Shown one piece after another: positions 1-64,000 of a DNA stretch of 64,000 nucleotides. The stretch is from a virus. Lineage: Duplodnaviria; Caudoviricetes. A program made the position numbers and the translations under genes. The notes under the pieces are model-generated. The model was given only the letters and a program-made list of their open reading frames with translations, did not search any database and was not told where the DNA came from. The DNA lies in the IMG/VR virus record IMGVR_UViG_3300028591_000142, positions 1 to 64,000 of that record; one strand, 5' to 3'. How positions within the stretch are numbered: the stretch's first letter is position 1; each line of letters opens with the position of its first letter.

Positions 1-160
1 CGTTCACGTTCGGGCGTTCGGTTACGTGTTTACACCCTTTTAGTGAACGGGTTTTCGTTCACGTTTCGGGCGTTCACGTTCGGGCGTTCGGTTACGTGTT
101 TACACCCTTTTAGTGAACGGGTTTTCGTTCACGTTTCGGGCGTTCACGTTCGGGCGTTCG
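1..160. repeat. 70-bp tandem repeat (2 full copies plus a partial, probably continuing left of the window)
   Basis: 1-70 is identical to 71-140, and 141-160 is a partial third copy. Each unit contains the hairpin gtgaacg-ggtttt-cgttcac. Confidence 0.95.
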
Positions 161-336
161 TTACCACCCTTTTACCCTTTTAGCATATGGGATAAACCCA
201 TAGTTAAGCAAATCTTTTCTCTCAGGCTGAAAAAATTATCTAACTTGTCGGTTACTGAACAAAGGTTTGTTTTGCTATGAGTTTATCTCATAAGACCATA
301 GTTGAAAAACTAAAAAATCAAAGGAGGTACAAAACT

Positions 337-1086
337 ATGGCAGCAAAAAAGGTAAAATCTTTGAAGGAAATCAGAGGGACTGCGGAAAGTCTTGTCAAGG
401 CTTACAATGAGGCGGTTCTCAATGGAGATTTCCAGAAAGCACACGAGTTGGACGAACCTATCACTCAGGCTGTGAATGAATACACTCACGAGCGTAGAGT
501 GGCTACTTTTGAAAAACTCGCAAATACCAAAGACCCTATGCTTGAGGCTGTCAAAATGCTTACATTTGACACCATTAGGGTAAGAGAAACAAAGACAGAG
601 GACGAAAAAAAGGTTCCCGTAAAGGTTATCGAGGATACTACGAGACCTATTGACCTTATTGCCCTCAATAAGTTTGTTGCAGGTGGTATCGGCAAGGACG
701 CTAATTGGCTGCATATGGTACAGAAATTCAATTTCTTCCTTACAGCCCAGAAATGTGTTGACCTCGGCATAAATCCGAAAACGGTTAACGACAGTTATTC
801 AATGTCCGAAATCGCAAAAGAAATTGATATGGGTAAAACACCCACGTCAAACACGAACCTGCTTAAAACTTTGCAGTCCGTTATCACCGCTATGATAGGT
901 GAAGAGTATAAGGCGACCTCTCACGACCGCAATTATCTCACATCTATCTATAGCAAGAAAAAGAAACAGGCTTTGACCGTTGCTTGTGCAAATCACAGAT
1001 ATTTAACACAGTATATCGCCGAGATTTGCCACCGTATTGTAACCGATAAGGGTTATTCGGTTGAATACAAGCAGATTAAGAAATAA
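337..1086 (+). CDS. hypothetical phage protein (Lys-rich)
   Basis: Long ORF; RBS aaggagg precedes the ATG at 337. Confidence 0.8.
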   Translation: MAAKKVKSLKEIRGTAESLVKAYNEAVLNGDFQKAHELDEPITQAVNEYTHERRVATFEKLANTKDPMLEAVKMLTFDTIRVRETKTEDEKKVPVKVIEDTTRPIDLIALNKFVAGGIGKDANWLHMVQKFNFFLTAQKCVDLGINPKTVNDSYSMSEIAKEIDMGKTPTSNTNLLKTLQSVITAMIGEEYKATSHDRNYLTSIYSKKKKQALTVACANHRYLTQYIAEICHRIVTDKGYSVEYKQIKK

Positions 1087-1137
1087 GGCAGGGTTTTTCG
1101 CAAAATATCAGGCTATGCAATAGCATAGGCGGTTCCC

Positions 1138-1488
1138 GATAAACCTATATAGAGCAAACCTTGTGGGTTTTCCATAAGGTTTGTTCCATTATGGGCTTAT
1201 CTCATACGGCAACTTTGTCCGATATTTCAAAGTCGTCATCAATAAGATAGTGAATTTATTGAGGTTTATCTGTTTAGACTAAAACGGTTTGGTTTTTATG
1301 CTGGGTTTCCCATAATAAAAACGGCTGGGTTTTATCTGTTCCCATAAAAAATAGGTTGCGGTTTTGATATCTCACGCCCAAGGGCGAACATACTCTCAGG
1401 AGTTAGGGGTATCTCATAAACCTATATCGAGCAGACCTTAACACTTTACTATGTAGGGTTTTTAAGGTCTGTTTTATTATGGGTTTAT
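1138..1488 (+). repeat. two related long hairpins (1138-1201 and 1416-1488)
   Basis: Both read ataaacctatat-x-gagca(a/g)acctt...aaggt(t/c)tgtt...attatggg(c/t)ttat, with a compensatory a/g vs t/c change. Confidence 0.7.
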
Positions 1489-1527
1489 ACCATTATATTT
1501 TAATAGAAACAATTTGGAGGGTTTTCT

Positions 1528-3094
1528 ATGAGTTATCAGGATTTTTGTAATCGTATGCACGACCTTGCAAAGCAGGGAAAAGCAAAAGTAATTTGCGGTA
1601 TTGATAAAGACCGTGGGGAATATTATGCGGTTTTTGACCAAAGCAAAACGGTTGTCCGTATGGCTTTTGGTTCTTTGAAAATGACGGTAAATTACGGTTC
1701 TGGGCATTGTGCTCAGGTTGCGGTATAAGAGGGTTTTTGAGTATGAACGAATATGAAATTTACTACATTGATAAGTTATCAAACGAGGGTATTAGAACCA
1801 CGGAATCTGGTAACACAATTGTGGATGCGTTACTGAATTTTTGGAAAGAACCGGATATGGTTTATTACAAGGAAAAAGACATAGAAATCACGGAAATAAA
1901 AAAGGTTGATGACAAATACTATTATAATACACAAACCGGGGAAATCACGGAAAATCACGACGAGGCTATGGAATGGTATCGTTCGGGAATTGAGGTGGAA
2001 ATCTGGCGTAATGGTAAACGGGTTTTGTCGTGGGTTTACTGAAGTATAGGCGAGGTTTTTGATATGGAAATTAAGGATTTATTAAAACTATATCATTCTC
2101 ACAAAGGAAATTGTTGCCGTTGCGGATGCGAGCTTTACGATAACGCAGGTTTTGGTCTTGGCTCGGTTTTCGTCCTTGACTATGACGGGAATTTTTACTG
2201 TGCAAATTGCGACGGTGATTTTATAGACAACGACGACCGCATATTTGAGGCGGAATTTTACGAATAAAAGAAGGGTTTTATACTATGAGTGAAATGGAAT
2301 TTTACGGCATCATAAAGATGCTGGTTTATCTTGGGCTTTTGTTGTTGGGTTTAGCACTCGGCGACGGGATTTTTGAATTCACCTACGACCACTCGGAGTG
2401 GTTTAGGAATAAAGTTAATAAATGGTACGAGGGTTTACCAAAGTACGACGACGAATATGACGAGGAGGGGTTTTGATGGGTAAATCAAACATAAGATTAT
2501 CGCCAAAGTATGGGCTTAATCCCACCATACCGATTTGCTTTTGGTGTGGGGAAAGCAAAGACGAAATCGCTTGTCTTGGGCGTATAGGGAACGCCAGAAA
2601 AGGCGAGGATTTTGAAGCACCAAAATATTCGGTAATTGATTTTGAACCTTGCGAGAAATGCAAGGAAGGTATGGCACTTGGGTTTTCTGTATTTGAAGCA
2701 ACCGAAGAACCTAATGAGTTTTGTGATAGGGAAATACAGCCGGGTGTTTATCCTACGGGTAGAATGTTCGTTATTAAAAACGAAGTTGCCGACAAGGTTT
2801 TCCCGAAATCTGATAGGGTTTACGCCTCTCCGTTTACATATGATACCGAAGGGGCTTATGTGTGCCCAAAGATTTTCAATAGTTTTTTACCGAAAGGGTG
2901 TGATTTAGATGAGTAAATCAGAGGATTTTTCTTATGTAATCGGCGAGGGTTATTACGAAGTAACCTTCTATGCACCCAACGGGTGTAGGATAACTCGGTG
3001 TTTTGAGAATTATCACAAAGCAAGGGTTTTTATCCTGAAATTAAAACATAGTAAAAGATGTACCTTCGTTTCCAGCGCAGGGATTATTGTGTAA
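1528..3094 (+). CDS. cluster of small early hypothetical ORFs (1528-1728, 1743-2042, 2064-2267, 2285-2476, 2473-2916, 2909-3094)
   Basis: Tightly packed co-oriented ORFs with RBSs; several carry CxxC zinc-ribbon motifs. Confidence 0.7.
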
Positions 3095-3109
3095 AAAGCG
3101 AGGTATGGT

Positions 3110-3739
3110 ATGACAGAGTCAATAATAGCAACGCTTTTAGAGATATTAAAACAAAATGACGACATAACAATCAGCACTTATAGTAATGAATCTGTAAATT
3201 TTGTTATAAATAGGTTTTTAACTATATGGGATGAATATGCGGCAGGACGCATCATTTTTAACCCAAACTCTCATATCTATCAAGAGGAATACGGAGTTGG
3301 CAAGGTAATTATGTATAAGTTTTTAAGGGCGGTTTTTATCGACAGAGTATTAAACATAAAGGTTTCTGCTGGGTTTTACATAAATATAAACCCCGATGGA
3401 ACGCAATACTCGTTTGGTATATGTCCCAAAAGTCTTACTCAAAGTATTCTTTGTCCTGAATACGAAGATTATCTTCCACATCCGAACACATATTATCACG
3501 ACTTAGGAAGTGACTTTTGGGTAATATCCCGTTCTTTGAAAGACAGGAATTATAAACTCTCGATTTCTTTTATGTCGGAATTTGTGTCAGCATTACAGGT
3601 TTCGGATGCCGTTTTGTTTCAAAGATTTTTGCGTGATTTGTTTGTAGACAAAAAAGAACTACGGTGTGTGGTTCTGCCAACGGGGGAATCAATGACAGCA
3701 TTAGAAGCAATAGATTGGTTATCTGTGCATCGTACTTGA
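3110..3739 (+). CDS. paralog of the C-terminal E2-like domain of 5834-7291, lacking the putative catalytic Cys
   Basis: YKFLRAVFIDR vs YRFLKAVFLDR; HPNTYYHDLG vs NPHLYHFHCMG; RFLRDLF..LRCVVLPTG vs RFAGDLF..LECIELPDG. Confidence 0.75.
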   Translation: MTESIIATLLEILKQNDDITISTYSNESVNFVINRFLTIWDEYAAGRIIFNPNSHIYQEEYGVGKVIMYKFLRAVFIDRVLNIKVSAGFYININPDGTQYSFGICPKSLTQSILCPEYEDYLPHPNTYYHDLGSDFWVISRSLKDRNYKLSISFMSEFVSALQVSDAVLFQRFLRDLFVDKKELRCVVLPTGESMTALEAIDWLSVHRT

Positions 3740-3753
3740 GGGGAGTAAAACAT

Positions 3754-3975
3754 ATGAACTGGAAAATAAACAACGACGACTACCAATTTAATTTAACAGC
3801 AGGGGAATTAGAAGCCGTCCTTGAAGCAAGGGTTAAGGGTTCTAAAACAACCTTAAAAGAGATTTTCGAGAAAGGCAAAAACGAGGGTTTTTGGAACGGC
3901 TTTTGGGTCGGAACTCTTGTGTCTGGTTTCCTTGCTGTTTTCATATCATTTCTTTTTTACTTATTTTCAAAATAA
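3754..3975 (+). CDS. small membrane protein
   Basis: RBS gaggggag; C-terminal hydrophobic helix. Confidence 0.7.
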   Translation: MNWKINNDDYQFNLTAGELEAVLEARVKGSKTTLKEIFEKGKNEGFWNGFWVGTLVSGFLAVFISFLFYLFSK

Positions 3976-4270
3976 CAACCCCTCGGGTTTACCGAGCGCC
4001 GTTTGCAAGGAACGGGTTGTTAATATATCTATTGAGTTTTCATAGAGACCTCCAAAAAATATTTTCTCGGCGGTTCCTTGCATAGTAAAGAGTTTTTCAT
4101 TTTTTCATCCTTCTTAATATAGTCGGTTTTCCGACAGCGAGGTTCGATTTATGGGTTCTTTGCTCCATTTCAAACCCGTAATGGCACGGTACGATTCCGT
4201 GGGGTATCAAGTTTCTTGCTAAAGCCAACTTGATACCTAACGCTCAGAAATTTATAAAGGGGGTTTGTTT

Positions 4271-4849
4271 ATGACAAACATTTTAATCCAACCCGAAGGG
4301 GCTTGGGATTATTTCGAAAGGTTTTTGAAACCAGACGAGATGATTTTGATTGCAGAAAGACCTGAATATGGTATTCAGATTTTTATGAGCGAACTTAATA
4401 GCAGACCGTTAATCACGGTTTTGGAAGATGATTTTGTAGTTTATGAAGAAGAAGTCGTTAGCGAAAGCGACCTTATTGAAACAATAAATGAGGTGTTTGA
4501 CGACTTTCTAACATCAAGGATTTTTGAAACTCTTGCGGAAATTGACGGAGATGTGCCGGAAACAAAAGACGAACCGCCTATGGATGACGAGGCGGCTTAC
4601 CAACAGTTTGAAATTGACACAAGAGAGGAAGAACTTGATGACGCGGTTATTGAGTTTCTTGTTGTCGCCGCTGATTACATAAATGTATCAACGAGGGAGA
4701 ACAAGAAAATGATAAGGGATATCAAAGAGGCTTTTCTTAAATACCTATATGAGAAACATAACCTCGAAATATACAGACCAATGTTTTTAATAGACGATAA
4801 AACAGGAGAGGAATTTTTTGAGGAATATCCCTACGAATGTTTTATATAA
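4271..4849 (+). CDS. acidic hypothetical protein
   Basis: ORF with RBS; Glu/Asp rich. Confidence 0.75.
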   Translation: MTNILIQPEGAWDYFERFLKPDEMILIAERPEYGIQIFMSELNSRPLITVLEDDFVVYEEEVVSESDLIETINEVFDDFLTSRIFETLAEIDGDVPETKDEPPMDDEAAYQQFEIDTREEELDDAVIEFLVVAADYINVSTRENKKMIRDIKEAFLKYLYEKHNLEIYRPMFLIDDKTGEEFFEEYPYECFI

Positions 4850-4982
4850 CTATAACCCCTCTAAAATATTTGCCCGCCGCCGAAATTGGTATTCGGTGAC
4901 GGGTTGTCCGCAATGGCTCAACCTCCACGTGGTGCGGATGGGTAACGCTAATAGAGTACATTAATAAGGAGGGTTTTTGTAT

Positions 4983-5378
4983 ATGGCAAAAATCACAATT
5001 GCTGGTAACGCAGCAGTAATCACTTCATCAATCAAAATGGAGGACTTAAAGACAGCGAAGAAGTATCGCCCCGAGGCTCTTGTACTGAAGGGCGGGGAAG
5101 ACGGCAAAGAGCCTATCTTTGCGGTTGATGTTGCTTGTCAGGGTTCTCTGAACCAGTACGGTATCACATTTGACAGCGTAGCAAACGACGATAGCGGAAA
5201 CGCTTCAGTAACAATCGCTATTGCTAACAAGGGTGATGATGTTAAGGAAGCGTTTGCTGACGCCGCAGGTGTTGCAATCAACAACCTTAACAAAGTCGAA
5301 GCTCAGCTTCTTCTTGCTCTTGAGGAAATTGATGCTGATAAGGCTGCGGTTATGGAGAGCATTACTGTAATCGCTTAA
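4983..5378 (+). CDS. hypothetical protein upstream of the Ubl
   Basis: RBS aaggagg; followed by the hairpin gaggctgc-gaaa-gcagcctc. Confidence 0.8.
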   Translation: MAKITIAGNAAVITSSIKMEDLKTAKKYRPEALVLKGGEDGKEPIFAVDVACQGSLNQYGITFDSVANDDSGNASVTIAIANKGDDVKEAFADAAGVAINNLNKVEAQLLLALEEIDADKAAVMESITVIA

Positions 5379-5454
5379 TCGGCATTACGTAACGAGGCTG
5401 CGAAAGCAGCCTCACAAATCTACTAAAATATTTTTTTAACAAAGGAGAGTCATT

Positions 5455-5682
5455 ATGATTAGAGTCACAGTAGGTAATAACGTAAAGAGAGAGGTAGTTA
5501 TTGTTCCTGAGAACACTACACTTCGCACAGTTCTTGAAGATAACGGTATTGATTACACAAGAGGTATGCTTCAGCTTGATAGCAGCCCGCTTGCACCCGG
5601 CGACCTTGATAAGAGTTTTGCAGATTTCGGTATTGCTGATAAGTGCTTCCTTATCAATGTTGTAAAGGCTGACAACGCCTAA
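5455..5682 (+). CDS. ubiquitin-like (beta-grasp) protein, C-terminus VVKADNA
   Basis: 75 aa with the beta-grasp pattern IRVTVG..EVVIVPENTTLRTVLE..LDSSPL..DLDKSFADFGI; lies in an operon with E2-like, JAB and E1 genes. Confidence 0.75.
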   Translation: MIRVTVGNNVKREVVIVPENTTLRTVLEDNGIDYTRGMLQLDSSPLAPGDLDKSFADFGIADKCFLINVVKADNA

Positions 5683-5720
5683 ATCTTCCAAGCCCGTCGC
5701 TCGTCGGCGGGCTTTACTAT

Positions 5721-5804
5721 GGGAGATTGGCGGAATGGGCAGACGCACAAGACTTAAAATCTTGTAAAGGGAACTTTGTGAGGGTTCAAGTCCCTCATCT
5801 CCCA
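5721..5804 (+). tRNA. tRNA-Leu(TAA)
   Basis: Acceptor gggagat/atctccc; D loop tggcggaatgggcagacgc; anticodon arm caaga-ctTAAaa-tcttg; long variable arm; T loop ttcaagt. Confidence 0.93.
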
Positions 5805-5833
5805 TTTCACTATTTTAAAGGAGGTTTTTGTGA

Positions 5834-7291
5834 ATGTTTAGGCAGACAGTTTGTGAGACTGGCTTGACCTCGGGAATTGCTAATGAGTATTTTCAAAGCA
5901 TCAATGGCGTAAATTATGACGGCGATAATTCATTTGTCGCTACGCTGAGGGCTTTACTTGCCAATAGAATTGGTGACGGGTATTTAAATTATAGATTATC
6001 AAGACATAACGCAAGTTATTCTGATTTATCAAAAATGTCCGTTAATACCGTTAGAGGTTTCTTTAGCGGGGAAGAGTCGGCGATAGCGGATTGTTCAAAT
6101 ACAATCTCATTATATGAAATCAGTAATATGACTTCGGAGGGTAAAGAATTATTTACCAAGAAATTTGCTCAGGCGTTTCCGGGATACGAAAGGTTGGAAA
6201 AGGTTACTGACTTTTTCCAGAATGCGTTTTTCGTATTATGTTTTATTAACCCGGAACTTAAGAGTGTCATTCTTATCACAGAACAACTTGGTTATCAGAA
6301 ATATCACTACTTACAGTGTGCAACAGTCGCATTTTTCCCGTGGTATTTTTCAGCAAGCGAGGGTATATCTGAAGATGAGATGGCTCTTATTAGTTCGCTT
6401 AGAGAAAAAACGGACGAAAAATATCTGAGCGCTATTGCAAAAATTGCAGAACAGTATAATTTCCGAGAGATATTTATTAAGTCAAAACTTTTGGGTTTTG
6501 AAAATAGATTTGCGGATTATGAAATAAGACGCTCAACAAATGATATTGAACGATTCGAAGCTGATATCGAAAATTATTACCGTTCAATAAGCGATAGATT
6601 ATCACGAATAAACGAACTTAATATAAGAATACTCGGACTTCAGGCAAAGAAGGCTGGTAATTCTGATGATTCAGAATTAATGGAATATTTCTTATCAAAT
6701 AAAAACTTGGTTCTTCAGGACGTAAGCGAGAGTGAGTTATCCTTCTGTGTAAATGGATATCTTTCTGCTTGGGACGAAGAAGCCGCTGAAACATACATAA
6801 ACAACCGTAGTTCTATATGGTATATGACACGCGAGTCCTTTACAGAAAAACAAATATATAGGTTTTTGAAAGCAGTTTTCTTAGACAGAAAATTCAAAAT
6901 CAGAACTTGTTCGGCATTTATATTTGACACACAAAGAGCAAGTGTTACTGCTCGTTCTGGATATGATTTTTCTCATATACAAGAGTGTAAGCAAAGTATT
7001 GCCAATCCGCATCTTTATCATTTCCATTGTATGGGTGACAATGAGAGGATTTGTGTAGAGGCTTTAAGAAATCAGGATTATATATTTGCGTTTGAACAGG
7101 TAATAGCATCAAATGCAAGTTTGAATTTCCACGACAGCCCAGTTACAACAAGGTTTGCTGGCGATTTATTCCGTTCAAGACGTACACTCGAATGTATTGA
7201 ACTTCCGGACGGAAATATCGTAAGTGTAGCACGAGCTATTGAAATACTTGATAACGAAGAAAGGACTGAGGAAAATGGCGAAGATAATTAA
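5834..7291 (+). CDS. coiled-coil protein with a C-terminal prokaryotic E2-like domain
   Basis: Central coiled coil; the motif NPHLYHFHCMG resembles the E2 HPN...C active site; operon context between Ubl and JAB. Confidence 0.6.
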   Translation: MFRQTVCETGLTSGIANEYFQSINGVNYDGDNSFVATLRALLANRIGDGYLNYRLSRHNASYSDLSKMSVNTVRGFFSGEESAIADCSNTISLYEISNMTSEGKELFTKKFAQAFPGYERLEKVTDFFQNAFFVLCFINPELKSVILITEQLGYQKYHYLQCATVAFFPWYFSASEGISEDEMALISSLREKTDEKYLSAIAKIAEQYNFREIFIKSKLLGFENRFADYEIRRSTNDIERFEADIENYYRSISDRLSRINELNIRILGLQAKKAGNSDDSELMEYFLSNKNLVLQDVSESELSFCVNGYLSAWDEEAAETYINNRSSIWYMTRESFTEKQIYRFLKAVFLDRKFKIRTCSAFIFDTQRASVTARSGYDFSHIQECKQSIANPHLYHFHCMGDNERICVEALRNQDYIFAFEQVIASNASLNFHDSPVTTRFAGDLFRSRRTLECIELPDGNIVSVARAIEILDNEERTEENGEDN

Positions 7292-8126
7292 ATTAACCGA
7301 CGAGTATAAAGGCGACATCCTTGATAAATTCAAAAAATTTATCGAGGAAATAAAAATGGCAGACGGTAAAATAAACTTCACCGATACATTTTCGTTGCCA
7401 GAACGGAAAGCAACTTTGCTTTTTTCCGAAAAAGCCTGGATTAAAATGCATCGTCTCGTATCCCATTTCGATAAAGAGGTTGCGTGGCACGGAACCGCAA
7501 GACGAGGTGAGGATGGAAAAGATGAATATATTATTGATGATATTTTCGTCTATCCGCAGGAAGTTACCGGTGCAACCGTAAATACAGACCAAAAGGAATA
7601 TCAGGAGTGGCTTTATGGTCTTGAGGATAATGTATTCAACAACCTTCGTATGCAAGGTCATTCCCACGTCAATATGGGAACAACCCCGAGTGGCGTTGAT
7701 ATTACACATCAGGAAAAAATTATTGAACAACTCGACGACAGTATGTTCTATATTTTCTTGATATGGAATAAAAAAGACGAAAGAACAATCAAAATATATG
7801 ATTTTGCAAAAAATGTTTTGTTTGAAACAGCAGATGTTAATATCGTGGTTCTTGAAGAAGATATAGGAATTATATCGTTCATTGAAGACGCAGACGATAT
7901 GGTAAAAACAAAAACATATACGAGTTCATACGGAAAACAGGACGAAAAGAAAAGTACAACACCGTCAAGTTCTTCAAAAGATAACAAAGATAGCAAAGAG
8001 CTTGAGTTATATGAGGGCGGAAAACGCAAAGGGCGTCGCCGCGAAGAAGATGATGAACTTTCAGAGTATGAAAAAATGTATAAATACGGGAGCGGTTTTA
8101 ATAGCGGTTATCCGTTTGATTATTAA
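7275..8126 (+). CDS. JAB/JAMM (MPN+) metallo-isopeptidase
   Basis: EVAW...QGHSHVNMGTTPSGVD matches the E-x(n)-HxH-x7-S-x2-D JAMM motif. Confidence 0.88.
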   Translation: MAKIIKLTDEYKGDILDKFKKFIEEIKMADGKINFTDTFSLPERKATLLFSEKAWIKMHRLVSHFDKEVAWHGTARRGEDGKDEYIIDDIFVYPQEVTGATVNTDQKEYQEWLYGLEDNVFNNLRMQGHSHVNMGTTPSGVDITHQEKIIEQLDDSMFYIFLIWNKKDERTIKIYDFAKNVLFETADVNIVVLEEDIGIISFIEDADDMVKTKTYTSSYGKQDEKKSTTPSSSSKDNKDSKELELYEGGKRKGRRREEDDELSEYEKMYKYGSGFNSGYPFDY

Positions 8127-8144
8127 TAAAAAGGGGAGATACAT

Positions 8145-8684
8145 ATGACAAGACAGGAATATTATGAGCAGACCGAAACTCTCTGCGATATTATTGAAGT
8201 AGCCAGCGAGTATGGTCACTGGGCTGAATCAATTGTGAACGAAGACAACTATTATAGTTGTGTTAATTCCGACCTCTACGATATGGTCACAGATGGTGGC
8301 TATGACTGGGAAGAAGTCAGAGAGTATCTTGACAACATTCCTACGGGTTATGAACTCTATACTTGTGACGGATGGCTCTGTTATGAACCCGTAAATATGA
8401 CCGTTGAGGAAATCAGAGACGACCTTTTTGACTATCTCTGGGAAAATGGTTATATCGACGAGGAAGACGAAGAAAATGAAGATTCTCCAATTGATATTGA
8501 TTATGATGAAGAACTTGAAGACGTTCTTTATGATGATGCTTGTGATTTCAGTGCGGGTGAAACCATCTCGATTGATGTGCTGATGGTTGCTGCTCACGCA
8601 GAATTTCAGGAAATACAGACAAAACGTGAAAAAGAACAGAAGAAACTTAATGAGGCTTTCCAGGTTTTAACACTTGGTGAATAA
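8145..8684 (+). CDS. highly acidic hypothetical protein
   Basis: ORF with RBS inside the Ubl operon; very Asp/Glu rich. Confidence 0.75.
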   Translation: MTRQEYYEQTETLCDIIEVASEYGHWAESIVNEDNYYSCVNSDLYDMVTDGGYDWEEVREYLDNIPTGYELYTCDGWLCYEPVNMTVEEIRDDLFDYLWENGYIDEEDEENEDSPIDIDYDEELEDVLYDDACDFSAGETISIDVLMVAAHAEFQEIQTKREKEQKKLNEAFQVLTLGE

Positions 8685-8698
8685 CGGGGGTAAATATA

Positions 8699-9370
8699 AT
8701 GAATTTAAGCAAATCTTATGATTTTTTTCAGCCGGATAAAGACACATCTATGATACACATAGTAGGGTGTGGTTCGGTCGGTTCAACGCTTGCGGAAAAT
8801 CTTGCAAGATGTGGAGTAACAAGGTTTACCCTTTGGGATTTTGATACAGTAGAACCTCACAATATTGTTAATCAGATGTTTACTCAAAAAGATGTCGGCA
8901 AAACAAAGGTCGAGGCTCTTCGCGATATCATTATTGAGATAAATCCTGATGCAACAGAAACAATTAAGCTTAAACCCGAGGGTTGGAAGGGCGAAATAAT
9001 GTCCGGGTATATCTTCCTTGCGGTAGATAGTATTGAGATACGCAAGGAAATTGTTGAGAAACACTTAACAAGTTCATTCGTTAAGGCAATCCTTGACTTC
9101 AGAACCCTTCTCGAAGGCGCACAGCATTATGCCGCTGACTGGTCTGTCTATAAAGATAGACAAAACTTGTTGAAAACTATGCAGTTTTCACACGAAGAAG
9201 CCGCAGAAGAAACCCCTGTATCGGCTTGTGGTGTAACGCTTGGAGTCGCAACAACCGTAAGATTGATTTGCGCACTTGGCGTAAACAATTATATAAACTT
9301 TGTAAAAGGTAATGGACTGTGGAAGTTTGTTCAGATAGACGGTTTCCACGGTATTCTTGATTGTTTTTAA
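8699..9370 (+). CDS. ThiF/MoeB/E1 family adenylyltransferase
   Basis: IHIVGCGSVGS nucleotide-binding loop; WDFDTVEPHNIVNQ; candidate catalytic Cys in PVSACG. Confidence 0.92.
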   Translation: MNLSKSYDFFQPDKDTSMIHIVGCGSVGSTLAENLARCGVTRFTLWDFDTVEPHNIVNQMFTQKDVGKTKVEALRDIIIEINPDATETIKLKPEGWKGEIMSGYIFLAVDSIEIRKEIVEKHLTSSFVKAILDFRTLLEGAQHYAADWSVYKDRQNLLKTMQFSHEEAAEETPVSACGVTLGVATTVRLICALGVNNYINFVKGNGLWKFVQIDGFHGILDCF

Positions 9371-9373
9371 GGA

Positions 9374-10013
9374 GTGATTACTATGTCATTAACGGTATCT
9401 CAAAACGCAAACGAGAACGATATCTTGAATGGTATGGTTGCAGACAGGCTCGCCGAAGACTGGAATATATTTGTAAAAGAACGGACGTTTCAATATATTC
9501 GTGGGGCGGATATGAAAGACTGGAATTTTGTACGTCTTTCATATGAAATCACAATAAAAAATGAAATTGCGGAAATGTTCTTAGATGAAAGAATTGTTTT
9601 ATCCAACGAAGAATGTGTGTTCTTGTTAGACAAGGACAACATACTTGATTTTTTGTATCAAGGTTGGTTGGATTCTGATTTTTCGATACAAGATGTTCTC
9701 CGCGATTGCATTAAAGACACAATACAGTTATTTGTTTGTAATAAAAACGAGGGTATTGAAAATGGATGATATGAATACAATTTTTACACGAGATGAAGCC
9801 GCTAATATAGTGGAAAAGTTCGAAGAAGTGTTAATTGAAAACAATATCTGTGTACCAAGTCCAGAAGATGATGAAAGAGAGCCCGATGATATGATTGGGC
9901 TTTACGGAACAGTCTATTTTGGACTCGTAGATTACGTCGAATCCAAGATAAAAGATATCCTTGAAAGATATAAGAATGGTGAAGATGTGGTCACTGAAAT
10001 GTTTTATTATTGA
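9374..10013 (+). CDS. two hypothetical ORFs (9374-9769; 9762-10013)
   Basis: Coupled ORFs with RBSs. Confidence 0.65.
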
Positions 10014-10038
10014 TGTTAATATTTTTAACATAAATTAA

Positions 10039-10358
10039 GCTATAATGCGATAGTATTTCAATTATTTTGAATACGCTTTTGCTGTTAGCGGAAGTAACAA
10101 CTTGAGAGGATGAGAGACGGCACCGAGATGGAAGCTGTGCATCCCGGATGGCAGGTCATCAGATTTTTGGAACACATTTTTCTTGAATTGTCAAGTTAAA
10201 TCTTAACAATTTTAAAATAATTTATCCAAAACTCTACCAACTCACCGTAGTTTCGCCATCTTACCACACGAGAAAGTAACGATTACGACTGGTAAGAAAG
10301 CGTTAATGCATCCCTCAGGACGCAGCGAAGGGAAAGCTACATAAATTAAGATTATAGC
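10039..10358 (+). ncRNA. retron msr/msd-like ncRNA, cassette 1 (type A), directly upstream of the RT
   Basis: a1/a2 gctataat (10039-46) / attatagc (10351-58); G at 10047; stem-loop cttttgct-gtt-agcggaag at 10076-94. Confidence 0.85.
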
Positions 10359-10383
10359 GTAAATATAAGGGAGGTTTTGTTAA

Positions 10384-11526
10384 ATGGTTTATTTAACTAC
10401 AAGACTTAATAAGCAAACCCACCAGATGTCGCTTGAAGAGTTGATGTTTGGTACAAGCACTCCGGTTCCTACCGGGTTTAATGTTCAGGGTACAAGCACG
10501 AGGACGGTTTGTGTAAATAGTATACCCGAAAAGTATCTTGAAAAGCTTAACAGACAGCTTTTAATCAGAACCTTGTATGATTTTAACCGTAAGTACAAGG
10601 ATTTAAGAGAGAAGCCAAGGAAAGAGCTGTATCGTGAGTTCCATATACCCAAAAAGAGCGGTGGTTTAAGAAAAATTGATGCTCCGGAACCGGAACTTAT
10701 GGACGCCCTACGTGAATTAAAAGATATATTTGAAAAAGAGTTCGGTGTATTATATCATACATCGGCTTTTGCTTATGTAAAGGGCAGATGTGCCGTAGAT
10801 GCCGTAAAAAAGCATCAGGCAAATGAGTCCAGATGGTTTGGAAAGTTTGATTTATCAAACTTCTTTGGCAGTACCACACTTGAATTTGTAATGAAAATGT
10901 TTTCTCAGGTTTTCCCGTTTTCTGAGATTGTTAAACTCGAGATGGGAAGAGAAGCGTTGGAAACGGCTCTTGAACTTGCATTTCTTGACGGTGGTTTACC
11001 GCAGGGAACTCCGATTTCGCCACTTATCACCAATGTAATGATGATTCCTGTTGATTATAAATTAACAAAAACATTAAGCGACTACGAAAAACAAAAATAT
11101 ATTTACACAAGGTATGCTGATGACTTTATAATCTCATCTAAATATGATTTTGACTTTAAAAAGATTGAGAGTTTGATAAAGTCCACTCTTGCAGAGTTTG
11201 ATGCGCCGTTTACCATTAAGTCCCAAAAGACAAGATATGGTTCTGCAAATGGTTCAAACTGGAATCTTGGAGTAATGCTTAATAAAGACGGGAAAATCAC
11301 CGTTGGTCATAAGAAAAAGCGTCAGTTTAAGGCAATGGTAACATCATATGTACTCGATAGGAAAAACGGTATGGAGTGGGAACGTACTGATGTTCAGGTT
11401 CTTGACGGGTATCGTAATTATTACAAGTCCGTAGAGGGTAATTGTATTGATGATATCGTTAAAAAAATCGGCGATAAGTTCGGTGTTGATGTCTTTGCAC
11501 TTTTAAAAGCCGACTTAAGGAAATAA
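10384..11526 (+). CDS. retron-type reverse transcriptase
   Basis: IPKKSGGLRKIDAP; region-X-like DAVKKH; KFDLSNFF; LPQGTPISP; YTRYADD; NLGV region-Y-like. Stand-alone 380 aa with no maturase or endonuclease domain. Confidence 0.92.
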   Translation: MVYLTTRLNKQTHQMSLEELMFGTSTPVPTGFNVQGTSTRTVCVNSIPEKYLEKLNRQLLIRTLYDFNRKYKDLREKPRKELYREFHIPKKSGGLRKIDAPEPELMDALRELKDIFEKEFGVLYHTSAFAYVKGRCAVDAVKKHQANESRWFGKFDLSNFFGSTTLEFVMKMFSQVFPFSEIVKLEMGREALETALELAFLDGGLPQGTPISPLITNVMMIPVDYKLTKTLSDYEKQKYIYTRYADDFIISSKYDFDFKKIESLIKSTLAEFDAPFTIKSQKTRYGSANGSNWNLGVMLNKDGKITVGHKKKRQFKAMVTSYVLDRKNGMEWERTDVQVLDGYRNYYKSVEGNCIDDIVKKIGDKFGVDVFALLKADLRK

Positions 11527-11535
11527 ATAATTAAT

Positions 11536-11841
11536 AATAAATAATAATGTAATTGTATTCAGGTTTTTTGAGTACGCTTTTGCTGTCAGCGAAAGTAGCA
11601 ATTTGATGAGACGAGATAGTACACACGGAGGACGCAACAAATCCAGATGAGAATCATTTAGATATAATTATTTACATTTAATTTTCTTACTTGGATTAAG
11701 AATACTCTTTTTCCCTGTATTATCAAGACTTTTTCGTCTGACTCTATATCGAATTTCTAATGTTACGAGTTAATCTACATCAACTTTATCTAAGTTATCC
11801 CGATTGGATTTAACGGGTTTCTTTTTTGATTATTATTTATT
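11536..11841 (+). ncRNA. retron-like ncRNA cassette 2 (type A)
   Basis: 13-bp IR aataaataataat (11536-48) / attattatttatt (11829-41); G at 11549; core cttttgctgtcagcgaaag at 11577-95. Confidence 0.82.
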
Positions 11842-11924
11842 CTTTAGTTAGAGATGGTATTTCTCTTTACAACAGAGGTCTCACAACCCTTGATATATAA
11901 GGGTTTTTAGAATGATTTACAACC

Positions 11925-12194
11925 TTGGTGGTTGTAAAAGTAATAAGAAAGGTTGTTATTATGGACGAAAATAACTGCGCAAATATTATTGTGTGTCTCA
12001 GAGATATTAACGGCAAGAGAACAAAACATAAATTTGATTATTTTACAGAAGCATATATGTATTTTTACCGCTGTATACAAAGAAAAGAAGAAGAGGAAGA
12101 AATACTATATGTTACAGTCGACGGTGCGTGCGTGTATTCGTCGATTACTGACGGGCTAATATTCTATGAAGACCTCATAGGATTTTTTGCATAA
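11925..12194 (+). CDS. hypothetical protein (start probably ATG 11961)
   Basis: ORF between cassettes 2 and 3. Confidence 0.6.
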   Translation: MVVVKVIRKVVIMDENNCANIIVCLRDINGKRTKHKFDYFTEAYMYFYRCIQRKEEEEEILYVTVDGACVYSSITDGLIFYEDLIGFFA

Positions 12195-12201
12195 TTAACT
12201 A

Positions 12202-12663
12202 ACCCATAATGCAGATTGGTTTTTAAACCGTGTGATGTTATCAGGAGTGCTTGTAGGGGCTTTATCCTACAGAACTATTGTGCAATATAGAATTAGATTT
12301 AGATTTAGTAATGAAGTACATACAACGGAGTGCACGTCCAAAGGTATGGGCACAACTCTTAATCATCACACAGTAGTGTTTATTAACTCCTTTTGCTGTT
12401 AGCGAATGGTTAGAAACGGTAGCTATGCTTAATTTTGAAGAACCGTCTTCGAAAGAGAGTTGGCGAAGTGCGCACTTTTTATTCTCAAGTTCCGAGTCGG
12501 CTTTTCGTGCTTTAAGCACTCAAGCCACTACGGAACATAAGAATAAGAAAGACGCGCAACTCGCCACACCTCTTCGAAGACCGTTCTTCCAAAATTAATC
12601 AATGCTTTCCGTAAAACGTCACCTTGAGGAACAACTCCCAAGGAACCGTTTTAGATTATGGGT
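12202..12663 (+). ncRNA. retron-like ncRNA cassette 3 (type B)
   Basis: IR acccataat / attatgggt; G at 12211; core cttttgctgttagcgaa at 12390-406; ~170-nt hairpin at 12429-12598. Confidence 0.88.
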
Positions 12664-12696
12664 AACAGGTAAACAATAAGGGGAGGCTTTATTACT

Positions 12697-14572
12697 ATGA
12701 CAAATAGAGAGATAGGAATAGCGGATTATTTATGTTGTTCCTGCAATGAAAGAGTTCCGGGTAAATCAGAATACGGACACGCGGTTTATTGTGCAAAGCG
12801 TATGGACGATACCGACGAAAGTTGTCCGATTATAAAAGCTGCCCTGGATAAGTACAGAGATAAAGCGGAATGCGATTATGACTGCGAAAATTGTGTACTT
12901 GTTTTTAGAGAAGGCGGCGATGACTTTTATGAGTATTGTGTAAAGACGGGGGTGCCATTTTAATTATGATGTTAGAACAAAGGGTTCAGTCAGCTATTGA
13001 GAAAATAACCGATATAACCGGTGTGGCTTTTGTGCTTTATGTCCCGAATGCCGGAGACACTAATTATTATTGGAATACTAAGAATTTGAATAGTTTAATT
13101 GATAAGGATTCAAGGAAAATAAAAAGTAGTTTATTAAATCAGTGTGGACGATTTAAGTGTATAACTATTGACAGTGCTAATGATTATACTTGTGATTCTT
13201 GTTCAAATGAAATGTATGAAAGGCTTTTGACTGGCTTATATATCGGCGCATCCAAGTTTCGCAATGATGTTGGCGATAGAATCACTGACATCGACTTTCT
13301 AATAGGGGATTGTGGGTTAGACCGAAATGAAATAGATGGTTTTTGTTGTATATTATTTGCGCTTGCGGCAATTAGTAAAGAAGAATATAACAAAGTGTGT
13401 CTGGGGGTGGACTTATTATGATATTAACAGATAAAGAATATAGCGTAATAAACAGAATTGCAGACGCCTGTAAAATGGACTGGTTTCTTATAGGTCAAGA
13501 CGAAATCCGTGGCGATTATGTATGCGACCTTGAATCTCAGACGGAAATGAGTTTAAGAGATGGAATATTACAGTTATGCGAGGGTATTGTGAGCGACCAA
13601 CACCTCATAGACTACTGTGATATCACACAGGAAGAAATAGATTTGTTCCATTGTGTTCTTGTAAACCTTGGTTTGGAAAATAACTTTGAACTCGGTGATA
13701 AAACAGTCGTTATATCACAACCAGTAATTAATATACAGAATATAGATTTCTTTGACGACCTCGAGTATGACTGCTGGAACTTATTTAAACAGTATCTCGG
13801 CGCCTTTGATATTCAAATCGTGCCGGAAGAAGACGGTGATTATGATGATATAGACTTTTCTATTGCAAAGGAAATTCAGGAAAAGGTTTTGGAAATCATA
13901 GAAAATGGTGGTATAAAACTTGAGTTTGATTAACATCGGGAGGAATGTAAATGACTAATCAAGAAGCATATACCCATATAAAATCAAGACTTAAAGAATA
14001 TATACAATGCACAGATGATAATATTGCTTTATATACGGCTCTTAAAGCACTGGAAAAGCAAATACCGCTTCATACACGACTCTTAAATCATTTGAAAAGC
14101 AGATACCAAAAAACCAAAAATAATATTAGGAGGAATAAGTGATATGAAGGACATAACTATTACAGTTTTCCCGTTTGTATCTCAGACGGGTAGTCTAAAG
14201 GTGCCAGATGAGCTAAAAACCAGAGAAGAAATCAAAGACTATATAGACGAACATTGGGATGAAATTGATTTCGAACCCCGTTACCAGGCTGATTTTGATT
14301 ACTCTGGTGCAGACTACGATTTTTATGATTGAGGTATTAATATGAAACAATGTAAATTTCTTGACAAAGAAAATCACGAAGTACACGGCGGCATCATAGA
14401 TGACGAAGGCAATATTATTTGCGGATGTTGCGGTGGTTTAATAGAAGCAGATGAGATAGGTGATGACGAAGATGCGACTCACCGTATCTTAGAGGTTTAT
14501 GATACTTGGGTAGACCTAAGCTCCGAGATTTGCGGAGATGATATTGATTTTGATTCCGGATACGGTTTCTAA
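12697..14572 (+). CDS. cluster of small hypothetical ORFs (12697-12963, ~12966-13421, ~13418-13933, 13951-14142, 14144-14332, 14342-14572)
   Basis: Co-oriented ORFs, several with clear RBSs; Cys-rich or acidic. Confidence 0.65.
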
Positions 14573-14576
14573 ACAA

Positions 14577-14913
14577 ATGCTTACAATGTAGATTGGTTAA
14601 TACATATTGGTTTTTTAACCACTCTTGTTGGTTAGCGAGAGTTCAACAATGGTAGCTATGCTAATTTCTAAAATTAGTCACTGCAATGAGCCAGTCCGAA
14701 TCCATTACTTGATTCGCCAACTACCAACTTACCGTGCTGACGCACGGTTGCCTTGGTAAGTTGGACGAAATCAAAGTAAAGATTCGAGACACGGCTCCAT
14801 TGCAGTATAATTTTGAAATTATCAATGCATAAGTAATTAATTACTCCCTGGATGGTAAGCCTCCTCCCCGAGGAGCTAACCATCCATCTGTAATTAAATT
14901 AGATTGTAAGTAT
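14577..14913 (+). ncRNA. retron-like ncRNA cassette 4 (type C)
   Basis: IR atgcttacaat / attgtaagtat; G at 14588; core actcttgttggttagcgagagt at 14621-42; hairpin at 14662-14821. Confidence 0.88.
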
Positions 14914-14914
14914 G

Positions 14915-15249
14915 CTCATAATGTAGATTGGTTAAATACATATTGGTTTTTTTAACCGCTCTTGTTGGTTAGCGAGAGTTCGACAATGGTAGCTATGCTT
15001 AATTGATTTCCGAAGCCCACTTTGCTCCGCACCCGTTACGCGACACGGTTCCATAGCCTGTACAATTTATTAGATAAATTGTACAGCATAGAAAACCGTG
15101 TCAGCGAAACTTGTTCGGAGCAAAAGGGCTCAGAAACAATTAATCAATGCCCGGTACTTAATTTATTACAGGCCGCCGGGCTGCCTAATTCCGTTCCACA
15201 GGAAACGGCAGCCCTCTCCGCCTTCACAATAAATTAATTAGATTATGAG
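14915..15249 (+). ncRNA. retron-like ncRNA cassette 5 (type C), in tandem with cassette 4
   Basis: IR ctcataat / attatgag; G at 14923; the 5' ~80 nt are nearly identical to cassette 4; different hairpin at 14999-15143. Confidence 0.88.
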
Positions 15250-15273
15250 ATAAAATAAAAGGGAGAGAGGTTT

Positions 15274-15702
15274 ATGAGAATCGACAGATACGATACCGAT
15301 ATTTCAACTCTTGATGACTTAATATCTTTATTAGTTGACAGATGTGTAGTTTTATTTTGTAACACCAGAGAAGAACGAAAAAGGGTTTTACTCACGCTAA
15401 CCCGATATGCTGGTGTATCACACCCGAGGATATTTCCGGGAGACTATGAAAACTACGAAAGACATACTTGTAATAACGAGCAAGCAGACGATATGGATTT
15501 TCCTTGCGTTCGCTTGCATCAAAGAAGGGAAGGAGATTCTCCTGACGCCAGAACGCCAACATATTACACCGTAAGTTGTTGTACCGGGAGGAGTGAGAAC
15601 TGGAGTCGTATTACTTATGACGAGGTGTATTTTCTCTTTGAACAAGACGCGCAAATAAATATACGAACAGAGGATGAATTATGTCAATTCTTATTTAGTT
15701 AA
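15274..15702 (+). CDS. hypothetical protein with C-terminal TEDELCQFL motif
   Basis: RBS; carries the shared C-terminal motif. Confidence 0.7.
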   Translation: MRIDRYDTDISTLDDLISLLVDRCVVLFCNTREERKRVLLTLTRYAGVSHPRIFPGDYENYERHTCNNEQADDMDFPCVRLHQRREGDSPDARTPTYYTVSCCTGRSENWSRITYDEVYFLFEQDAQINIRTEDELCQFLFS

Positions 15703-15918
15703 CAAGAATAAGTAAAACAAACAAATATGGATGGGTTTAAGGGAAATCTTACCCCATCTTCCAGTATGGTGTTGTCGACGCACCCTCGTTGAGTTTAGCT
15801 CTCGTTGTAGGTACGAGAAGCACGATACACCTCTCAATGCGATTCCTGACTTCCAAATTGTATTGATGTGTCCCAAAGCGTGGAAAAGCCTACTAATTTA
15901 AACCGGAGGTATTGCAAT

Positions 15919-16209
15919 ATGAACACGCTATTTCGTACGGGTGATTATATTAAAGGGGTTAATAATGGTTATAGTATCACAAACCAATATATGCGTTGTG
16001 CAATTGTTCTCAATGGTGATATTAAAAAAGATTATCACGTTATGATGTCAATCCGTGTGATTGACCACGATGATGAGCGTTATATTGGCGAGGAATTTAA
16101 GGTTGAGAATGATGATAATTTGTTTTGTTTGATAGACAACGCTTTATCAAGTGAAGATATTTGTTCAAATGAAGAACTTATTGATTTTATAAATAACTCC
16201 GTAACATAA
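15919..16209 (+). CDS. small protein of the FxxGDxI / SxxELxxF family
   Basis: RBS ggagg; FRTGDYIKG...SNEELIDFI. Confidence 0.7.
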   Translation: MNTLFRTGDYIKGVNNGYSITNQYMRCAIVLNGDIKKDYHVMMSIRVIDHDDERYIGEEFKVENDDNLFCLIDNALSSEDICSNEELIDFINNSVT

Positions 16210-16242
16210 AACCCATATTTCATAAAAATAAGGAGGTAGAAA

Positions 16243-16761
16243 ATGGCTGTAAGCGAAAAAGAGAAGACCATTCATATTATGGTCACAAGTCTTTGTAAGA
16301 GAAACTGTAGATACTGTTGTAATAAGCAGTATAACCTAAACGATATTCCCTATGTAACAGATGATGAGTTACGGAACGCACATACGATTCTTTTAACAGG
16401 CGGAGAGCCTTTTGCTTTTACCGACCCTTGTGAAATTGCAGCATATTATAAGTCTCGTTATCCAAACATTCGTAATGTATATGTGTATGGAAACGCAACA
16501 GAAATTGTTGAATATCTTTACAGACACATAGGCGCCACGTTTGCAGATATTGACGGAATTACCGTGTCAATAAAAAATGATTTAGATAAACGGGTATTTG
16601 GTAACATATTAAACGATAAAAGAATTAAAAACTTGCGTAGTAACTGGTTGTTTGTGTTTAATAAACTGATGCCGACAGAAACAGGCGATTTTAAAGTCAT
16701 AGCAAGAGAGTGGCAGGAATCTTTTATACCTGACAATAACTCAATATTCCGTAAAGCGTAG
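16243..16761 (+). CDS. radical SAM protein (short)
   Basis: CKRNCRYC (CxxxCxxC) and LLTGGEP. Confidence 0.85.
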   Translation: MAVSEKEKTIHIMVTSLCKRNCRYCCNKQYNLNDIPYVTDDELRNAHTILLTGGEPFAFTDPCEIAAYYKSRYPNIRNVYVYGNATEIVEYLYRHIGATFADIDGITVSIKNDLDKRVFGNILNDKRIKNLRSNWLFVFNKLMPTETGDFKVIAREWQESFIPDNNSIFRKA

Positions 16762-16775
16762 GAGGGGAAATCGAG

Positions 16776-17054
16776 TTGATAAAGTATAGACCACAAAGAG
16801 GAAGTCTTTCCGATGCAATGAAAGAATATCGAGAATTTTTCACAATTGATGAGATGTTTGATTATGTTGTTCGAAAATATGGGGACGGAATACTCTTTAC
16901 AAAAGCAGATTTGTCTATTGGTGAGGATTTAGGTGAAGATGAACGCATTGGTTGGACAAATTCACATCATATTTTAACAAATCGTAGTGGAGATAGGGAT
17001 TTTATTAAAATGTATGGGGTGCCTCAATGTGTAGGCTGGTGCTCTATAGATTAA
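16776..17054 (+). CDS. hypothetical protein
   Basis: RBS ggagggg with a TTG start. Confidence 0.65.
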   Translation: MIKYRPQRGSLSDAMKEYREFFTIDEMFDYVVRKYGDGILFTKADLSIGEDLGEDERIGWTNSHHILTNRSGDRDFIKMYGVPQCVGWCSID

Positions 17055-17057
17055 TTA

Positions 17058-17126
17058 TGCACATTCGTTCAACGGTAGGACACTCCCGGAAGGGGAGAAG
17101 AAACCAGTTCGACTCTGGTATGTGAG
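17058..17126 (+). ncRNA. tRNA-like element with a non-canonical anticodon loop
   Basis: D arm gttc-aacggta-ggac; arm ctccc-ggaag-gggag; T arm accag-ttcgact-ctggt; acceptor cacat/atgtg. Confidence 0.65.
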
Positions 17127-17191
17127 ACGGAGAGTCCACACGCTCAAAGTTAGGTAGGTTATTGTGTGGGAATAACCTACCGAAATCTATA

Positions 17192-17314
17192 TGGATAGTG
17201 GCGGAATAGGTAGACGCTTAGTACGTAAGGTGAAGATGAAGGTCGAACAGCGCTGGACTGACGAGTCCCTTACCGCAGTACCACCATACAAGGTGCAAAT
17301 CCTTGTCTATCCAA
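17192..17314 (+). ncRNA. tRNA-like element with a ~70-nt insert replacing the anticodon and variable arms
   Basis: Acceptor tggatag/ctatcca; Leu-type D loop tggcggaataggtagacgc; T arm caagg-tgcaaat-ccttg. Confidence 0.75.
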
Positions 17315-17530
17315 AACGGGTCTACGTCTTACGCTTCGTTGGATACATTAAGGGAACGAGCTGTGGCAAGCAGGCACTAACTGCTACAGTGAAGGTAATC
17401 AGGCTTCACTTTTAAATGAGAATTAAATGGTGCTGAACAAAGGATTAGCCTTTCGGGAACTTGCGGTTAACAACAGTTCTGTTTATGAGTTTCGATGCCA
17501 GTGTACAGGGTGTGCCAGCTCACAATATAC

Positions 17531-17619
17531 GCCCGAGTAGTTTAAGTAAAACAAACGGTGGATTTTTGCCCCCTTTGCCGCCGTAATACATATCAGTCCA
17601 AGTCTGGTCTCGGGTACCA
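17531..17619 (+). ncRNA. tRNA-like element with an expanded anticodon loop and encoded CCA
   Basis: Acceptor gcccgag/ctcgggt followed by A-CCA; D arm gttt-aagta-aaac; arm acggtgg-16nt-ccgccgt; T arm atcag-tccaagt-ctggt. Confidence 0.7.
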
Positions 17620-17935
17620 GATGGGTTGATAAACAACCCACATAAGCATCACCCCTCACTAAAAATATTATTCCCACCACCCGGTACTTTAGGTATTGTT
17701 GCACAAAACATACATAACAATGTGTAATTGGTTTTTGAAATAAGCAATGTTTCTACAATGATGCTTGAAGTGGAATCACGTGAAAGCCGGGGAACTCCAG
17801 GGAGACTCCCTGCTCGGTAGGTTGTGCTACCACTATTTCAGACGGGTAAAACCCATCCTTATGAGCAATCAATATTTGGGCTTTACAATAGTATTACTAT
17901 AGGCGACGGGTTCCGTCTTCCCTTCGCCGGTTTTT

Positions 17936-18317
17936 TTATTCATAATGCAGATTAGTTTTAAGCCGTGTAAAATGGTTAGGTGTCTTCCGTTTACCCTGTA
18001 TTCGGGGTAAAGCCTAACAAGATTACATATTAAAGTTTGAAACTCCTTTTGCTGTTAGCGAACGGTTAGAAACGGTAACTATGCTTAATTTTGAGAACCG
18101 TCTCCCTAAGAGGAACGGCGGACTACACTCCATCCTCATTCATAACCAAGTTGGCTTTTCGTGCTTTAAGCACTCAAGCCACTTGAGTATATGAATGAAG
18201 ATAGGAGTGTTTACCGCCGACTCCTCTATGGGAGACAGGTTCTTTCCAAAATTAATCAATGCTACTGTGAAATCATTCTCCTGGTTAGCCTTGACGAATG
18301 ATTCAGATTATGAATAA
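17936..18317 (+). ncRNA. retron-like ncRNA cassette 6 (type B)
   Basis: 11-bp IR ttattcataat / attatgaataa; G at 17947; core at 18046-62; hairpin at 18085-18255. Confidence 0.88.
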
Positions 18318-18328
18318 GGAGAGGAAAT

Positions 18329-18643
18329 ATGAATGAAACCCAGATTCTACAGTTTATAAAAAGATTTCAGCATCCATACACACTCGTGTTATTCACACGT
18401 GGGTGTTGTTATTGGTTTGCTACAATTCTGTTTGAAAGGTTTTATGACTATGGAGCAGAGATAATGTATGCTCCTATAGAAAATCACTTTGCAGTCAGGA
18501 TAAACAAGGAGATTTACGATATTACTGGTAATATTACAGAGTCTTCTATTTATACACAATGGGTAAGATGGTGCGATTTTGACGACGAACTTGAAAGAAA
18601 AAGAATCGAACGTGATTGTATCTTATTCTTACCATACGACTAA
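18329..18643 (+). CDS. hypothetical protein (GCCYWFA...H motif, possible papain/transglutaminase-like fold)
   Basis: RBS aaggagagg abuts the a2 arm of cassette 6. Confidence 0.7.
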   Translation: MNETQILQFIKRFQHPYTLVLFTRGCCYWFATILFERFYDYGAEIMYAPIENHFAVRINKEIYDITGNITESSIYTQWVRWCDFDDELERKRIERDCILFLPYD

Positions 18644-18652
18644 ATCATCAGA

Positions 18653-18974
18653 GCTATAATGTAATTGTATTCAGGTTTTTGAGTACGCTTTTGCTGTCAG
18701 CGAAAGTAACGATTTGATGAGTGGAGAAAGGCACACCCCCAGGACGAACGCCATCCGCGGGACGGTACTTCTCGAATCAAACTATCCCCAACACCGTCAG
18801 GAAAATCAGGTGTGTTAAGGAAAACAAGGCATACTTACGTAACAAAATGCCAGTTTCCAAGCAAGAAACAAGGGAAATAAGAGCTGCGGACTCATCAGAG
18901 GACATCGCCTCAAGTATCCTGCAGGCGACGTATTCCAGCTCCCGGAACAGCAATCACTCTATTAAGATTATAGC
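18653..18974 (+). ncRNA. retron-like ncRNA cassette 7 (type A)
   Basis: IR gctataat / attatagc; G at 18661; 5' region nearly identical to cassette 2 (taatgtaattgtattcaggtttttgagtacgcttttgctgtcagcgaaagta). Confidence 0.85.
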
Positions 18975-19000
18975 ACTAAAAGACTAAAGGAGGATTTTAA

Positions 19001-19435
19001 ATGTCAATGAGGTATTACGCCTTTGATGATTATGGTTTGGTTTTTAATATCAATCATATGAATTTACTCGCATCCGCTATATGTAATGATTTTTCTCAGG
19101 AAAAATGGGATAACGACCGTGATTATGTGTATGATTGCATAGACGAGGTACGTTCGTTATTTGAAATTGAATATGTGCCTGAGTTTTCTGGCGAGTGTTT
19201 CCCGCTAAATGATGATGGTACAAACAACTATAGCAATAGCGACATAATAACATATCTCGACGGGGATGAACTTTGGTATATGCCGTCTAACAGATATCCG
19301 GTATTATTTAAAGCGGCTTATAATTGTATGTCAGATTTAGTTTCTGAATTTAAGAAATGTTTTGTGGAATATTTACCACTTGATTTCGATTATAGAACTA
19401 ACATAAAACATATTATCGGAACTTATTATGGTTAA
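19001..19435 (+). CDS. hypothetical protein
   Basis: RBS aaggagg. Confidence 0.75.
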   Translation: MSMRYYAFDDYGLVFNINHMNLLASAICNDFSQEKWDNDRDYVYDCIDEVRSLFEIEYVPEFSGECFPLNDDGTNNYSNSDIITYLDGDELWYMPSNRYPVLFKAAYNCMSDLVSEFKKCFVEYLPLDFDYRTNIKHIIGTYYG

Positions 19436-19524
19436 AAGCAGCACCCCAAATATATAACTGGAAGGGAATCGGGGCGTATTATTACGCCTCGGTTTTCTAT
19501 ATTTTCAAAAAGGAGAGCACGATT

Positions 19525-19896
19525 ATGGAAAAAGAAAATATGCTTAGGGTTTTAAAGGTTGAACCATTGAAACACCCGGAAGTAGTGACAATCGCAAATA
19601 ACCTTGATAGCTTACAGGATGCGGTTGATGGGTATATTGAGTTTATTTATCCGGAAGACGGCGTGGTTATTATGGTTAACGAAGAGGGAAAGATTAACGG
19701 GTTGAGAGGAAATAGACGGTTTTATGATGATATTCTTGCCGGGGTTTTCTACGTTATCGGTGATGGCAACGACGGAGAATTAGTATCATTACCCGAAGAA
19801 AAAATCAAACAGTATACAGAATTATTCTATGAACCCGAATATATCTCACAAGAAGAGGTCGAGAGTAAGGTCGACACCTCTGCTTTTTGGTTTTAG
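19525..19896 (+). CDS. DUF3846-like protein
   Basis: LDSLQDAVDGYIE...VNEEGKINGLRGNR pattern. Confidence 0.75.
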   Translation: MEKENMLRVLKVEPLKHPEVVTIANNLDSLQDAVDGYIEFIYPEDGVVIMVNEEGKINGLRGNRRFYDDILAGVFYVIGDGNDGELVSLPEEKIKQYTELFYEPEYISQEEVESKVDTSAFWF

Positions 19897-19908
19897 GAGG
19901 TATAAACG

Positions 19909-20733
19909 ATGTCACATTTTACAGTAGGGATTATTACCCGTGATGAACCAACGTTATCTGATATTACTTTTATTCTTGAGCCGTTTGATGAGAACAAAGA
20001 AGTAAGGCATATTATAACCAAACAGAAAATAATAGACGAGGTTAGGCGCGATATTACCGATTATGCAAACAGTTCATATAAAGAATACTTAACAAACCCA
20101 GAAGAATATGTGAAAAAATATGGCAGTAACGAAAATCATATTAAGTATATCACCGAGGAATTTCCCCAAAAGCTCAATTGGACGGATGAAGAGTGTTATC
20201 TTGACGGAATTAAATATTATGAACAGGAAAACATCTTACCTAACGGAGATATAATTTCACATTACAACCCGCTTTCAAAATGGGATTGGTGGGAAGTAGG
20301 TGGTAGGTGGAATGGTCTTATACAAACTTCTCACGGCGCAGTTAATAAATCACCCGTAAGTGATATTACAAATCTGTTTGATGAGAAGATTTATAAGAAC
20401 GCAATTCGTTATTGGGAACTTAAGGTAGAAGAGCGTGAACAAAACGAAGAAGATAAAGAGTTCCTGAAAGATTACCACGATTTCTGGAATAAGGAATACT
20501 ATTTGACATACTACGGAGATAAAGAAACATATGCAAAATGCCAGGCCACATTCTCTACATACGCTTATATAGATATTTACGGAGAGTGGCACGGCAAAGG
20601 AGATATGGGTTGGTGGGGTATGTCCAACCAGGAAGAAGACGCGGAAGCAAAGTGGGCGGTTTCTTATGCGCAAATGCTCGAAGAGGCGAAGGCAAATGGG
20701 TACTGGCTCACGATTGTAGATTGCCATATTTAG
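19909..20733 (+). CDS. conserved phage protein (NPxSKWDWWxVGGRW...VDCH)
   Basis: RBS; motif common in phage hypothetical proteins. Confidence 0.8.
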   Translation: MSHFTVGIITRDEPTLSDITFILEPFDENKEVRHIITKQKIIDEVRRDITDYANSSYKEYLTNPEEYVKKYGSNENHIKYITEEFPQKLNWTDEECYLDGIKYYEQENILPNGDIISHYNPLSKWDWWEVGGRWNGLIQTSHGAVNKSPVSDITNLFDEKIYKNAIRYWELKVEEREQNEEDKEFLKDYHDFWNKEYYLTYYGDKETYAKCQATFSTYAYIDIYGEWHGKGDMGWWGMSNQEEDAEAKWAVSYAQMLEEAKANGYWLTIVDCHI

Positions 20734-20742
20734 GAGGGTGTA

Positions 20743-21964
20743 ATGATGCGTTCGAAAAAATGTATGCCTGTGGCAAAAGAAATCACAGACAAAAGAAAGA
20801 TTGAATTATTTGATAATTTGCTAGGCTGGATTTCTGACCACGTCAGAACGGATGTGGAACTAATCGGTAAAATGCAGAGGCTTGGTTTTACAGACGAGGA
20901 AATTCAGTACGAGGTCGGAACCGATAACGCAACCTGGAAAGAAGTGTATGAGCTACAGGAGTTAGTACATAAATCATTTAGTTAATCCGAAAAGAGGACA
21001 ATATGAACAGAGAACAGAAAAGAAAGCTTGAAAGGTCGGCTCGTAAGGGCGGGCTTTCCGCTAACAAGGCGAAATTATACGCAGAAATAATGGCAAACGC
21101 AGATGAGATAAGAAAGAACGGAGCGGGTCAGGTATCTCCGTCGCAAGATATTCCCGAAGGCACAAAAGTTAAGCTGAACGTTGAGCTTATTAAATCCAGA
21201 CAAAACTACGAAAGGATGTCACAAAAGTACCGTGAGTTAATCGAGTCTGAAGAAATTAGCCCGAATAAATACACGGCTCACGTAGAGGCTAGTAATATGA
21301 TTAGCCTCGTTGAACTTCCGAACTGGCTTTTCTGGAGCGGCGATTTAATTATTTGTGAAGATGAATAACGCAAAAATCACTAAATAAGGTGGTGTAATTA
21401 TGAAAGATGGTGTGTTTGAGCGCGGAGATATTATATGCGGTATTGCGGATAACGGATACGGCGTTACTAACGAAGATATGTTCGAGGCGTTAGTAGTATG
21501 CCCGGATACATATGTCGAGTATGAGATGACTGGGTATGAAACGAACAGGCCAGAGACAAGCGAAATGACTATCAAAGTCCTGAGACACTCCGACAAAGAT
21601 TATATCGGCGAACAGTTCGATGTACATAATTCTACCCGTTTATTTAAATTAGTACCAGAAATTGATTATGGTGTTGTAAAATCAGAACGGGAGTTAAGGG
21701 AATTTTTACTTATTTAAAGAGGAGATTATAATGGAAAAGATGTTTGATAAATTAGATAGTGTAGGCGGCCAGTTTAGGCCTAATTGTTTTGCATATAACA
21801 AAAACGGAAGAACAAGAGCGGAAAAATGCAGATGTCTTGTAGAGGCAGACTGTGTTGGGTGTAGGTTTTTTAAGACTAAATATCAATACGATATGGATGC
21901 TGTAAAGGCAAAGCTGCGCGCCGCTCAGTTAAAAGCAAGGGCAATAAAAAAGCAGTCAGCATAA
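20743..21964 (+). CDS. small hypothetical ORFs (20743-20985, 21003-21368, 21400-21717, 21731-21964)
   Basis: ORFs with RBSs; 21400 belongs to the SxxELxxF family. Confidence 0.7.
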
Positions 21965-22067
21965 ACTGTTGGAAATATAAACACCCAGAAAACCCAATTG
22001 TATAAAGGGTTTATGGGGTGCGTGATGAGATACTATAATGATAATCTCTCGATAGGAGGTGAGTAAG

Positions 22068-23231
22068 ATGGTTTATCTTGATAATGCAGCAACGACACAA
22101 CCAGACCCGGCAGTTGTCGAAGAAATGCTACCGTTTTTTCGGGAAGCATATGGAAATCCGGGTACACTTTATCAGCTTGGAAGAGAAGCAAGACAGGCTG
22201 TTGATTTGGCTCGTGAACGTGTGGCATTATTTATCGGAGCAAAACCAGAGCAAATAGTTTTTACTTCGGGGGGAACCGAAGCAAATAATATGGTTTTTTA
22301 CTCGTTGCGTAATTATTTGCACAAACAAAACAAAACTCATATTATCACATCAATGACGGAACACGACTCTGTTTTTAGAACAGTTAATGAAATGTGTATA
22401 AAACACGGTTTTTATTCATCATTTATAAAGCCAAACATAAACGGTGTGGTTTTAGCTTCTGAAGTCCAAAAGGAAATTAAGCCGAACCTTACAGGAATAG
22501 TATCCGTAATGCATACTAATAATGAAACCGGAGCGGTGAATCCGGTCGCAGATATAGGAAAGTTATGTGGGAACAACGGAATACTTTTCCATACCGACTG
22601 TGTGCAGGCAGCAAGTTCATCACGGTTAAATGTAGATGAGCTTTGTTGTGACTTCCTTTCAATATCTTCTCATAAGATATATGGGTGCAAGGGAGTGGGT
22701 GCTTTGTATGTTAAAACACCAGAGTTAATACGTCCGTTAATAATCGGTGGTTCTCATCAGGAGTTTGGTTTACGAGGCGGAACTGAAAACGTGCCTGGAA
22801 TCGTAGGCTTTGGTAAGGCTTGCGAACTCGCAAACGAATGGATTGATAAAGCAAACGAAAAGTATGGAGTTTTAAAAGAAGCTTTTTATGAAGCTCTATA
22901 TAAAACCCTAGACAAAGATGGCTTTGCAGATATAATCCACATTAATGGAACTGGAATTACAGAAAGCGGCAAGATACTTAATATCAATTTTGATGGTGTA
23001 GACGGCGAAACATTACTTTTAATGCTTGATGCCGCCGGGATTTGTGTTTCCGCAGGTTCGGCTTGCAGGAGTCACGAACAAGAGCCAAGCAGGGTTTTGT
23101 TAAGTATGGGAATTGACGAAGAGGATGCGAGAAATTCTATCAGAGTTTCGTTTTCAATTAAACAGTCGTTGTCAGAAGTTCAGTTTGCCGGTGAGAGGAT
23201 AGGGGATTTGATATGCCAACTTTTGATTTAG
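22068..23231 (+). CDS. iscS: cysteine desulfurase (IscS/NifS family)
   Basis: YLDNAATT; FTSGGTEANN; SSHKIYG (PLP lysine); RGGTENV; SAGSAC (catalytic Cys). Confidence 0.93.
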   Translation: MVYLDNAATTQPDPAVVEEMLPFFREAYGNPGTLYQLGREARQAVDLARERVALFIGAKPEQIVFTSGGTEANNMVFYSLRNYLHKQNKTHIITSMTEHDSVFRTVNEMCIKHGFYSSFIKPNINGVVLASEVQKEIKPNLTGIVSVMHTNNETGAVNPVADIGKLCGNNGILFHTDCVQAASSSRLNVDELCCDFLSISSHKIYGCKGVGALYVKTPELIRPLIIGGSHQEFGLRGGTENVPGIVGFGKACELANEWIDKANEKYGVLKEAFYEALYKTLDKDGFADIIHINGTGITESGKILNINFDGVDGETLLLMLDAAGICVSAGSACRSHEQEPSRVLLSMGIDEEDARNSIRVSFSIKQSLSEVQFAGERIGDLICQLLI

Positions 23232-24570
23232 ATAATCTGGATTATCCCTATTTAAATTATTACGTAACAACAAACACCACAGCAGACAACTATACAACAA
23301 CAAACACCACAACAGACTATCATATTAATTGGAACGATATGGCGGGCTGGGTTAATCTTAGAGACGCAACGATTGAATTTGGAACGGAAGTACAAGGGTT
23401 TGCAGATATTTTTGTTAACTTTACAAACCCTTTAAGCCAGGAAAACGAAGAGAGTTTTGAACCCAAAACAGAGGACGAGCTCCGTGGTTTTATAGAGGAG
23501 GCTCTTAGATGAAAGACGGGAAATTTGAAGTCGGTGACTATATTACACCAAGGTTTTTGTGCGAAGAACCAAGGCCGGTGGCGGTTGTTACAAACAGTCA
23601 TTTAGACACCGGAGAATATGATGATAATGCAATGGAAATCAAGATTTTGGAAGACCCTAATTACCCAAGGGTTGTCGGTACACATATGAGTTGCCCGAAC
23701 ACCAGTGAAATGTATGAGCTTGTGCTGGATGATTTTGAACCTGCATCAGAAGACGAACTGATGAACTTGTTATTAGAGGTGTAGTAATGACAGCATTAGA
23801 GGCTCTTTACGAGATATATAATGAGAAACCTACATTTGAATTGATGTATCTTTATGAGATTTATTCTATGAAGTTTACACAGAATGATAAATCTCCACAG
23901 CATTTAAAATATGACCGAATGGTTATATCAGATATCTTAACAGAGAGGGGATATTAATGGATAAATGCTTTAGACCGGGCGACCTAATAATATGTGAATA
24001 TACTGTAGATGCAGAGTACATATACACAATAGCAAGATGTGTCGAAGAGGTCATATTAAATAATGGAATGGTTGGTATGACTATTAACCTCGTAGATACA
24101 AATGATGAGTTTTTCGATTCTTATGATAAGAGTGCAGAGCTTGTAATTCAAGACTACAAGCACTCTGATTGGGAATTATACGAAGGCGATATAGTACCTG
24201 CATCTGTTAAGGAAATAGAAGAGTTTTTATTTGGAGGATATAACTAGCAATGAATATAGGCGATACATTGGTTATTGAAAATATTCACGGAGAGCAGATT
24301 GGTACGGCTCGTGTTGAGGGTATGGACGATGGACGCGTATTTGTTCGCGTGGCTAGCCACGTTGATGACTACTGGGTTAACTCAACACATATTTACTTTA
24401 CGCCATTGGTTAAACCCGGGTCTTTAACACATAAAGATATCTACAGACAAGTTGATGAAGAAAAATCTGAATTGTGGATTCAGAATGTAATAAAACAAAG
24501 AGAAGAAATAGCTGTGCGTTCTGAAGAAGAGCTCATTAATTTTGTTTTAGGAGAGGGATTTGAAATATGA
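23213..24570 (+). CDS. four small paralogous or tagged proteins (23213-23512, 23509-23784, 23957-24247, 24250-24570)
   Basis: All end in S/T-x-x-E-L/I-x-x-F/L; three start with a GDx(I/L) motif. Confidence 0.7.
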
Positions 24571-24777
24571 AAATTAAATATCCTAAAAACGAAATACCGT
24601 GGGTTTCTTACGTCGGAACCCACGGTAATATCGTATGTGTACTTACCAGCAATAAGACACAGGAATATTATTATTTGTATGAAGTTCAGCCCGACGGGAG
24701 TTTACAAAAACTCGGGAAGGCAAAAAGCCCGCCGGAACTTGAAAGGAAGTTTGATGTATTGTCCAGAATGAGAAGGG

Positions 24778-25221
24778 ATGATAACGGTGCAGATTAAACG
24801 TGTCTATGGCAAAAAAGATGCTGACAAATGCGATGAACTGTTAATGAAGTTAATAGCTGAGGAAACCGGGGAAATAAACACACTGTTGAATCGGTTTTAC
24901 AGATATGGTTTAGCAGATGGGAAAAACATACTGTTGTGTTACGTAGATGACAATAAGATTGTTGGATATATATATGCGAAGGAAACATTTGCCTACGAAC
25001 CACAAAGAGAATATCTAATAGATGCTTTATATATAGAGCCCGAATATCGCAATAAAGGGTTGGGTAGAGAACTTATGTCAGAATGTATGAAAATCTTACA
25101 CGAAATGAACATACCAAATATTATGATAAACGTTATGAGCAACAACTATATTGCAAAGAAACTTTATTCGAGTTTAGGGTTTTATACCGTAAGAGAGACA
25201 ATGAGGTGGTTAGATGACTGA
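24778..25221 (+). CDS. GNAT N-acetyltransferase
   Basis: LYIEPEYRNKGLGRELM (motif A); N..AKKLYSSLGF. Confidence 0.88.
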   Translation: MITVQIKRVYGKKDADKCDELLMKLIAEETGEINTLLNRFYRYGLADGKNILLCYVDDNKIVGYIYAKETFAYEPQREYLIDALYIEPEYRNKGLGRELMSECMKILHEMNIPNIMINVMSNNYIAKKLYSSLGFYTVRETMRWLDD

Positions 25222-25713
25222 TGAAGAGATATTAAAAAGAGCTACGCAAGAAGAGCGTGAGGAATACGACCGTCTGGCTAAAGCAACGTATTATACAAAC
25301 TGGGTTTGGATACAGGGCTTTATGAAAGATAGTGAGTACAACAAGATAATTGATAGAATAAATAGAGAAGTTATTGAGTACCGTCTGAGAGTAGGCGGTG
25401 CGAGTATTAAAAACGCAGATGATTAAGGAGATATTTATGAGGCTTGCAGTTATTATTTTAAACGCATTAACATTTTTAATTTGTACATACCTTAGTGTGT
25501 CTTTGTTTTATGAAAACAAAGTTATTAACAGAAGGTATGGCGATGACGAGGCTTTTGATAAACAAAAGAAAGTAAATATATTTCTGGGAATAGCGTGGGC
25601 AATTACAGCGGCGCTTAATTTGGTGTGCGTATTTCTCAGAATATTTATAAAATCATAGTTTGGTTTTTAAAAAATATTTTTAAAGGGGAGTTTGATTATA
25701 AAGGTGTATTTGT

Positions 25714-26358
25714 GTGAAAATTTTAGTGGCTTGCGAAGAGAGCCAACGGGTTTGTTTGGCTTTCAGACAAAAGGGACACGAGGCGTATTCGTGTGATATC
25801 ATAGATTGTTCTGGTGGCGCTCCCGAATTTCATATTAAGCAAGATGTTATTCCTTTATTGAATGGGAATTGTTCGTTTAAAACTTGCGACGGTAAATTGC
25901 ATAATATAGATGGTAGATGGGATATGATAATTGCGTTCCCGCCTTGTACACATTTGTGCGCTAGCGGACAGAGGTGGTTCTCGGAAGGGCGCAAACCCAT
26001 CGTTTTACAAAGAAGGGCGATTGCTTTCTTTTATAAGTTCGTTATGGCGGATTGTGAAAAAATCGTAATAGAAAATCCGGTTGGTGCTATGAGTACGGCG
26101 TATAGAAAGCCAGACCAAATCATAAATCCGTTTGAATTTGGTGAGACAGAGTGCAAACAAACCTGTTTGTGGTTAAAGGGTGTTCAGAAACTAATACCTA
26201 CAAAGATTACCCCCCCCTCTGAGCGAACAACAAATATAAAGAAATGCTATTTTGACGGAAAACAATATGGATGGGACGACGAGGAGACCGCCAGGTTTAG
26301 GAGTCGAACATTCCAGGGAATTGCAAATGCAATGGCCGAACAATGGGGTGGTATTTAA
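25714..26358 (+). CDS. small phage-type DNA (cytosine-5) methyltransferase
   Basis: ILVACEES; AFPPCTHL (catalytic PC); IENPVG. Confidence 0.75.
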   Translation: MKILVACEESQRVCLAFRQKGHEAYSCDIIDCSGGAPEFHIKQDVIPLLNGNCSFKTCDGKLHNIDGRWDMIIAFPPCTHLCASGQRWFSEGRKPIVLQRRAIAFFYKFVMADCEKIVIENPVGAMSTAYRKPDQIINPFEFGETECKQTCLWLKGVQKLIPTKITPPSERTTNIKKCYFDGKQYGWDDEETARFRSRTFQGIANAMAEQWGGI

Positions 26359-26407
26359 AATTAAAGTGTGGTATTATAAGAGTAATATAAGAAAGGAATG
26401 ATTTGTT

Positions 26408-28042
26408 ATGAACGATGATTATTTAATTAAACTTCCAGAAGATTGTACGGGTGAGGATATAGATAGCGCTGTGGCTATAGTTGCAAAATTATTAAAAGAA
26501 GATGACAAAGCACCGCAAGTTATAATCCCACAGAAAACTATAGAATTTAATTATATATACAAGTTGTTACGTTCGTTTTTTGATAATACGGCTGAGATAA
26601 CATATACAATACACAAACCACTTAAGAGCGATGGTAATATATCCGTAATGGGAGATGAGCTCGTGATTAATAAAAGTTTGTTAAATAATGTTATGGGTTT
26701 TGTAGATATTATAGAGGTGTTGCCGACAAGGGATGGCCGTGTTAAAATGAATTTTTCGTTTAGCGGATTAACTAGAAAGGTGTGTTTTGATGAATAATTT
26801 AATTGACTGCGATACAATCACTGCGTTATTAATAGACGAAGCAACGAGGAAACACCCGGACTGGAAATTGCAAAACAAGCCGTATAATTTATTGAGAGAA
26901 AAGGCTAAGATGTTAGATAATATATCTGATTTATTTGACACAGAATCAATTGGCTTATATATTAACGAAGATACGTTGGAGGTAAGCTATATAGTCAAAT
27001 GTGTAAGTTTACAATGGGTATATGATGATAACTTCTTTAGTGTAATTAAAGACGCGCTTCGTACAAAGTATTACAACGAAGATGACTATGTTGTTGTTGA
27101 AATAGTTTTTGATGGAATTTGGAGAAACGACAATGAATAACAAACGAAGACAAAGATTACTGAATATAATAGCTCTATTAAGGAATATAAACGAGCAGCT
27201 TACAGACGTCTCTTATGACGAACAAGACAGCCTGGATAATATTCCAGAAAATTTACTCGAGAGTGAACGTTGTGTGAAGATGGAAGAAAATATAGATGCT
27301 ATCAATGACGCTATGGAATATATCAATTCCGCAATAGAACTAATACAAGAAGCGACCTGTATTTAATTAAGAGGTGATATTATTGGGCGAATTTTTTATA
27401 TTATTATTTGGTGGTACATATTTATTGTATAAATATATAAGCTGGAAAAATAATAATGAAAAATTTGATAATGAGCGTCGTGAGGAAAATAAGCGGTTAG
27501 ATGCATTTAATAATTTATTTTCATATAATGGAGCAATGTTAAGCGCTATGTTTAAAGACGGAAGGATAGTTGCGGATGAGGTATATGAGGTTATAGGCGA
27601 AGACCTGAGGGAATTATACGGTGATGATTACAAAAGAATAGTGCCGTTACCTGGAACGCCTTGGTATAATTTTGCCCATAATAGATATCAAAAAGTGCCG
27701 ACCGGGTTTAAAAGAGCGTATAGCCCAATATACAAAGCCGAGGTTTTATGGACATCTAAACAGGGCAAGGTGGTTTTCCAATATGGTGACGACTTAGATT
27801 GGTTTTGTGTGGGTAAAATGCAAATGTTCCCAGATGAAAAACCTTTTGAAGTTATAAACAATAATATAGCTTTATTCAAAAAGGCCGAGAGTAATTTAAG
27901 AAATGCAGGTGTTAATATTATGTTTGTAGGTATGCCAGGTAAGCATAGAAATGGTTTTTTGAACAATAATGTTGAAACGAGAATTGCTATTTATGAACGA
28001 TTGAATACAAAAGAAAAACAAATATCAAAACGACTTTGGTGA
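26408..28042 (+). CDS. hypothetical ORFs (26408-26797, 26787-27140, 27109-27366, 27374-28042)
   Basis: Co-oriented ORFs; the last has an N-terminal TM helix. Confidence 0.65.
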
Positions 28043-28052
28043 TTATTAATGC

Positions 28053-28103
28053 TTGACAACTTAATAATTTTGATGTAATATAAAAGTAACGAACATTTGT
28101 TCG
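28053..28103 (+). promoter_or_regulatory. sigma-A-like promoter with a LexA (Cheo/SOS) box
   Basis: TTGACA at 28053-58; CGAACATTTGTTCG at 28090-28103 matches the Firmicutes CGAAC-N4-GTTCG pattern. Confidence 0.75.
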
Positions 28104-28313
28104 TAAAAAATATAAAAAGAAAACAACGGCCGCGAACCGCTGTTTTCCCTGGACGTCTCAAAATGAGACACAACAAACACTGGTTTATCACGCCTTTGAT
28201 AAACCAAAGAGGTAGTAACTACAAAAACAACAAACACAAAGGTCTTTAGTAAGAACTCCCTCTGTATGTAGTATACCACCTCTTGATAAAAAAATCAAGG
28301 AGGTTTATTAAAA

Positions 28314-28643
28314 ATGTCAAAAAAGAAAACGCTTTCTATTTCAGAATTTAAAAAGTATTGTGATGAAAAGGATTTCATTTGTTATAAGTATTCCAGTAAT
28401 TATAACGGGGAATCTATTTTTTGCAACGGTGTGTTTTCTGTAGAAGGCGAATATAACACAGTTGTAACTTGTCTAAAACCTGATATTGTTGCATTTGTAA
28501 ATACATATAATAATATATGTTTGTCATCAGTTGTATCAATTGTAATAGATGAATATGAGGACTATACTATTATAGATATAAGTTGCGGGCTTTATGATAA
28601 AGCTTCGGAGTATTATGAAACATTCAGATTCATTGCCAGATAA
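28314..28643 (+). CDS. hypothetical protein, putatively SOS-regulated
   Basis: RBS aaggagg; first ORF after the LexA box. Confidence 0.7.
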   Translation: MSKKKTLSISEFKKYCDEKDFICYKYSSNYNGESIFCNGVFSVEGEYNTVVTCLKPDIVAFVNTYNNICLSSVVSIVIDEYEDYTIIDISCGLYDKASEYYETFRFIAR

Positions 28644-28732
28644 AACGATTGCGGGATTTTAAGGTGTAGTTATTTGTACAATATGCACAAAAACATTATT
28701 AAAAAATTGTTATTGCGTTTGCTATTTTAGTA

Positions 28733-28761
28733 TTGACAAAGGCGGTAATATGTGTTATACT
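28733..28761 (+). promoter_or_regulatory. sigma-A promoter for mazF-mrpR
   Basis: TTGACA-17 bp-TATACT with an extended TGn. Confidence 0.8.
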
Positions 28762-28793
28762 CCAGACGAAATAATTCAGAAGGAGGAAACGCG

Positions 28794-29234
28794 ATGAATT
28801 ATAAGAACACAAACAAATATCGTATCGGCGAGATATATGTAATGTATTTCGACGGTATCGGTAACGAACAAAGCGGATGGCGTCCGGGGTTAGTTTTTCA
28901 GAATAATGTTGGAAATGATAATAGCCCGAATATCATTGCGCTGCCGCTAACAAGCTCATTGAAAAAAGCAAACCAACCTACTCACGTGATTATTCCTGCT
29001 GATGGTAATGGATTATTTAAGGACAGTATGGTTTTATGTGAGAATCCTCAAAGAATGTCAAAAGATAGGATTAAGGGTTATATTACCACACTATCGGACG
29101 AGTATCTTGAGGAAGTTGCAACGGCAAGTATCTTGGCTTCTTCGGCGATATCGTATATCGACCCAACTAAGTTATTGACTATTTGGCAAAAAGCATTTAA
29201 ACTAAACAATAGTAATATGCAGCTTGCGAGTTAG
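28794..29234 (+). CDS. mazF: PemK/MazF family endoribonuclease (no adjacent MazE recognised)
   Basis: GEIY..GNEQSGWRPGLVFQNNVGN..SPNII..PLTS..PTHV closely resembles B. subtilis NdoA/MazF. Confidence 0.85.
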   Translation: MNYKNTNKYRIGEIYVMYFDGIGNEQSGWRPGLVFQNNVGNDNSPNIIALPLTSSLKKANQPTHVIIPADGNGLFKDSMVLCENPQRMSKDRIKGYITTLSDEYLEEVATASILASSAISYIDPTKLLTIWQKAFKLNNSNMQLAS

Positions 29235-29244
29235 GAGGGGTTAG

Positions 29245-30198
29245 ATGTATAACGAAGAAATAAAGAGAAGGTTTATTGAGTCATACACCAAAAGCGACGC
29301 TAATCGAGCACAATGTGAACGGGCTTTTGAAAAAACACAAGAGCTTGAAGAAAAATATGGTATTGACCTTTGTGAGTTCGATGTTAAGCAAATGCAAGAG
29401 GCTTTTGATTTAATCTCCGGAAGACAAACAAACAGTCAGTTAGGACGATTTACTATTCTAAAAGCCTATTCAAAATGGTGCATCAACCAGGGTATTCCAA
29501 ATGCAAAAGAAAGTATCTCGGAAATCAGTTCCGTGAGTTTGGAAAAAGTCAAAAGGCAAATGGTTAGCAGTCCGACACACCTTCAGTTCTTTTTAGATTC
29601 GGTTTATGAAAAGGAAGACAGAAACACAACCGATAATGTGTCGCGGTGTTTTTACTGGCTTGCATTTAGTGGAGTTAAAATTGAAGATGCTATAGAACTG
29701 ACGGCATCAAATATTGATTTTACTAATATGCTTATTAAGGTCAGAGATGAGGAATATCCCATCTATCGTGAAGCCGTTCCGTCGCTACGGAATTGCATTA
29801 ATCTCACAGCTTTTGAGTATAATCACCCGAGGTATTCCACGACACTCAAACAGGTGAGAAGCTCCTCAGACCAGTTATTAAGGCTTATAGGGACAGATGC
29901 TACGCTACAGGGAATTAGAGATAAAACTTCTCGTACAACCAGAAAGGCAATTAAAGAAGGGAAAACGAATATAGAATTGAGTTACTCAAGAGTTCGTTTG
30001 TCTGGGTTTTTTTACAGGATTTATGAACTTGAAAGGATAGGAATTAAACCAAGGTTTACTCAACTTGCAGTTGCCCTTATGGAAGGTAAAGAATATAGTC
30101 TTGAAAAAAGCAGGCATACGGTAGAGGGGACAATAAGAATAATAAACAACAGATATAAAAAAGACTACGAGCGTTGGAAACAGGCATTTTATTCTTGA
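29245..30198 (+). CDS. MrpR/YopR-like phage master repressor (tyrosine-recombinase fold)
   Basis: MYNEEIKRRFI..E..YGIDLCEF..Y.KW and LAFSGV..VRLSG resemble SPbeta YopR; no HxxR catalytic motif. Confidence 0.7.
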   Translation: MYNEEIKRRFIESYTKSDANRAQCERAFEKTQELEEKYGIDLCEFDVKQMQEAFDLISGRQTNSQLGRFTILKAYSKWCINQGIPNAKESISEISSVSLEKVKRQMVSSPTHLQFFLDSVYEKEDRNTTDNVSRCFYWLAFSGVKIEDAIELTASNIDFTNMLIKVRDEEYPIYREAVPSLRNCINLTAFEYNHPRYSTTLKQVRSSSDQLLRLIGTDATLQGIRDKTSRTTRKAIKEGKTNIELSYSRVRLSGFFYRIYELERIGIKPRFTQLAVALMEGKEYSLEKSRHTVEGTIRIINNRYKKDYERWKQAFYS

Positions 30199-30207
30199 TT
30201 TAAAATT

Positions 30208-30235
30208 AAAAACCTGTGTTATAACAGGTTTTTAA
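30208..30235 (+). terminator. intrinsic terminator after the mrpR-like gene
   Basis: aaaaacctgt-gttata-acaggttttt. Confidence 0.65.
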
Positions 30236-30276
30236 ATACATAGTCAACACTAAAATACAAAACGCACTTTATATAT

Positions 30277-30347
30277 TGGGATGTAGTCTAACGGCAGGAC
30301 ACGTGACTTTGACTCACGGCGTAGTGGTTCGATTCCACTCATCCCAG
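30277..30347 (+). tRNA. tRNA-Gln(TTG)
   Basis: Acceptor tgggatg/catccca; anticodon arm cgtga-ctTTGac-tcacg; T loop ttcgatt. Confidence 0.92.
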
Positions 30348-30383
30348 TTTTTATTTTTTATAAACAAAAGAGGATATGTAAAT

Positions 30384-31187
30384 ATGAATAAAAGGGATTC
30401 ACTTGGGGACAGAATGAAACAATATGAGGCTGTCCAAAAAACATTTTTAATACGTAGATTACCAGTGATTATTAGGCTTGACGGCAAGTCATTCCATACT
30501 TTTACTCGAGGAATGAAGAAGCCGTATGATGATATTTTAATGGTAGCGATGCAGGACACAATGAAATATCTTTGTGAAAATATTCAGGGTTGTGTATTTG
30601 GTTACACACAGTCAGACGAAATAACACTCGTACTAACTGATTATGCAACCCTTGAAACCGACGCTTGGTTTGGATACAACATTCAAAAAATTACTAGTGT
30701 GTCTGCGAGTATGGCTACACTTGAATTTAACAGGGTTTTCAAAAAACTATCCGAACAATTAATTGAGGATTATTTTGAGGCTTGGAATACTGATGATGAT
30801 GACAGAAAATATTGTGAACGTATGGAAAAAGCTATGTATAATGGCGCAATGTTTGATGCGAGAGTGTTTTCTCTTCCGAGACACGAAGTTTGTAATTGCC
30901 TTATTTGGAGACAGCAAGACGCTGTAAGAAATAGCATAGAATCAGCCGGTCAATCACAGTTTTCTCATAAAGAATTACATAAAAAGACCTGCAAACAAAT
31001 TCAGGAAATGTTAATTAAAGAAAAGGGAATTTATTGGGACGATTACCCTACGAGTTTTAAAAGAGGGTCTGCTTGCTATAAAGTTCCGGAACTTAAAGAC
31101 GGTTCTGTTATAAGAAACAAATGGAAGATTGATACCGAGATTCCTCTTTTTACTGAAGAAAGAATCTTTATAGAACGATGGATATAG
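30384..31187 (+). CDS. tRNA-His guanylyltransferase Thg1-like protein
   Basis: RMKQYE; IIRLDGKSFHTFT; YTQSDEI; FDAR; WRQQDAVRNSI. Confidence 0.92.
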   Translation: MNKRDSLGDRMKQYEAVQKTFLIRRLPVIIRLDGKSFHTFTRGMKKPYDDILMVAMQDTMKYLCENIQGCVFGYTQSDEITLVLTDYATLETDAWFGYNIQKITSVSASMATLEFNRVFKKLSEQLIEDYFEAWNTDDDDRKYCERMEKAMYNGAMFDARVFSLPRHEVCNCLIWRQQDAVRNSIESAGQSQFSHKELHKKTCKQIQEMLIKEKGIYWDDYPTSFKRGSACYKVPELKDGSVIRNKWKIDTEIPLFTEERIFIERWI

Positions 31188-31196
31188 GAGGCTTTA

Positions 31197-34100
31197 TGAT
31201 TGATTATATTACAAGAATAAAGACTATAGACGGAAGTGAGTTCATAAGCAATGAACCACTTGGTAACTTCCAGAACAAACTCGAAAGATGCAAGATTAAT
31301 AATCGTGATTTAGTTTCGTTGGAAGTAAATGGTCTTCCGTTTTACTTATCAATTGACAAAATTCTTTCGGCCGAATTAGTTAAACGTTTCGAGGTTAGAT
31401 ATAAATGTGTTGATTGTAACTCGGAATTTGACAAAGAATTTGACTGCTGCCCTAAATGTGGATGTCCGTTTCTTTATAAGGAGGAATACAATGAATAAAT
31501 TTTATACGGCTGAGGAAAAGAACAAATATGTTTCTCGTGATGAGTTCAAAGATTTTGTTGATAATTATCCAAGAAAATTAGACAGAGATGTGTATGCAGT
31601 TTATGAACCACCGCTTTTAACATATAACGATTTTGAGCTCGCAAACAGATGGCCTTATTCTGTAGTCGCCTGGACTTTTTTATATGATGACGAACCTGGT
31701 AGTTATTATTATTGTCCGGAAACAGAAAAGAAATATGGTATTCTGGAAAATTTTGAAGAATGTTTTGATTCTAAGACAGGTTTTAAAGAAGAATAAAAGG
31801 AGATATAGTATGGATTTAGGTGCTTATACAAACATTGAATATCTTGATGAAATTGCAAAGGAAAATAATATTGATGTGCCGAGATTAAGAGGTTATCGGT
31901 TAATGAAGGTTGAAGAACCGTTAACAAAAGATGAAATAAATAATCTTGTTAACGAAGCTGTTTATGGTAATTACGGTGTGTGTGATTACTTTTGTTGCTC
32001 AGTTCCAAAGTTTACCGACTCTGCCTTACATAGTTTCGACTGGAAGACAGACCGGATACGTAAAAAATATATGATTTCCGTTCCGGACGAAGAGAATAAA
32101 GACTACAAAAGATATGTTGGTTTTCGGTGGAACCTTATTCACGGAAAGGCAAAGAAACGACTCAAGCTTGCTATTAAACATAAGGAAAAGGCAGTTAGAG
32201 CTCAGTGGGAAGCTTGGAATAGATACGCCGGCAGAGACGATGTTTTATATATTCACGCAAGAATTGGCGGATGGAACTGGGGTTGTTACGGTGGAAATGA
32301 ACTTGCAAAAGAACCCTGGTTTTTAGAAAAGGTTGATGACAGTTATGATAACACATACTGTGACATATATGCAAAAATTAATCCTATTGATTTTGCGACC
32401 GACAAAAATGTCGGTGACAAAGACGAGGCAGAAAATAATGACTAATCAAGAAGCAATAAAAGAATTAACCTACTTAATGTTATGTCATAATTGGACAGAG
32501 GAAAGTTATAAAACTGGCTATAAGATAACTGAAGCATTACAAGCAGGTATTGAAGCATTAAAAATACAGTCCAAGGTAAAAAGCGAGGCAACAGAGAATG
32601 AGACTGATTGATGCCGATAAACTTAAAATATCCTATGATGGTCATTTTGTTGGTGTAGCTAAAAATGATTTAGACAATGCTCCAACAGTCGAAGCGGAGC
32701 CGATTATACACGGGCATTGGGTGGAAACAATATATGGCGATTTTATGTGTTCTCATTGTCATATGGTAAATTGTGCTGAAGGCAATTTTTGTAGTTGGTG
32801 TGGTGCAAAAATGGATGTGGAAAGCGAATGATATAAGTGCATATACCGAAGTATTATTGGATTCATAGACAAATACAAATAGACCCCTCAGACTATATGG
32901 AGGAGCCGAAAATTCTTGACTGCATCCAGTGTTCTAACTGTATGGAGGAATTTGCAGTATCTAAAGGATATATTTTGAATTACAGGTTTTGCCCAAAGTG
33001 TGGCGTAAAGATGAACAGTTAAAGCGAGGTATCGAAAATGAAGTTTGAATCCGATGAAACTTTACTTGATAGAGTAAAGATAGATGTAAAGCCCTATTCT
33101 ATGGCAAAAATTGGATTTGATTATACAAATGAGCACCCCGATAAATTTGTTACAAGACTGATGGCTGTATTTGAAGAAGGCAGCACTTATGTTGAAATTT
33201 ATGGGTATGATATTGAAGAAGATAAGCGGTTTTGGAATAGTTTGCCAAGCGATGTTATAAAAGATTGATTTGAATCACAAGTTTTGTCCTAAGTGTGGTG
33301 TAAAATGGACGAGAAACGAGGTAATAGATAATGACTAATGAAGAAGCAATAAAAATATTAGAGGGTGTACAATTTTATGATGATGTTGAATATTACGACA
33401 GGATTTGTAATCGTAGAGCAAGGGAAGCATTACAATATGCAATAAATGTTCTTGCAAAAGGAGCAACGTCGTGTTTGACAAGTTCAGATACGGATAAAGA
33501 CAGCAGTGTTGATGCAGAAGCGACTGTATCTGTTGTTACTGCTGATGGCTGGAATAGCGGATATGGATGTAGGATTTATTTACTCGGAGTATTTACTAAT
33601 CATAAAGATGCTGATAGATGTGCTACTCAATTTGCTCCTGAGGCAAGTATAACCGAAGTCGAGATAAATAAAGCATACCCACTTAAACCAGATATAGATG
33701 GTGACAATGAAAATGAATTATATCTTGGCGGTTATTGCGAGTGAAGGGAGAATAAATTATGAATATTGAAGTAAACTTTGACAACTTAACAAAAGAAGAA
33801 CAGAATCAGTTTAATGCTCTTGTAGAAAAGGCAATAAGTTACACTCGATGTGAGAAATGAAGAGGTGTTTTGAAAATGAATAAAGATACAGAATCCGTAA
33901 CAAAAAAGGGCTCAAATATTCCTACACAAAGTAGTACGCCTAAAATGCCTATTGTAAAAACCTCAACCGAAGATGAACCCAGAGGAGCACTCTTCGGATG
34001 GTTTGAACTGGAGTGCGAATTACACTCAAATAAGCAAATTCCAAAAGAGGAGCGAATGATTATGGCTTATGGCGCTTTAAACTCCGCACGACTCGCTGGT

Positions 34101-34779
34101 GAAATAACGTGGAATGAACAACACGAAAAGTTTGGTGATTTTGTTGCCAGCCTGTATGGTATTAAGATATGGAAAAAATAAGGTAGGTAAAACGAAATGT
34201 CTAATATTATTATGGTACCGGTATGTTCACATTGTTGTAGGATAATTCCAGATGTTGATACAAATCTTCGTTATATATATCCTAATATATGTCCTTATTG
34301 CGAAGCTACCCTGAGTGGATTTGAATATATAACAGATATATCTAAAGGTATTCATCTTAATACCGAACCAAGTATTTGTGAGAAGAATAACGAGTTACAC
34401 TATGTGTAAAAGGAGAATAAAAATGAGTAAAAGAATAACACATATTGATGATATCGAAGCAAGAGCTTATAGGGAAGGATATGATGAGGGCTGGGGTAGA
34501 GCTAAAGAAATCTTTGGTACCCACGAGATACTTGGCGGAGGTTCAAAAAGATATGTTTGTCTTGATGATATTTTAAAATTTCCTATCCGCGAAGACCATT
34601 GTGATAAGAAAAACGGAAGTCAGGAATTTATAAATGGGATAGAAACGGTTTTTGAATACATAGAGTGTCTCCCAGTTTTTGAAATTGATATTAATAACAT
34701 ACAAGATACATACGATAAAGGCTGGAGCGATGGTTTTGATTTTGCCTTGTATTTGGATGAGTCAGACAAAAGCATATAA
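31197..34779 (+). CDS. cluster of about 12 small hypothetical ORFs, many with zinc ribbons
   Basis: Packed ORFs, many with RBSs (31197, 31491, 31810, 32438, 32598, 32837, 33038, 33331, 33870, 34197, 34423); CxxC pairs. Confidence 0.65.
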
Positions 34780-34869
34780 ATTATTTTATTTAGTAAAACA
34801 AGGGTGGATTTTTGATGACGATTGTAAATAAAACTACGGTTTTATAAATAAATGAAAGCGAGGAATTAA

Positions 34870-35574
34870 ATGAAATTTACAGACACAAAAGAATTAAGCC
34901 TTGCCGAAAAGATTTTTATCATTCAGACATACTGTGATGTTGTAAAGAAAGATAAGAAAGGTTACAACTACAACTATTCTGATATTGAAAAAATTCTTGC
35001 CACGGTAACGGCTTATATGCAGAAGTACAGAGTGGATTTATATCCGTCTATTGTACCAGGAACAACAAACGTTCAACAGGTAACTTTGGCAAATACGAAG
35101 TTTGACAGAACCGGTAAGCAGTACACAGAAACCAAAACAGAAATGATGGTCAGCGCGGATATGGTTTTCACGTGGGTAAATCTTGATAACACAGAAGAAC
35201 GTATGGATGTTCCGTGGACGATTATTGGTATGCAATCAGACCCGTCACAGGCATTTGGTTCAGCGTTAACTTATTGTACAAGGTACTTCCTTACTAACTA
35301 CTTTAAGATTGCACAGACAGAAAAAGATGTTGATGCATATCGTAGCGCTCAGAAAGCTGCAGCGGCAACAGAAGATAGGCAAATAGCCGAAAGTATTATT
35401 AATGAATTTGACGGTTTAATAAAGGACTATCTTGCAAAGCACGCAGACAAAGCAGATGATATGAAGAGGTTTATAAGCAAGTACGTCAAGGATTCAGATT
35501 ATTTTAAGATTAAAGACCCGGCGTTGGCTTCAAAATTATTACAGGATTTTAATGAATTAATCAAAGGAGAGTAA
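34870..35574 (+). CDS. ERF family single-strand annealing protein
   Basis: KKDKKGYNYNY; QAFGSALTYCTRYFL ERF motif. Confidence 0.85.
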   Translation: MKFTDTKELSLAEKIFIIQTYCDVVKKDKKGYNYNYSDIEKILATVTAYMQKYRVDLYPSIVPGTTNVQQVTLANTKFDRTGKQYTETKTEMMVSADMVFTWVNLDNTEERMDVPWTIIGMQSDPSQAFGSALTYCTRYFLTNYFKIAQTEKDVDAYRSAQKAAAATEDRQIAESIINEFDGLIKDYLAKHADKADDMKRFISKYVKDSDYFKIKDPALASKLLQDFNELIKGE

Positions 35575-35575
35575 A

Positions 35576-35971
35576 ATGGGTTTTAGAAACGATACATACG
35601 CAACAGTATGGGAAGTAGATGTAAAGTCAGATACTTTTACAACAGGCAGGATTTCAATCAGCCATAAGAACAAGAATACGGGTGAATATGAAACAGACTT
35701 CAGCTCATATGTTTGTTTCGTTGGCTCAGCAACGAGTAAAAAGGCGGGTTCTCTCGCACCTAAATCACGCATTAAACTTAAGTCTGTTGATGTAACTAAT
35801 AAATTTAACAAAGATACAAGGGAAAATTTTTACAGTTTTAAGATTTATGATTTTGAGGTCGTTGATAATAACGGCTCCGCACCCACCACGGTAAGAGATG
35901 CGGCGAGTGAGTTAGAGTTTTCCGTTGAGTCAAACGAAGAGGATGGCGGTAACAACCAACTTCCGTTTTAA
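35576..35971 (+). CDS. ssb: single-stranded DNA-binding protein
   Basis: OB-fold-like, acidic tail ending LPF; follows the ERF gene. Confidence 0.75.
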   Translation: MGFRNDTYATVWEVDVKSDTFTTGRISISHKNKNTGEYETDFSSYVCFVGSATSKKAGSLAPKSRIKLKSVDVTNKFNKDTRENFYSFKIYDFEVVDNNGSAPTTVRDAASELEFSVESNEEDGGNNQLPF

Positions 35972-36224
35972 ATAAGAGTTGATTAAAGCCGGTAGTTAAT
36001 GCGGCTACCGGCTTAGAATAAAGGAGAATATATTATGAAGTGTAACAAATGCGGAACCGAAATGGTTAAGGTTTTTTCGTTTGAAGAAGAAAACCTCCAG
36101 AAAATGATGTGCCCAAACTGCGGTGCGTCCACAAAAGGTCAACCTATCGAATATGATAGCGAAACCGGAGATGTGGTTTTGAGAAAGCCGAAGCGTCAGC
36201 ACCCTAAGAAAAGGGGTAAGGTAA

Positions 36225-36812
36225 ATGAATAAGTTGAACGGTTTACATACTTGGTTTTCAAAATCAGAGAATTTAAAGCTATTAGCCATAGTTTTTGCGG
36301 TCATTGCAGCGATATGTTTGCTTTTAATATTTGGCTTTAATGGAGTTAAAAACTCTGCGATTTCCCTGGAAGAGCAAATAATGTCTGCTCAATCTGATAT
36401 AAACGTACAGGAAAAGCGAAGAGCGGATTTATTACCTAATCTTGCCGATTGTGTAAAACAGTATGATAAACACGAATACGAAACACTTGTTGATATTATT
36501 GAAAAGAGAAATCTTAATAACGACAGTTCGGCTGAAGACGTTATGTTAATTGTTAACGCTGTGGCTGAAAACTATCCGGAATTAAAGAGCAATGAGAATT
36601 ACAAGGAGTTAATGAAGGAATTGTCAGTTACGGAAAATCTGATTTCAAACTACAGAACAAGTTTTAATAAATGGGTTAAAAAATATAATCAGTATGTCAG
36701 AAAATTTCCTAATAAGCAAATACTATCAATGCTTAATTACGAAGTAATAGATTATAAATACTTGGATTATAATTCTTCGGCTGACGCTCCGACAAATTTG
36801 TTCGGCAATTAA
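36225..36812 (+). CDS. LemA family protein
   Basis: N-terminal TM; KRRADLLPNL; ENYPELKSNENY; FPN. Confidence 0.88.
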   Translation: MNKLNGLHTWFSKSENLKLLAIVFAVIAAICLLLIFGFNGVKNSAISLEEQIMSAQSDINVQEKRRADLLPNLADCVKQYDKHEYETLVDIIEKRNLNNDSSAEDVMLIVNAVAENYPELKSNENYKELMKELSVTENLISNYRTSFNKWVKKYNQYVRKFPNKQILSMLNYEVIDYKYLDYNSSADAPTNLFGN

Positions 36813-36816
36813 CAAT

Positions 36817-37542
36817 ATGGAGATAACTAAACGAGAGGTATTAGTAAGTCTTGTAATAGTGTCTGTTCTTCTCATTGTGGGATTTTTAATAGGCGGAAAA
36901 ATCAATGAACATCATATGGAAAAAGTCCAAGAATATAACACGGCTTTACAGATAGATAATAACAGAGACTTATTTGAGTATGGGATGAAGACTAACGTAG
37001 GACGAGCGTTTGTTTACGGGACTTTACAAGCCTTAGACCCAGTATCGTATGATGAAGTTGACGGAGAGTATTCTTCGATTAAGAAAGTTAAAGAACGATA
37101 TACGAGACACACAAGAACCGTTACAAAGACGAGAACAGTAGACGGGAAAACCGAGACGTACACGGAAGAAGAAGTATATTATTCTTGGGATTATGTTAGT
37201 CACGAAGAAACACACGCAACAAAAATATCCTTTATAGATGTTGAATTCCCGTATGGAACAATAAACTTCCCGGAACGTAAACACATAAAGACAAAACAAG
37301 TGAGTTCAACAATTCGTTATGTATATTCTGGAGCACCCGTTAAATGTGAGGGTACGATTTACGCTATACTAAAAAACAACACGATAAGTGATGTCTCAAT
37401 GAACCATTATTGTAATATCGAAGACACACTTGAAAGTTATAACCAAAACTTTGCGGTAGTTGTGTTCTGGATACTTTGGATTTTCTTACTCATCGTATCT
37501 GTTATCGGGTTTTTATACCTTGATAATTATTGGCTTGACTAA
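36817..37542 (+). CDS. membrane protein (N- and C-terminal TM)
   Basis: Two hydrophobic helices; adjacent to the LemA gene. Confidence 0.75.
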   Translation: MEITKREVLVSLVIVSVLLIVGFLIGGKINEHHMEKVQEYNTALQIDNNRDLFEYGMKTNVGRAFVYGTLQALDPVSYDEVDGEYSSIKKVKERYTRHTRTVTKTRTVDGKTETYTEEEVYYSWDYVSHEETHATKISFIDVEFPYGTINFPERKHIKTKQVSSTIRYVYSGAPVKCEGTIYAILKNNTISDVSMNHYCNIEDTLESYNQNFAVVVFWILWIFLLIVSVIGFLYLDNYWLD

Positions 37543-37550
37543 GGAGTGAA

Positions 37551-38333
37551 ATGGAAAAATCAATTTTAAGTTATAAACCTTTTTATGACGAAATGGTTTG
37601 GAGTAACTCAAGGGTACAGTGCTACAGAGATTGTCCGTATCAGTTTTATATGAAATACATAGGTAAAAATGACGAGCAACCGCAGTTTTACAAATCATTT
37701 GGGCTGTTTATGCACAAGATAATTGAGCAGTATTACACGCAGGGCTTATCAAAGAGTGATATGAAAATAAAGTTCCTGGTCAATTATCAAAAAGAGGTTT
37801 TGGGTCAAAGACCGAGCGCATCTATATCTCAAAAATATATAGAAGATGCTCTTAAATACCTTGAGACATTCGAGCCGCTGCCATTTAATATGTTAGCAGT
37901 GGAAAAGAGAGTGGAGTTTAAGGTTGGAGACAAAAACTGTGTAGGTATTATAGACTATCTCGGAGAAAAGGACGGTAATCTATATATAGTTGACCATAAA
38001 TCCAGAAGATTAAAACAGAAGAGTAACAGAAAGAAACCTACGAAAAATGACTTGACTATTGACGACACTCTTAAACAACTTTACCTATATTCAAAGGCAA
38101 TAAAAGACGAGTATGGGGTTTTCCCAAAGGCGTTATATTTAAATTGCTTTTTAAACAGAGAGCTAATTGAACAACCTTTCGATGTAGATATTTATAATAA
38201 GGTTTTAGAAGAATTTGTGTCAGACATTAATTATATCTCAGAAGATAATGATTTTAATCCTTATGTAGAATTTTTTAATTGCAAGTATCTATGTGGGTTT
38301 AGCTCAGATTGTTGTTATTTTAACGGGAGGTGA
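37551..38333 (+). CDS. PD-(D/E)XK exonuclease (Cas4/AddB-like)
   Basis: CPYQF; GIIDYL..IVDHKS; QLYLY; C-terminal CxxxC..C. Confidence 0.85.
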   Translation: MEKSILSYKPFYDEMVWSNSRVQCYRDCPYQFYMKYIGKNDEQPQFYKSFGLFMHKIIEQYYTQGLSKSDMKIKFLVNYQKEVLGQRPSASISQKYIEDALKYLETFEPLPFNMLAVEKRVEFKVGDKNCVGIIDYLGEKDGNLYIVDHKSRRLKQKSNRKKPTKNDLTIDDTLKQLYLYSKAIKDEYGVFPKALYLNCFLNRELIEQPFDVDIYNKVLEEFVSDINYISEDNDFNPYVEFFNCKYLCGFSSDCCYFNGR

Positions 38334-38341
38334 CATAATAT

Positions 38342-39670
38342 TTGAAAGCAGAAGATATCAATAGCTTAGAGAGCGAGTCCGGTATTATAGCTTCGCTTAT
38401 ACATAATCCGGAATGGTGTTTTTACTCAGAATTTCTGCTCCCGAATCATTTTGTAAACAAAGAAAACAGGTGTGTATATACTGCGATATGTGACTTGGCT
38501 TGTAAAGGGATAAGCACAGTCGACCCGTATAATATACTTGAGGATTTAGCCTCATCTGAGGCGACAAGGAAATACGCAGACGAATTGTCTGTAGAAAAGC
38601 TACAAGAACTCGTTGAAATGAGCGATGTTTTGGCGAGGGGCTCGGTAGAAGAATATAATTTGTTGGTTTCTAACGTTCTTGACGCAGCTTTTAGACGAGA
38701 TGCGTTTCAAGTTTTAAAAGAAGCACAGGCGTTATGTTGCGACAGGACGCAGAAAGATATCCAAAACCGTATTTACTCGCTTGTTGATGGAGTAATGACG
38801 GAATTTTCCACAACAAATGATATTCCGCAGTTTAAAGATGTCATTGATGAAAAGTGGGCGGAAATACAGGCAAGACAGAAAGAGGGTTTTGCCGGAATCC
38901 CGTTCAAGTTTCCCACGCTCAATGAGTATGCAACCATAGAGCCTGGAGAATTGTTTATTTTTGCCGCAGAAGCAAAGCAGGGTAAATCAATGTTGCTTCT
39001 GAACTGCGCGATGGACTTATTAAAGAAAGATGTTGCGGTTCTTTATCTTGATAGTGAACTTAATACAAGATTATTTACAGCAAGAGTGCTTGCGCACCTC
39101 ACAGGCATAGAATACAGGAGATTAACCTGCGGAAATTATAGTGACGAAGAGGGTAGGAAGATTAATGAGGCTATCAGGTGGCTGAAAACAAGGAAATTTA
39201 CGCATATTTACATACCGATGTTTGACCAGCAGAGTATTTTTACAGCAGTAAAGAAAGTAAAACATACTCAAGGCTTAGATGTGCTTATCGTTGACTACTT
39301 TAAGGGCTCCGGGGACGGAGACGCATTCGATTCATATCAAGAACTTGGACGGTTCGTTGATATGGTAAAGAATAAGATATGTGGCGATATGAATATCTGC
39401 GGTATCGGTGCCGCACAAGCCACAGTCAATGGTAAAATAGCGGATTCAGCCAAGATAGGAAGAAATGCGAGTACAATTGCATATATTCTTGATAAAACAC
39501 AGGAAGAAATTGAGGCAGACGGAGTTGAATGTGGTAATAAAAAGCTCAGAGTTGCATTAAATCGTAATGGAATGCAAATGGCGTCAGGAGAATATATAGA
39601 TTTGTTCTTTGACGGCAATCACGTTATGTACCAAGAGGCTAAACAACACATTCCGCAGTCTCCTTATTGA
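38342..39670 (+). CDS. dnaB: replicative DNA helicase DnaB-like
   Basis: Walker A AEAKQGKS; LIVDY; N-terminal ESGIIASL. Confidence 0.88.
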   Translation: MKAEDINSLESESGIIASLIHNPEWCFYSEFLLPNHFVNKENRCVYTAICDLACKGISTVDPYNILEDLASSEATRKYADELSVEKLQELVEMSDVLARGSVEEYNLLVSNVLDAAFRRDAFQVLKEAQALCCDRTQKDIQNRIYSLVDGVMTEFSTTNDIPQFKDVIDEKWAEIQARQKEGFAGIPFKFPTLNEYATIEPGELFIFAAEAKQGKSMLLLNCAMDLLKKDVAVLYLDSELNTRLFTARVLAHLTGIEYRRLTCGNYSDEEGRKINEAIRWLKTRKFTHIYIPMFDQQSIFTAVKKVKHTQGLDVLIVDYFKGSGDGDAFDSYQELGRFVDMVKNKICGDMNICGIGAAQATVNGKIADSAKIGRNASTIAYILDKTQEEIEADGVECGNKKLRVALNRNGMQMASGEYIDLFFDGNHVMYQEAKQHIPQSPY

Positions 39671-39712
39671 TAATCAATACTAAAATACAAAACGCAACTG
39701 AAGGGAGTAACA

Positions 39713-40696
39713 ATGGACTTAGAAGGTTTAATACAAAGCATTGATATTGTTGAGTATATCTCTCAGTTTGTTGACCTCGTTCAGCGCGGAGAAGAATGGT
39801 GGGGTTTGAGCTGTTTCAAAGACGAAAAAACTCCTTCGTTTTCAGTAAGACAGCATCCCCCGGTGTTCTTCGACTATAGTTCTGGCATTGGTGGTAATGT
39901 TTTTACATTTACAAAGCATTACTACAACTGTTCTGGACGAGAAGCAATAGAAATTCTTAAGAATTACTGTGGAATGACCGGTCTTGACGTTGTACCAAGA
40001 CACAAAATGGCCGCAACAACCACTTGTAAGAGATTCGCGCCAAGAAAATCAACGTCAAAACCCTCCACAGCAACCATTTTACCAGACAACTATATGGAAA
40101 AGTACGAAAAACGTGACGACAAACTGGTTGTTTGGGAAAACGAGGGTATATCAAGAGAGTCTCTTGATAAATTTCAGGTTTATTACGACAGTTTTTCTGA
40201 CAGATTGGTATATCCAATAAGAAATATTGACGGAAAAATAGTGAACATAGGTGGTAGGGCGCTCGACCCGGAGTGGAAAGAGAAAAAAATGAGAAAATAT
40301 ACGTATTTTTACTCTTGGGGAACGATAGATACTATCTATGGAGTCGCTGAAAACCTACAAAGCATAAAAGATAAACAAGAAATTATCTTGTTTGAAGGGT
40401 GTAAGAGTGTTTTGGTCGCTGATACGTGGGGAATACACAATTGTGGCGCAATCCTCACGTCACATCTTAACCCTAATCAGATGAAAATACTTGCAAAACT
40501 TGGTTGTAGGGTGGTCTTTGCTCTCGACAAGGACGTAAGAATTAAAGACGACCACAATATTGCTAAATTAAAGCAATATGTAAACGTAGAATATATCTGG
40601 GATTACAGAGACCTGCTTGACGAAAAGGATGCGCCTGTAGATAAAGGCAGAGATGTATTTCTTAAGCTCTACGATAGCAGACTTAAATATAAATAG
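39713..40696 (+). CDS. dnaG: DNA primase
   Basis: Degenerate CHC2 (CFKDEKTPSF); GGR; TOPRIM FEG..ALDKD. Confidence 0.88.
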   Translation: MDLEGLIQSIDIVEYISQFVDLVQRGEEWWGLSCFKDEKTPSFSVRQHPPVFFDYSSGIGGNVFTFTKHYYNCSGREAIEILKNYCGMTGLDVVPRHKMAATTTCKRFAPRKSTSKPSTATILPDNYMEKYEKRDDKLVVWENEGISRESLDKFQVYYDSFSDRLVYPIRNIDGKIVNIGGRALDPEWKEKKMRKYTYFYSWGTIDTIYGVAENLQSIKDKQEIILFEGCKSVLVADTWGIHNCGAILTSHLNPNQMKILAKLGCRVVFALDKDVRIKDDHNIAKLKQYVNVEYIWDYRDLLDEKDAPVDKGRDVFLKLYDSRLKYK

Positions 40697-40718
40697 TATT
40701 AATAGGAGGTGTTTTGGG

Positions 40719-43700
40719 ATAGGAAACTACGTTATGTATCACTGTCACACAGACTATAGCCTGTTAGACAGTTGCACAAAGTATCAGGAATATATTGACT
40801 TGGCGGTAAGAGACGGTTCAAAAGCAATATCGTTCTCTGAACACGGCAAACCGTTAAACTGGACTGAAAAATGGGCAGCTTGTAAAAAAGCTGGGATAAG
40901 GTATATACATTCAGTCGAGATTTATTTAACAGAATCGCTTGACGAAAAGGTTCGAGACAATTATCACACCGTTTTAATGGCGAAAAATTTTGACGGCTTG
41001 CTTGAATTAAACAAGTTAATCAGTAAATCTTTTGATAAAGAACACTTTTATTACACAAACAGAATTAGTTTTGACGAGTTCTTACATATCTCAGATAACA
41101 TTATTTCAACAAGCGCCTGTCTCGCATCGCCGCTGAACAAACTTCCGGAAGACCACCCAATGATAATGGAACTGGCAAAAAAGTATACATTTCTTGAGGT
41201 TCAAGGTCATAATGTACCGGAACAAATTGAATTTAATAAGAAACTGTTACGGCTTTCTAAGGAGTTGAACAAACCGTTAATAGCAGGAACCGATACACAC
41301 AGTTCAAGCGCATACAAAGCAGAATGTCGTTCAATACTTTTAGAAGCAAAACACAAAAGGTATGAGGGCGAAGAGGCTTTAGACCTTTCTTACAAGACGT
41401 ATGATGAACTCGTTGATATGTTTAAGACACAGGGCGCATTACCGGAAGAAGAATATATGAAAGCGATTGAAAACACAAATCTTCTTTTGGATATGACCGA
41501 AGATATTGAACTTGATACATCAATTAAGTATCCGATACTGTATGGCTCGAGAGAGGCCGACTCCGAAATGTTTGTTAAGACGATAGAAAGAAAGTTCAAA
41601 GAAAAGCTTGACAATGGAATTATACCAAAGTCGCAAGAAGAAGCATTTAGAAATGCGATGAAAGAAGAACTTCGTGTATTCCAGAAGCTTCAAATGGACG
41701 GGTTTATGCTTTCTATGTCTGAACTTATAAGTTGGTGTAAAGAACAGGGTATGTCGATAGGCACAGCCCGTGGTTCTGTAGGCGGTTCAAGGATTGCTTA
41801 TGTGACAGATATTATAGACTTAAACCCAGAGACGTGGCACACGGTTTTCTCGAGATTCTGTAACGAAGACAGAAAAGAAATAGGCGATATTGATATCGAC
41901 TGTATTGATTCTGACAGGCCTGCAATATTCAAGTATATTGTAGACAGATTTGGTGAGGATAAGACAGCAAGAGTGGCTTCATATGGAACGCTTCAATCAA
42001 AGGCGGTTATAGACGAAATTGGACGAGCCTTATCAATACAATGGGAGAAGAAGTATCCCACTAGTGATAAAGCTGAAAACCCGTACTCGTTAGATAAAAT
42101 TAAGAAAATAAAGGCTGAGTTCGAGTCCAACCCTGAAACAACGAAAGAAAAGTACAAAGAAATCTTTTATTATTATGACGGATTGCTCGACACAAAAGTA
42201 TCACAATCCGTTCACCCCGCCGGTATGGTTATTAGTCCTATTACACTCGATGATAATATCGGAACGTTTGATAAAGAGGGCGAAAAATGTATGATGCTCG
42301 ATATGGAAAACGTTCACGACTATACCGGACTTGCAAAGTATGACTTTCTTATCCTTAAAACAGTACAGGTAATAAGGGAAACGTGTGACTATTTAGGGGA
42401 ATCGTATCCAAAAACTTACGAGATAAATTGGGACGATGAGGAAGTATGGTCTGATATGGTTAGTAATGCAATGGGATTGTTCCAATTTGAAGGGGCGTTC
42501 GCCTTTGAATGTTTAAAGCGATTTAAACCCAAAAGCATATTTGATATGTCAATTGTAACGTCTTGTATGAGACCGTCCGGTGCTTCATACAGAGATGATT
42601 TATTGGCAAGAAAAATACACAAAAACCCTTCAGAGATTATTGACGACCTGCTTAAAGACAATCTTGGTTATCTTATCTACCAAGAAGATACGATTAAATT
42701 CTTACAGCAGATATGTGGTTTGTCCGGAAGCGAAGCTGATAACATCAGACGTGCGATAGGACGAAAGCAAAAGGATAGGTTGGACGCAGCACTTCCCTCG
42801 ATTCTCGAAGGCTATTGCAATAAATCACCGAAGCCGAGAGAAGAGGCTGAGAAAGAAGCTAAAGAATTTTTACAGGTAATTGAAGATAGTGCGTCGTATC
42901 AGTTTGGCTATAACCACTCTATAGCATATTGCCTTTTAGGTTATTTGTGTGCCTATTATAGACATTATCATCCATACGAGTTTATTACTTCGTTCCTAAA
43001 TAATGCAGCGAATGAAGACGATATTGTTAACGGTACATCATACGCCGCAAAGGTTGGAATAAAAGTAACTATGCCGAAGTGGAACGTTTCTAAAGGCGAT
43101 TACTTTTACAATAAAGAAAAGGGAATTATTGCTAAGGGACTAACTTCTATTAAGTATATGGGCGAGGGTGTCGCAAATGAATTAAATGAGTTGGCTTCAA
43201 AAAAGAAATATACTAGGTTTATGGACTTACTTCTTGATTTGAACACAGAAACAACTCTTGACGCAAGACAGCTCGACATCTTGATTAAAATTGATTTCTT
43301 CTCTGAGTTTGGAAACCAGAGAGAGTTGTTAAAAATTGTTGAATTATTCAATCAGTTTAAAAAGGGCGAGGCAAAACAAATCAAAAAAGATATTGTTGAC
43401 GGAACGCCATTAGAACCGATTGTTAAGAAATACTCAATAGGTGTTACCAAGTCTGGTGGAGAAGCAAAGAGCTATACCTTGCTCGATGTTGTTTCGATAC
43501 TAAGAGAACTTGAGGAAAAGGTTAAGTCTCTGAAGATGGATGACTTGAGTGATATCTTAAAAGTCAGAAACTTTGCAGATGTAATGGGATATGTGGGATA
43601 TGTATCCGGCAAAGATTCTGACAGACCTAAATTATATGTATTAGATATTTACCAATTAAAACGTAAAGCCGATGGCAAGCAGTTTGGATATTCAATCATA

Positions 43701-43856
43701 ACTAAATCAATTGGTAGTGGCAAGGAAAGTAGGTTCACAGTACTTAACAGAGTATTTAATAAAGACCCTATTAAAAAGGGAGATATTATTCTTTGCAAGA
43801 GCTATGATTTTGACGGTAAGTATTACACATTAACTGGATATAAGAAATTGTATTAA
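40719..43856 (+). CDS. dnaE: DNA polymerase III alpha subunit (probable ATA start)
   Basis: PHP HCHTDYSLLD; ARGSVGGS; DIDID; HPAG; KYDFL; YQE; FGYNHS. Confidence 0.95.
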   Translation: MGNYVMYHCHTDYSLLDSCTKYQEYIDLAVRDGSKAISFSEHGKPLNWTEKWAACKKAGIRYIHSVEIYLTESLDEKVRDNYHTVLMAKNFDGLLELNKLISKSFDKEHFYYTNRISFDEFLHISDNIISTSACLASPLNKLPEDHPMIMELAKKYTFLEVQGHNVPEQIEFNKKLLRLSKELNKPLIAGTDTHSSSAYKAECRSILLEAKHKRYEGEEALDLSYKTYDELVDMFKTQGALPEEEYMKAIENTNLLLDMTEDIELDTSIKYPILYGSREADSEMFVKTIERKFKEKLDNGIIPKSQEEAFRNAMKEELRVFQKLQMDGFMLSMSELISWCKEQGMSIGTARGSVGGSRIAYVTDIIDLNPETWHTVFSRFCNEDRKEIGDIDIDCIDSDRPAIFKYIVDRFGEDKTARVASYGTLQSKAVIDEIGRALSIQWEKKYPTSDKAENPYSLDKIKKIKAEFESNPETTKEKYKEIFYYYDGLLDTKVSQSVHPAGMVISPITLDDNIGTFDKEGEKCMMLDMENVHDYTGLAKYDFLILKTVQVIRETCDYLGESYPKTYEINWDDEEVWSDMVSNAMGLFQFEGAFAFECLKRFKPKSIFDMSIVTSCMRPSGASYRDDLLARKIHKNPSEIIDDLLKDNLGYLIYQEDTIKFLQQICGLSGSEADNIRRAIGRKQKDRLDAALPSILEGYCNKSPKPREEAEKEAKEFLQVIEDSASYQFGYNHSIAYCLLGYLCAYYRHYHPYEFITSFLNNAANEDDIVNGTSYAAKVGIKVTMPKWNVSKGDYFYNKEKGIIAKGLTSIKYMGEGVANELNELASKKKYTRFMDLLLDLNTETTLDARQLDILIKIDFFSEFGNQRELLKIVELFNQFKKGEAKQIKKDIVDGTPLEPIVKKYSIGVTKSGGEAKSYTLLDVVSILRELEEKVKSLKMDDLSDILKVRNFADVMGYVGYVSGKDSDRPKLYVLDIYQLKRKADGKQFGYSIITKSIGSGKESRFTVLNRVFNKDPIKKGDIILCKSYDFDGKYYTLTGYKKLY

Positions 43857-44462
43857 AAATGTGTATAAAACCGATATTTGATTAATTATCCATAAGAGTT
43901 ATTAATTGTCGGATTAATGGTTAGGCGAAAGGAGAGAAATGAATAGATACATATTGTCCGATATGGGTTATGAGGATAGTGTGGTTTTTGAAAACCCGGA
44001 CTATGATAAAGCCATTATTGGTGTTTCTGATGATGACAGGGTTATATATGATTATGACAAGATGATAGAGTGTCTTGTAAGCGAAGATGATATGACAGAG
44101 GAGGAGGCCGTTGACTTTATTTCTTATAACACAATTCGTTCATTAACCTATATTCAGAATGACAAGAAACCCATTATAATGTTTAGTTTAATGGAATAAT
44201 AACTTTCAGATTAACCAGGAGGAATTATTATGAAAAAGCAAATACCAAACACAAGCAAAGTAAAATGTAATATTTGTGGTAAGGAACTTGATTTTTGGGA
44301 TTTTACAGAGGACTATTCGATAAAACGTAGATTAGGATATGGAACCAAATACGATGGAGATGATTTAGAGTTACATATCTGTTGTGATTGTATGGATAAA
44401 CTAATCGACGGTTGTAAAATTTCCCCGATAACACCTGTAGATGAGGGAGAGTTATTTGCTAG

Positions 44463-45149
44463 ATGAAAATAATGACGACACATAAGAAATACCTCGACAT
44501 CTTTGTTTGTTATCTGCTTATGCTGGTAGTTTGTTTTACGATAGCTACTACTAATGATTATAGCGCGGCTAGCGTCGATAATAACGAAGAAACCACAAAG
44601 CAGATTGAACAGGTAACAGAACCAGTAAGCAATGATATCGTAGAAACTACCACAGAAGAAGTCACGACAGAAGAAATAACCACAGTTTGTGCTACCACAG
44701 AAGAAATCACAACAACAGAAAATACAACACAGGCAACTGAACCGGTAAAATCATATAGTCACTACACCGAAGAAGACATTATTAATCTTGCTAAGGTGTT
44801 ATACGCTGAGTGCGGTAGTGTAAAAAGCAAAACAGAACAGGCTTGTGTAGCTTGGGTTGTATGTAACCGTGCTGATTATGATAATTGCTCTATATCGCAG
44901 TCTGCAAAAAAGAAGGGACAATTTGCATATAATCCAAACACGAGGGTTACAGATGAAATGTATGATTTAGCCGCCGATGTTCTCGAGAGGTGGAGTAGAG
45001 AAAAAGATGGAGAGAGCAACGTCGGAAGAGTTTTACCAAAAGAATACGGATTCTTCTACGGAGACGGTGTTAGGAACTACTTTAGAGATAAATATAACGG
45101 CGATTATAACACGTGGGACTATTCATTAGATAGTCCTTACGATACATAA
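44463..45149 (+). CDS. SleB/CwlJ-like cell wall hydrolase with a Thr-rich linker
   Basis: Signal/TM segment; LAKVLYAECG..WVVCNR..GQF. Confidence 0.75.
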   Translation: MKIMTTHKKYLDIFVCYLLMLVVCFTIATTNDYSAASVDNNEETTKQIEQVTEPVSNDIVETTTEEVTTEEITTVCATTEEITTTENTTQATEPVKSYSHYTEEDIINLAKVLYAECGSVKSKTEQACVAWVVCNRADYDNCSISQSAKKKGQFAYNPNTRVTDEMYDLAADVLERWSREKDGESNVGRVLPKEYGFFYGDGVRNYFRDKYNGDYNTWDYSLDSPYDT

Positions 45150-45159
45150 GGAGATTTTT

Positions 45160-45777
45160 ATGAAAATAATTTGTATATCGGGAAAGGCAAGACACGGTAA
45201 GGATACAACGGCCGGTCTTTTAAAAGAATATCTTGAACTCGCTGATAAGAAAGTACTTGTCACACACTATGCCGACTTATTGAAATATCTTTGTAAAACC
45301 TATTTTGGTTGGGATGGCAACAAAGATGAAAACGGCAGACAATTATTGCAATACGTTGGTACAGATATAATTAGAAAAAAGAGACCTGACTTTTGGGTTG
45401 ATTTTGTTGCAGATATTCTGGAATTATTTAATGATACTTGGGATTATGTAATCATATGTGATACCCGGTTTCCAAATGAGGTGTCACGGCTGAAAGACAG
45501 AGGGTTTGATGTTATACATCTCAGAGTAAAGAGAACCGAATTTGATAACAACTTAACAGAAGAACAAAGGAATCACCCGTCAGAAACAGCACTTGATGAT
45601 ATAACCCCTGATTACTGCATAATAAATGACACTACACTTGATGATTTAAGATATAAAACTGTTGAGTTTTTAGCTGAATATATGGTTACGTCAAGTATAT
45701 CAGATGTGTTTAAGAATTTAATAAAATATATAAACGGAAAAATATCATTTAACGATATATGGGGTGATACAAATTGA
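45160..45777 (+). CDS. deoxynucleoside monophosphate kinase
   Basis: ISGKARHGKDT; RQLLQYVGT; DTRFPNE; HPSE. Confidence 0.85.
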   Translation: MKIICISGKARHGKDTTAGLLKEYLELADKKVLVTHYADLLKYLCKTYFGWDGNKDENGRQLLQYVGTDIIRKKRPDFWVDFVADILELFNDTWDYVIICDTRFPNEVSRLKDRGFDVIHLRVKRTEFDNNLTEEQRNHPSETALDDITPDYCIINDTTLDDLRYKTVEFLAEYMVTSSISDVFKNLIKYINGKISFNDIWGDTN

Positions 45778-46376
45778 TACAAACAGCTATCAGTAAATAC
45801 CCGTTAACTATATTGGTTGATGTTGATAATGTTCTCGAAGACCTGGTGGCTGCGTGGGTAGAAGCATTAAATAAAAAATACGATAGGAACGTTAGCCCAA
45901 ATGATATTATAGAGTGGGATATAACAAAATTCTTTCCAGACTTATCGAGAAATCAAATTTTTTCTCCACTTCATACAAAAGAACTATGGGAGTCATTAAC
46001 ACCGATACCGGGGGCTGAGGAGTATCTTGAGAAACTTGTGCACGACGGACATAAAGTCATCCTACTAACATCTGCTCACCCGGATACTGTGTCATACAAA
46101 TATAAGTTTATAAATAAATACTTCCCATATATATCTTTTAACGACATTATATTTGCTTCAAGGAAACAAATGGTTAAAGGAGATATTTTAATTGACGACG
46201 CACCGCATAATCTTATAGGCGGAGATTATATAAAGATACTTATGACAGCTCCGCACAATACTTCATTCAGCGCGTATAATCATAACATTATGAGAGTGAA
46301 TACGTGGGAAGAAATATACGAACTTATCGGTTATATTTCAGAAAGGTTTGATAGGTATGAAAAATATCTTAAGTAA
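45774..46376 (+). CDS. 5'(3')-deoxyribonucleotidase (HAD, NT5C)
   Basis: DVDNVL; KGDILIDDAPHN. Confidence 0.85.
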   Translation: MIQTAISKYPLTILVDVDNVLEDLVAAWVEALNKKYDRNVSPNDIIEWDITKFFPDLSRNQIFSPLHTKELWESLTPIPGAEEYLEKLVHDGHKVILLTSAHPDTVSYKYKFINKYFPYISFNDIIFASRKQMVKGDILIDDAPHNLIGGDYIKILMTAPHNTSFSAYNHNIMRVNTWEEIYELIGYISERFDRYEKYLK

Positions 46377-46579
46377 AAAGGTTAAAAACGGAGTTATTGC
46401 AACCTTGGCGATTATATTAATCCTTGCAATATTACTCGGAGTAGACTACTGCTTGACGGTTGGTATTATTTACCTGATATGTAAATGTTTCGGTTGGAAG
46501 TTTACATTTGCAATAGCAACTGGTGTATGGTTAATAATCAATCTGCTGGTTGTTATATTTAAAAGAGGTGGCAATAGAA

Positions 46580-46789
46580 GTGAGTGATATTATTCTGTAT
46601 TCAACGGGGTGCCCAAAATGCTCTGTTTTGAAATCTAAACTTAACGATAATGGTATTAATTTCACAGAATGTAATGATGTTGAAAAAATGCTTAGTCTTG
46701 GGATAAAGGAAGTTCCTGTTTTAAGCGTTGATGGTACACTGTTTAATTTTGTGGATGCTAATAAATGGATAGGTGAACATAGTGAGTAA
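46580..46789 (+). CDS. glutaredoxin/NrdH-like redoxin
   Basis: LYSTGCPKC; VPVL. Confidence 0.8.
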   Translation: MSDIILYSTGCPKCSVLKSKLNDNGINFTECNDVEKMLSLGIKEVPVLSVDGTLFNFVDANKWIGEHSE

Positions 46790-47145
46790 AAAATTTAATC
46801 CATTTTACGATAGTGAATTTTTAATTTCGACAAATGAAAGCCCGGAAAAACGTTATTTAGTCGAACTATATGAAGACGAACTGATACAATTAAAGTTTGA
46901 AATCGAAAGTATTTTAAGGCAGATAAATACTGTAAAGAAAAGTAAGAGTAAACAAACTAAAACAAAAATAAACGCCCATATTAAAACAGATTACACAACA
47001 AGACGTTGTGTAGCACTTATACCTACACTCGAACCACACAAATATACAGAGAAATGGACGTGTATGAATTGTAACGCCGAATTATCTAAATCAGATACTC
47101 GTTGCCCAGTTTGTGGATATAAATTTATAGATTAAGGAGCGATAA

Positions 47146-49062
47146 ATGAACATACCAATTAAAACAAATAAAGATTTTGAGAAGACACTAGGTCTCTTAA
47201 ACGAAAAATATGGTGAAGATTTTGAGTTGTTGAATGGATTCCACGAAACACAACTTAATTTTTCAGATTTTATTGACGGATTCGTTGGTAAAAATGTTGC
47301 AGATGTAACGATAGATGCTAACGCAAACGCTTCAAATAAAGATATACGCAGCCTTTTAAACGAAAAGGGCAAATCTCTTGATAAATTATTTGCTTTTAGC
47401 AAAATTTTCTATGAGATGAAGAAAAAATATAATCTCAGAACGGCTAAAGAATGGCTTGAAACCGAATATAACGGAGGTTTTTACCTGCACGACGCTCCAA
47501 GTGCAACATATATGCCGTACTGCTATGCTTACGACCTTACCAGATTAGCTACAGAGGGGTTATTTTTCCTTAAAAACTATAATAATCAGCCTCCAATGCA
47601 CTTAACAACGTTTTTAGACGACGTTATTGAGTTCATAAGCTATATGAGCAACAGAAGCTCCGGTGCTGTAGGCATTCCAAATGTTCTTATATGGACTTTT
47701 TACTTCTGGAAACGTGATTGTGAAAAGGGTTATGTGATTAAAAACCCCGAATACTATATCAAACAGTCATTCCAAAAGTTAATTTACAGACTTAATCAGC
47801 CATTTATGAGAATTGACCAAACGGCATTTGTTAATATGTCAATTTTTGACCGTAATTATCTCGTTTCTTTATTCGGCGGTATGCAGTACCCCGACGGAAC
47901 ATACGTAATTGACTATATTGATGAGCTGATTGAACACCAAAAGATATTTATGGAAGTAGTTTCTAAAGTAAGAAGCGAAAATATGTTTACGTTCCCGGTT
48001 CTTACATATAGCTTACTCTATAAAGACGGCAAATTTGAGGACGAAGAGTTTGCTCGCTGGTGTTCAGACCATAATACAACGTGGAACGACAGCAATTTCT
48101 TTGTAAGCGGAGATGTCACAACTCTTAGTAACTGTTGTAGATTGTTATCTGACACCTCAAAGCTTAATGCGTTCATTAATTCTATTGGCGGTACAGCACT
48201 TTCTATCGGCTCAGTCAAAGTTAATACCATAAACCTTATGAGAATCGCGCTTGAAAGCGGCTGTGATGAAAAGAAATATCTTACACTGCTTAAGAAACGC
48301 GCACTGTTATGTTGTAAAACACTTGATGTTGTTAGACATATTATTAAACGCAACGTAGAAAAGGGGTTGCTTCCCAACTATCAAGACGGTGCGGTCGAGA
48401 TGGATAAACAATACTGTACGATGGGCATTCTTGGACTGTATGAGGTCATTGAAGCGTTTGGGTTTACAAAAACAGACGAGCTTGGATATACATCATATAC
48501 AGATGAGGGTATAGAATTGGCTTGTAAAATATTTGAAGTATTAAACGAGGTTAAGGATTCCTTTACAGACGAGTATTCATTTAATATCGAATCTGTTCCG
48601 GCAGAGAGAGCTGCTGTAATTCTTTGCCAAAAAGATAATGTTATCTTTGATAAGAACGACAAGTTTATATACAGTAACCAATGGATTCCTCTTTCAACAA
48701 AATGTACTATTCAAGAAAAACTTCGTTTAAGTGCAATCCTTGATGCAAAGTGCAGCGGAGGTAGTATTGCACACATTAATCTTGAATCTAATTTCCCGAA
48801 CACAGATATGGCTTGGGATATGCTAAATAAGATTGCTCAATCCGGTGTAATTTATTTTGCATTTAACACAAGAATCAATGAATGTAAAAACCACCACGGA
48901 TTTGTTGGAACAAATATTTGCCCTACTTGCGGAGAGCCTGTATTTGATACATATCAAAGAATAGTAGGATATCTTGTACCAACAAGGTCTTATTCGAAAG
49001 ATAGATTTAAAGAATTTAATACCAGAAAATGGTATGAATATGCGGAGATGTTGAGCGAATGA
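47146..49062 (+). CDS. nrdD: anaerobic (class III) ribonucleotide reductase, no ATP cone
   Basis: YLHD..PYC; FTFPV; NCCRL; PAE; zinc site C..HH..CPTC; RIVGY glycyl-radical motif. Confidence 0.92.
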   Translation: MNIPIKTNKDFEKTLGLLNEKYGEDFELLNGFHETQLNFSDFIDGFVGKNVADVTIDANANASNKDIRSLLNEKGKSLDKLFAFSKIFYEMKKKYNLRTAKEWLETEYNGGFYLHDAPSATYMPYCYAYDLTRLATEGLFFLKNYNNQPPMHLTTFLDDVIEFISYMSNRSSGAVGIPNVLIWTFYFWKRDCEKGYVIKNPEYYIKQSFQKLIYRLNQPFMRIDQTAFVNMSIFDRNYLVSLFGGMQYPDGTYVIDYIDELIEHQKIFMEVVSKVRSENMFTFPVLTYSLLYKDGKFEDEEFARWCSDHNTTWNDSNFFVSGDVTTLSNCCRLLSDTSKLNAFINSIGGTALSIGSVKVNTINLMRIALESGCDEKKYLTLLKKRALLCCKTLDVVRHIIKRNVEKGLLPNYQDGAVEMDKQYCTMGILGLYEVIEAFGFTKTDELGYTSYTDEGIELACKIFEVLNEVKDSFTDEYSFNIESVPAERAAVILCQKDNVIFDKNDKFIYSNQWIPLSTKCTIQEKLRLSAILDAKCSGGSIAHINLESNFPNTDMAWDMLNKIAQSGVIYFAFNTRINECKNHHGFVGTNICPTCGEPVFDTYQRIVGYLVPTRSYSKDRFKEFNTRKWYEYAEMLSE

Positions 49063-49544
49063 GAATAAAAACCATAGTCGATGAAGACTTCTTAAATTAT
49101 AAAAAGCCAACAATGTATATTGGTACGGCTTTTTGCGACGGTAAGTGCTGTAAAGAAGCAAACATACCTATATCTATATGTCAAAACGATGAGTGGCGGG
49201 CGGCTCAAATAATTAATATACCCGACGACACAATTATTCAAAGATATCTAATGAACGATATAACAAAAGCCATTTGCTTTGCTGGACTCGAACCGTTCCA
49301 ACAGTACGATGAAATGTTTAACTTTATCAAAAAACTAAGAACGGATTATAACTGCGATGACACAATAGTGATTTATACAGGATTTAATAAAGAGGAGATT
49401 GAGTCGCAGGTTAAAATCCTTAGTCAGTTTAAAAACATTATTATTAAATACGGCAGATACATTCCAGACCAAAAGAGGCATCTTGACGATGTGCTTGGAG
49501 TATATCTAGCATCAGATAATCAATATGCAGAGGTGATTAGTTGA
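49059..49544 (+). CDS. nrdG: NrdG-like activating enzyme
   Basis: CDGKC...CQN; GLEPF; YTG; ASDNQ; adjacent to nrdD. Confidence 0.8.
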   Translation: MRIKTIVDEDFLNYKKPTMYIGTAFCDGKCCKEANIPISICQNDEWRAAQIINIPDDTIIQRYLMNDITKAICFAGLEPFQQYDEMFNFIKKLRTDYNCDDTIVIYTGFNKEEIESQVKILSQFKNIIIKYGRYIPDQKRHLDDVLGVYLASDNQYAEVIS

Positions 49545-49738
49545 GTAAGGACGTAATGATTACTTTGAACCAGGACAAGAACTACGCTAATGATGTTCTT
49601 AGAAGGATTAGAGAGAATGACGGCTATTGCCCTTGTAAGCTCGAAAAAACTCCAGACACAAAATGTATGTGTAAAGAGTTCAGAGAAACCGAGGAGGGTA
49701 TGTGCCACTGCGGATTGTATGTTAAAGTCAAAAGGTGA
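49541..49738 (+). CDS. ferredoxin:thioredoxin reductase catalytic-subunit-like protein
   Basis: CPC...CMC...CHCGLY motif triad. Confidence 0.82.
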   Translation: MSKDVMITLNQDKNYANDVLRRIRENDGYCPCKLEKTPDTKCMCKEFRETEEGMCHCGLYVKVKR

Positions 49739-49753
49739 TTAAAGGAGAACTGT

Positions 49754-50203
49754 ATGGATTTAAAAATAGACCCAAACTTTTATATTAATATAAAAAGGCT
49801 TAGTGAAGACGCGGTTATCCCAACACGGGGTAGCGAGTACGCCGCCGGATATGATTTATACGCAACCGAAGATGTAACAATAGACCCAGGCGACACCGTT
49901 AAGATTGGCACGGGGTTGGCTATGGAAATACCTTCTGGATTTTTCGGTGCAGTGTTTGCGAGAAGTGGACTTGCTACCAAACAGGGCTTACGCCCGGCAA
50001 ACTGCGTGGGTGTAATTGATTCAGACTATCGCGGAGAATTAATTGTTGCCCTATTTAATGACTCTATTATGCTTCGCAAAATTAAGAAAGGTGATAGAAT
50101 AGCACAGATAGTCATTCTCCCATATCTTTCTTATTTATTCAAAGAGGTTGACGAACTCTCTGATACAGAACGCGGAGAGGGCGGCTTTGGTAGCACAGGC
50201 TAA
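49754..50203 (+). CDS. dut: trimeric dUTPase
   Basis: AGYDL; RSGLA; GVIDSDYRGE; RIAQ; RGEGGFGSTG. Confidence 0.96.
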   Translation: MDLKIDPNFYINIKRLSEDAVIPTRGSEYAAGYDLYATEDVTIDPGDTVKIGTGLAMEIPSGFFGAVFARSGLATKQGLRPANCVGVIDSDYRGELIVALFNDSIMLRKIKKGDRIAQIVILPYLSYLFKEVDELSDTERGEGGFGSTG

Positions 50204-50525
50204 TATCTATGCCACAATACGATTGTATTATTATAGAAGCTACGGATTACTTTTTCCCCGGACAATTGTCAGCGTTAGAGGTTGAAATATATGATTATAT
50301 ATTTTGCTACTTAGCCGATTCCGATATACCATTGAAATATATAAAAGATGACTTCGAAAAAAGAACTGGATTGTGTGCAGACAAGGTATATAAGGTAGCG
50401 ACAGATACAGACGCATACAAAGGTATAATAAATTTAAGCGATGACAGTTATTATATCTATCCCTGTATTAAAATAGACGGTGAAGAAGTATCAATAACAG
50501 GCTTTTACATAAATGGAAGTGTTAT

Positions 50526-50708
50526 ATGAGAGAAAAAGCAGATTTTAGGGACAACCTGGAGCGCCTCGACAGAAATTTTCCAGACAAAGAGTTACTTACA
50601 AGAGTTGAGTGTGCTAAATATTTAGGTGTGTCAGAGAAGACAGTTAAGAGAAGATATGGCGTTGGTAGAGATGTAACAAAAGTTGCATTTGCTAAGGCAA
50701 TTAGCTGA
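50526..50708 (+). CDS. excisionase / HTH protein
   Basis: LLTRVECAKYLGVSEKTV HTH; next to attP. Confidence 0.75.
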   Translation: MREKADFRDNLERLDRNFPDKELLTRVECAKYLGVSEKTVKRRYGVGRDVTKVAFAKAIS

Positions 50709-50773
50709 CAGTAGTCAGTAATAAAATCAGTATAAATGCCGAAACGCCTTGAAAATAAAGGATATTAATTTGC

Positions 50774-50815
50774 CTTTTAATCAAGGTGTCCGGAGTTCGA
50801 ATCTCCGATGGCTCA
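50774..50815 (+). other. attP core: 3' half of tRNA-Lys(TTT)
   Basis: cTTTtaatcaaggtgtccggagttcgaatctccgatggctca spans the anticodon loop to the acceptor; no 5' half is present; lies between xis and int. Confidence 0.85.
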
Positions 50816-50893
50816 TAGAAAAGAAAACCCCGTAAGACCAAGTGTTTCAAGGTTTTACGGGGTTATTTTTTTCTTTTACCACCTTCGTCAAAA

Positions 50894-50955
50894 TAGACAA
50901 ATGTGGACAAAAAAGGACAATACAGGACAAAAAAGTCAGTATAAAAGTCAGTATA
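50894..50955. promoter_or_regulatory. putative Xis sites (4x GACAA, 10-bp period) and integrase arm sites (2x AAAGTCAGTATA)
   Basis: gacaa ends at 50900, 50910, 50920 and 50930; arm repeats at 50932-43 and 50944-55; similar (a/g)tcagta pair at 50713-32. Confidence 0.65.
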
Positions 50956-50956
50956 T

Positions 50957-51997
50957 TTATTTCTGCATCTGTGATAAATACTCGTTTATCTTCTGATTAG
51001 TCTTTTCTTGACGCTTTTCTCTAATATGAGTATAGATATCTTGTGTTACTTTGACAGAGGCGTGTCCCATTATTTGTTGCGCCTCTTTAACAGGAACATC
51101 ACTTTCATATAAAAATGTTGCGTATGCGTGTCTAAGCTGGTGTGGTGTCAAGTTAATTCCAGTTTCCTTTACATACCTATCCCACTTCTTACGGAATGAA
51201 GATTTTGTTAATGGCGCTTTGCCGCCAAATACAAAATCGTCCGGAGAGGTGGGTTTCAATTTTTCTTTTAACACATCTGGAATAAATACATCCCTTATAC
51301 CGGCCTCTGTTTTTGTGTGCTCAGTTAAGACGGGTTGATTCTGGTTATCTCCGCTATAAGTTATCTGTTTGTGTATATGAACGACGTCTCCGTCAAAATC
51401 TTTCCATTGTAAAGCAAGAGCTTCTCCACGTCTACAACCAGTTAATAAAAGGAAGTACGCAAACAAACCAAAGTCTTTATCAGTCGATGAAAGAATTACA
51501 TCAATATCAGATTGTTCTGGAACCGTTCTTTTTGACTTGTTTAAATTACGAGGAACTCTTGTTGAGTCAACGGGATTGACATCAATATATTCACGTAATA
51601 TTGCATACTTAAAAATCAAATTTAGAACATTTCGCTGAACCCTTACAGTTTGTTGCGAATACTTCTTACTTGCAAGGTCGTCTAATATACGCTGAATATC
51701 GAGCGGTTTGATTTCTTTGATTGGGATATCTCCAAACCAATCTTTTGCTCTTGATATAGCAGGGGAGTATGAAATACGCGTGCCACCTTGTATCTTTTTA
51801 AAATGTTCTTCTCGCCATTCGTCCGCAACAGATGTGAATAAATGGCTCTCAGACACGCTCAGTTGCTCCTCAAACGCTTTTTGCTTACTGCGAAGCTCAT
51901 TATCACTCCTATAATAAAACGACTTTTTAACCCTATTACCGTTAACGTAGTAGGTAACTTGTTTGAGATAATATCCATCAGGTCTTTTCTTAGGCAT
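50957..51997 (-). CDS. int: tyrosine integrase
   Basis: TGCRRGE; HQLRH; MGH; IYTH catalytic residues. Confidence 0.95.
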   Translation of the reverse strand: MPKKRPDGYYLKQVTYYVNGNRVKKSFYYRSDNELRSKQKAFEEQLSVSESHLFTSVADEWREEHFKKIQGGTRISYSPAISRAKDWFGDIPIKEIKPLDIQRILDDLASKKYSQQTVRVQRNVLNLIFKYAILREYIDVNPVDSTRVPRNLNKSKRTVPEQSDIDVILSSTDKDFGLFAYFLLLTGCRRGEALALQWKDFDGDVVHIHKQITYSGDNQNQPVLTEHTKTEAGIRDVFIPDVLKEKLKPTSPDDFVFGGKAPLTKSSFRKKWDRYVKETGINLTPHQLRHAYATFLYESDVPVKEAQQIMGHASVKVTQDIYTHIREKRQEKTNQKINEYLSQMQK

Positions 51998-52345
51998 ATC
52001 ACACCTCTGTCAATAATCAAAGTATATAGTATTAAAGTTAGTATTATATAATACTGTATTTCGAATAAAATGTCAAGATTATATCACTTTAAATATATTG
52101 TATCACCGTAGTGATATAATACAATTAAAATGATATAATTCAAAGTGACAAAATTGCACTTTGAAATGTCACTTTGGTGCAAAAATTACACTTTATATAT
52201 TATCGTGCACTACAACCATACAGATACTAAGATTAATATCTATATGTTTGTCAACTAATTGTCAAGTTTTTTCAATTTTACTTGACAAATCTGGGCGCAA
52301 AAAAAGAGAGAACAGTATTAAACTATTCTCTCCTATTTTTATGTA

Positions 52346-52798
52346 TCAATCTTCTTCACCCGGATGCGCGGATTTATAGTCAATTTCCCAATCTTTCATT
52401 TCATCCAGTAATAGGGCTGCATAACTATTCCCGTTCAAACGGTTTACGTATAAATCTTCTACGCTCTTCAGAGCTTTCTTCTCATATAATGGTAATGTCT
52501 GTGTATCGCTATACCTATAAAAGATACCTTTGATTATATTACGGCATTGTTCTTTAGTGAACTCAAGATTTATCTCGTTCATTTCTGCCAAATTATCCTT
52601 GAATTCCTTTTCTTCTTCAATATGCCGCTCCAGCATCTCTTTAATTTCGGCAATACTCTTTTGCAGTTCATCTTGCTCCTTGCGTTTTTTTAATATTTTC
52701 AACACAAAGCTACGAACTGTTTTGGAGCACAATGTCAAAACGGAAGCAGCAGAAAGAATCACGCCAAGAATGGCTGCAATATTTTTTACTACTTCCAT
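52346..52798 (-). CDS. membrane-anchored lysis-module protein
   Basis: N-terminal TM plus coiled coil; Y..LNGNS motif. Confidence 0.65.
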   Translation of the reverse strand: MEVVKNIAAILGVILSAASVLTLCSKTVRSFVLKILKKRKEQDELQKSIAEIKEMLERHIEEEKEFKDNLAEMNEINLEFTKEQCRNIIKGIFYRYSDTQTLPLYEKKALKSVEDLYVNRLNGNSYAALLLDEMKDWEIDYKSAHPGEED

Positions 52799-52801
52799 TT
52801 A

Positions 52802-53197
52802 TTATTCACCTTCTGCTTCCTCATCAAAGTCGTTGTCGCAGTCATCAATCTCATCGTCCAGAAAATCATACCACGCAATTGAGCTATTAAATTCATTAAC
52901 AGCAGACTCAATAAGCATTCTCATTTCAATTTCTGTGACGTGAATACCCTTTTCCCCAAGCATCTCTGTCATTGCTTCCATACACTTATCGAGCTTCTCT
53001 TGGCCGTGAAGCTCTTTGTATATCTGTTCAATAGCTCTGACACAAGTTTTCGCAACAGCTTTCTTCGTTGCGTCATTTAGATGCTCTTGGTACATCTTTT
53101 TAATTTGCGTACCAATGTAACCAGCTAATGCGGTAATAATAATACCGAGTAATTCTTTACCACCATAGTTGTTAAAGAAGTCATTTAAAAAGTTCAT
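52802..53197 (-). CDS. holin (LL-H family-like)
   Basis: One TM; VRAIEQIY..GQEK..LIESAV. Confidence 0.75.
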   Translation of the reverse strand: MNFLNDFFNNYGGKELLGIIITALAGYIGTQIKKMYQEHLNDATKKAVAKTCVRAIEQIYKELHGQEKLDKCMEAMTEMLGEKGIHVTEIEMRMLIESAVNEFNSSIAWYDFLDDEIDDCDNDFDEEAEGE

Positions 53198-53248
53198 AAA
53201 ATACTCCTTTCATAAACATAGCCCACCAATTAAGGTGGGCTATTTTTT

Positions 53249-54397
53249 TTATTTTCCTTTACGTACCAATTTTAAATCACCACGAGCAATAGGCGACATT
53301 ATAGCGTTCTTACCATTAACGTCTTTGTCTATAACAATACGGTTTCCAGAAATACTGAATACAACCCATTGTTTAAGCCTAACCCATAACGGTATCTTAT
53401 TCTTGCTATTGTAATAATACTTTCCTGTAATCTTAACTACGTCGCCAACTTCAATCACGTTTGATTTTGATGTATTGGTTGATGGTTTGGTAGTTGTGGT
53501 TGACGAGGAGCTTACAAGAGTAACATCTTTAATCTTAACCGGACTCATAATTGCATACTGCTTAGCTCTATCCTGGTTGATAATTACCTTATCTCCGGAA
53601 ACACTATATACAACCCACTGACGAGCCTTAACCCAAGACGGAATAACGGCTCCGTTATAATATTTACTACCAGTGATTTTTACAACATCACCAGCTTTAA
53701 TCTTTGTTGATGATGTAGGCTTGGTGGTTGTCGTTTTATCATCTGTCTTAGACAATGTGTTATTAGAACTAGATGGTTTAGAAAAACCATTTAATCCCTT
53801 CTTCTTGATATACACTGGATAATCAAAGTAAGAATAGTTCATATCTACTCTACTCTTAATCCCAGACACAGAGCCCTTGCTAGAATATTGCCACATAGTA
53901 TATGTACCCTTGTATGTAACTTCATTATTATACTGTGCAAGCCATATATCATAACCACCAATATTTTTTACATCAATCTTTGTGGTAAGCCAGTTCTTAT
54001 TTGAGTATAATACTACGCAATAACCAGCAGCCGCAACTGTATCGCAATAAGCCTTGATAATTGATGTTACGAGCGGCTTTGATAATTGATACACCGAAGG
54101 TTCTTCGATATCAAATGCTATAGGATATTCGAGCTGTTTACCCTTTAAATAAGAGAGCGTAAAGTTAGCTTCTTGAATTGCTTTATTAACAGTATCGGCA
54201 TATGAATAATGATATACACCAACCGGGACTCCAGCCTTTTTAGCATTTTTATAATTTGCTTCAAATGTCTCATCCTTTTCATATCTACCGTATCCACCCC
54301 TTAACATAGCAAATCCAATGCCATCTGCTTTTACCTTTCCCCAGTCAATTGATTTTTGAAATGTTGAAACATCAATACCTTTTGCAATAACTTTCAT
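53249..54397 (-). CDS. GH25 endolysin with two C-terminal SH3-like repeats
   Basis: GIDVSTFQ; FDIEE; WQYSS; VDMN; duplicated GDVVKITG..IP.WV..QWVV. Confidence 0.92.
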   Translation of the reverse strand: MKVIAKGIDVSTFQKSIDWGKVKADGIGFAMLRGGYGRYEKDETFEANYKNAKKAGVPVGVYHYSYADTVNKAIQEANFTLSYLKGKQLEYPIAFDIEEPSVYQLSKPLVTSIIKAYCDTVAAAGYCVVLYSNKNWLTTKIDVKNIGGYDIWLAQYNNEVTYKGTYTMWQYSSKGSVSGIKSRVDMNYSYFDYPVYIKKKGLNGFSKPSSSNNTLSKTDDKTTTTKPTSSTKIKAGDVVKITGSKYYNGAVIPSWVKARQWVVYSVSGDKVIINQDRAKQYAIMSPVKIKDVTLVSSSSTTTTKPSTNTSKSNVIEVGDVVKITGKYYYNSKNKIPLWVRLKQWVVFSISGNRIVIDKDVNGKNAIMSPIARGDLKLVRKGK

Positions 54398-54434
54398 ATT
54401 TTTCTCCTTTTAATCTATAGTTTATTTTTCAAAA

Positions 54435-55820
54435 TTAAGAAGTTTTTATATAACGGATTGTTACATATTCTGTTAATGGATAAGTAAACACTTCATTATT
54501 TACAATTTCAGTAAAGATTCGACCTGTTGTTGGCGTAGAACGCTCATAAAATGCTGAAACCGACGCTACTATTTTACCATCAGCCATAACTATGCCTTGT
54601 CCCATTGTCTGCTTGTCTGCGGCAATTAAAATACAATCCATTGCAACACAACTGCCAATTTCAGTATCTTCGATTTCGATTTTATGTTCAAGGTCACTGC
54701 TATCGGCTATATTAGCAACAAATGTTCTTTCATATAACTTGCTACCATCAATCCAAGTACCAACTTCGTGTTCTTCAGTAGAATAATTAACTTTAGGAGG
54801 TAAAAACTTTTCATCTATTTTCTTAAGTTCTCCTTCTCCTATTACTACGTTTTCTAATTCAACACCAAGAATATCATCACTTATACCTTCTTCCATAAAT
54901 ACAACAACGCAATCTCCAGGAGAATATATATCTTCAGTCCCATTGAATTTTTCATTAATTGTTATTCCACAATATAAGTCAGAATCTTTTATACATAAAA
55001 CTGAATAAGTGTTATCAAAGTTGCCGCCTTCTCTAACTGTAACTGTTGCAGAGACGCTTTGACCGGATTTAGAAATTGTAGAAAATTGGATATTATCACC
55101 TGTTGTATATGGAAAATCAAACAGACGATAATTTTTATAATAGACTGTTACACCTTGTATAGTTGTTGGCTGTGCATCTTTAATAAGGAACCGATTAGTT
55201 GGAACTCTGCTATCATAGAATGGTCTGTTTTTAATGAATGACGTAGAATCTGTATCGTTATCATTCCAATCAGTTGCTACATATTTCTGAGGAATTTTAG
55301 TTATATTTTCAGAAATCAGATGTAAATCTACAAGTTGAAGTGCATCTGCTATATTTGATGCAGCCATAATTGTAATTTTACCTGGAACGTAAGGTGGATT
55401 AGTACTCGTTTCGTGTAACTCTGTATTCAATGCGCATACCATTGTCATCTCACCATTGACGTAACCTGCAATGATAGTAACCCTACTTGGCAATCTTGCA
55501 ATATCAATTTCACCCTGAAATGTTGTTTTAAAGTCTACCCACTGCCCACTATCTTTCAGTCTTACCTTCGCATCGACAGTCTCTGCGTCATCAGGCAAAT
55601 CTATATAACCGTCAAATACAAAGAATGCAGGTACATCGGAAAAATCTCCAAGTTCAAAAATTGCATCTTCTGACGTTTCTTCTGTATAAAACGGGCGATT
55701 TTTAATATAGCTCATTTTTGAGCTATCGTTTTGATTCCAGTCACTCTGTACGGCTCCTGACGGGGAGCCCCCGCCATTAACCGAACTACCAAGTGCAAAA
55801 CTGAAAGCATCAAATGACAT
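54435..55820 (-). CDS. tail fibre / receptor-binding-like protein
   Basis: DWN.ND....IKNRPFY repeated twice; C-terminal YSTEEHEVGTWIDG..LY; tail-module context. Confidence 0.65.
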   Translation of the reverse strand: MSFDAFSFALGSSVNGGGSPSGAVQSDWNQNDSSKMSYIKNRPFYTEETSEDAIFELGDFSDVPAFFVFDGYIDLPDDAETVDAKVRLKDSGQWVDFKTTFQGEIDIARLPSRVTIIAGYVNGEMTMVCALNTELHETSTNPPYVPGKITIMAASNIADALQLVDLHLISENITKIPQKYVATDWNDNDTDSTSFIKNRPFYDSRVPTNRFLIKDAQPTTIQGVTVYYKNYRLFDFPYTTGDNIQFSTISKSGQSVSATVTVREGGNFDNTYSVLCIKDSDLYCGITINEKFNGTEDIYSPGDCVVVFMEEGISDDILGVELENVVIGEGELKKIDEKFLPPKVNYSTEEHEVGTWIDGSKLYERTFVANIADSSDLEHKIEIEDTEIGSCVAMDCILIAADKQTMGQGIVMADGKIVASVSAFYERSTPTTGRIFTEIVNNEVFTYPLTEYVTIRYIKTS

Positions 55821-56011
55821 TATTCGTCACCCCCAAATGCAGTCCACTCACCAGCTTCAATACAGAAATACACCTTACCCTCAGCCATAACCATAGCTCT
55901 ATCGCCAGGCTTAGGAGTAATGCTTTCAAGAGCCGCTGCTGATTTAGCTAAATATTCGTTATATTCAATTGTCGGTCTGTCTTTATAACCGACTTTAATT
56001 ATGTCTGCCAT
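55820..56011 (-). CDS. small tail-associated protein
   Basis: RBS ggagg; coupled to the next gene. Confidence 0.65.
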   Translation of the reverse strand: MADIIKVGYKDRPTIEYNEYLAKSAAALESITPKPGDRAMVMAEGKVYFCIEAGEWTAFGGDE

Positions 56012-56036
56012 ATTTACCTCCTAATTAGTTAGTGAT

Positions 56037-57863
56037 TTATAAACAGAATCCAAAGCAAACGCTGATAAACGAAGTCGCGCTTCCGTTAGCAGCACCGCCA
56101 TTAGTACCATTTATACAAATTACATATGCGTTGTTGTCAGGTCTTCTCATTCTACTTCTTGTTAAATATGAAGTATTTGCTAAGCTACTAGACTTTTTTC
56201 TACTTGTGGCGTCCGGAAATCTTGCGTATTGTGCACCCTGAGTCTTTCTTTCATAATAAGAACCCAAGTCAGCATCTACCGGGTTGGTAACTATTACATA
56301 TACATTGTCCTCAAGTTTATAATAAGTTTTACTAGATTCAACGGTAGTATCAGATGTCAAGAAGTAATACTCTGATAAATACATCTCTTTGCTCTGGTAA
56401 ATATAAGTCAACAAACCCAATTCACCTAGCGACGGGATGAATATTTTGTCTTTTACTGTTTGTATGCTGGTATTATCGTCATAGTCCTTATCTACTATCT
56501 TGATAGCCTTTTGTAGATTTTCCGGGAAAGATTTATAAACATCCCATAACATTTTTCTTAAGGTACATCCGTATATTAATTTATCGTTTGCATCTACGTC
56601 AAGAGAAACCTTGTAAATATCTCCGCTAGCTGCACCCCATCCACCGTTATTACCGGTGCCGGGAGTGGTGTCGCTTGTGGTGAGAGCATTATATCTATAA
56701 GAGTAATTCAACCATCTACCAATAAATGTTAAGGCAGCTTTATTATTATGAGTTAACTTAGTTAAAACTAATGTAAACTCATCGCCTGCGGCAATATTCC
56801 ACCTCCACGATGCTGTGTCACTGGGCAATATAGATGTTGTTCCGCCAGAATAACTAATCTTACCACCGTCGACTATTATAAAATTTCCATTATCATAATA
56901 TAAAATATTATATCCGTCGAACATTTCTGACACATCAGCTCCGGCATATACGGTCATTGTGTTTTCAAAAAGCTTTACTCCGTTTGAGTAGACTTTACCC
57001 GTATATACATCTCCGACATTAAGTTTTGAACTTAAATTAACATCGCCATAGGTAAGATAATCCTCACCAAGCGTACCATCCCGATTTACAATTTCCATCT
57101 TACTTAAAATATCGTGTTCTTTACCAGTAACTTCAAGCTGAATTGCCATCGGAATACCGCAAGGTCTACTGCTTTCTGATGTAAGATAATTAAACTCCAG
57201 AGTCTTAGTATCACCTATATTGTAAAAATCAGTACCATATCTATCTGCGTTTGCCATAATGGTTTCCCAGTCATCTTCAATTGTGTCTCCCCATTTTACA
57301 GTTGACCTTTCGGTCTTAGCGACTTTGTGTGCGACAATCGTTTGTCTGTATGATAAGCCAACACCCCATCTCCACGATGCTGTTTCGCTCGGTGATATTG
57401 AAATAGGCGTAGTCGAATAATTAAATGAACCATTTTTCACGACGGTGACAAGTTTTGTCTTTTCAAAATATGTACTAAGACCTGCCGCTGTTGGAGACTG
57501 AATAGCCGTATAAACACCAGCAAATAAACCGTAATATGTTTTACCAGACACAACACTTGTGTCTGTCGTAGGAAGATATTTTGTAAAATCCAAAACATCA
57601 TAACCAGAATATATATCCTCGCCAGCTTCTGCATATACATCGGTTTCAAACCAAACGGCATCTTGATTATTAAGCACAGAAATGTGATATTTATCACCGA
57701 CCTCAAAATCAATCGACGTATCAAATTCGCCATATACATAATTATCTATGCCCATCGTGCCACCTGTGTTCAGTATAGTAAAATCGGTGGGTATAGGCGG
57801 AACGGGGGTTTCACCACCAGCAGCTTTAGAACCTATCACAAAGCTTAAAACATCAATAGCCAT
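56037..57863 (-). CDS. mosaic tail/adhesion protein (DUF6273-like core with inserted modules)
   Basis: IGDTK; DKIFIPSLGEL; TRS; C-terminal CFGFCL; internal duplications. Confidence 0.65.
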   Translation of the reverse strand: MAIDVLSFVIGSKAAGGETPVPPIPTDFTILNTGGTMGIDNYVYGEFDTSIDFEVGDKYHISVLNNQDAVWFETDVYAEAGEDIYSGYDVLDFTKYLPTTDTSVVSGKTYYGLFAGVYTAIQSPTAAGLSTYFEKTKLVTVVKNGSFNYSTTPISISPSETASWRWGVGLSYRQTIVAHKVAKTERSTVKWGDTIEDDWETIMANADRYGTDFYNIGDTKTLEFNYLTSESSRPCGIPMAIQLEVTGKEHDILSKMEIVNRDGTLGEDYLTYGDVNLSSKLNVGDVYTGKVYSNGVKLFENTMTVYAGADVSEMFDGYNILYYDNGNFIIVDGGKISYSGGTTSILPSDTASWRWNIAAGDEFTLVLTKLTHNNKAALTFIGRWLNYSYRYNALTTSDTTPGTGNNGGWGAASGDIYKVSLDVDANDKLIYGCTLRKMLWDVYKSFPENLQKAIKIVDKDYDDNTSIQTVKDKIFIPSLGELGLLTYIYQSKEMYLSEYYFLTSDTTVESSKTYYKLEDNVYVIVTNPVDADLGSYYERKTQGAQYARFPDATSRKKSSSLANTSYLTRSRMRRPDNNAYVICINGTNGGAANGSATSFISVCFGFCL

Positions 57864-57864
57864 T

Positions 57865-58827
57865 TTATCCCTCCTGATTACTTACCTCGTCATTGCAGGG
57901 CACAGCGTCAATTCTTATAGGTATTGGTTTAACGCGCCAGATAAAACTGGTTAAGTTATTTAAATCAAAGTACGCGTTTACAAAATCAATTACTTCCTGT
58001 CTCTGTTCTTCTGTAATGTCTAAATTAGTACCTACGATTTTAAAATCTAACGAATGTCTGAAACCACTTGATACAGAATCCCAACCTTCCGATATAGTAT
58101 AAGTAATATCACAGGGATAGGTGTCGTTAATTTCAGAAGTTATATCATCTATAGTATATAAGGTTCCGCTATAATCAAAGAACAGGGTGTCAATTTCCTC
58201 TTCTGTTACCACACCTCCCATTCCTGTTGGCGGGTGTGGGTTTGTAGTAAAGTTTTTAATCTCCCATCCATCATCATTACTTATGTTAAAATAAAAATTC
58301 GCACGTAATACAGTGTTTTTCGGACTTATATTAACATAACGGCTGAATAGTTCAGAGTTTTCGTTTGTGTCAACCCATACATCATACCCAACACTTCTTG
58401 TTAAGTCTGAATTAGTTTTTTCTAACGATACTTTCATTTCGTTAATTTCAGCACTTAGCAGCTCTATACTTGTATAATGTACGTTCTCACTATATTCATA
58501 ATCATCCGGCACAGCTCGCTTAATAATAGGAATTTTGATAGTGTCGGAGGTTCTATATGCTTTTTCACCTGTTTCAGAATACAGATAAATGAACATAGCT
58601 TCAGGATACTTAAATAATATATTGGGTATAGAAACCGTAATACTATGTTCGTCAATAATAGAAGGTGCTACAACAAATGCTGTGGGAAATGTTCTACTGG
58701 TAAAATGTACCATCATATTTTCTGTATTAAAAATATTTGTTATCTTTAATACCTGATTAACATCCCATTGATACATCTCGGTAATCGGATTATCATAAAT
58801 ATCAAGCACCTTGATTTTATTATCCAT
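57865..58827 (-). CDS. baseplate/BppU-like tail protein
   Basis: YQWDVNQVL..VHF..VSIPN..R.VPDDY.Y N-terminal pattern. Confidence 0.65.
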   Translation of the reverse strand: MDNKIKVLDIYDNPITEMYQWDVNQVLKITNIFNTENMMVHFTSRTFPTAFVVAPSIIDEHSITVSIPNILFKYPEAMFIYLYSETGEKAYRTSDTIKIPIIKRAVPDDYEYSENVHYTSIELLSAEINEMKVSLEKTNSDLTRSVGYDVWVDTNENSELFSRYVNISPKNTVLRANFYFNISNDDGWEIKNFTTNPHPPTGMGGVVTEEEIDTLFFDYSGTLYTIDDITSEINDTYPCDITYTISEGWDSVSSGFRHSLDFKIVGTNLDITEEQRQEVIDFVNAYFDLNNLTSFIWRVKPIPIRIDAVPCNDEVSNQEG

Positions 58828-58855
58828 ATTTTTACTCCTTTCTTTTATTTATATA

Positions 58856-58890
58856 TAAAACCACGCTTTGGTACACAGAGCGTGGTTTTA
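58856..58890 (-). terminator. hairpin terminator
   Basis: taaaaccacgctttg-gtaca-cagagcgtggtttta. Confidence 0.65.
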
Positions 58891-58899
58891 TTATGTTTG

Positions 58900-61410
58900 T
58901 TACACACCATATACCCAGGCTAAAACCCAGTTATCATTATCGGTCGCCATTACCCGGTTTGTTACCCAGGTAAATGGGTTGTTATTAAACAAATGACCGC
59001 GAATTACGGTTTTACCATAATCCGACGCATATGTTCCAGTGTCATCCGATTCTTTATAAATATATAAATATTTGTGTCCTAGTCTAGTATACCAATAGTC
59101 AGGGTCTCCAGTACCGGTTGATGTGTGGTGTGCCGGGGATGCCATTATAAACGGGTATCCAAATCCACTACCTAACGATGTGGAACCAGCGGAGATAATA
59201 TTTTTGGGTATAAAAAATGACACCCTATTTGTGCCAATCGAGTCACCAGCACCCTTAAAACAAATACATAATCCGTGTGTTTGGTCTTGCACTCTTTCTG
59301 AAAGCACAATTCTTTCGTCCCCGGTCATTTGTTTTCCGTCAGACAAACCTAAATTATAATAACTCCATAATACGTGATTATTGTGGTTTGGTGCGTTAAA
59401 ATCTCCAACTACACTAAAGTCTCCATTGACTCTAAAATCGTTTTCACCCCAGTCAAAAACAGGTATACCCTTTTGAACAGTAGTCGTATAACTTAGTGAT
59501 GTAAGAGTTACATCTTTATATTCTTCCAAAAACGGGAACCACACATTTGAGTTACCATCTTTTGCATATATTTTAAACTGATAACTTTTTCTATAATCAA
59601 ATGTTTCTGGTAACTCTATTACATTACTATCCGGGGTTTGTCCGTCTGTAGAGCGATATGTTGTAGCCCCGGTTAAAATATTATTTGCGTTAATATAATT
59701 AATTGGGCTATAACTTCCAGTACCAGCTTCTCTATACTGATATCCTATTTTAATTTCATTACTATAGCTTCCGCCAAAATCATCTAAAAACGCATTACCG
59801 CTAAATGTAAGTTTTATAGTATTGTCTGTCGGATTTTCTCTATACAATTTATATTTAAATGTCAAAGGTGTGTATGATATAGACTCACCAGACGGCTGTA
59901 TTGTAAGTGGTGTGTTTTTGTATCCCCTTGAGTCTGTGACCTCGATATTGAAACTGGTTGCTAAAGAACCAATATAACCTATTTCCGATATTGGTGAGAC
60001 ACTAGGAATATATTCATTATTTACCTTAATTGATTCGATATCGGCTCCATATTTTACTGTCGTATTAATAGTAAGTTGCGCCAATGAGTAACCTGGTATT
60101 AAAATATTCTCACTCTCAGTAAGATTCACCATATCGCTTGTGTCGATAACCGTACCTGTCACAACAGGCCTGCTCTCAGACTCTTTTGTCTTTACGTTAA
60201 ACGTAGACGTCGTACTACCTAATGCACTACTAGCACTACTAGATGTATATGTGTAGCAAGTAAGCGTGCAAACTTCAGATTGCTTATTAGGCATCCAGTT
60301 AAAAAACGTTGTTGCTGTGGCAAGAGAAAACGATGTCGCTACAAACTTAGACTCAGTAGAACTTAAAGAGCCCACGCCGTCGCTAACACTAATCCACCAG
60401 GTTTTACTACCAACCTTTGCCTTGATACTATGATAGTATGATGTATTGTACCGCGTAACTGTAACGGTAATAGAGCCAGTTGCGCCAGACATATCACCAC
60501 TAGATTTCGCAGTGGTTAATAGCTGTTTCCCGCTAACTACTACAGTAGTATTACCAGATACAGTGTACGTGTTTCCACTAGTAAATGTCGAACCATTAAC
60601 CGTGTGTGTGTCTACTTGATACGTACTTGATGAAACAGAAAATGTTATTTGTAATTTATCATTTTTGTACAACACAGCGTTATTTGATAAGTTACCGGTA
60701 CTTCCGTAATTAGATGACGTCCTCTTGACTGTTACTTGTCCATACGAGGATGTGGATATGGTTAATTTATATGTTTGTTCTGCGCTAGACGTTACAGAAA
60801 CATTTCCAGATACAGTGTGGGTGTTCCCAGATGTGAATGATGAGTTATTAACCTTATGAGATGATACGATAAAACCACTATCAGCCCCAAATGAGATTTC
60901 TAATTTATCACCTTTGTATAATCTCGTGCCGTCGGCTATATTTCCAATAGAAGCACCGGTATAACCGGATGATGTTCTGTTTACTGTTATTTTTGAATGA
61001 GAGTCGGCGGATATATCTAGCGTATATGTATCTATTTTTGTAAGGTCGATTGTTCCTCCATAATCCTGAACAGTGCTATTATAAACCTGAGTTTTAAAAA
61101 CGACAGTTACGCCTGTCTTTGTACCGTTTGCATTATGAGTTACCGTTATTTTACCAGATGTACTACCAGTCTTTGCTGGAAATACCTCGTCACTCCAAGA
61201 TGTTTCACCTTTATGATAAACCTGTGTCCCGTTTATCTTAACAGTTGTTTCAGCTATACTATAAAATGTAGCAGAGCCACCAGAAGACTTTAATGTCCAG
61301 TTGAGCGTTGATGTATTTTTATCGGCATTAACCGTCTCTGATATTGTTAGTGTTAATTTACGCCCGCTATATGTGTTACTTGTAAACGTATGTGGTAGAC
61401 TATATGCCAT
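58900..61410 (-). CDS. siphovirus minor tail protein (DUF859/Gp37-like with Ig-like repeats)
   Basis: Ser/Thr-rich beta repeats; VTDSRG; PVFDWG. Confidence 0.7.
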   Translation of the reverse strand: MAYSLPHTFTSNTYSGRKLTLTISETVNADKNTSTLNWTLKSSGGSATFYSIAETTVKINGTQVYHKGETSWSDEVFPAKTGSTSGKITVTHNANGTKTGVTVVFKTQVYNSTVQDYGGTIDLTKIDTYTLDISADSHSKITVNRTSSGYTGASIGNIADGTRLYKGDKLEISFGADSGFIVSSHKVNNSSFTSGNTHTVSGNVSVTSSAEQTYKLTISTSSYGQVTVKRTSSNYGSTGNLSNNAVLYKNDKLQITFSVSSSTYQVDTHTVNGSTFTSGNTYTVSGNTTVVVSGKQLLTTAKSSGDMSGATGSITVTVTRYNTSYYHSIKAKVGSKTWWISVSDGVGSLSSTESKFVATSFSLATATTFFNWMPNKQSEVCTLTCYTYTSSSASSALGSTTSTFNVKTKESESRPVVTGTVIDTSDMVNLTESENILIPGYSLAQLTINTTVKYGADIESIKVNNEYIPSVSPISEIGYIGSLATSFNIEVTDSRGYKNTPLTIQPSGESISYTPLTFKYKLYRENPTDNTIKLTFSGNAFLDDFGGSYSNEIKIGYQYREAGTGSYSPINYINANNILTGATTYRSTDGQTPDSNVIELPETFDYRKSYQFKIYAKDGNSNVWFPFLEEYKDVTLTSLSYTTTVQKGIPVFDWGENDFRVNGDFSVVGDFNAPNHNNHVLWSYYNLGLSDGKQMTGDERIVLSERVQDQTHGLCICFKGAGDSIGTNRVSFFIPKNIISAGSTSLGSGFGYPFIMASPAHHTSTGTGDPDYWYTRLGHKYLYIYKESDDTGTYASDYGKTVIRGHLFNNNPFTWVTNRVMATDNDNWVLAWVYGV

Positions 61411-61424
61411 TTTTCACACTCCTT

Positions 61425-64000
61425 TTACTCATTTTCACCTATATAAAAACAACCAGTTCTTTCATTATTTGAACCATAGTCTTCAAACCTACTATTTGTA
61501 CCAACAATTAAATATTGTCTTGATGTTAAGTTTAATGCGTTTACACCATCTACTCTAGCGCTTAAGACCATCTCATCAACCTGTTCATAGTATGTGCTTA
61601 TTGCACTATCTACCGGGTTTGTAACTACCTGATAATCATCTCTGACACGCTGATAATACGTTTTATTTGGATTGACGGTCGTATCTTCTGTTAAAACATA
61701 ATTTCCAGAACTTCTGGATACATACATACCGGTTTCATCTACTTTGTTCTTTATATTATTTGCAGAATCAGTAATGTTTAGACCATCATCATTAAGTGTA
61801 AACCTCTTTTCCTTTGTTGTAACGTGGTCTGGTTCAGAGTTTTCTAGGTTTTGAACACTGATAGTTAAGTCTTTTGACGTTGTTTCTAGTGATAATAATC
61901 TGCCATCAGTATCTCCAACGGCAGCAGATATTTTTCCATCAACTATATCAAATAACGTCTTCTTTTCGGTTTCACTCTCTCTCTCGTAGTATGTATCAAT
62001 GTCTTGGTCTACAGGGTTATCCACAACTACATATTCCCCATCCACGTACTGATAATATGTCTTACTCGTATCTACGGTTGTATCTGATGTTAATACATAT
62101 GTCTCTGGTGTATAAGAATATATTTGCAAATTATTCCCTATAAGCACTTCTCCTATAATAGCTTCTCCGTTTACACCGTAAACAGTCTCACCATTACCAA
62201 GATTTAACTCACCAAGAGCGAGTTTACTTGTATCCCATCCGTCATTGGTAAATGCAATATTTGAACTTATTATTTTAATTTGGTGTGGGTCGAGCTCTCC
62301 GGTGTCTTCGTTTATCCTTCTTCCGGTATAACCGGCGGCATCAATAATAACCTCCTCACCAACAGATGACATTATATCAGCTAACGTAAAGTTTCTGGAC
62401 GATTTTATGGCTTCATTCATATAATCGAGCTCACCGTTTTTAATAGGATAAATAACATCTTTTACGTAGCTCAGTGTGTTAGCAGACTTACTAACACTAC
62501 CTAAAACATTTTCAAATAATGACCTTACATCATATTTATTTAATCTGTTACCGAATGTTAGACTAAAGTCTTTATCGTCATAGTTAATTGTCATTGAGGT
62601 TAAAAACAAAGATGCTATGTCGTTATTACGTAGTTCAACATTAATTATACAGCCAGTCTCAATACTATCGCTAAAATGTTTAAACTTTTTTGAAAAGATA
62701 AAATTTTCAACATCAATGCTAAATTCTTGTGTCGGAACCGACACTTTACCGAGTTGTAGCATAGCTCTGTCATACAAAATTTTCATCTGTGCGAACTTTT
62801 CACCATATGACATCTGGTCTGTAAAAACAACATAATCATCATTATAGCTACCCTGAAATATATAATTATTTAACTCAGCAAGCTCATCTGATGAAAAATA
62901 TGTATTAAACGAAAGCTCCTCTCTGATACCATTAATATTATCCAAGTCGTTATTAATGGCGTTGTTTATCATATCCAGTTCCCCGTATTCAGAATCAAGT
63001 TCGTCTTGGTAACTGGATATATAACCCTTAATATCTGACTTTAATTCATTTATTGACTTATTGATATCAATCTCAGGCGCGTGTTTGTCGAGATTGTTAA
63101 TAGCCGTATTATATCTGTTTATAAGTGTTTTCTTTGATTCGGCTATTATATTGTCCAAACACTGTTGGTATAAATCAATTATGCCTCTTAACCTATTAAT
63201 TTCTGCGTTGGTATTTGCCCTGGCTTGTAAATGAGTGTAATATGTGAGATTGTAATCATAATAATCGTCTCTTTGTAACTCAATCAAATCTTGCCATTCT
63301 TTGACTTTGTCACCGAGTTCGTTTGACATCCAGTCAAAATAATAACTGAAATTATATATTGTATTAGTACCTAATGGGTTTATTGCAGATATCAAAACAT
63401 CATCTCCGCCGGTAACACTGATTGCTGTATATAAATCATCTGCGTTTTCAGATACCGTCGCAGAGTCTATTAAATCATTGTTAGAAAGATAAATGTTTGA
63501 AGTATGGACGTACGAGGCTTGGTCATATACATTAACCAATCTGTTTATTATATCAAAAACAATAATACACTCATATGCATCTTGAACTTGCTCCATCAAA
63601 AACGATAAGCAATTGGAGTCAACAGAAATATCATTGAATGTTCTGTATCTGGATGCAACGCTTTCATCAATATGTCCGGGTTGCCATAAGGGAATTGTTT
63701 TTAATATCTGTTCCAGTATGCCCTCTCTATCATCTCCTGGTTGTGTAACAAACGGATATGTACCATCGCTAATAAATGGAATCATTTTTTGTTGAAGTTC
63801 TATGTCAATAGATTGCGCTTCGATATCCTTGTAATAGCGGTTACCATCATATCCATCTTGTACGCTATTTATCATAAAAAAGCCAATGTCTTTAAAAAAC
63901 ACAAGACGACGATTTTGTACAGAGTCATAAACACGTTCTGCAAACTCTTCCTTGCTTTCGTGTCTGACACCGATTACTTTTATGTTTATAATGTTCGTAT
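61425..64000 (-). CDS. tail spike/endopeptidase-like minor structural protein (5' end truncated by the window)
   Basis: Frame stays open to the window edge; coiled coil; AFTNDGW..ALG..YGV motif. Confidence 0.75.
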   Translation of the reverse strand, partial: TNIINIKVIGVRHESKEEFAERVYDSVQNRRLVFFKDIGFFMINSVQDGYDGNRYYKDIEAQSIDIELQQKMIPFISDGTYPFVTQPGDDREGILEQILKTIPLWQPGHIDESVASRYRTFNDISVDSNCLSFLMEQVQDAYECIIVFDIINRLVNVYDQASYVHTSNIYLSNNDLIDSATVSENADDLYTAISVTGGDDVLISAINPLGTNTIYNFSYYFDWMSNELGDKVKEWQDLIELQRDDYYDYNLTYYTHLQARANTNAEINRLRGIIDLYQQCLDNIIAESKKTLINRYNTAINNLDKHAPEIDINKSINELKSDIKGYISSYQDELDSEYGELDMINNAINNDLDNINGIREELSFNTYFSSDELAELNNYIFQGSYNDDYVVFTDQMSYGEKFAQMKILYDRAMLQLGKVSVPTQEFSIDVENFIFSKKFKHFSDSIETGCIINVELRNNDIASLFLTSMTINYDDKDFSLTFGNRLNKYDVRSLFENVLGSVSKSANTLSYVKDVIYPIKNGELDYMNEAIKSSRNFTLADIMSSVGEEVIIDAAGYTGRRINEDTGELDPHQIKIISSNIAFTNDGWDTSKLALGELNLGNGETVYGVNGEAIIGEVLIGNNLQIYSYTPETYVLTSDTTVDTSKTYYQYVDGEYVVVDNPVDQDIDTYYERESETEKKTLFDIVDGKISAAVGDTDGRLLSLETTSKDLTISVQNLENSEPDHVTTKEKRFTLNDDGLNITDSANNIKNKVDETGMYVSRSSGNYVLTEDTTVNPNKTYYQRVRDDYQVVTNPVDSAISTYYEQVDEMVLSARVDGVNALNLTSRQYLIVGTNSRFEDYGSNNERTGCFYIGENE

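Follow-up and report, generated by a model that had tools for sequence, protein, structure and literature searches.

Kits that combine an E1, an E2, a JAB peptidase and a ubiquitin-like protein (Ubl) appear in the searchable papers only as bacterial anti-phage defences, and no paper describing the phage-encoded family considered here was found. The Bil systems (BilABCD, types I and II) are bacterial ISG15-like anti-phage ubiquitination operons, which the phage locus resembles in having four separate genes (Ubl, E2, JAB and E1) and no E3; the Bil JAB pre-processes the Ubl, and the E2 is thought to pick the targets. It was reported that BilA is trimmed by the JAB, that it ends in Gly-Ala with unconserved residues after the Gly, and that removal of the Ala is required before adenylation (PMC10557695). 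In type II CBASS, a CD-NTase is conjugated instead of a small Ubl, Cap2 is an E2-E1 fusion, and a JAB (Cap3) reverses the reaction; Gly or Ala at the C-terminus of Cap2 substrates has been documented (PMC10097602). The Bub operons (6E/DUF6527) encode a Ubl-E2 polyprotein, BubAB, that is cut by a JAB peptidase (PMC11601596). The ThiS/MoaD and ThiF/MoeB pairs, the archaeal SAMP/UbaA/JAMM system and TtuB/TtuC of Thermus resemble the phage locus in the use of a small carrier, a ThiF-sized minimal E1 whose loop cysteine is, in the phage, assigned by position only, and a trimming JAMM peptidase.

The locus lies in a sheep-gut phage, whose record comprises 98 kb, within the 64,000-nt stretch that was analysed as a whole (the window). 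The preliminary description of this DNA had proposed an operon of a Ubl, a tRNA-Leu, an E2-like protein, a JAMM peptidase and an E1. Every one of these elements was confirmed at its position; however, the module begins one gene earlier than the Ubl, at 4983, with the gene of a protein designated p133. The features are listed below.

3110..3739, + strand, stand-alone paralogue of the E2L C-domain (BLASTP against E2L)
4983..5378, + strand, p133, an acidic protein of 131 aa without a known family
5455..5682, + strand, Ubl candidate, 75 aa, C-terminus VVKADNA
5720..5805, + strand, tRNA-Leu(TAA) (ARAGORN)
5834..7291, + strand, E2L, 485 aa, predicted C-terminal UBC/RWD-like domain (AlphaFold model and structure alignment)
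7275..8126, + strand, JAB/JAMM (MPN+) metallopeptidase predicted from its catalytic motif, with a low-complexity C-terminal tail
8145..8684, + strand, very acidic 179-aa ORF, variable slot in the JAB/E1 interval
8699..9370, + strand, putative ThiF-type E1, 223 aa, minimal, single adenylation domain (Pfam ThiF)
10384..11526, + strand, retron-type reverse transcriptase (RT) (PADLOC RT_II-A, 6.5e-48)
22059..23231, + strand, IscS/NifS-like cysteine desulfurase (Pfam Aminotran_5, 5.9e-79)

The module genes share the + orientation, each is preceded by a Shine-Dalgarno (SD) site (a strong AAGGAGG in the case of p133), and they are separated by gaps of 3-18 nt or overlap, as E2L and JAB do by 17 nt. 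A TTG start of JAB at 7239 was rejected in favour of the ATG at 7275 on the basis of homologues and of the ribosome-binding site. The order p133-Ubl-E2L-JAB-E1-RT recurs in related, independent viral loci, whether these are anchored on E2L (65/73) or on the RT (63/79), and the E2-like family comprises 2390 clusters (E<=1e-3), so that the module cannot be attributed to chance. It has been retained across E2L identities of 27-55%, being present in all sampled relatives with enough sequence. The co-occurrence of the operon with the RT, which the preliminary description had put forward as a check, was borne out in both directions, since the E1 is followed by the RT in 72 of the 73 E2L-anchored loci and the kit was found at all RT-anchored loci having enough upstream DNA; this adjacency holds only within one phage lineage, nevertheless.

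Two elements of the interval stand outside the core of the module. The tRNA-Leu, present as described and counted there as an element of the operon, is not a core part: at the three related loci that were scanned (L001, L003 and L005) none separates the Ubl gene from that of E2L, and tRNA-Leu(TAA) is kept instead in an array located downstream of the RT. The acidic 179-aa ORF, which matched no family, is likewise not core, since no ORF was called in the JAB/E1 interval of L001-L006 and L011-L012; this slot is occupied by a 182-aa ORF in L007/L008, whose similarity to the 179-aa ORF was not checked, and by a 61-aa ORF in L009/L010.

The identities given earlier to the two better-known enzymes were upheld by sequence. 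The E1 is, on this basis, a member of the ThiF/MoeB/E1 adenylating superfamily: it matches Pfam ThiF over residues 16-213 (E 4.5e-23), the PADLOC Cap2 E1-E2 models down to 1.7e-19 and the NCBIfam model 6A-MBL cap2_3 at 6.4e-20, while ThiF and MoeB models also score on it, and its best PDB matches are Uba1, UBA5, MoeB, Cap2 and MccB. It thus resembles type II CBASS in scoring best on Cap2-type E1 models, although E2L and E1 are encoded by separate genes in the phage. PADLOC and Pfam scans of ten proteins revealed no CD-NTase, and no effector is present at the phage locus. At least 95% conservation was observed among 57 E1 sequences for the GCGxxG motif (G23-C-G25..G28), D47, K70 and D110, and C177, within ETPVSAC, is conserved to the same degree. 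This cysteine may correspond to the acyl-accepting cysteines of the crossover-loop region, ThiF C184 and UBA5 C250, by position only and with no structural alignment. Since the E1 has neither a separate Cys domain nor a ubiquitin-fold domain, the transfer from E1 to E2 remains unsupported. Its 223 residues with a single ThiF domain also differ from the architecture of BilD (PMC10557695). As for the JAB, its sequence holds the complete E...HxH...S..D zinc-site motif of the JAMM/MPN+ metallopeptidases: E68, H129-S-H131, S139 and D142 show no variation among 17 sequences and reach 95% conservation or more among 66. The PADLOC JAB model matched it with an E of 0.0027, and a profile search of the PDB returned Rpn11 as the sole match (E 0.009), whose catalytic residues line up with those of the phage protein.

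The riskiest claim of the preliminary description was that the 485-aa protein is E2-like, and it was said there that the lack of a UBC fold would count against it. This protein, E2L, which contains ANPHLYHFHCMG, was modelled with AlphaFold at a pLDDT of 88.8 over its full length, and the model displays an N-terminal domain of unknown fold (1-221), one long helix (222-275) and a C-terminal UBC/RWD-like domain (278-480), which reached a pLDDT of 93.9 and a pTM of 0.88 when modelled alone. Comparison of this domain with 48,161 chains (VIA-align) placed RWD or E2 structures at nearly all of the top 50 ranks (Z 7.3-4.1, 87-125 residues aligned), and a repeat of the comparison again put RWD and E2 structures at the top. 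The best ones were the RWD domains of SEA (Z 7.3, 92 aligned residues) and Knl1 (Z 7.1), followed among E2s by the Bil E2 8tyz_C (Z 5.9, 87 residues, 16% identity) and by Ube2W, Ubc9, UBE2F and Ubc13 (Z 4.6-5.2, 93-112 residues). The claim therefore withstood the test, and the fold class of the modelled C-domain is the UBC/RWD superfold, with the caveat that every Z is below 8 and that the top-ranking structures are RWD domains without catalytic function. Foldseek found nothing, no sequence family or PDB sequence matched E2L, and none of the Pfam E2 families (UQ_con, Prok-E2_A to E) was matched at E<=1 by 35 members. In this absence of an E2 model match, as well as in its length and its extra N-domain and coiled coil, E2L differs from the Bil E2.

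Regarding the putative active site of E2L, 70 sequences were compared: N391, H393, C399 and G401 are conserved in 95% or more of them, and N391-P-H393, C399 and G401 rank as invariant. In the model, the NPH...C segment lies between beta4 and alpha2, where E2s carry HPN...Cys. The order of the motif is nevertheless NPH, not HPN, and the correspondence is positional, with no residue-level superposition.

No protein of the module is more conserved than the Ubl candidate, which has a median identity of 71% versus 36% for E2L. Its family comprises 664 clusters, and the KADNA end was found in 98 of the 120 members listed; others carry short extensions after KADNA. K71, D73, N74 and A75 are conserved at 95% or more, an Asn-Ala terminus occurs throughout the family, with no C-terminal Gly or Gly-Gly, and in about 80% of the genes the stop codon comes exactly after A75. 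The Ala terminus formerly noted in this single protein is hence a family-wide trait, for which the Gly/Ala ends of Cap2 substrates offer a precedent (PMC10097602); it contrasts with BilA, which exposes a conserved Gly. The beta-grasp fold, on the other hand, could only be inferred for these 75 residues, from indirect evidence and weak signals with no structural model: Pfam DUF2604 matched 12 of 26 members, with an E of 0.005 at best, ThiS was the closest of the named Atlas clusters (0.86, a weak signal), and an hhalign comparison with ubiquitin was collinear but insignificant.

The conserved tail is also the point at which p133 joins the Ubl. In-frame Ubl-p133 fusions were detected in at least 212 protein clusters, and 119 of the 120 longer Ubl homologues listed carry p133 in frame behind the Ubl; both these fusions and the extensions start right after A75, and the junction always reads ...DNA|A-x-(I/V). 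Moreover, in 65 of 73 loci the gene immediately preceding that of the Ubl codes for p133, and the genes of both are amplified in some genomes. The protein p133, which had no Pfam, PHROG or PDB match, belongs to the module and is a new member of it; neither its gene nor the fusions had been noticed in the preliminary description. It is a partner of the Ubl and possibly a substrate, as the fusion links the two proteins but does not prove that p133 is the target.

Bub operons are the best precedent for such fusions. The phage proteins differ from them, however, since Bub enzymes lack catalytic cysteines and rely on oxyester chemistry and a DUF6527 serine protease, whereas C177 and C399 are conserved in the phage, no module protein had a Pfam match to DUF6527, and p133 resembles no PDB chain in sequence. 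In eukaryotes, ubiquitin is produced from polyubiquitin and from ubiquitin-ribosomal protein fusions; extra copies raise dosage and the fusions are cut exactly at the C-terminus of the tag. The phage genes parallel these precursors in the extreme conservation of the tag, its extra copies and its linear partner fusions. Beyond a fold that may be shared, however, the sequences are unrelated, and what is fused to the tag is a phage protein whose function is unknown.

We consider it fairly probable, though far from certain, that 4983-9370 encodes a real phage Ubl conjugation pathway with an Ala terminus. In this proposal, whose chemistry, cleavage position and targets are all inferred, there being no observation of a conjugate, a thioester or a cleavage event for the module, a substrate pair (p133 and the 75-aa Ubl) would be served by three enzymes. 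The Ubl would be made either mature (...KADNA) or as a short-tailed precursor or Ubl-p133 polyprotein, forms that are inferred to need the JAB protease. Cleavage by the JAMM peptidase after Ala75 would free p133 with an N-terminal Ala, the same residue expected for the product of the separate p133 gene after methionine removal. The E1, probably homodimeric, would adenylate the C-terminal Ala of the Ubl and receive it on the loop Cys177, from which it would move to Cys399 of the E2L C-domain, with N391 and H393 standing in for the HPN motif of E2s. Without an E3 partner, the fast-evolving N-domain and the coiled coil of E2L would probably choose the target, and E2L would attach the Ubl to lysines, p133 being the first candidate; the JAB may also reverse the conjugation, as Cap3 does. 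The phage would in this way carry its own tag, activating enzyme, transfer enzyme and trimming protease, in addition to a partner protein that is fused to the tag in relatives.

The biological role is likewise inferred, and the explanation that best survives beside ours accepts the same biochemistry while proposing a prophage-borne, Bil-like defence that tags proteins of competing phages, next to a retron in a defence island of the prophage. In its favour, relatives carry a provirus classification, an integrase adjoins the locus of the closest relative (L007), a recombinase-like gene and a tRNA-Gln are found in the window, the RT is of retron type by its score, and the characterised systems of this composition are defences in the papers searched. 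We regard this role as unlikely, albeit worth keeping in mind. Defence cargo is usually patchy, yet the module occurs in every relative that could be assessed; its divergence follows that of the phage, with E2L identity falling to 27%, and it sits within a long + strand block shared with replication genes; and the Ubl and p133 are amplified or fused as would be expected of a bulk product. Being phage-encoded, lineage-wide and accompanied by p133, it also departs from Bil, and we take it as a core phage function (takeover, assembly or counter-defence), not as swappable cargo.

A second explanation, which we hold to be improbable, is that the Ubl is activated without classical lysine conjugation, either with the Ala as a cap and Asn74 as the reactive residue, through MccB-like succinimide formation and nucleotidylation, or by ligation of the Ubl to lipid, to nucleic acid (e.g., the RT product) or to the N-terminal amine of p133. 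N74 is conserved as strongly as A75, BilA loses its Ala before adenylation, MccB is among the PDB matches of the E1 (E 2e-6), the linear Ubl-p133 fusion resembles an N-terminal conjugate, and the RT is always adjacent. However, most Ubl genes stop exactly after A75 and variable sequence is found only beyond it, unlike the unconserved residues that follow the Gly of BilA, and the E1 is nearer to Uba1, UBA5 and Cap2 than to MccB, whose peptide-clamp domain it lacks.

Even less credence is given to a sulfur relay, the alternative raised in the preliminary description, in which the E1 would adenylate the small protein, an IscS-like desulfurase would convert it into a thiocarboxylate and the sulfur would pass to a cofactor or tRNA, with the JAB only trimming precursors. 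It would agree with the ThiF/MoeB size and scores of the E1, with the ThiS/MoaD-like cluster nearest to the Ubl, with the many tRNAs of such phages and with the Aminotran_5 desulfurase, which is also present in 4/4 near-complete relatives. This gene is conserved but unlinked, lying 13 kb from the kit in the window and at least 15 kb away in relatives, and five genomes yielded no PP-loop thiolase (PF01171, PF03054), so the relay is weakened without being excluded. The sulfur carriers known so far (ThiS, MoaD, Urm1, SAMPs, TtuB) terminate in Gly-Gly, whereas the phage Ubl ends in Asn-Ala; these systems need no E2, and a relay would leave the fusion to p133 unexplained and offer no place for a constant UBC/RWD-like protein with an invariant Cys.

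Finally, it is very doubtful that the 485-aa protein serves as a scaffold of RWD type, without catalysis, in an E2-less Ubl/E1/JAB system like those of SAMP or TtuB, with the E1 conjugating directly, for although non-catalytic RWD matches (Z 6.3-7.3) outrank E2s (Z 4-5.9) and no E2 family is matched by sequence, N391, H393, C399 and G401 are invariant at identities down to 27% and, in the model, lie where E2s have their active site. The paralogue at 3110..3739, which matches residues 280-472 of E2L (BLASTP E 7e-21), has both conserved cysteines replaced, in a UEV-like manner; the fold thus tolerates the loss of both, which suggests that their strict retention in E2L serves a function.

Metatranscriptome contigs identical to the window, which as RNA-library contigs are no proof of transcription, span p133, the 5′ end of the Ubl gene, E2L and JAB. 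Another covers the paralogue (3182-3895), a gene found only in the present window among the loci sampled.

The simplest reading of the five-gene module located at 4983-9370 (p133, Ubl, E2L, JAB and E1) is that it encodes a real ubiquitin-like conjugation pathway, the chemistry of which is inferred. The virus record containing the window is 98.3 kb long, and the window, whose genes also include DNA polymerase, helicase, primase, NrdD, tail proteins and endolysin, was contained over its full length in the DNA of a sheep-gut metagenome run. All protein genes of the module are found on the + strand and each is preceded by a Shine-Dalgarno site, while a scan for promoters and terminators returned nothing informative. 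The region is organized as follows:

4983-5378, + strand: p133, a protein of 131 aa
5455-5682, + strand: Ubl, the ubiquitin-like candidate of 75 aa, with C-terminus VVKADNA
5720-5805, + strand: tRNA-Leu(TAA)
5834-7291, + strand: E2L, the E2-like protein of 485 aa
7275-8126, + strand: JAB, the JAMM/MPN+ metallopeptidase, with an ATG start and a 17-nt overlap with E2L
8145-8684, + strand: a very acidic ORF of 179 aa
8699-9370, + strand: E1, the ThiF-type adenylating enzyme of 223 aa
9374-9769, + strand: a DUF3848 protein (7.6e-11), beginning 3 nt past the E1 stop
from 10384, + strand: RT, the retron-type reverse transcriptase, placed after the DUF3848 protein

In the proposed pathway, JAB would mature the Ubl, whose terminal Ala would be adenylated by a Cap2-like minimal E1; the Ubl would then be passed to C399 of E2L and ligated to lysines. 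An Ala terminus has precedent in Cap2 substrates (PMC10097602). The E1 is the best supported at the sequence level, with a Pfam ThiF match of 4.5e-23, matches down to 1.7e-19 with the PADLOC models of Cap2-type E1s and 6.4e-20 with NCBIfam cap2_3, and Uba1, UBA5, MoeB, TcdA, Cap2 and MccB as its closest solved structures. It consists of a single adenylation domain, without a CxxC zinc site, a separate Cys domain or a ubiquitin-fold domain, and its nucleotide loop, D47, K70, D110 and C177 (ETPVSAC) were at least 95% conserved among 57 relatives. In JAB, the residues E68, H129-S-H131, S139 and D142 were invariant, and the only PDB match of the family profile was Rpn11 (E 0.009), in which the catalytic-motif residues were aligned.

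E2L had no sequence match in Pfam, PHROG, PADLOC, NCBIfam or PDB, and neither did 35 family members scanned individually. The family comprised 371 clusters when searched through a word index, and an exhaustive search gave 2390 clusters at 50% identity; nearly all of the 270 clusters listed were 470-540 aa long. AlphaFold modelled the full protein (pLDDT 88.8) as an N-domain (1-221), a single long helix (222-275) and a C-domain, which reached pLDDT 93.9 and pTM 0.88 when modelled alone. Foldseek found nothing in the PDB at E<=0.001 with either model. When the C-domain was exhaustively aligned with 48,161 chains, the resulting list was almost wholly of the UBC/RWD superfold, headed among RWD proteins by the SEA complex (Z 7.3) and Knl1 (Z 7.1), with Ltn1, GCN2 and FANCL also present; the bacterial Bil E2 (8tyz_C) scored Z 5.9, and many eukaryotic E2s Z 4.1-5.2 over at most 125 aligned residues. 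A repeat search returned identical classes. The preliminary description had proposed a UBC fold for this protein, which the C-domain model bears out, matching almost only RWD/E2 structures; the Z scores are modest, and the UBC/RWD-like assignment rests on the consistency of the match list. N391-P-H393, C399 and G401 were invariant and lie between beta4 and the following long helix, so that in the predicted model the N391-P-H393...C399 segment may correspond to the HPN...Cys place of E2s, catalysis being inferred.

The N-domain gave nothing usable in an Atlas search and nothing when compared with the C-domain by hhalign, and it has no Cys at >=95% conservation. A wide VIA search with the full model was dominated by a 55-residue helix, and the sole BFVD match was one uncharacterised Siphoviridae protein. 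With a median identity to the window of 36%, E2L is the fastest-evolving part of the module, which fits a target-selecting role of the kind proposed for Bil E2s. A stand-alone, Cys-less paralogue of its C-domain (E 7e-21) was found at 3110-3739, where C359 is replaced by S and C399 by D while the HPN-like motif is retained; among ~160 sampled loci it was present in the window phage only.

The Ubl, on the other hand, had the highest median identity to the window (71%), compared with 63% for E1, 60% for RT, 50% for p133 and 45% for JAB. The KADNA terminus was found in 98 of the 120 Ubl homologues listed; in others, KADNA was followed by A, AA, T, HI, VIA or 7-22 unrelated residues, and in wider relatives the final residues remained (K)xDNA. 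Support for a beta-grasp fold is limited to weak sequence signals, with no structural model: weak DUF2604 matches were seen in Ubl relatives and none in the window's own record, the nearest named cluster was ThiS-like, and a collinear match to ubiquitin was insignificant. The Ubl profile retrieved only a caspase row from the PDB, which was taken as chance.

At least 212 clusters contained longer Ubl forms of ~205 aa, and 119 of the 120 listed were Ubl-p133 fusions, composed of Ubl residues 1-75 followed by p133 from residue 2; natural examples lie at L072:4945-5565 and L075:6462-7082. The junction was constant, with ...K(A/T/S/V)DNA leading into A-x-(I/V)-x-(I/V)-x-G, and its position means that cleavage after A75 would yield the N-terminus of the separately encoded p133 minus its Met. 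Loci carrying the fusion retained E2L, JAB, E1 and RT. The pair was also amplified, as ubl-p133-p133-ubl in one related locus (L136:907-2456) and as p133 with two Ubl-p133 fusions plus an unfused Ubl terminating in KADNAAA in another (L138:732-3144), an arrangement reminiscent, by analogy, of polyubiquitin and ubiquitin-fusion gene families. These fusions and extensions follow Rosetta-stone and precursor patterns, linking p133 to the Ubl and, by inference, giving JAB an obligatory processing job. JAB peptidases are known to process the BubAB polyprotein in Bub systems (PMC11601596) and the Gly-Ala end of BilA in Bil systems (PMC10557695). Searches with p133 gave no match in Pfam, PHROG or PDB, and its profile did not resemble that of the Ubl; it ranks first among candidates for the target or partner of the Ubl.

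It had also been considered that E1 and Ubl might serve a phage IscS-like desulfurase in a sulfur relay rather than protein conjugation. An IscS/NifS-like cysteine desulfurase is indeed encoded at 22059-23231 (Aminotran_5, 5.9e-79) and was kept in all four near-complete relatives. However, the Ubl lacks a Gly-Gly end, an E2-like protein is present in all cases, the desulfurase lies at least 13-15 kb from the kit, and no PP-loop thiolase was found in the genomes examined, which leaves the client of the desulfurase unidentified. The alternative is therefore weakened.

Among known conjugation systems, Bil is the closest in working, as it also has separate Ubl, E2, JAB and E1 proteins and no E3, but the module does not share the Bil E1 architecture or Gly terminus. 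Unlike CBASS, it has neither a CD-NTase nor an E2-E1 fusion, and unlike Bub, it keeps its cysteines and has no DUF6527. The literature searched contained no account of phages encoding a Ubl/E2/JAB/E1 kit, or of such a kit paired with an RT; in it, ubiquitin-type conjugation in bacteria (CBASS Cap2/3, Bil, Bub) always appeared as a host weapon against phages. In contrast, a large gut-phage lineage retains here the complete kit as core genes, made of unannotated families; its Ubl ends in Asn-Ala, its E1 is minimal, and its giant E2-like protein is invisible to sequence methods. The Ubl-p133 fusions, which parallel eukaryotic ubiquitin precursor genes, supply a concrete candidate partner and hence a testable biochemical system. 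If the pathway is active, bacterial viruses also use ubiquitin-like tagging, and the known E1/E2 chemistry would be broadened.

The order p133-ubl-e2-jab-e1-rt was found in 65 of the 73 IMG/VR loci retrieved with E2L, the exceptions, not each checked, being fusions or loci with one or two genes missing, and in 63 of the 79 loci retrieved with the RT, among which every locus with sufficient upstream DNA carried the kit. The association between operon and RT suggested earlier was perfect in both directions, but confined to a single phage lineage, and may be inherited synteny. The source records measured 60-139 kb and the four near-complete relatives 112-139 kb; one relative had terminal repeats and some were classed as proviruses. 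The kit occurred in only 16 of 185,579 species genomes, 15 of them labelled MAGs, mostly Clostridia (Oscillospiraceae, Acutalibacteraceae, Ruminococcus), and the lineage probably infects Clostridia. Since the module is universal in this lineage, a core phage function is favoured over swappable defence cargo, although takeover, assembly, counter-defence and prophage-borne defence are not distinguished. A bolder proposal, which we regard as unlikely on present evidence, is that the kit works with the always-adjacent RT and its RNA cassettes as a single system on the virus side, in which the Ubl pathway, with p133 as dedicated abundant substrate (in some lineages conjugated in advance, in the form of a linear fusion), builds or regulates an RT-linked counter-defence or takeover machine; if true, this would be the first ubiquitination-type pathway employed by a bacterial virus and not against one.

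In two metatranscriptome runs on a single sheep-gut sample, contigs identical to the window spanned the E2L paralogue, p133 with the Ubl 5′ end, the tRNA with the E2L 5′ end, JAB and RT, with the p133 contig the deepest (20 vs. ~5). They are a hint of expression only, neither ranking genes nor proving transcription, and the gaps between them are uninformative. The GC3 of p133 (0.42) and Ubl (0.37) was only mildly in excess of 0.30-0.36.

Other features of the locus vary. The tRNA-Leu between Ubl and E2L was missing in three related loci scanned. The slot between JAB and E1 held a 182-aa ORF, by position a possible counterpart of the window ORF, in two relatives only (L007 and L008), and a 61-aa ORF or nothing in other relatives; the 179-aa acidic ORF may be a moron (a gene inserted here without relation to its neighbours), such as a DNA mimic. 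Other genes (DUF6273, an 83-aa ORF) replaced in relatives the DUF3848 protein, whose domain is characteristic of the polyvalent proteins found in conjugative elements and phages. In six related loci (L001:5813-7330; also L002-L006), a gene for a 505-aa DUF2828/DUF7788 protein, presumably akin to Ro60/TROVE and vWA proteins, precedes p133 by one or two genes; the window does not have it at this position. The protein encoded at 29245-30348 (317 aa) has an MrpR-type core-binding domain, which we take to be of recombinase/integrase type, and its gene is directly followed by tRNA-Gln(TTG); a temperate lifestyle is suggested by this arrangement and by the classing of relatives as proviruses. Directly downstream of the RT, relatives such as L001 carry an array of 11 tRNAs (L001:14541-15787), tRNA-Leu(TAA) included, whereas the window has a tRNA-Leu(TAA) between the Ubl and E2L genes.

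Follow-up and report, generated by a model that had tools for sequence, protein, structure and literature searches.

Tandem retron-type RNA units with a shared handle and unrelated interiors in a large phage: a probable natural case of several templates for one reverse transcriptase

Retrons are known as bacterial defence systems that combine one reverse transcriptase (RT), one template RNA and one toxin. Orphan msr-msd-RT cassettes occur in RT clades 2 and 11 (PMC7736814); they resemble the phage locus described here in pairing a retron RT with ncRNA and no effector, but they are cellular and contain a single ncRNA. In the type VI retron Retron-Vpa2, template RNA is likewise joined to a downstream coding sequence (CDS) on one transcript, the hybrid RNA (hyRNA), in which the CDS is translationally repressed and msDNA derepresses it (10.1101/2025.10.22.683967). 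Exactly the layout of our tandem pair, with the same msr, a different msd per unit and one RT, exists in the engineered “multitron”, where a single retron RT reverse-transcribes each of the msr-msd units placed in tandem on one transcript (10.1101/2023.07.17.549397). The multitron was built from Retron-Eco1 and delivers editing donors, whereas the phage array is natural and its units have private closing arms (a1/a2). A description of a natural phage retron template array was not found in the retron literature that we searched.

The window, i.e. the whole stretch of DNA analysed here, comprises the first 64 kb of a linear 98.3-kb IMG/VR record with an estimated completeness of 83%. Its genes lie on the + strand up to about 50 kb and have strong Shine-Dalgarno sites. 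Between 10 and 19 kb the record carries one RT gene and seven retron-like units (cassettes C1 to C7), all on the RT strand and spread over 9 kb:

10039-10358, + strand: cassette C1, directly upstream of the RT gene and ending 25 nt before its start, the canonical position of a retron ncRNA
10384-11526, + strand: retron-clade RT (YADD, 380 aa), the only RT of the window
11541-11836, + strand: cassette C2, directly downstream of the RT gene, with a less certain 3' end
12203-12662, + strand: cassette C3, with the linkers of C4 and C5 and a large SL1 insert
14577-14913, + strand: cassette C4, complete as a retron-type ncRNA unit and followed by no gene of its own
14915-15249, + strand: cassette C5, a complete unit followed 10 nt on by a ribosome-binding site (RBS) and then by the open reading frame (ORF) 15274-15702
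17939-18314, + strand: cassette C6, with the same linkers as C3-C5 and a hairpin apex shared with C3
18653-18974, + strand: cassette C7, recognised by the handle model and its arms

A covariance model of the 5' handle (R1) scores C4 with 39.1 bits (E 8e-5) and C5 with 38.9 bits, and on the entire 98.3-kb record its matches are confined to 10-19 kb; it misses C3 and C6 with their large SL1 insert, though both carry SL2, linkers and arms. At gathering thresholds Rfam reports two tRNAs only in the window, and relaxing the E-value up to 5 in 9900-19100 adds chance matches only.

The RT, located behind C1 and about 3 kb upstream of C4-C5, matches Pfam RVT_1 (1e-18), PADLOC RT_II-A (6.5e-48) and every other PADLOC retron RT model, and its nearest solved structures in the PDB are the RTs of retrons Ec83, Ec78 and Ec67. 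It has about 75 extra N-terminal residues, and no additional known domain was found in it with Pfam. By RT, the nearest classical retrons are the St85/Sen2-Ec78-Ec83 group (types II-A and I-A, Mestre et al. 2020, PMC7736814). Like these, the phage locus has a retron-clade RT, an ncRNA directly upstream on the same strand, an a1/a2 stem, a G ending a1, two handle stem-loops and a hairpin-rich template part. Unlike these, it is carried by a phage of about 100 kb instead of a cell, and it contains seven ncRNAs per RT over 9 kb, partly in tandem, with two hairpin domains per unit that are split by conserved linkers and mostly lead into a gene. In further contrast to classical retrons, the phage system lacks an NDT, ATPase, nuclease or other effector: PADLOC, Pfam and PHROG detected no effector and no NDT-like protein among the neighbours of the RT and the cassettes. 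The locus thus differs from a type II-A retron (St85/Sen2), since its RT scores 177.8 bits (2.8e-52) against NCBIfam retron_St85 and does not reach the curated cutoff of 235, and since an NDT-like or wHTH effector is missing; it also differs from tripartite defence retrons, which are defined by an effector gene or domain. The only PADLOC match near the RT belongs to a separate operon just upstream of the retron region (5455-9370), which encodes a ThiF/E1-like protein (Pfam 4.5e-23, PADLOC E1-E2 models) and is conserved in two related phage loci, L174 and L186. RNase H was not found in the 98.3-kb record; in L186 an RNase H gene (PF00075, 10245-10682) lies immediately upstream of the retron-type RT, which fits a role in cDNA maturation.

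C4 and C5 are separated by the single base G14914. The following parts were recognised in the two units:

14577-14587, + strand: C4 5' closing arm a1, core CTTACAAT at 14580-14587, pairing with 14903-14913
14588, + strand: C4 G after a1, an invariant column and the candidate branching (priming) G by comparison with retrons
14595-14620, + strand: C4 handle stem-loop SL1, present in the folds of the unit and of the pair
14621-14642, + strand: C4 handle stem-loop SL2, ACTCTTGTT-GGTT-AGCGAGAGT
14655-14661, + strand: C4 linker GCTATGC, shared with C5
14662-14821, + strand: C4 long imperfect hairpin (payload 1) with apex at 14731-14748, unlike the C5 payload
14822-14828, + strand: C4 linker TCAATGC, from sequence and alignment
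14829-14899, + strand: C4 second hairpin (payload 2), from the fold
14900-14913, + strand: C4 TAG box and 3' closing arm a2, core ATTGTAAG at 14903-14910
14915-14923, + strand: C5 a1 CTCATAAT and G at 14923, from fold and arm alignment
14930-14979, + strand: C5 handle with SL1 (14930-14957) and SL2 (14958-14979), from fold and alignment
15000-15143, + strand: C5 long hairpin (payload 1), whose apex at 15058-15086 pairs perfectly over 13 bp
15151-15238, + strand: C5 second hairpin (payload 2), from the fold
15239-15249, + strand: C5 TAG box and a2, ATTATGAG at 15242-15249

A sequence-only reading of this DNA had described C4 and C5 as abutting with a gap of 1 nt, sharing about 80 nt of 5' sequence and two linkers, and differing in both hairpins. 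Coordinates and pairwise alignment agree with this description. The first ~86 nt of the two units are ~95% identical (4 substitutions and 2 one-base indels), and past CTATGC the likeness falls to chance level up to the common 3'-end AATTAGATT with its TAGATT box, so that neither the long nor the second hairpins show alignment likeness. The apexes are likewise as described, ACCGTGC-TGAC-GCACGGT in C4 and the 13-bp hairpin in C5. The linker ctatgct is located at 14656-14662 in C4 and 14993-14999 in C5, and tcaatgc at 14822-14828 and 15144-15150; as had also been claimed, both recur in C3 (12423-12429 and 12599-12605) and C6 (18079-18085 and 18256-18262). GCTATGC is common to C4, C5, C3, C6, a unit of locus L004 (15343-15568) and L174. 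C3 and C6 further share an identical hairpin apex of ~31 nt (12499-12529 and 18153-18183) on compensatorily diverged stems, and the C4 apex likewise contains CGTGC...GCACG.

Both units are predicted to fold much more strongly than by chance (C4: -135 kcal/mol, z -13.6; C5: -129.6 kcal/mol, z -9.8), and the 676-nt pair (z -16.9) folds into two separate, independent domains. Both follow the same plan, in which SL1 and SL2 come after the closing stem and the unpaired G; a linker then leads to the long hairpin (~150 nt), which TCAATGC separates from the second hairpin (70-85 nt), and TAG and the 3' arm end the unit. As DNA, the reverse complements of C4 and C5 likewise contain two hairpins each. 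ORFs within the cassettes, for example 15022-15237 (71 aa, TTG start), were rejected as spurious; this one has no RBS and spans the hairpin arms. Downstream of the gene behind C5, a non-coding gap of 215 nt (15703-15918) contains CTCAATGC, has a modest fold (z = -2.6) and is possibly what is left of a decayed cassette.

The closing arms are not the same in all units: CTTACAAT / ATTGTAAG in C4, CTCATAAT / ATTATGAG in C5, GCTATAAT / ATTATAGC in C1 and C7, CCCATAAT / ATTATGGG in C3 and TTCATAAT / ATTATGAA in C6. Each unit thus has a private terminal stem, of 8-11 bp in C4 and C5, and the two positions at which a1 of C4 differs from a1 of C5 are both compensated in a2. Among 35 cassettes from 16 phages, all 280 of 280 cells of the 8-bp a1/a2 stem are paired and 7 of 8 pairs show compensatory changes, where the full pairing is partly circular, as these cassettes were chosen by requiring it; with the partner shifted by 1-3 columns only 28-49% of cells pair. 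When units were found by the 5' handle alone, nearly all had a matching arm 226-460 nt downstream with (T)AG before the arm, for which the chance expectation is roughly estimated at ~3% per unit. The G after a1 (column 9) is present in 35 of 35 cassettes, including G14588 and G14923. SL2 is 98% paired in 50 units, with compensatory changes in 6 of 6 pairs, and contains frequent U-G pairs; because these would be C-A mismatches on the other strand, they indicate a + strand RNA. With the handle model, 49-50 units were detected across 19 sources, each of them on the strand of the RT. The sequence of the SL1-equivalent hairpin differs in each cassette family. The SL2 type is uniform within a phage, either GCY-GTY-AGC or GCC-AAA-GGC, and follows the RT lineage, as expected if a single RT reads every unit. 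The comparison supports a constant scaffold, invariant among close relatives and maintained by compensatory changes among distant ones.

Several copies at intergenic sites, bounded by terminal inverted repeats, could also be MITE-like mobile elements that have spread through the early region. The arms, however, differ between copies and co-vary instead of being conserved, they include G-U pairs, all copies lie on one strand, and the internal hairpins show compensatory changes of RNA type. Target-site duplications are not evident and no transposase was found among the scanned nearby genes, so we consider mobile elements highly improbable.

The a1 arm ends in a (T/C)A(T/C)AAT-like sequence. The head motif around it, AATG-NAGATTGGTT, resembles a -10 box and is also present at sites that no cassette follows, at 17715 in the window and at 12650 and 15285 in L174. 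It might thus belong to a promoter or leader. With a transcription start within the motif, the RNA would lack a1 and the retron reading would fall; the covariation of the arms and the G-U pairs seem to argue against a promoter role. A scan for sigma-70 promoters returned 38 sites, little above the 30 expected, and the terminator scan listed no terminator-like site between C4 and C5. The stretch 17715-17935 and its counterpart in L174 (15285-15510) are structured, non-coding and opened by the head motif AAT/AAC-G-N-AATTGGTTTT; in the window it has neither SL2 nor a closing arm, and a terminator-like hairpin closes it immediately ahead of C6. Possibly the head motif is a promoter or leader module in its own right.

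We propose that C4 and C5 are probably two complete msr-msd-like ncRNA units arranged head to tail, among seven that are served in trans by the RT of the phage. As judged from sequence, the putative ncRNAs agree in anatomy with a retron ncRNA at every sequence-level point: a retron-clade RT, an a1/a2-closed ncRNA beside the RT and on its strand, a G ending a1, and a handle matched to the RT. The usual ratio of one ncRNA per RT is replaced by seven units. In the proposed mechanism C4 and C5 would share one transcript, in which a private a1/a2 stem closes each unit. The candidate 2'-OH primer would be the unpaired G that ends a1 and faces the G of the TAG box, SL1 and SL2 would form the recognition element for the single retron-clade RT, and the variable interior would be the template; each hairpin is a candidate for the copied part (msd), and the earlier naming of both as msd is an assumption. 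Acting in trans on all seven units, the RT would produce a set of different small branched RNA-DNA molecules (msDNAs). We infer that the RNAs include a1 and are reverse-transcribed, as well as where synthesis starts and stops. Such a multi-template mechanism is feasible, since engineered tandem msr-msd arrays work with one RT. Further observations count against the retron reading: the RT stays under the St85 cutoff and has the extra N-terminal residues, the record has no effector or RNase H, and the two hairpins after the handle are unusual for a retron. The position of most units just before genes also fits a 5' leader and is considered below.

In T7-type phages, intergenic hairpins serve as RNase III sites. 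The long near-perfect hairpins between genes of an early operon might thus be structured intergenic RNAs that are never reverse-transcribed, acting as RNase III sites, mRNA stabilisers or protein-binding decoys, with a merely historical likeness to retrons. Yet everything that retron priming requires is kept, namely the a1/a2 stem, the invariant G and the stem-loops of the handle; these parts are invariant even where interiors differ by 12-24%, and an intact, conserved RT accompanies the elements in each contig examined. We regard RNAs that are not copied as an unlikely explanation.

Five of the seven units (C1, C3, C5, C6 and C7) end 10-35 nt before an RBS and a start codon, and units in relatives do likewise. 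Each unit might therefore be a 5' leader that works as an RT-coupled switch of translation or stability, where RT binding or copying together with RNase H cleavage alters the downstream gene and C4 is a spare or an extra layer before C5. The type VI retron RNA offers a precedent for a template linked to gene control. In Retron-Vpa2, however, the closing inverted repeat follows the CDS and the RBS is buried, whereas in the phage units a2 precedes the RBS: in C5, the RBS and the ATG at 15274 both come after a2 (15242-15249) and remain outside the predicted fold. Moreover, C4, C2 and the first member of each tandem pair have no gene directly behind them, and the downstream genes are mutually unrelated and vary between phages. 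Switches of this kind thus appear quite unlikely to us.

The layout is shared by a family of phages. RT homologues numbered 4,716 at E <=1e-20 among the candidates scored, and many of these come from human gut and rumen samples, where they lie on contigs 60-190 kb long. Several units per RT, mostly including a tandem pair immediately 3' of it, were found on more than 50 related phage contigs from gut or rumen; in each contig examined one unit precedes an intact RT and further units follow it, with 3-5 units per RT in relatives. Tandem pairs just 3' of the RT were found in L004, L005, the L006 group, L136, L137, L154, L179 and L180; their recurrence indicates that the C4-C5 layout is a habit of the family and not a one-off. 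Weak evidence for hosts among the Clostridia of gut or rumen comes from related contigs that fall into MAG bins of Ruminococcus and Clostridia, and from one homologue labelled Lachnospiraceae. Searches by short sequence gave less: a 14-mer of the linker had more than 100 matches in IMG/VR (loci L020-L135) that were judged to be chance, a stricter linker pattern was found in the contig of L004 only, a scan with an SL2 19-mer specific for C4/C5 gave no match, and neither did the collection of phage records in near or distant mode. The RT match in L180 (6001-7359) spans 1,359 nt for 378 residues, an excess of ~220 nt, which suggests a gene with an insertion or intron.

The sequence-only reading had further proposed a constant scaffold with a variable payload, a view that invariant payloads among relatives would contradict. 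In the L006 group, 17 phages whose RT genes are 96-99% identical, the 5' handles have a nucleotide diversity (pi) of 0.000, 0.002 and 0.018 and the 3' ends of 0.012-0.068, compared with 0.145, 0.118 and 0.243 in the interiors of the units, i.e. 2-5x the value of 0.051 at four-fold sites of the RT; the genes upstream exceed the RT somewhat in diversity. Within the RT, the values for codon positions 1, 2 and 3 (0.007, 0.004 and 0.041) indicate purifying selection on the enzyme. It is safe to say that in these alignments the interiors evolve at least at the pace of silent sites and one of them clearly outpaces these, whereas the handles are frozen. Over a larger distance, the nearest relative L174 (RT 77% identical, syntenic) has units at the positions of C1, C2, C3, C6 and C7 with conserved handles and 3' ends and unrelated interiors. 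The payloads are accordingly not invariant, either within the L006 group, where they are hypervariable, or between orthologous units, and the proposal of a constant scaffold with variable payload stands.

The occurrence of an RT beside hypervariable non-coding segments would also be expected for templates of a diversity-generating retroelement (DGR), or for a DRT2-like template that is copied into a gene. But the RT belongs to the retron clade and not to the DGR clade, the Drt2 model covers only its short core (1.2e-11), the variable sites of the L006 group show no adenine bias, and the 98.3-kb record contains no second copy of the payload (VR). Either of these origins would be very surprising.

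The two adjacent units were also thought to have arisen by duplication. In favour of this, the handles of C4 and C5 are ~95% identical but share only 63-65% with those of C3 and C6; growth by duplication is plausible, although gene conversion fits equally well and the claim is unproven. In the proposed mechanism, recent duplication or gene conversion would account for the near-identical handles, and the interiors would have been replaced or have diverged, probably via recombination at the conserved linkers (GCTATGC, TCAATGC, TAGATT). L174 lacks C4, C5 and the gene behind C5, and the SL1 insert of C3 in the window sits at the position of C6 in L174, which shows that modules move between units. 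The gene behind C5 is also absent from the phage of L004; its sole homologue, on a short contig of 2,335 bp (GCA_016648615.1), is 91% identical and has an upstream gap of identical length (701 nt). A truncated cassette head (CCACAATGCAGATTGGTTAAT) lies in L174 at 12646-12700, right after its C3 and 5 nt past a complete cassette, and may be the remnant of a lost tandem partner. In the variable, T-poor interiors of type A units (L004 11466-11748, L017 9716-9983, L137 3662-3950) a small conserved hairpin R-TTG-Y ... R-CAA-Y, for example GTTGC-AGC-GCAAC or ATTGA-TTA-TCAAT, is situated mid-way and may correspond to the TCAATGC linker of C3-C6.

The comparison with a CRISPR-like array, in contrast, did not hold. 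As in CRISPR arrays, a constant repeated part alternates with unique parts, but at most two units are adjacent and the rest are dispersed before genes, the constant part is a structured handle of ~86 nt, and the unique parts are self-complementary hairpins. The payloads gave no match in 50,697 phage records and only seven matches, at chance level (E 1e-3 to 1e-2 per genome), in 301 bacterial genomes from the order of the MAG that carries a related contig; the latter is a weak negative. A sign of ordered, polarised acquisition was not seen.

A large family of gut and rumen phages has a retron RT without a toxin, accompanied by several RNAs that resemble templates. Should the units be copied, the known roles would be reversed, with msDNA made by the virus and not by the cell; the arrayed-template design engineered for multiplex genome editing would already exist in nature, and tool builders would have a ready set of compatible handles with a compact RT. 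That the handles are frozen and the cargoes move fast points to a function in an arms race and is a direct target for experiments. The lack of an effector gene and an early region rich in likely take-over or counter-defence genes suggest a function directed at the host, and we tentatively consider that the products could target host factors, for instance as decoys or sponges directed at DNA-sensing or retron-type defences. More doubtfully, we speculate about a natural “multitron”, in which an effector-less RT copies fast-changing templates into an anti-host repertoire of small DNAs (stand-ins or sponges for retron or DNA-sensing defences) and new specificities arise by handle duplication and by swap or mutation of the cargo. 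By analogy with retron recombineering, the cDNAs, being error-prone, may return by recombination to the very loci that templated them and so diversify the cargoes, which would explain why the interiors alone outpace synonymous sites.

Two further elements were observed in the window. In a stretch of ~900 nt without ORFs, tRNA-like elements with acceptor, D and T arms were recognised by eye at 17058-17620, one of which (17192-17314) has a large insert in place of the anticodon arm; they were called neither by ARAGORN nor by Rfam, and a similar stretch is present in L174 (15090-15200). At the start of the record (1-210) there are three direct repeats of 70 nt, two of them identical, which may represent a genome end or an origin-type repeat.
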